Assembly (NCBI GenBank): GCA_030141605.1
Contig: JAQGDQ010000072.1
Span: 372,001 to 436,000 of the forward strand
Direction of reading: 5' to 3'
DNA: 64,000 bases
Origin: Tubiluchus corallicola
Taxonomy: Eukaryota > Animalia > Priapulida
The notes under the pieces were generated by a model. It was not told where the DNA came from and searched no databases. It was given only the letters and a program-made list of their open reading frames with translations. The position numbers were made by a program, and so were the translations under genes. Of the stretch, positions 1-64,000 are shown one piece after another. Positions within the stretch are counted from its first letter, which is position 1; each line of letters opens with the position of its first letter.

Positions 1-169
1 TGTACAGGGCACATGGTCAAAATCCACATGTATATTGTAAAAATTGTCAAAATCCGTATGTTTTGTAAATGTCACAAAAACCACGGATCCGAATTTGATG
101 CAAAAATAGCTACGAATGCGGATGCGTATTCGGTATCACAGAAAAGACCAGTACGGATCCGTACCTCTA
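1..169. mobile_element. End of a putative non-autonomous DNA transposon (partial, cut by window edge)
   Basis: Repeated CGGATCCG/ATCCGTA motifs and a perfect 14-bp palindrome GTACGGATCCGTAC (151-164) just before the point where LINE sequence begins; the other end is not in the window. Confidence 0.3.
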
Positions 170-1690
170 GACACTGCCAACTTATTAATGTCATAAATGT
201 TCAAAAAGTTTAGTCTTTTAAATATTGGTGGTGTGTAGTCCTGATAACTGGCAATTGTTATAGCTCGCACTATTTTCTTCTGAATCAGGTGAATTTTTTT
301 CAATCTACTGGTATACGAGGTCCCCAAAACATTGTTTGAATTATTAAGATATGGTAAAAAAAGAGAATTATATAATAATGCAAGTACTGATTTAGACAAT
401 ATGCATCTAACTCTGTACATAAAACCTATGGTTTTGAAGATTTTGCTTTCGATAAATCTAAGATGTTCTTGCCAAGTTAGGTGTTCAATGATGATGATGC
501 CTAAGAACTTACTATGTTTTACTTTATTTATTGGGACTTCATCGATTTTTACTCTAAGATTACTAGAGATTCTTTTATTTCTATTTGTGAATACAATAAA
601 TTTAGTATTTTCAATATTCTGTGACAACTTGTTATTAGCATTAAACCAGGTGGATAGGTGTACAAGTTCTTAGTTTACAGTATTTATCATTGATTCATAG
701 TTTGAGTGACTATAGAATATGTTAGTATCATTCGGCAAATAAGATGAAGTCCAGCAGAGTGGAGACATTGTGGAGATCATTGATATACAGAAGAAAAAGC
801 AATGGACCTAAGACTGAGCCTTGCGGGACACCATAATTGATTTACTTCAAAGAAGAAAATGTGTTGTCTATTAGTACAGATTGTTTTCTGTTGCATAAAT
901 AACTTGTAAACCACTGTAAAAGTAGACCTCTGACACCATAGTTGTTTAATTTATCTAAGAGTGTTTAATGGTAAATAGTATCAAATGCTTTATATAAATC
1001 AATAAAGATACCGATTGTAAATTCATTATTGTCAATTGCATTTGATATTAAATCAAGAAGTTCAAGTAGAGTCATGTAAGTCGAGAGGTTTTGTCTAAAG
1101 CCTAGTTGTTTGCTGTATAATGTATGTTTTTTTAATATAATCGTCTATTATACATTAGTCTTTCAAGAATTTTGAAAAAAAGGGAAGAATTGAAATGGGT
1201 CTATGATTTTTAAACTGGAACTTATCACCAGTTTTAAAAATTAGAATAATCTTCGCTATTTTCAGAGAGTCTGTGACTATAACTGTTGAAAATGACTTGT
1301 TAAATGTATAAAGTGGAAATTCAGCAGTACAGATGATGAGTTTTTTAAGGATAATTTGTGATATATCATCATACCCTGTACTGCTTTTATTTTTTAATTA
1401 TTTGCCACATTTAGCAGCTCCGTTTTGTTATTTGGAAGCAACTGCATTGAATTCCTACATATATTTAATAAATATGAAAAATATGATATAATTGTAGTGG
1501 TAATTTTGTCTGCTAGAGTTGATCCTACATTTACAAAATAGTTATTAAAGCCATCGGATATTTCTTTTGATGTCATTGGGTTATACTGTGATTTTTTTTA
1601 AATGTGACTGTTCTATATGAGAAGTATTTCTTTTATTAATAGCTAAATTTATAATTTTCCATGTGTTTCTCATCTTATTCATATTAGTTT

Positions 1691-2092
1691 TGTTGTGGAG
1701 ATCACTGGCATCTATCAGAATTACATTGAACATTGTAGAATGTTCCGTTAGAATAATTGCCTTACTGCGTAGAATGTTCTGGAACAAAACTTCTAGAAGC
1801 TTCTCGGGCATGCTATATAACGCAAAGCAGGCCGCTGAGATGGACACACGCAGATTTCGCACGTGTACGTATACTTACACACACATACTTACACAATCTG
1901 GATGTATACTTACACATTCTCTTGTATACTTGTATTTTCAGATACACTTAAACGTTTTCCAGATTTTCACGTTTACTGTAATCATTTCGCGTTCCTTCAT
2001 ACTTTTGTGTTGTAGAATTCTCGCTTAATAAACTAGTTTAATGTGACGAAGTGTTTTCTCTACGAGCCTTCCGAAAGAAACAAAACACGACA
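1691..2092 (+). mobile_element. Solo LTR (about 402 bp)
   Basis: Begins TGTTGTG and ends CACGACA (imperfect inverted TG...CA termini); TATATAA at 1814-1820; AATAAA at 2027-2032; interrupts the LINE reading frame. No matching TSD. Confidence 0.7.
1727..1820 (+). promoter_or_regulatory. Cluster of heat-shock elements plus TATA box within the solo LTR
   Basis: Alternating nGAAn units: tGAAc-aTTGt-aGAAt-gTTCc (1727-1746), aGAAt-gTTCt-gGAAc (1771-1785), cTTCt-aGAAg-cTTCt (1790-1804), then TATATAA at 1814. Confidence 0.65.
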
Positions 2093-3540
2093 TGCTTCTA
2101 CAATTATGATTAAATATCGAAACTTGAGTATAGCTGGTATTCGCGTTTGTGTTAGATTTTATTATAGAAGTATTTAGATTGACATCAGTGGTATAGTCCC
2201 AATTTATTCTACTAATTCTGTTATAGAAGTTTAGGTCTGGATCAAAATCTGCATACAGTGAATGTTTTTCATTATAATTAATTGGATTTAGATGTAATTC
2301 AGTAAGTTGTAAGGTAACTGAATCAGGTAAATCGATCAAGTCAATAGCGTTTTTTAATTGTATTTCATTTTCTATATTATTGAACGGCAATATATCTGCA
2401 AGACATTTTGTACAGTACCACGAGTCTACAGTTGACAGTTTGTTTGTTACATCCAGTTGCCAGTCTAGTGACCTATCATTAATTACAATATTATTGTGGT
2501 GTTATCAACTTATTAAGGTGCACAATATTAGATGAATTATATCACCAAAGAAAATGTAACAATTCAATATGATTAATGATCAAGATATAATTTTTTATTA
2601 TCATCGCTTAATCTAAGATGTTAACATTTAACAGAAGTTTAGTAATGGTTCCTATCATGTTAAGGGCCAACTTAAACTCACATGATTAAGTGCCTTCTAA
2701 TTTAAAAACATTTTTATAGTTAACATGATGTAAAAATAAAACTTAAAGAATAATTCCTGATATCTATAGGGCCCAACATAAAAGCCTCGTTAAGAAAAGC
2801 AATTTTTGAGATTAGATACATGTGAAGAAACGTTAACATACAATAACATTAAGATAATACGTCAAGCCATTTTGTGCAAACAACAGCATGATTATTTTTA
2901 TACTCTTTTAGTGTATGAAATAGCGTTGAATATTAACAAATAATTAGACACTGAAATCACATTGTATGAAAGACCATAAATATATGTATGAAAAAATATC
3001 AGTCCTTGCTAAATGTGTAATTTAAGATATATTAAAAAAATAGTAAATTAAAGTTTGTGTGCGATGAACTATAGATTCCATATATTTTTAATTTTCGAAG
3101 TATTACAGCATATTACCTGAAGTTAAATGTTATTATACCAAGTTCTGGGGATGTTAGCATATTTATTGTTTGGAACTTCATATAGATCTAAATATTTGTT
3201 GAATAAAATATGATTACATCTAGATACTTTTACTATATATGAAGTGAAGCCAATTTCGGTTTGTGAAGAACTGCACAGGTGTAACATAATTTCGCCTGTT
3301 ATAAAATGTGGACATATTAAGTTTATGTCCTGCATTTATAAATTAATAACATATATTGGTTGGATATTTTATTAGCTATTTGAAGATGCTGGCTGTTTTT
3401 GTTTAAATAGGCAAAAAAACAACTACTAGAGAAAAATCTGAATAAATTTACGGAGATGCCCAAAAACCAAAAATTATCTTCACACAAAAATTTGGTTACC
3501 AAGTTTAAGAGCCCCTCCTATTAGATCCGTTGGCTGTTTT

Positions 3541-4279
3541 TACCTGCAAATGCTCATTGTAGTAAAATTCCATGTAAAAAGTGAAATTTCTCAATGACAG
3601 CAAGTTAATCAGGCACAACAATGAAACTTGTAATTGCAGTATTTGCAGTCGCATGGGTTAGTTTTAAGTCAGTCCTAACAATATCTCTTATGCTGACCAT
3701 GCACCATGTATGTCTCCCTTTACCAACACATATTTCTGAGAAAAACCACCTCAGTTGGTGCTTGGCAAGCATGATCTCAATGTGCAATATATTTTCGCGC
3801 TCAAAGATATTGTTCATGGTTTTCTTGTCAGACCGCTTACAGGCACCGCTTACATGTTTTTCAAGCATCTTTGGCTGATGGTTATTTAAGTTACCCATGT
3901 CTTGCAGATGTAAAGATGGTAAAAAAAGAATAGCTGTTTGTGAGGTTGATTATCATTTTCGTCATTTAATGGTGGATGGTTTTTGAGTCAAGGAAATTTT
4001 GGCAAGGTTTTTCAAAAGAGAATCTTGGTTTGCTGATATCATCATTTTCCACAACACTTTTAAAATGTATCAAGAAATGTCACAAAAATGTCTTTAAAAT
4101 GTTTGTTGCCGTTTTGTGAAATGCTGCCTAATTCACAGATTAACATGATCCTACGTATTTTAACTTGCATGTACACAATGTCGACAAATGGTCTTAAAAA
4201 CATTTCTGAGATCATACGCTTAAACCTTTTTTAAAAACAATTCTGAGATGCTATAAAAATGGCATGCATTTGCTGGGTA
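3541..4279. mobile_element. Putative non-autonomous DNA transposon containing an RTE-like LINE fragment (about 3640-3900, minus)
   Basis: Termini TACCTGCAAATGC (3541) and GCATTTGCTGGGTA (4266-4279) are near-inverted; internal minus-strand peptide HIEIMLAKHQLRW...IRDIVRTDLK resembles an RTE ORF2 C-terminus. Confidence 0.4.
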
Positions 4280-4668
4280 TGTTGAATTTTAGACTTTTTA
4301 AAACCATAATCATTTGAACCACGATAATTACCATGTATGTAATAAAATAACTCAAATAAAGCAAATAATTAATTCAGCTTAATTTGAAACCTTCAATATT
4401 CCTGACATAATAAACCTTAGAGTAAAAAGTGCAATTTGGAAGCATAAAGTAACAACAGTTAAGTTTTCTTTTTTTGTCGGGTCTGCCAATAATATATGTT
4501 GGCCTTGTGGTGTGTGCACGAAATACTGAATGAATTAACTTGAAGGTTAATTGTGTAGCGACCTCTGGCGATGAGGTTGCTGTATCTGACCTGATTTTTC
4601 CCGGAAAAAATCATGGAATTTCTGAACATTTCTTTTGTAAATAGCTGAAAATTGGTAATCCAGAAAAC

Positions 4669-7600
4669 ATGCCTGAACTCCTAAAAATCTCCATCATTGG
4701 CTCAGGAAATTGGTATAGTATTATGTAACCGTTTTGTTGTAAAAATATTGAATTATACTGTTTTATTTCCACAGTTCAGCATTAGGCCTTCATATTTTGT
4801 TATTTTTGTCAAATTCCATCAGCAAACATTTACTCTTTATAGCCTAGGTACAAAAACTAGCCAGCTGATATGATCACAACATACAATACTTTAATTTTAC
4901 AAGTGAAGCAAGTTGAGAGTCAAAGAGACGTCAGTACATTAGATGTTTTAACTTTACTCATCTTTGCACTTTACAATAAATCAAGCAAAAAAGTTCAACG
5001 TTGTGAAGTATTAAAAATTATCGTATGTGCCCTAACATCTTTTCTTTCTATCCATATTGACATGAGCTGGTCCTATTGCAAGTAACACTTAAGAGTTATG
5101 TTAGTACATAACACACAAGAACTTTTATTTCACACATATTCGAGATATACGGATTGTAGTCAGTTAACGAATAAAGAAGTAGGGTGACGAGTAACCCTTT
5201 AGCCGAAAGTAGGACACTTCCGGTAAAACGCATGTGCTACATTTGCGGAAAAGCAGCGTCGTACATGGGTAGCCCAAGTAAGGCACTGGCGATTTTTGTG
5301 GAGAATTGAGAATTATGATGACATAATAAAACATAAAACTAAATTTGTTTTACAAAAAAAGTAACTTTATAATAATGATGGATGACAATTTACAAAATTA
5401 ATGTATTTTTTACAATATATCATATGATATAATACAGTATCATCAGTATTATTAGCTCCATTAAAATCATCATAACATTAAACTAAGTATCTAATGCTTT
5501 AAAGAGAGAAACTATGCACACAATTATTACAGAAATAATTGCAATTTTAAAAATAAGACGGTTGGATGCTAAGCCTTCACAACATGAAAAATTAATTTTC
5601 AACTTTTTAGGAAAAGCAAGGACAATTAATTTTGTAACGTGTAAGGCTCTGTCGTACATGGCTTGCTAGCCCATGTAGAGCACATAGGTCGCTAAAACGC
5701 TTACTTAGGAGAAAACAATTATTTGTCCAAGAGATAGTGAAATGGATCACCTGTCTGTGAAGCGAGACAAATTAAAAAATGATATACCTTAAACAAAATT
5801 TAATGTTGAATTCGCCTAAAAAGTAGGTTTATTTCACTTCAACAACATTAATATCGAAGCCAACTTTAATAGTGTCTGTTCTAGCAGCTCAGAATAAAAT
5901 TCTTTTATTTTATCAGATGTATAATAAATTATTCAACGTGTATTGACGTTTTTAATTATTATTATTATTACATAAACCAGGACAACGGACGGTGCCAGTA
6001 TGCTTAACAACTCAATTCACGACCTGTCTCTAGTGTCCTACTTGGGCAGCCCATGTACGACACATCCTACTTGGGCTATCTCATGTAAGTCACTTGTCGT
6101 ACTTCGGCTAGTGGGTTACTCGGCGCCCATCAAAGATATAAATAGTGTGGAGAAAGGGACTGACCATACGGTCTTTTACTCCTTTCCCCTATATAAAGTG
6201 AAATAAATAATTTTAATCAGTATTGTAGACAATAATAAAGTTATTTTTCACAAATACAATATAATGGTGTTGTTGTTTTTTTGTTCTTTTTTTAATTTTA
6301 GTTTTATCAGTAACTCCTTTAATAAAATTTTAGAATTTTAATAAAATAATATAGAAGCCTAAATTACAAACAGAAATTGTAAAACCACTGGTGTTTACTT
6401 TTCTTGAAAATTCCAACAATTTTACTCAGTTTAGTAGAAATATAAATAACATTTATACAAAGAATATAAATTTGAGAAAACTAATCCCAGCCAAAAATTG
6501 GTTTCTTTTTGTCCACTGAACTTATATCAAAGGTTAAAAACCAAGTTGCCAAAGCCTTGTGTGCGGTAAACGTGCTGTTTTGCTGTTTCTCCACAAAGAA
6601 CAAAAATGTCCTCATGGCTGCTTACAAAACCTATGTTAGGCCACTACTTGAATATTGTATGCCAGTGTGGTCCGTATCATATGCTGGGCATTGATGCTAT
6701 AGAGACAGTTCAGTGATATTTTACACGCAGATTATTTGCCCATTTTCAACTTGGTGTTTTTAACTATTTGGACAGGCTGCATATTTTAGATTTACAATGA
6801 CTTGAAGTGAAACAAATAATTTTTTATCTTAAGATGGTTTATAAAATATGCCATAAATTAGTAGATTTGTCATTTGATGATTTCTTTTGTTATGCTTCCA
6901 CCCAAAATTTACGTAGTCACAATTACAAATTGTTCAAACATTATTCTAAATTAGGTGTATACAAATATTCATTCGCAAATAGAGTAGTCCCTATCTGGAA
7001 TGATCTTCATTATGGCATGGTTAATGCACCAAACATTGCCATTTTCGGCAGTAGGCTAACAAGCTGATTTTAATCGTATTATGTAACCTATTTTTTCTTT
7101 ACTGTATGTAGTGTCTAGCTCCATGTTAAGTTTCTTTTAAGGTTTTTCTGGTTTACTGCCCATGTATTTGCGATTGCAAATATATTGCAAATTACTTTAT
7201 ATTGTATTATATGACTAGCATAAGTGCTATGTGCCTGCTGCCATTTTTTTTTTATAAAAATGTAATTATAAGTGTTCTTAAATAAAATAAAAATAAAATG
7301 TATGAGGTACAACACACATTCACATTCAGCAGACAAGAATAACTTTATCATTGCTTTAGTTTGCTGCTTATTAGCAGTATTATTAAACTACCTAATAATT
7401 TTGGGTAACTTAAATTGCTGTACATTTGTAACATTTGCTTACTAGTAATTTTACCAGTAAGGCTGCAATTTATGTTCAAATTTCCTATTATGCCACTTTT
7501 AATGTCGGTGAGGCATAACCAATAAAGCTGTTAATTAAGTTTTAAATATACGGGTGTTTGAACTAAGTCACCTAAATTCATGTAATTTATTCTGTTACAA

Positions 7601-10600
7601 AAATTATTAACCTAGGAATTATTGGGCAATAGTACTACAACAACTGATATAAATATCTTATGGTACTTCCCAACATATTCTTTTGTATTGTATTGTGCCT
7701 ATTGATGGATCAATATAAATACACAGACTATTTGCATTTGGTGATCAGTTGAACTTACCAGAACTAAACAATGCCCACTTCGTGTGTACCAATGAGGATT
7801 ATTGTGCTGGAAAAAAAGTGAAATTGTGGAATTGTTGTTTGCACATGTATGTCATTGTTTGCGTCAGTGCCAGCACAAAAATAATGCAACATTATCACAA
7901 GTGCCGCTCTTGTGTGTATTGCCTTGCTTTTTCGCCTGCCCCGAATACAGAAAGTCACAATTTTCCATGCACTAAAAATCGCCAACTGTGATCAATGATG
8001 TTGCCTTATAAATTATTGCACTAATAACTTTAAATTTATTTATGTTTTTCACTGGAAACTGGTTTTCCATCATGGGTCCGATCTTTAATTTGTTTATACC
8101 TGATGCAACAGGATATATAACTAAAAAAGGCCTATTGAAAGTACTGCAGAATATGTATGCCAACAAAGTCTTGTTTAAACATATACAAAATATTTGTAGT
8201 CATTCATGCCTCTAGTGCATGTGTGCCATTTCAGTTCAGTGTTTAAACCTTTTTCTATTAAGGTGGGCAGTCAGATACTGCTACCTGGCTGAAACCGAAA
8301 GAAAATTAACAAAAATAGTATTTGACATTCATGCTGCTTCTTCCATAATAAAATTTTTCCATAATCAATATTTTGAAACAACTACCTGATGTGATTTTCT
8401 AATGAAGCACCTACCCATAATAGGCAATGTGATAGAATAACAAAAAAACTAATAAGTTTTCTAATAATTTTTCTAAGTCCCAACTGCACTGAAAAGTATA
8501 GTAATTTTTCGCTTAACAGATCCCCGAGCTCTGAACGTTTGCCATGTGTTTTCACTTAACGCCACATGTTTTCATTTTTAGCGAAGATTTGCTGAAATTG
8601 TAAGGTTCAATAATTTTTATTTTTGCCTAAATTGAATTGCTAAAACACTAATTGTTGTTTTATTTGATTCTAAAAAACTGCTAGTGATGTAAAAGCCAAT
8701 ATTCATTAAGTTTTTTGTTCCTACACTGTTTAAATGCATAAAAAACTATTTTCAATTTGCACTATGTTAAATTAATACAAAGAATTCTGTCTGCATTAAT
8801 TACTAGGGCAACTGGTGTCTAGATGAAATTAGCCACCAAAATTGACCACTCTTTATAGTGTATGATTATTTCTATTCTAACCTTTCTTTTTGAGAGCAGT
8901 ATTTTAGTAATTATGTGTTTGTTCCAGGGGTTCAGCAATAGCAAAAATTATAGGAAATAATGTTCGCCATTCGCATAAATTTGATCACACAGTGAGGATC
9001 TTTGTCTATGAAGAACTTGTGGATGGACGAAAGTTGTCTGAGATTATTAATACAGATCATGAAAATGTTAAATACTTGAAGGGTGTGCATCTACCTGACA
9101 ACGTGGTAAGTTTTTCTTTGCACATTTAAGCAAGGTATACAATAAATTATATTGTGTATGTGTAATTGTGTATGCTGTATGTAATTTTTGTTTGCAATGT
9201 GAACAGATTAGGAGTCTATGCTCCTGTTTTGCTGTAATTTTGTGGATATTTGCTGGCGATGATAGTACATTTGATTCATCTATCAAATACACTACCTTCT
9301 TTTATCAAAAATATCAAGGTTGAAAAAATCAGCACAATCTCCAGGGATTGTCAGTGAAATTAGCATTTGCTACAGTGCTAGTAATTTGTTTTACACTTGA
9401 CGTGCTAGAGAAAAAGGAGTTTAGATGGTCTGAAATATAACATAGCAGTTCTGTCATACATTGAGCAAAAAGTCTTGGAAGGATCTTGAACCTAGTAAGT
9501 TTTATCTTATTCAATGGGCAAACTGGCATAGGTAAGGTAAGGTAAAGTTAAATTTATTTTATTGCATGTAGGTGGCTGTGCCAGATCTCAGAGCTACGGC
9601 TAAAGATGCTGACATTCTTCTTTTTGTTGTACCGCATCAGTTTGTTAAAACAATTTGCCACCAAATGGAAGGAGCTGTTAAGCCAAATGCGATAGGATTG
9701 TCTCTAATAAAGGTACTTGCAGTATTATAATTATATAAATATGAAATCATTCTTACTTAAAGTGACCTTTGTTCACTAAAGAGTTTCTCTGGTTGTTTCT
9801 CATTTGGACTGTGGACAGGCCATTGGTGATTGGAAATAGTTCTTGCAATCTGGTGCTTCTGCCTTTAAACCTTTGAATGTTTGGTAGCTTATAGCTGTAA
9901 CTGTTTGAAGAAATTTGGCCAATAACAAGGTAGTAAAAATTTCGGAAGTTTCTATGTAGTTCTAATTTGATGTAGGCTTGTGTTTTCTTCATGCTTATTG
10001 TTAGAATAAAATAAATAGTAGATAGCATAATACAAATCAAAATGTAAATGTAGTGAGCAAGACTGGAATTTATTTCACTAAATTGTATAGCTTTTTTCTG
10101 TTGGTTCAGTGATTCATCCAAGAAGCAGAACCTTGATATGGTGTAAGGTCCAGGTCTTGCCACAACCATCTAATGTCAGTAGAATCTGCCACTAAATGTT
10201 GCATTCAGCTTGCAGGATTCTGAATTGTAACAAAAAAGTAACAGTAACATAAACAGTAAAGAATTGTTGTTAATTTTACGATCTAAAGTATCATGTCATG
10301 GTTTTCCAACTTTGCAGGGTGTAGATATCAATGAAGCTGGACTCGTGTTGATGTCACACATTATAGAAAACGCTTTAAAAATTAAAGTTAGTGTATTAAT
10401 GGGAGCCAATCTTGCCAATGAAGTTGCACAAGAAAAATTTTGTGAAACAACTATAGGTAAGCTAGCTGTGGTGACCAGAGTAATTTTAAATTGTGCCTGT
10501 TTTCTGGAAGCAACTGGCTGTCATTCGTATGTTCTAATGAACATTGTCTTTATGCGCAAAACTAATCAACACCCCATATACGTTATTGAATCTTTTTGTA

Positions 10601-13600
10601 ATGGACGGTTGAAAAGATTATTTGGAAGTGACCAAGTACATTAAATCTTCGAAGATATATTGAAAGAACTGCTACTGATAAATAAGAAGTTGATCACATG
10701 TACTTCAACTGTTTGGGATATTGTAAATATTACAAGCTTTACTGTCACACAGGTATTGCTACTGTGAATTATTTAAGCAACTTGACAGTGACTTGCACAT
10801 TCTGTAATTTAGAGATGAATGAACTCTATGTTCCATTAATTTATCATGTCTCACTCTACTCTGTGACTGTGGCTAATGAGTTATACCTCTGTTTATCCCT
10901 TGTGTCTTTATCTGCTGTATGTCTGTATTTCTTTATACGCTTTATTATTATACTTCTTTATTATCTTTTTTACTTTACTATGATATCCTTTTTTGTGTTA
11001 ATAGTATAAACAAGAAACTTCCTTCCAAAAAATTAGTTCAGTAATTTCAGTAATTCCTTGTCATTTTTTCTCTTTATCTATCCTTTTTTGCTTACCTGAA
11101 AAAGAATTACAGTGATATTTTGAAATTTTGTATTTTTTATTATGCATTGTCACTATTCACGTCTTTGAGAATTAATCTGTGATAAATGTTTAGTGCACTA
11201 GCTGCAGCAAGCATGGCAAACAATTCAGTATCAAGTGACACATGAATATCATTTAAGACAACAATTTTGCATAAATGTTTTGATCATGAGTTTTCAGTAG
11301 TTGTAAACCCTATTTTGTATGCTTGACATTTTGGTTGGTGAACTGGTTCAGCTTTGTAGCTATTGTCTTCTTTTGACAGTTTTTAATCCTGAGTTCTGAT
11401 CTTTTTAGGATGCCGGGATAAAGATATTGGCGCATTATTAAAAGAGATGTGTCAGACTCCATATTTTCGTGTTACAGTTGTGGATGATGTGGAAGCTGTG
11501 GAACTGTGTGGTGCTCTTAAGGTAGGCCACTGTTTAATATAAAATGTCTTCATTTAACACTGCCTTGTTATTTATCCATTTTCTTTTCTAACAGTTAATG
11601 TTCCAAGCGTTTTACTATACTGTTTTGCCATATTTAAAATATAAAATTTTGTTTTTCTCATGTTGAGGAATCCTCTAGTAAGACACTTCTGCAGTAGTTA
11701 TACACCTGTTTTCTGACAGAATGTCGAACACTGTCAACTGTAAATGCGACTTGGCTTGTTGCTAGAGCTCATTTGCTACTTAAAGACACCACTGCTTTTT
11801 CAAATATAGTTAATTTGTTCAACTGACGTTACAAATAGTCTTTTTAGTTGTCTCTTAGGCTATCTGATGGTCAATGCAGGACAAGCAACTAACACCAAAT
11901 GCAAAATAAAACTGCAACACCAAAAGTGTTAAAAATGTGTTTGAAATACGAAATTAACAATGTATTACTCTGATATGTGCAAAGCATCTATAGAAGTACC
12001 TATAAGTTTATAAAAATGTATTTATCTTTTTATTTAATGATTTATTCGCCTCAAATCAATAAAATGCTCTAGGGCTTTATAATCAGAAATAGAAAAAAAT
12101 ACATCGTAATGAACTTGAAAATTATTCACTACAATAAAGGTAAAAAAGCATAATTACATAATACATACAATACCGTTGTACAGATAAAATGCAAGACATA
12201 ATGGAAATCCAGTTTAAATTAATTTGGTTTACAGGTTAAAAGCTTTTTCAAATAAAAAGGTTTTGAGGAGTGTTTTAAAAATAGATAGTGGCTCTGACTG
12301 CCGTATGTGAATAGGTGTTTGATTCCACAATAGAGGAGCCGGACGGATGAGAATGACCATCCTCCACAAGTGACTAGTTTTGTTATAGGTTGGACCAAGT
12401 TCATTGAATTTGCTGAAAGCAAACTATGTTGTGGAGTATCTCATTAAATTAATTCTTGAAGATAATGGGAAAATTAATCAGTTGTAACAAATAACTGTAT
12501 AACTAGTGTATAGGTACATACAATAAAAAATAAAAATGTCATAAGTGTGAGTAAAATAACACTTGAAATTCATACTAGTCCCAGTCTGAAATTAGTGTAA
12601 AATTTGTTAAAACCTAAAATGAGATTTAAAAACTTATAATCCATCTAAAATATTGTTATATTCCAAATTGCAAGACTTCTCTTTGTAGTAAATAAAATAG
12701 GCATGGCTTTAGACATAAAATAAAATAAAATAGCTATAACTGTACAAATAAAAATATAAGTTTTTGTTTAGTAAAGCTAATGTATAGTTGTACTACGAAA
12801 CCGGAGCACTTGATATAGAACTATTAACAACAGTGTTGTGCTTAGAGATTGTATAATGGTTGCTTCAACGGACTGAGTAGTGAAACTAAGTTTCCAACTC
12901 TCTATGTTTGCTTTGTTATAACTGCTTCCACACAGTTAAATTACATTGTTGATGTTTTGCTTGTTACTGTCTGAGTGTTTCAGCTATTTATAAATTTAAC
13001 TTAGAATGTGATAGCTGTGGCAGCTGGGATAACAGATGGTTTATCACAAGGAGATAATACAAAGGCAGCTGTCATCCGGATTGGGTTAATGGAGATGATA
13101 AAGTTTATAGAACTCTTCTATCCTGGTAAGTAAATAATTTTGCTAAATTACTTTATATAGACATGATTATAATAATATTTGATTCTGTTGTTGAGATATG
13201 CTGACTTCTCTGTATAAGCTCTTTTACTTATGTATGTGACTAAGACACGTTATGTGGCATTTATGTTACTTGAACTTTCTCATTTTGTCAAAAAATAGTT
13301 TGTCTTTACTTTTCTGGAATTTTTTGAAGTAACATATGGGCCTGATGAACACCGAAATTTCAAAATCGTGGAACAATATCATGTACTGTCAAACCTGATA
13401 ATAATGCTCCCCTTTGTAATATCAACTTCACTTAATGCCCAAATTTTTGGCATTGCTTACATTTGTGTAGATATGTTTGCAGTAATGCCAGACTCGCTTA
13501 ATGGTAACTTTTTTGCAGAATTTGCACTCCCCAAAATAGGCAGTATAAAGAAGTTTAACCCTAGATACTCTTTATACCGTTGAACTCATTACAAGCTGGC

Positions 13601-16600
13601 CATCCAGTTTTCAATGGCATGCCCTACCTGACATTGATGTTAGTGCAGAGACGAGGGCCTGGCTAACCCTTGAACAGGCAGTGGTAGCTTAGCCTCGTCA
13701 GATATGAATATATCCTCCTTGTATGAGCTCTGGGAGCTAGAATCACTATGGCTAGTGAAACTGTCTGGAATGAGTGCTGAACTTGGGCAGTTATGAATCA
13801 TTCAGTGATGTAACTCAAGTGGTCAATAAAATTACAAGTCAAAAATAAAAAAAATAATAAAATTAATTAAAATCTCTCTAGTGTGAGTGATTGGAAATGC
13901 TGAATTTTGTTTGCCATTTATAAGCATTGAACATTGGGCTGCCTCGATTACTGGGGACAGTACAGTGGCCGAGTAATCTAAAGCATCTGCCTTGCATGCA
14001 AAAAGTGCCTGGTTTACTATTTTTTCAACTTCATATGAAAATTCAATTCACTGTGAGTTTTTATGATTATCAATGATAACGTTGATGATAATATGCCAAT
14101 AATAAATGTTGAACATTGTCATTGAACATTGCCATTAAAGTTATAATGACTAGGGTTTCAAATGCCTAGTCATGGCAGCTTTGATGTTTTGTGTCATGCA
14201 TATAATGTAATTTTAATGTTTTTGGTCAAACATTCCAAATTACTTGATGGGGAAACTTAATATTCTTAAGGAGTCCATCAATGTACATGAAATTATCCCA
14301 GTGCGCTACCAGATCATGTCAAGAAAATCACGGATAAAACTTTTACTAACTTTTAAATTTTGTTTTGAGTATTTGTGCAGAATTTTGTTAATTTAAGAGC
14401 TTGCAGTTGTATTAGTGCAGTTAATCTTACACTTAAATAACTCACAGAAAAAATCTTGAGAGCTTTTAAATGTAGAAAACAAAACAGTATAAAATTTTTC
14501 TGTGCTTGATTTACTGTTGCAGCTGTTTCCTTTTAATTTACTTTTCTTGGCTAATACTGGAAACTGGTACTAGAGTTTTGTGATTAGCAACTTTATAATA
14601 ACGGTCTAAATTTCTTACCATTCTTGTGGATAAAATAGTTGTGAGAAATAAAAAATTAAATTAAAAAAAAACAAAAGAGTATTGGACTGGTAGCTATATG
14701 AGATTAACAACATTAAACTTGATCATTTCTATTGAAATTTGTGAGTTTGTGTACTAACTACTGCAATAATTGTTTGAAATTTGTTAATATTGACTTTGTA
14801 TTTATTTACAGGTTTACACTTTCTTTTGGCTGTTGCTGCATGGCTGTTTACTTTCTGTGTACTGTTTCTTTTTGCACTTGATGCTTTGTGTTTTCTGTAC
14901 TGAGAAAATTTTTGTAATTTATATTTCATATTTCTTTACCGCTTTAGGCATGGCCTCAACATTTTTAGTATCTCAGCAGTTTGCACCAATGCAGCATATT
15001 AAAGTTTAGTGTATGAAGTCTGCAAATGCGCTAAACAGTGAAAAGCATAGTACTAAATATCATTAGTAGTTCTCTACTACAGTAAGCCCTCGCTTAACGA
15101 CTCTCCGCTTAGTGACGCTTCGTTTTAACGACGCTGAACATTTGACACCTTTTCCTCTCTTAACAATACACTTTTCATTTTAACTATGTTTCTTTTTTAC
15201 TTTGCTCAAAGTCATTTTTTATTTGAGCAACAACTTTTCTTACGATATTTGAAACACTAAAACAGTACATACTGCATTCTTCCATTCTAAAAACACACTA
15301 GTAATGTAAAACAGTACAATTATTATACGTTTTTTTTATGACTGGCTGCTAAATGCGAGCCATTTGTATCGAGCGTAATATAATCTATTCGCGATTTATA
15401 TACCTCCAGGCACTTGAATACAAACTTTAGATAAAGGAATTTTGCCCGCAACCTGGTTTTATAGCTAAAAAACTAAGCATCTAGATGAAATTGTCTCAAA
15501 GTCACTCCATTGCTTGGCTTTCATTATGCGGTGTTTCACCACTGAATTTAACTGCCAAATATTGGTAAGAAAGATCAGTGGTTTCAAGCACGCAGCAAAA
15601 AATTAATCGGTAGAAACATGAGTTAACCCATAAAACATCTAATTTGTATGTTTAAAGCAGCATTGATTGTTGCCTCTGGTATGTATCTCACTTCTTTTGC
15701 ATTACTTTCTTTGGAAGCCTTGGTTTCGTTTAATGGCGTTTCGCTTAACGCCGTGTTTTGCTAGAATGCATTAGCGTCGTTAAACGAGGGCTTACTATAC
15801 TTCTTTGTTTGTCTAAACAAAGTTGATTACAGCAATAACATGATATTACAATGTATTTGCTAGAATGGCTGAACTTCACAGGCAAGTTTAATACCCTATT
15901 GAGAAGTTACTAACTTTACAGATGTTGAGAGACTAACAGAACTTGAGAAGCCATTCATCGAAGACAGTATTACTTATACTGTGTCTGCAAACATCATATC
16001 AAATTAGTTTAATTGCTTAAACCTGATTTCTAACCATGTCTTATTTGCTTAACTTCCAGACAATATTTTCCTTTCATATCTGAGAAAATAAGTGCCATTC
16101 TACAGTTAACTATTTTTAATAACCGTTTTATTTTATACTAAACTGCTGTGCCAGTGATATTAAAATATGATACCTACCTTCAGATCCCTTGCACAATTTG
16201 CATATGCCATATTAAAGTAAGTATTGTCAGTCTCAGATTCTTGTGCATCTTACATAAACTTCAGTTATCTTGCTTTAGAAACCAGAAACCACAAATTCAC
16301 AGGAGCATGGTTGCTGTGAAGTACATATACCCTAGCTGTAGTGTCTGCCAATTTATTTTTTGCATTATCTGCTCATTCCACTGAACTTTGTTTTGCAAAT
16401 TTGTTTGATAAGCTGTGTGCAATTTCTAACCTTTGATATTAATTTTTGTTTGGCTAATCATAAGTTCATAATTTTTTGGTTGCAGTTACCATTTTTTGTG
16501 TAATTTAGTTAGTGTTAACATCTGAATATTTTTGCATTACTACCATGAAAAGTACCATTAACCAACACTTTGGTCTCTTTTACAAGTGTGTAGAAGTTGA

Positions 16601-19135
16601 TTTTCACATCTGTGGAACATGTAAAAAATAATTTGGAAAGTTCCCAACAGTGAAACAATGAGAGTTTCTTTACATATTTTTCTTATATAGACTAGAACTA
16701 AATCGGGAAAAGATGCGTTTATAATATTCTAGTGCCATTTTTTCTAAGTGAGCAACATAACCAGTTTTGTTAATTTGACTATGCTGAATCCGAAAAGAAA
16801 ACTATTATTAGTTTGAAAAATTAGTAGAAAACGGTCAAAAACAAAAAAAGAATGCAAATGTCTGCCAAGTTTTAGCACAGACTGTATAAATCAAAAGAAA
16901 TTCCCAAAAAACTAATACTGAGAAGCGATTATGACATCATCCCAGGGTAGCTGGACCTAAGCAATCCATCTCTGTTACTTTTATTTCAAAAATGGCAAAT
17001 GGCTACCTCACAAAACAAAATCTTGCCAATCGTGCAATTATATTTAATTAAGATGTTTCATCTACATTTATTATAAAAACAAAAGGCAAATTATTTTTAT
17101 CAGTTCAACCTTGTTGAGTAAAAAAAACTGCTAGGTACCAAAAAGGACACAAAAATAGTAAACCAGTCCAATAATCAAAAACTAAATGGCCACTGAGTGT
17201 TTGACATGTAGCCCATGATAATGGTTACAGGTGAACAAGTTTTTCGCTATTCTGCCAGATTATATAATGTAGGAAGCCTAGTGGCCATTTTGTTTTTTTA
17301 CTTATCAAACTATTTAAGTCACTTTGTATCCATTTTGGGGTCTAGAAGCAGATTTTTAGATGAAACAAATTGGAATAAAACTGGGATTGATAAATATAGT
17401 TGCTTTTTGTTTTTATAATAAATCTTTGTGTGAAACAGTTAATATAATTGCATATCGGCATAATTTCTGTTTGTGTGGTGGCTATTTTTGAAATAAAAGT
17501 AACAGAAATGGGTTCATTAGGTGCAACTACCCTGGAATAGATGTCATAATCACCTCTTAGAGTTAATTTTCAGGACTTTCTTTGGATTTATATGCTTTGC
17601 ACAGAAACTGGACTGGTCATTTTTATTTTTGGATTTTTGGTCTTTTTTCCACTAATTTTTCAAGTTGGCAACATTTTTTTTATTCAGCATGGTCACATTG
17701 GTAAAACTGGCTACTGTTGAACCCTTTTTGGAAAAAAAATGCGTAGCTAGGGTTCCACTTTTCTGAAAATTCGTCTAGTCTGCATACAGTCTGCATACAC
17801 TTATTTTTTCTTTTGCGGCAATAAGCATGAAACTTTTAGAGTTCTTACTTTATGTATCTTTAAAGTTTTTGTAGACTAACTGTAAACAAAAACTATTATT
17901 TTTGTCTGAAGGTTAATTTTTCAAAGTTTTGACCAGCTCCTGCCCAGTTTTCTATTTACTCAAATTCGGCTACTGATAAGACACTGCAGCTAGGGTGAGC
18001 CACTAACACGCTGTTTTATTGCGCTTTAGGCCGTGACAAATTCATCTATCTGCAGTCATGCGGAGTAGCCGACATAATTGCTGGATACTGCGGTGGTACA
18101 AACTACAACATGACTCGGATATTCTTTGATACGCGCAAGGTACGGTTTTCTTTTTTGTCGGCCATTTTTACACGTTTTCTGTTTCTATAGGCTGTAGCAC
18201 AGAAACATTTCTCGAAAGCTGTGGAATCGCTGACTTGGTGACAACTTGTTATGGTGGTCGCAATCGACGATTAGGAGAGGCTTTTGTCAGGACAGGGAAG
18301 GTAACATAGTGCCACTTGTAGGTGCCTTTGAAAATTCTTTTTGACAGCCCTTTAGTACTGACAGTATAAATTGTTAGTAAATTTCTGCACCACTATATAT
18401 TTATGGTTCCATCTAGACATATTTCTGCATCAATTTACAATATTCAAAGAGCTGAAGGAAAAAAGTAGAACAAAGCAAAAATATTGCAAAATTATTTTAC
18501 ATATGTGAAACTGACAAAAAACTTGATTTCTTAAAAGCATTTTATTTGCTGTACCCGAATTATGCTGTAGCACTTTTGGTATGGTCTAGTTTGTGTCTTG
18601 TGTGAATTTTATTCTGTTTGCTGTTTCTAGAGCTTTGCTGAGTTAGAACGTGAGTTGCTAAATGGACAAAAATTGCAAGGACCTACAACTGCAGCTGAGG
18701 TGTATGAAATGCTGAAAATACAAAAGAAACATGACAAGTGGGTATTCCATATTGATTAAGTTTGATTTGATGATGAATGATCAAATTTTGCAGTTTTTGC
18801 TGTCTTACAGAGATAATATACTAAGTAGCATATTGATAACAAGCAATTTAACTGAGTAAAAGATTTCTAAAACTTCGTTCAGTATATAACATGCATGCTT
18901 TCACATTGACCTTTTCCTGTCGGTTTAGTTTTTGTTTTCAGTGAAACCCGCTGAAGGTCCTGGGTTTTAATGCTATATTAAAATGAATTTTAGTTAAACG
19001 TTACTATGAACCATGACAAAGATTTCCATTTGTTGCAGGTTTCCTTTGTTTACTGTTATACATCGAATTTGTTCTGAAGGTTTTCCACCAGAAGAAATGA
19101 TAAAGTGTTTAATGAGTCATCCAGAGCACATGTAA
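4669..19135 (+). CDS. GPD1: Glycerol-3-phosphate dehydrogenase [NAD+], cytosolic (GPD1/GPD1L family), 349 aa
   Basis: Exons 4669-4712, 8928-9105, 9572-9712, 10318-10456, 11409-11521, 13005-13125, [18030-18139 or 18191-18300], 18631-18737, 19039-19135; all GT-AG, phases consistent, 1050 nt in total. Motifs [87 protein letters not shown]. Confidence 0.97.
5182..6128. mobile_element. MITE / non-autonomous DNA transposon in GPD1 intron 1
   Basis: Imperfect TIRs GGGTGACGAGTAACCCTTTAGCCGAAAGTAGGACA and TGTCGTACTTCGGCTAGTGGGTTACTCGGCGCCC; repeated AGCCCA(A/T)GTA subterminal motifs; no coding capacity. Confidence 0.75.
6520..7080 (+). mobile_element. 3' fragment of a CR1/Jockey-group LINE
   Basis: Peptides [36 protein letters not shown] are typical of a LINE ORF2 C-terminus; contains stops. 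Confidence 0.8.
12030..12430 (-). mobile_element. L2-like LINE 3' end fragment
   Basis: Minus-strand GGWSFS..(A)PLLWN-like remnant, FKKLL, then an AATAAA-containing tail. Confidence 0.5.
15080..15797. mobile_element. Tc1/mariner-type (pogo/Tigger-like) MITE
   Basis: TIRs CAGTAAGCCCTCGCTTAACGAC and GTCGTTAAACGAGGGCTTACTA, flanked by TA on both sides (15078-79, 15798-99). Confidence 0.85.
16689..17781. mobile_element. Foldback-type DNA transposon with long degenerate TIRs
   Basis: Ends AGACTAGA and TCTAGTCT; internal inverted blocks, e.g. 16927-16996 (GATTATGACATC...CTGTTACTTTTATTTCAAAAAT) versus 17481-17551 (ATTTTTGAAATAAAAGTAACAG...GATGTCATAATC). Confidence 0.75.
18030..18139 (+). CDS. GPD1: GPD1 alternative exon 7a (divergent copy): (G)[36 protein letters not shown]
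   Basis: 110 nt, same length and phase (1 to 0) as exon 7b; tttag acceptor, AAG|gtacgg donor, CTAAC branch point at 18003-18007; open frame; 13/37 aa identical to 7b. Confidence 0.85.
18191..18300 (+). CDS. GPD1: GPD1 exon 7b (canonical copy): (G)[36 protein letters not shown]
   Basis: 110 nt; ctatag acceptor, AAG|gtaaca donor; carries the family motif [12 protein letters not shown]. Confidence 0.97.
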
Positions 19136-22100
19136 CTATAGCAACAATACTCTTAGTCAACTCCGGGTATACCCAACCAATTGTGCTGTAATTTAAATGC
19201 TTGTAAATTATTGTTATGTGTTCAATATTTATAAGGAGTTGTTTGATTAGTAAATCTATATATATATATGTTTTTCTTGAGAACTTTGCTTTTTTAATTT
19301 GAGCTAATTTGGATTGTTTTTTCTCAGTACAGTTTGTGCTTAAGTATGCTTACCTGGAAAATCATAAACACATTCTATGATACATTCGTTATAGGCATTC
19401 TTGCTTCTAAAAACAATTTGAGAAATATGTTTTAGGGTTCCTCCGCTGTTTTGATACTGTGTAATATTTGTCCATATCCTTTAGAAAATTATTATTATAA
19501 AATGATTTACAGTTAGTAACAACAATATACACGTGCCCTACAATCTTTTAAAAAAATAATACATTTTCTCTGCAATGTACAGCATGAATTCCTGTCGGCT
19601 TTATAGCTTTGTGGATCATAATAAGTTAATGTGAACTGTGTGGAAAATGTATTATTGGTTGGTTAGGTCTTGTGTTACTCAATTTTTAGTCTTTGTTTTA
19701 TGTTTACTAACCTAGCTCTGTTGCTGCTATGTTATTTTTGTTTAGATAACTAACATCAATGAAATAATGTGAAACATAAGAATAGTATTTGCATCTTACC
19801 AAGCTTTGCAAAAAATGTTTCCTTTTTTTCTGAGCACAAAATTTTACAAAAGTTGTCATAGTTATGGCCCATTTCACATGGTCATCAATATTTAAAGTTA
19901 ATTTATCAAAGATTTTCGAACGAGTTTTTGGTTTTTTATCAATATGTCATGTACTTTTTAAAACAAGTATCAATTTAAAAAAAATTCAAACTACTCAGTT
20001 ATTGTCCTATTAGTCATTATTAATTTCATTGTTACAAATAATGGAAGAATGTAGGTGTACAGGTGAATTGTGCAGCATGACAATGCATCACTCTCTCCAT
20101 CTTGAATATTCACTATAGTACTTGAACTATGAATAAATTTAGTATTCTTTCGAGGTGCTACATTTTCTCATTGTAGTAAGTAGTCTAAGTTGAATTTCCT
20201 TTGTTCTGTATTCCAACGTTAGCAGTGGAATACAGAACAAAAAAGAGAATAGAAAACAATCGGTGAAACTGGAAAGCTAATGAGATTTTGCAAATGTTAA
20301 GCTGACCATTTGTCGTTCTTAAAAGAGGTATCATGGTAAGAAAATTTGATGGAGGCAATGCATAAACAATTAAAAGCTCGTTTAAAAATCTTGGAATTAT
20401 TCACATTCCGGGTGAAACTACAATTCCAAATTTTGGTAATTGAGTGACAAAGAAGCAAATTCACTCTGATGTGAACAGCTGTGCATCATAATCATAAACT
20501 GATGTCTTCTGTTTTTCTGTAAGGTTTTGCAAGCATTTGAAGACTGATTGTACATGTTGTCAACATGAGGCTGACAAAGAATAATGTTTAAATGCTATCC
20601 TTAATTTGTATTTACTGGTGTGTGTAGATGGTATGTTTTTATAGCATATTATTTGTGTTGCTATTTTTTCATAATTTGTTTAAGAATTTAGCTACAGTAT
20701 GTACATAATGTATGTGAACAAAACAGATTTTGTTCTGAATTTATCTATGAAATAGTTGCTGTCTAAATGCATTTTCTTCAAAAGTTGCTCAAATTCAAGC
20801 CAGATAGAAGTTATATTGCAGTGGAAAAACTATAATTAATATGCAAGTAGACTATTGGGATAATCCGTCTTTTCACATGCAAAATTACGCAGCAATTGCA
20901 GCTGTTGAACAGCAGGTAATACTGCAAAAGTTACATTTTGTGACTGTGTTTTGACGACATTTGTCTGTGTGCAGGCATTAATCATAGTTGTGTATTTTAT
21001 TTTGTTTTACATGTAGTTTTAGTGAATGCTATGTAGCTGTATGTAGATTTGTGGCTCATCTCTTTAGATTTTATATTTCTCATTTTAGAAATGCAATTAC
21101 AAATCGTAAGAATGTGGTACTAGCTTTAATAAGCAAATTTTCTCCTCTGCAACAAATTCATTGACTATTTTTCCTATATTTGGCTTTTAATTTTTGTAAA
21201 TAATTTACCACGTGTTTGAATCATCGTGGGTACACTGCACCACACAGCCGTATCCTGGGCATTTCAAGTGAAATTTATGGTGCTGCAACTATTGCCAATA
21301 ATCTTTTTTACAGCAATGAACAACTTTTATTCTAAGACTGCCAGTTCTATTCAAAATTATATAATGAACTAAGCATTTCTCAAGGATATAGTAGCTCCAT
21401 TTATTGATTTTGCTTCTAATCTTGCTTGCCATTTATGGCTAACATGAACTCGTTTTGGTCTAGGTTAAAATTTGTTCCTAGTTCATAAAATGTGATGAAT
21501 TGCATATTTTAACAGGAGTGCGTTTTATCCTGCTGTGTTCAGTTAGCTGGCATGGGTATGTTAAGAAGCAAATTTACGACCTTGACAAGTTCTTCTGGGA
21601 GAAAGATTAGTCGTAGCAGTGCTGTCAACCGTCACCATAAGTATTTACTTTGTATGGTTTGTAGTCAGGTCAAATTGTTGTTGATGTTAATATAAAATAA
21701 AAAAAATCAGTATTCTTTTGGTTAATACTGTATTAATGGCAATGTTCAACTTTGCAGCAGTGTAATTTGCAAGTGATTATGAATTTTCATGTCGTTTCAA
21801 AGCAAAAAGAATCTGCCGAGGCACTCAGTAAAGTGCAAGTCTATGTTTGTCAAGGTCTGCGGACTGCAGAACGTGGTTTACTGAACTACATAGCAGCCTA
21901 GGTTACTAATCACCAGTTCTAACATCATATGCTTTATGCAACGCACACTTCCTTTTTGCAATTTCTCTACAGTGCTTTATTGTGATGTCACAGAATTTTC
22001 CCATATAGGCTTATAGTTAATCAACAAAAATTGATTTCCTTTCTCCATTCTTGACAATTTGTTGAGAAAATTGAAATTTTTCCTCATCACATGCTGTATC

Positions 22101-22676
22101 TCTTCACAAAGTTTCCTGAAAATCAGTGAAGTAGATTTGCGTAATTTTGTTAACTACCTAACAAATGAGTGGTGATGAAAACATAACCTCCTCCTTGGCA
22201 GAGATGAACATTGTGAACCCAGTCTCATAATAATCCAGATTTGAAGGCTGTGTATTATGTCTTAAAGTATGTTCACACATAGTTGGTTATCAGAAAAATG
22301 TGACAATTATTATTGTGATGCAGCACTATTTTCTGTAGGCATCCATATTGCAGTTCCATCTTTAACTTCAATTATCTGATCATAAAGTTCACAAACCAGA
22401 CAACCAAATAAAACAACTAATAATATAAATCAAAAAAATATTTTTTCATTTGAAAATAAATGTATGTACAATCAACAACAACAATAAAAGTTAACAAGCA
22501 GATGTCTTACCTTGCACCTGGATTACTAATAACTAGTTCACGCCATTGCTAAGTTACAGTAAACTAGGCGATTTTGCCAAGACCCAATTAGTATCGCAAA
22601 AGTGGCAATTACATGGCAGATCATCACAGTGATTTTGTTTATAACATTTCTAAACCTTCCCACTATAAATTTGAGT

Positions 22677-47892
<25,216 letters not shown>

Positions 47893-48079
47893 TTAAAATC
47901 TGAAATAAAAGCATGTGATGTCTTAGCAAGAAAAAAATGAATAAGGTGGCTCACAACTCAAACAGTGACAAACACGAGACTGAATATTAGCAAACTAACG
48001 ATAGTGGCTAAATCTATTGACTAGACAATTTAATCTGTCAACACCTAGAAAGCTGCAGTGCCAAAACATTATAATTCAT

Positions 48080-49330
48080 TGTTAAAAACTAATGCTGTTT
48101 CAAAGCTATTTTAAAAAGTTACTTCATTCAATGTATGAGATCTACAAATAACAAACCCATTAAAAAGTAGGTTTAATACCATGAAATGTCATTGTGAATA
48201 CTACACATTTCTCTTAATATGTGCAAAGTGGAATTCATAAGGATTAAACACATTTTGTTACTGGAATACATTTTGTTATGCGAAGCAGATTGTAATATAG
48301 TTCACTGCATACCAGAAACTACTTTCCAAATACCATTGAATATCTTGTTTTCTGCACAAAATCTTCAAATTGCTATATGATCATAACATTTGGTATATTA
48401 GTCACCGGAGGCATGAAAGCCTTAAGGGACCTTTTGTATAAATCGTTATTGACACCATTAGTAAATTATGACTGTAGCAGCTAGACTTAATACGTCACAT
48501 ATTTAATAAGTGGCAAGTATAATACCCAATCCAAGCATTTAGCTCACACACCTTTGTGAAAGCTGGTATCACTGACGAATGAATTGCTGACAACATGGGA
48601 AAGATATGTGATGATTTTGTTAGTAAGGTGCCTTCTTAAGTGCTTGTAAGTCGACAGAAGTGGGTCTCCGAAAAGCTTCTTTTCTAGGTGCAGCCACAAC
48701 CTGAGAACAACATAGCATGGAAGTATCTTGAAGTGCTAAATTTCTATTACCGTTCCTCACCAGCATCTAAATCCCATTTGCCTTGGGTCTTTCCAAGAGA
48801 GGCAACTGATATACGACTGTAGTTTAACATCTGGTTTAAAGGTGATCTCTACCTTTACTGTCACGACTAATTCTTCAAATATACTGAAGCCGTTGTGCTC
48901 CAACAGCCAAACTTCTAGTTCTGTCTATTTGCACTCGATTGTGAAAAGTATTTGTGTTGGGTTTGGTGGTAGCAAAGATCATGTAAGGCATTTGCAATCA
49001 CAACTCAGTGCCAACTTGTACAATGACATGATTCTGAGTTTTGTGTGAATGTCCCAACTTTTGGACAGTATTGAAGGTAAGGTACTAAGGTCTGTTAGGG
49101 CCTATCTGTAAAGAGATGCCAGTCACGCTTCGAATAATTGATGTAATTTCTCACGTGAGCTATTCCCATGCTTCATATTTAAGAAGAAAATTGCACACCC
49201 ATAATTTGTAAGCTACTTACCACAACAGTGAACATGTAACAAGACTGGTTGTGTAACAAAATAGTTACAAAACAGTGAACAAATAATTATAATATTATTC
49301 ATAGCGATAATGACTTAGATAGAAAGGAAT
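48080..49330 (-). mobile_element. Heavily decayed L2-like LINE RT remnant
   Basis: Scattered minus-strand remnants resembling xRPxSxLPxxSK and DLxKA motifs; many stops. Confidence 0.4.
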
Positions 49331-49968
49331 TTTTTACCCATGCTCCTAAAACTTCTAGGGGTCATTGCCACAGACATATAAAGAGGTAGTATGACATCAG
49401 ATGTCTTGAGGTGATTGTGTTTGATACGAGTCCGACAAGCTGACTGCTGTTCTTCATTTTGCTAACAATATGGCTGAAGAAGGTGAGACTGGCATCAGTG
49501 ATCTGTTGTAAGTCTACTTCTGCGTCAACTGCTAGTAAATTAGTGTTGTTGAATTAATTACTGATGATGATTGTTGCACATGAATGACTTTACACTTGCA
49601 GTTGGAAGTGTTAAATTCCATTTGCCAAGTTTTTAACTCCCACTGATATATGGTACGCGTAAGTCCCATTAAATTTGTTCTACTTGTTGTATGGAGCTCG
49701 TAGTATTGGCAAGTTACACATCATAAGCGAATTTCAAGAGCCTAAAGTTGGTCTCAATTAAATATGACTAGAAGATGTATTGTTGAAGCATTAATTCTGG
49801 ACTACTAGAACAAGTGTGTATGCCAGGATCACTGCATGCCTGGTAAAATGTGTCTTCAAGTGTTTTGGAGTACATAAAAGTACAAACTATCAAGTACCAA
49901 GTAAATAAAAACCAAAAGGAAAAAGTGGAAGCACCAGTCACAACTGTTTTGTTGTTTGTACGTTTGCC

Positions 49969-50195
49969 TATGTTTTACCTGTCATGCATGAAGCAAAAGC
50001 TGTCGTGTGTGAGATGGCTTGCCTCAAAAGAACTGCAGCATCTAATTTTTGCCGTGTGCAACTAGCACTTAACCCTTTCACGTATGTTTTACCTGTCATG
50101 CATGAGGCAAAAGCTGTCGTGTGTGAGATGGCTTGGCTCAAAAGAACTGCAGCATCTAATTTTTGCCGTGTGCAACTAGCACTTAACCCTTTCAC
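49969..50195. repeat. Tandem duplication of a 114-bp unit (2 copies, 2 mismatches)
   Basis: TATGTTTTACCTG...TTAACCCTTTCAC at 49969-50081 and 50083-50195. Confidence 0.95.
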
Positions 50196-50696
50196 TATGG
50201 GAAGGCGTTAGACTGCTGCCCAAGCTCAGCACTAAGCACGGTCACCCGGGTGTGTTTATTTCACTGCTATGGCCACGCAAAACACGTTTAACAGCCGTGG
50301 GATTGGTGTTACTTCTCAACAAGTAATGCTAACCAGCCAATCAGCATCTGAAGCCAGATGCATTCTACAATACTGTGCTGCATGGTATGTTCTCATGCAA
50401 AATCACTAGCACTAGTAGATCGTTGATGAAATGTATATTTAGTTAATTGTTCTGCATTCTTATAAAATTATTGCATATTATGGATTAGTTTGGGCGCTTC
50501 ATATGCGATGGGTATGATGTACAGACTACAAGCATAGCAAAATACAGATTTTGGCACATTATCCTAAATATTACAAGTGACACTCTCAAAATAATTTCAT
50601 CTAGCGGTGTGATTTAAAATTATTCTTGCCTTATCCCTAAATATTCAGTCCTCAAATAAGGCTTTGATTAAGTCTGGATATGAAACATGTACATAC

Positions 50697-50780
50697 CGCA
50701 TGGATTACGGAACGCGAACTTGCAAAACGAGCAAACTTATGATTGCAATACAGATAAGGGGGCACAAGGGCAGCCACTTT
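50697..50780 (-). other. PECR: Candidate non-coding first exon of PECR
   Basis: The PECR ATG is preceded by an acceptor (ttttatttcag, exon starts at 47899), so an upstream exon is needed; a CpG-richer stretch ending GCG|gtatgt at 50697 is the best donor I saw. Inference only. Confidence 0.25.
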
Positions 50781-52049
50781 GTCCATAGTTATAGCAGATA
50801 GTCGGGCATCCACTGAATGATTATTAGGGGAGAGGCATGTAGGTGAGCATTCTTTACCAGAAAGCGAATTCGAATCGAATCAAAATTCGTGACTTTCCTG
50901 GTTACAATTATTGCTGAACATACGGTGATTACTGATTACACGGCACCATCTCCAATCAGGAACTGGAAGGTACTTTTCTATAGGTGCGAGGCACAATGCA
51001 CTATCACTTCTGCCAGATAATCATTAAAAGAGGAAATCAGACATTTAGTAGTAATACCTGCATGCTATTTATTTGTAATGATCATGTAAGAGTTTGTTCA
51101 TTATTCATAATTTACATAAACCGCAATATATGGCACTGCAAGATATATATTGCATCCAAAGGCCTAAAATTGGTTCAAAGTATCTTTCAAAGTAGTACAA
51201 TTAAGTTGATTAATGTATTTACAATTTTTTTGTTAGGATTGTGTATGTTGTTTGATTTTTTTACATATCGTAAACTGATAATTATAACTGCATGATGGAA
51301 TGTTTTCTATATTTTTGCTTTATATAGTAATATATATCTGATGATATAATTATATTAATTAAATATATTTTTTTATTTAGTTACTGACTGTTTCCACAGT
51401 TTGGGATATTGATTATGCATGACCTTTTTACGATCATTTGAGCATGAAATTAAATTGCATGTTATTTTATTTTCTCTAAGTTTATTGAATCATTAATTAA
51501 TATTGATCTGTAGCAGGATTTGCTTGATATCATAAACAGAACTTATATTTTCTTCTTTTTTCCTACCCTACTTGAAATGAATTATTCATATTTACGTCAA
51601 AATTATGTAACAATTTTGTTATTTTCTGGTAATTATATTTTCGTTTCCTAGTTAAAATTTAAAAATTTTATGTATAGAAAGACACAGGCATATGAAGTAC
51701 ATAGTTTAATGAAATAATTTCTTTCTTTTCAATATTACTACAGTACATATAGTTACAGTTTGTGTGTGTGTGCACGTGCGCGCGTGTGTGTATACTTCAG
51801 TTTATATAAAACTAATATGTATTTACAGCACTGCATAATACTAATTTAATACTCAGTTTGGGGTGGCTGATTCGATAATTAATATTACTTGCCACCCCTT
51901 CCCATTTGTTCGTTTTTTTAACTTATACCTGTTTTTCTACATATTCTTATTGGGATGAAAAATAAATGATTTGATTTGCAATGTTATAGTTGATTTAGCG
52001 CCAGAGTTTGAGTGCATGTTCATTGTTGTTCTTGTTTTGGATATTCAAT

Positions 52050-54620
52050 TCAGTTCAATCGATTTTATTTCTTCAACATTCGATTCACGTTATAATATTA
52101 TAGATGTAGAATATTTCAATTACAATTGAGTAGGAGCAGCGAACGACCAATGGGCATTAACTCAGCTGCTTCTTTTTTAACAACAGAATTTTTTGATAGA
52201 CGCAAATGAAAAAGCAAATAAAAAATGTCAAAGTGTAAATATCTTATATCTAACAATCCAAAGGTAAAACAAAAGGCAAACGAAAATCATAAATCAGTTC
52301 AAAGCAAAGCAAAACAAAAAGCAAGCGAAAAATCAGCTCAAAGCAAATGCGAAACAAAAGGCAAACAAAAAATAAAAATATCAGCTCACAACAAGGCAAA
52401 CAAGAAAACGGCTTATATCAAAACTACATGTATAAACATAAATGGCTAACAAAAAATTAACATGAATATGACACAGGGTTCTAGCAAAAACAATAAAACA
52501 AAGCAATCATGTGACATGCTTATACACTAATTCACAATAATTTTGTTGAGTTAATTTTATTACACAACCTTCCACGTATTCCAAAAACAGAAAGCTCATT
52601 TACTTCGCTTCACATCTTTAACTTTTTAAAGAACGCGTTCATATTCTGCATAATAAAAAGAAAACTCATGGTAAAAAATTAACAAGCAATTAATATTATT
52701 CCAATTTTAACGTAGCAATCAAGGGCAAATTTCCTAATTTTCTGTAAATTCAATATTTAGCTATTAAGTTATTTCTTTAAACAATTATCCTCTGGACTAT
52801 TTTGTAAATGTCACATTATGAGTACTTTTCGATTAAATAGTTTTTGTACAATTTAATTATTTGCAATAAAGATCTACAAGAAGTTATTGAACATCTACAT
52901 TATTCCAGAGTTTTGCCCCATTGTGTTGGAGTGTATTAAGACCAAAAGATGTTTTTAATCGTTATTGGTAATAGAGACCACCTGTTGCTGCTCCAGTTCC
53001 ATAGGAATGAGCATCTCTAACTTTTTGAAAGTAATTTTTATATAGCGTTAATAAAGTGCCGTTTTTATATTTAAACATAAAACATTTTAGCAGTTCTAAA
53101 TTGTATACCTCTATGAGCTTTAGTAGTTTTAAGTGTTAGTAAGAAGGCGTTGCTCAATCTCTATATGAAGAAAAAGCCATGCATTTCACAATTTTATTTT
53201 GCACAGTAATTAGTGGTTGAAGAGTAGTGACTTTGCTCTTCCCCATGATAGGATACTATAATGTAGATAATTATGGGGATATTAGTGCATAGTAGATTGA
53301 TAACAGTGCTTTCGATTTTATAAAATGTCTTATTTTAAAGAATATACCGATTATCTGTTAATTTTTAGTGTTATTGTCTATATATATGTGTTTGCCATTT
53401 CATATTATTGTCTACAAAAAACCCAAAATATTTTATTGATGTAGCCTATCTGAGTTCGTTGTTATCCATTTTTTTAAAGTAAATGGTATAACTTCATTTG
53501 AAAATGATATACCACTGATTATCATGTACTTTGTTTTTGAGTAGTTAACAGATATTTTGTTGCTTTTCATCCAAATTGATATCTTCTAAAGTTTCTCATT
53601 CATTCGTAGCTGAAGGCGTTTTATGTCCGAGTCACTAAGGAATAAATTTTATGTCGCCTGCAAAAAGACGTGAATTAAAAATTGAAACAAGGGGCATACC
53701 ATTCATGTAAATAAGGAACAATAATGGTACTAGTGTTGAGCCTTGCAATATTTGACAGTTCATCTTAAGAGGGCTAGATGAATTGTTTTGCACACCTGTA
53801 TGTTGTTGTCTGTTAGTTAGGCACCTTGTTAATAATTTTATTGTGTTTCCCCTAATGCCGTAATGGTCAAGCTTGTGTAAAATTATGTCGTGGGAGACCA
53901 AATCGAATGCTATGGATAAGTCGAGAAAAATTCCGTATGTGTAAATTCGATTATCTAAGTTTTTCAGCATATTTTCAATAAGTTCGGCTGTAGGTATGGA
54001 TGTTGAGTGGTTTTTTCGGAACCCAAATTGGCACTTTGAGAATATACTGTAAGAATTTAAGAAACTGATGAGGCGGTTGTAGATAACACTTTTGTAAACT
54101 CTTGATATTGGTGACAGCATGAAGATTGGACAATAGTTTGTTGGGTTTTCAGGTGAGCTTACTTTGAAAATAGGTGTTGCTCTTGCAATTTTTAGAAAGT
54201 CAGGAAATAGTCCCTGCATAACTGATTGGTTAAAAAGTTTGGTTAAGATAGGAACAAAAGCGAGCTTATAATGTCTGATACGAATATTTTCATGACCAGT
54301 AGATTTTGATTCGTTGAGCTCATCTATTTAGCTTTTTAATTCGGCTACTGTCACTGGGTAGAAGGCTATTGTCTTACTATTTCTGTTTGTTAAGTACCTG
54401 TCAAAGCTAACTGAGATTGGTGGAATTTTTTTAGCCATGTTTTCTACAATAGATTGAAAAAACTCATTAAAGGTGTTTGCAATTTCCAGTTTGTCTGTAA
54501 TTATATACTGCCATTGTGTTTGTTTGGTAAAGTTATGATTTGATTGTTTTTTCCAATATCCTATTGATTTTTTTCCAAGTCTTTTTTATATTATTATTAT
54601 GGACTATAAATAAATTTTCA
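52050..54620 (-). mobile_element. Decayed CR1/L2/Crack-group LINE with 3' UTR
   Basis: ORF 53635-54219: LKIARATPIFK, QFGFRKNHST, GIFLDLSIAFD, HYGIRG, QGSTL; downstream IYYALINPH and IWGK remnants; AATAAA and TTGAA-type tail near 52050-52070. Confidence 0.85.
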
Positions 54621-54629
54621 GAGAAGAAA

Positions 54630-56310
54630 ATGTTATTTACAGTGAGACAAACATTTTCAGTCTCAGTTCACAGAGGAAAGAGGTGACCTCCCCAAACTGC
54701 CGGAATCACCTTATCCAACAATTGAAGATCTGCACATTGGACTGGAAGGTGTCACACTACTGATATGAGTTAAACATGTCAAAAACCGCAGGACCTGATG
54801 AACTACCAGCACGCATTTTTCATGATTTTGTCACAGAATTAGCACCAATGCTACGGTTCATCTTTCAACAACCTTTTAGCACTACAAGTGTACCTGATGG
54901 CTAGAACATTACTTGTGCTACTGCTATACACAAAAAGGGGTCTACTTCTCCAGCTTTAAACTACACACCGATCTCATTAACATGCATGGCCTGTAAAATA
55001 ATGGAGCATATCTGCCTCTGTATCTATAATGGCAACAAACATCTCGACAATTATAACATTATTAAGAGGGTCCAACATGGTTTTCATTTGTGTTTTTCAT
55101 GTTCAAATCAGCTGACAGAGCTGTACACAAATGGACATTAATTTTGCTTTAATGACAAACAAGGCAATGAAGTCTACCAGGCTCATATTGATTTCAGCAG
55201 AGCTTGCAACTGGGTTCCACATCAGCGTCTCTTAGCTAAGTTAGTATTCTATGGTATCAGACATTATATGCTACAAAGGGTCAAATCTTTTCTCTCTGAA
55301 CAGACACAGAAAGTCACTATCAATGGCATTCACTCCAAATCCATAAATGTTACATCAGGAGTCCTCCGTCCTTGGAAAGGCTTTATTCCTCCACATAAAA
55401 GACATCGGTGACAACATATCAGCAAACATCCAACTGTTTGTTGATGACTCAATTGTTTATAGACCTATATGGAGTAATCAAGATCACTACAACAAGATCT
55501 CTCACAACTGCAACTAGGGGGGGGGTTTGGCTTTTGAAGTTTTTGATAAATGCAAAATCTTACTTATTTCTTAAAAGAAATACCCAAATTACTTTCCTTA
55601 CAGTATAGTGACAAAATACTTAGAGCATGTTTCTTCACATCCATACCTGAGCATTACCATCAGCACCAAATCTTCATCAGAGTGAGCACTGCCAGGAAAT
55701 TGCCACTCGTGCAACTGGGCCACTTAATGTTATTTGCAGGATGCTACACCCATGTCAGCAACACAGAAAGAACATATCAAGCCTTGGTCAAGCTCAACTA
55801 GAATAATATGGTATCGCAGTCTGGAATCCATACACAATTACTGACATCAGACACATTGAACAAGTTCAGGGAAATGCAGCAGATTTGTATAAAATGAATA
55901 TACCAGAAATACTGAAGTGTCTAAGATGGTCCCCAAACTCTGGTGAGAAACACTAGAAATCAGACGCTGACAAACGATACTAAACATCTTTCATGATATA
56001 GTGCAGTACAGGATAGGCATCAATTTACCAACTTATACCACCCCATCACTCAAGGATAACAGAAAATTTGTTCAACCAGTAGCAAGAGATTTATACTCCT
56101 AATCCCACCTCGATGGTGCCACCTCACCTAACCTGTCTGTAAAGCTAACCTTTTTTTAGTTTGTTCCCACACCATATTTGATTTCCCTCTCACACCTCTA
56201 ATACCATCACAGGTTAGCAAGTTGTTTTTCTCAGCATTTGTGCTAAATATGTGCACCCCTAACTTCTAGTGTGTCGTTAAAGACTTTTTAGAAGTATATT
56301 GTTCAAGACT
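54630..56310 (+). mobile_element. Decayed CR1/Jockey-group LINE RT fragment
   Basis: KTAGPDELPARI, NYTPISLTC..CKIMEH, QHGF, DFSRA, VTSGV, YQALV, VWNPY remnants with frameshifts. Confidence 0.82.
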
Positions 56311-56528
56311 TCAAGGCGTATAGTATTTTAGTAATAAATCGAAAAGGAATTGAATTTAATGAAACGAATTGAATTGAATTACGCGCTGCGCTTGGCCTTC
56401 TTGCACTGATCAAAGCTCTGGTCAACGGCTCATGGCTACGTTGTACTGGAATGGGAAATGTTCTCAATCAAGATTTCTTCCAGGAAAATTATTATTGTAG
56501 TCTTCATTTTTTGCAAACCCAAGCAGAG

Positions 56529-63125
<6,597 letters not shown>

Positions 63126-63151
63126 TGTTCTCTTGTTTTTGTTATGCATAG

Positions 63152-63209
63152 AACTACCGATGTTGTCGAACTATTCAAGTAAAGGCAAATATCAGTATGA
63201 TGGTGCCTG
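63152..63209 (+). CDS. GGACT: GGACT alternative exon 5b: (E)LPMLSNYSSKGKYQYDGA(W)
   Basis: Polypyrimidine tract plus catag acceptor, phase 1; starts AACTACCGATG versus AATTACCGATG in 5a; TG|gtatgt donor. The downstream end is uncertain. Confidence 0.7.
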
Positions 63210-64000
63210 GTATGTATATGCATGCGTTATTATGTTTTTGTACATGCGAGTCTTTGTTTTGACGTTTCAATTTAGGGCAGCTATACTTTTGTTAAGCCTC
63301 TGATTCTCTTATCTAGACAGTGTTTTCGTAGTTCTATCATCGAGTGAAAACTCAAAGCAAAGCAATAAGTAAATTATGCAGAATGTTTTCTGCTTCTTTT
63401 CTTTACCCTCGAAATTTGCTATTTTAGCCTTTAAATGTGTGATAATGTTAGATTAAAATCATGCTTCTTTGGCCTTGCTATGACCTCGGTTGATTTCTTC
63501 TTGCCTACAACACTGGGGTACAATAAAAAGTGTAAATTGGATTTGACGTTATATAAACTTTGCATACTGTGTTATGCATAATATTATTTCTATTTTATGA
63601 GTAGCATTTTTTCTGGTGCTGAATGTAGTGTTTCTTCCCAAAATGAGTGAGAGGAGTTGTCACTGATTATTTCATCTATTTTTGCTAAAATACAAGTTCT
63701 CATTTTTTAAAGTAAGAACAATATTGTGTAATTTACTCATTTTGCTTAGCGGAGCCTCTTCAAAAGCAGGATTTATTGAGTACTTACACGTTTGTAACAA
63801 TCAGCCTAATAACAGTGATGGTGGTTACTTTACGTGGTTTGCTACTGTCATGTTGTTTCGTTGGTTTGTTGTCCTTCTGACAAGAAAGAAAGTTATTTTG
63901 CACAGATTGCTGTGCAAGTTGAATATTGCATAGTTGTAGTATTAATTACTAAATAAGGTTCTGTTAAACCAAAAAGGAATGTAAATCTGCTAAATGAGAA

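Follow-up and report, generated by a model that had tools for sequence, protein, structure and literature searches.

GPD1 links glycolysis, NADH re-oxidation and glycerolipid/glycerol synthesis. Alternative splicing is common among the known animal isoforms of this family (GPD1/Gpdh), and in 20 of 20 isoform pairs the differences lie at the N- or C-terminus or at one residue, none in exon 7. Changes to an enzyme core by mutually exclusive exons have precedents: exons 6a and 6e of coq-2 switch the substrate of the enzyme (PMC7434440), and nine mutually exclusive exon events at catalytic sites have been listed (PMC7954323), in a main text whose available part makes no mention of glycerol or GPDH. 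Five other papers deal with GPDH expression, splicing events or testis paralogues and, in the portions available, report no exon of the kind described here, the bee and C. elegans event types being left unspecified there (PMC11545850, PMC11677483, PMC11481726, PMC2265522, PMC7560327). Our literature search, whose scope excluded subscription journals and supplements, found no comparable exon event in GPD1, and the case below appears to be new for this gene.

The window, a stretch of 64,000 nt, carries on its forward strand an animal gene for cytosolic GPD1 with nine exons (coding span 4669-19135). Seven junctions of the gene model were taken from a spliced contig of run X1, which we guess to be RNA and which comes from a relative (about 5% of coding sites differ from the window; all but one of the 16 listed differences tested are synonymous), and the last junction from tblastn with GT-AG checks. 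The contig joins exon 1 (coding part 4669-4712, from the ATG, with the GSGNWG NAD-binding motif spanning the junction), exon 2 (8928-9105, Pfam PF01210), exon 3 (9572-9712, whose last codon is the K120 equivalent), exon 4 (10318-10456), exon 5 (11409-11521, which ends on the K204 equivalent), the constitutive exon 6 (13005-13125, with a phase-1 donor), the canonical active-site exon 7b (18191-18300, both junctions seen; Pfam PF07479, E 1e-9) and exon 8 (18631-18737, with the LNGQKL loop and Q295), of which the acceptor lies in the contig and the GT donor was checked. Exon 9 (coding part 19039-19135, through the stop codon) falls outside the contig and was placed by tblastn with its AG checked. 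The protein of the 7b form has the features of a cytosolic NAD-dependent GPDH (PF01210 and PF07479, K120, K204, D260, T264, R269, N270 and Q295) and is about 66% identical to the best full-length homologues, frog and crustacean GPD1; in quick trees the GPD1 protein of the window fell in no supported clade. The equivalents of K120, K204, N205 and Q295 are encoded outside exon 7. Elsewhere in the window, a Spin-doc zinc finger/hAT-type transposase occupies 31986-33866 (+) as two long open frames split by a stop, a BEL/Pao-type retrotransposon lies at 34271-38313 (-) in several frames (DUF1759, reverse transcriptase, Peptidase_A17), broken LINE pieces with endonuclease and reverse transcriptase matches are found at 43622-46353 (+) and 53638-54327 (-), and a GA microsatellite of about 600 nt sits within 61700-62380.

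Upstream of exon 7b lies a diverged duplicate of it, exon 7a (18030-18139). The preliminary description had pointed to two 110-nt exons of the same phase with GT-AG sites, 51 nt apart, and this is what the locus holds: AG precedes 18030 and GT follows 18139, just as AG precedes 18191 and GT follows 18300. The CTAAC branch-point consensus reported for 7a is also present, 27 nt before the 7a acceptor and followed by a pyrimidine tract and AG (18003-18029); it is the sole exact CTAAC within 45 nt upstream of the nine acceptors of the gene. The 7a acceptor tract has 13 pyrimidines out of 19, and the donor matches the U1 consensus at six of nine positions, the same as the 7b donor. Within the 4.9-kb intron 6, 7a is the only stop-free AG-110 nt-GT candidate in that phase, and the intron that separates it from 7b (18140-18190) measures 51 nt, against 301 to 4904 nt for the other introns of the gene by their coordinates. 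A single DNA contig of run X2, a run of unspecified kind that may be the source of the window itself, covers 18051-18625 with zero differences. We considered an assembly artefact or mis-join as the origin of the tandem, which is unlikely since the copies are 44% identical in nucleotides and one contig covers both. The two exons are thus tandem, homologous, equal in length and phase and flanked by valid splice sites: a real and unusual exon duplication in GPD1.

With either 7a or 7b alone, the message encodes 349 amino acids, and the two isoforms are identical at 325 positions (93%), with 24 of 349 residues differing. All other combinations are stopped early, as had been anticipated: inclusion of both exons or of neither shifts the frame, with premature stops at codons 299 and 249, respectively, and if the 51-nt intron, which closes with an in-frame TAG, is retained, translation stops at codon 299. 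The stops of these three forms fall upstream of later junctions, and a doubly included message would presumably be removed through its frameshift stop by nonsense-mediated decay. The short intron had also been suggested to force exclusivity sterically. Steric exclusion has been placed at a threshold of about 50 nt from branch point to donor (PMC7969005), and the candidate 7b branch adenines lie 25, 31 and 33 nt from the 7a donor, with all possible ones at 33 nt or less, so that a steric block would be expected by that measure; the threshold of about 50 nt is not universal, as three loci of the set described below (L023, L053 and L060) have an intron of about 55 nt at the exon 6/7 position. Read from the sequence, then, the layout would force exclusivity through frameshift stops, and splicing itself is presumably mutually exclusive, although the junctions seen are those of 7b alone.

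How the duplicate alters the protein is largely as first described: on alignment to human GPD1 chains, 7a carries T263A, T264G, R269T and R271Y and keeps D260, G267, G268 and N270. Two details need correction. The identity between 7a and 7b, given as 35%, is 12 of 36 residues (33%) and reaches 35% only if the junction Gly is counted, and the residue numbers match human GPD1 from about residue 247 onwards but not before (human K120 and K204 are K121 and K205 here). Relative to the human chains, 7a keeps S255, C256, G257, A259, D260, G267, G268, N270, F277 and T280 and lacks T251, E254, T263, T264, C265, R269, R271 and E275, each of which occurs in at least 96% of 211 homologous segments (at least 98% for each of E254, C265 and E275), the segments having been collected with a pattern that fixes S-C-G and A-D-L by construction. 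Of 321 homologous segments, which come from 309 of 334 proteins, 317 have Arg269; two of the four exceptions belong to a single protein in which partial segments are repeated. Arg269 and the second-shell Thr264, both residues of the active enzyme, are replaced by Thr269 and Gly264 in the 7a form. An ESM feature search still reads 7a as a GPDH C-terminal domain (score 0.91), and a Pfam search with the 7a peptide gave no match. Restoration of the arginine by A-to-I editing of the Thr269 codon was considered and is impossible by the genetic code. In five multi-domain GPDHs (P0003, P0004, P0005, P0006 and P0142) the active-site segment of one repeat is degenerate, which may be a parallel to a weakened GPDH at the scale of a whole domain.

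The consequences of losing Arg269 have been measured in the human enzyme. R269A lowers kcat/Km 4.5-million-fold (4.5e6) and leaves reduction of the unphosphorylated glycolaldehyde undetectable, with or without phosphite, and N270A raises the glycolaldehyde kcat/Km from 0.05 to 2.0 per M per s (PMC12874384). According to the published enzymology, removal of R269 costs about 9 kcal/mol of transition-state stabilisation together with the domain-closing phosphodianion grip. The preliminary description had counted Thr264 among the residues that contact the substrate or its phosphate; in that work T264 is instead a second-shell residue bonded to K204 with no phosphate contact, and R271 goes unmentioned in the available part of the source (PMC12874384). 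By these data, 7a lacks a residue needed for both reactions and keeps the one, N270, whose loss favours the phosphate-free reaction, which argues against the proposal that 7a makes an enzyme for non-phosphorylated substrates; an inactive isoform is likelier than a glycerol or dihydroxyacetone (DHA) enzyme, because R269A both abolishes detectable glycolaldehyde activity and cuts kcat/Km (PMC12874384). We therefore predict that the 7a protein has no activity on DHAP or G3P and is probably no enzyme for glycerol or DHA either, with the qualification that 24 simultaneous changes could remodel the pocket beyond what single variants predict. Such a protein would probably fold and bind NAD(H), judging from the NAD-binding domain, K120, K204, D260, N270 and Q295 that it keeps. 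For the further proposal of a dominant-negative dimer partner, nothing in the analysis offered support.

At the nucleotide level 7a and 7b are identical at 48 of 110 positions (44%), with 16, 20 and 10 matches out of 36 at codon positions 1, 2 and 3, and 7 of the 12 residues common to both use different codons, one of them a TCA/AGC serine pair. The third positions are saturated (10/36), indicating that the duplication is old. Exon 7a has a GC content of 46% and a GC3 of 53%, the highest among the ten exons, with a GC of 33% in intron 6; the CpG observed/expected ratio of intron 6 is 0.43, and it rises to 1.2 in 7a and to 1.9 in the 51-nt intron. Neutral decay was modelled by simulation, starting from family-like ancestors with an assumed AT-biased mutation model, and runs with 11-13 identities were compared. 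In simulated exons at this matching identity, the frame and both splice dinucleotides survived in 1.5-9% of runs and a GC of at least 46% in 2-3%; a stop-free frame alone arose in 20-29% of neutral runs, fewer with indels, and at an assumed rate of one indel per 20 substitutions the length stayed intact in 2-19% (an extra factor of 0.02-0.19). Since an intact frame, splice sites and a high GC seldom survive together in the simulation, 7a is unlikely to have decayed neutrally from the start, although the simulation rests on the assumed mutation model and indel rate and does not distinguish a live exon from a recently dead one. The residues that 7a keeps are no better than neutral decay would leave (family-profile score, P 0.24-0.88), and its hydropathy pattern (correlation 0.5) gave P 0.07-0.17 against neutral; the evidence for selection on 7a therefore lies at the level of the exon and not, directly, of the 7a protein. 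Altogether, the description of 7a as an old, selected exon holds for its age through the saturated third positions, and it is probably selected as well, given that frame, splice sites and GC persist beyond the neutral simulation. Divergence from X1 is lower in exon 7b (1 of 109 sites) than in six other coding exons (37 of 791; P about 0.04), a weak hint of regulated splicing.

Folding predictions, a point that the preliminary description does not raise, set 7a apart from the other exons of the gene. The whole exon has a predicted fold of -34.6 kcal/mol, matched in stability by 5 of 2000 dinucleotide shuffles (z -3.4), and 7b and seven other exons stay at |z| below 1.2 (400 shuffles each, exon 1 left out). 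Its core (18050-18118, a window picked after the fold was seen) is predicted to form a three-way junction of 26 pairs, each with a probability of at least 0.78, in which the diverged codons 263-275 pair with the conserved codons 253-261 or with one another, the Thr269 codon lying in a loop; 14 of the 26 pairs are retained with the letters of 7b. Two core pairs checked in 300- and 500-nt contexts kept a probability of 0.75-0.85, and against synonymous randomisation 7a, one of nine exons tested, gave P 0.02. In a scan of the whole gene, 7 of 735 windows had z below -3; the grid windows overlapping 7a cut the structure and scored -2.0 or weaker. Taken as a whole, the 381-nt region has an ordinary stability (z -1.0), an Rfam search found no match, and none of the 25 longest of 163 inverted repeats provides docking-type long-range pairing to 7a or 7b. 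A weak hairpin (z -1.55) is predicted at 18170-18215, where the 7b pyrimidine tract pairs with the start of 7b and has an unpaired probability of about 0.17. Intron 6 also holds a long degenerate inverted repeat 300 nt upstream of 7a (16758-17713; several arm pairs, 72-96% complementary), which is probably a non-autonomous transposon and could fold in the pre-mRNA, and an element at 15078-15799 with 27-nt inverted ends and a CpG-rich interior, which is probably repeated in the genome since its X2 depth is high.

The preliminary description had proposed that junctions around exon 7 and copies of 7a in other genomes be sought. The sole spliced contig, that of the relative in X1, runs from exon 6 to 7b across 7a and from 7b to exon 8, so that the exon 7 junctions seen are those of 7b only. 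No X1 contig at 85% likeness falls on 7a; contigs drop rare variants and show presence, not absence. The X1 depth in the 7a bin is 40.9, with 40.88 expected from the 7b contig alone.

The search of other genomes gave no orthologous copy of 7a, in a set from which close relatives are absent. Of 204 stretches confirmed when metagenome contigs were scanned with the 7b frame, the best 80 were kept (identity 54-66% in the 16 loci measured). More than one aligned piece came from 30 of these best 80; a second exon-7 copy above 6 bits was found at none of the 80, whereas 7a scores 11 on the same profile. The phase-1 intron that separates exons 6 and 7 is present in six of the 80 loci (L076:6002, L078:6059, L029:452, L023:1090, L053:1061 and L060:6005); it is the precondition for duplicating exon 7 alone, and other genomic loci, L005, L006, L020 and L026 among them, are without it. 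No duplicate exon 7 was found in this intron of L076 (2.2 kb) or L078 (0.9 kb), or in 450 nt of that of L029. Protein searches with the 7a peptide returned nothing related, one giving three candidates, none of them scored; a pattern search gave 596 matches, none confirmed, and another search four long multi-stretch matches, of which the one examined (P0123) is a repeat protein. None of the full-length homologues favoured the 7a over the 7b model, and among the cluster members of 20 proteins no exon 7 with a recognisable motif was aberrant; the motif went unmatched in two short fragments and three fungal proteins. As the isoforms are 93% identical, a 7a form could go unseen under a 7b representative after clustering at 90% and 50%. 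Exon 7a is known from one genome.

Our main reading, to which we give a probability of about 0.45, is that 7a is a minor, structure-gated, mutually exclusive exon making a pseudoenzyme or off-switch. An old tandem duplication of the active-site exon of GPD1 gave rise to 7a. By default exon 6 would be joined to 7b, as seen in the relative, to yield active GPD1, with 7a repressed by its own fold despite its full splice signals. In some tissue or condition 7a would be included, the 51-nt intron and nonsense-mediated decay keeping the two exons exclusive, and this choice would skip 7b and produce a 349-residue protein with an intact NAD-binding domain and no phosphodianion grip. Such a protein may lower flux through the G3P shuttle and glycerolipid synthesis, or serve as a non-catalytic partner. 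For a pseudoenzyme, the loss of catalytic residues is observed, and the pattern of fold-keeping residues is not significant. A bolder version is a long shot: the self-folding exon would act as a structure-gated switch whose opened fold yields a GPD1 with a new pocket and no phosphate grip, fit for a new job (acting on another substrate, or regulating the G3P shuttle as an NAD(H)-binding protein), and the same gating base pairs would also have driven the amino-acid changes of the active site.

Several of the observations above could also be accounted for if 7a were a relic, an exon long under selection or shielded by its closeness to 7b and now silent or a splicing by-product. The relative's spliced contig uses 7b, the residue pattern of 7a is indistinguishable from neutral, 7a agrees with the family consensus at 13 of 36 sites and 7b at 25, and no orthologue of 7a was found among the best 80 of 204 loci, which include no close relative. 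However, length, frame, donor, acceptor, branch consensus and high GC are all intact, which leaves a short interval since any loss of function, and we hold a relic to be unlikely. The fold opens a different account, in which 7a works as RNA, a structured decoy or competing exon tuning the 7b message, with a peptide that is mostly a by-product of pairing constraints. The high-probability pairs of the core linking the most diverged codons to conserved ones or to one another, the partial retention of these pairs with 7b letters, the low whole-exon z-score and the elevated CpG ratios of 7a and the 51-nt intron are consistent with this. An RNA role would nevertheless have no need of an open frame of exact length, one that is free of stops in just 20-29% of neutral runs, and the fold is a prediction from a single sequence, with a core chosen post hoc and no Rfam match; we rate it as rather improbable. 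The least supported reading is that of a new substrate, in which 7a would remodel the pocket for an unphosphorylated triose, glycerol or a differently charged carbonyl, as exons 6a/6e do in coq-2 (PMC7434440). The carbonyl-side set K120, K204 and D260 stays, together with N270, while the phosphodianion arginine is gone, and the gain of N270A on glycolaldehyde at a nearby residue lends it some plausibility (PMC12874384). Yet with R269A glycolaldehyde reduction is undetectable, with or without phosphite (PMC12874384), N270 is kept in 7a, the conserved-core residues T264, E254, C265, R271 and E275 are lost, and no enzyme with a 7a-like motif appeared in Pfam or among solved structures (the eight best matches are all GPDHs), which makes this reading quite improbable.

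If 7a is used, the choice of exon by itself would decide whether GPD1 yields an active enzyme or a full-length product that is inactive or re-purposed, a situation that mirrors in nature the much-studied R269A variant, and the locus would offer a compact test of RNA structure driving protein divergence in a duplicated exon. If 7a is silent, the exon is a relic in good preservation and of modest interest. Among described systems, fly CG42249 and PKM1/PKM2 share with it duplicated exons that alter catalytic or regulatory residues (PMC7954323). OGDH exons 4a/4b and the steric exclusion of the alpha-tropomyosin type resemble it in a branch point that lies about 50 nt or less from the donor upstream, too near for joint inclusion, but there the branch points are mapped and distant and the intron longer, whereas the whole intron of GPD1 measures 51 nt and its branch point is a candidate one (PMC7969005). 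In coq-2, as here, two internal exons of equal length exchange residues of a metabolic-enzyme core; both coq-2 forms, however, are active, abundant and kept across four phyla, whereas 7a has lost the main catalytic residue, belongs to one genome and lies beside an exon whose junctions alone were seen (PMC7434440). On the side of the protein, the human R269A variant lacks the phosphodianion-gripping arginine just as 7a does, by an engineered single change where 7a alters 24 of 349 residues together (PMC12874384).
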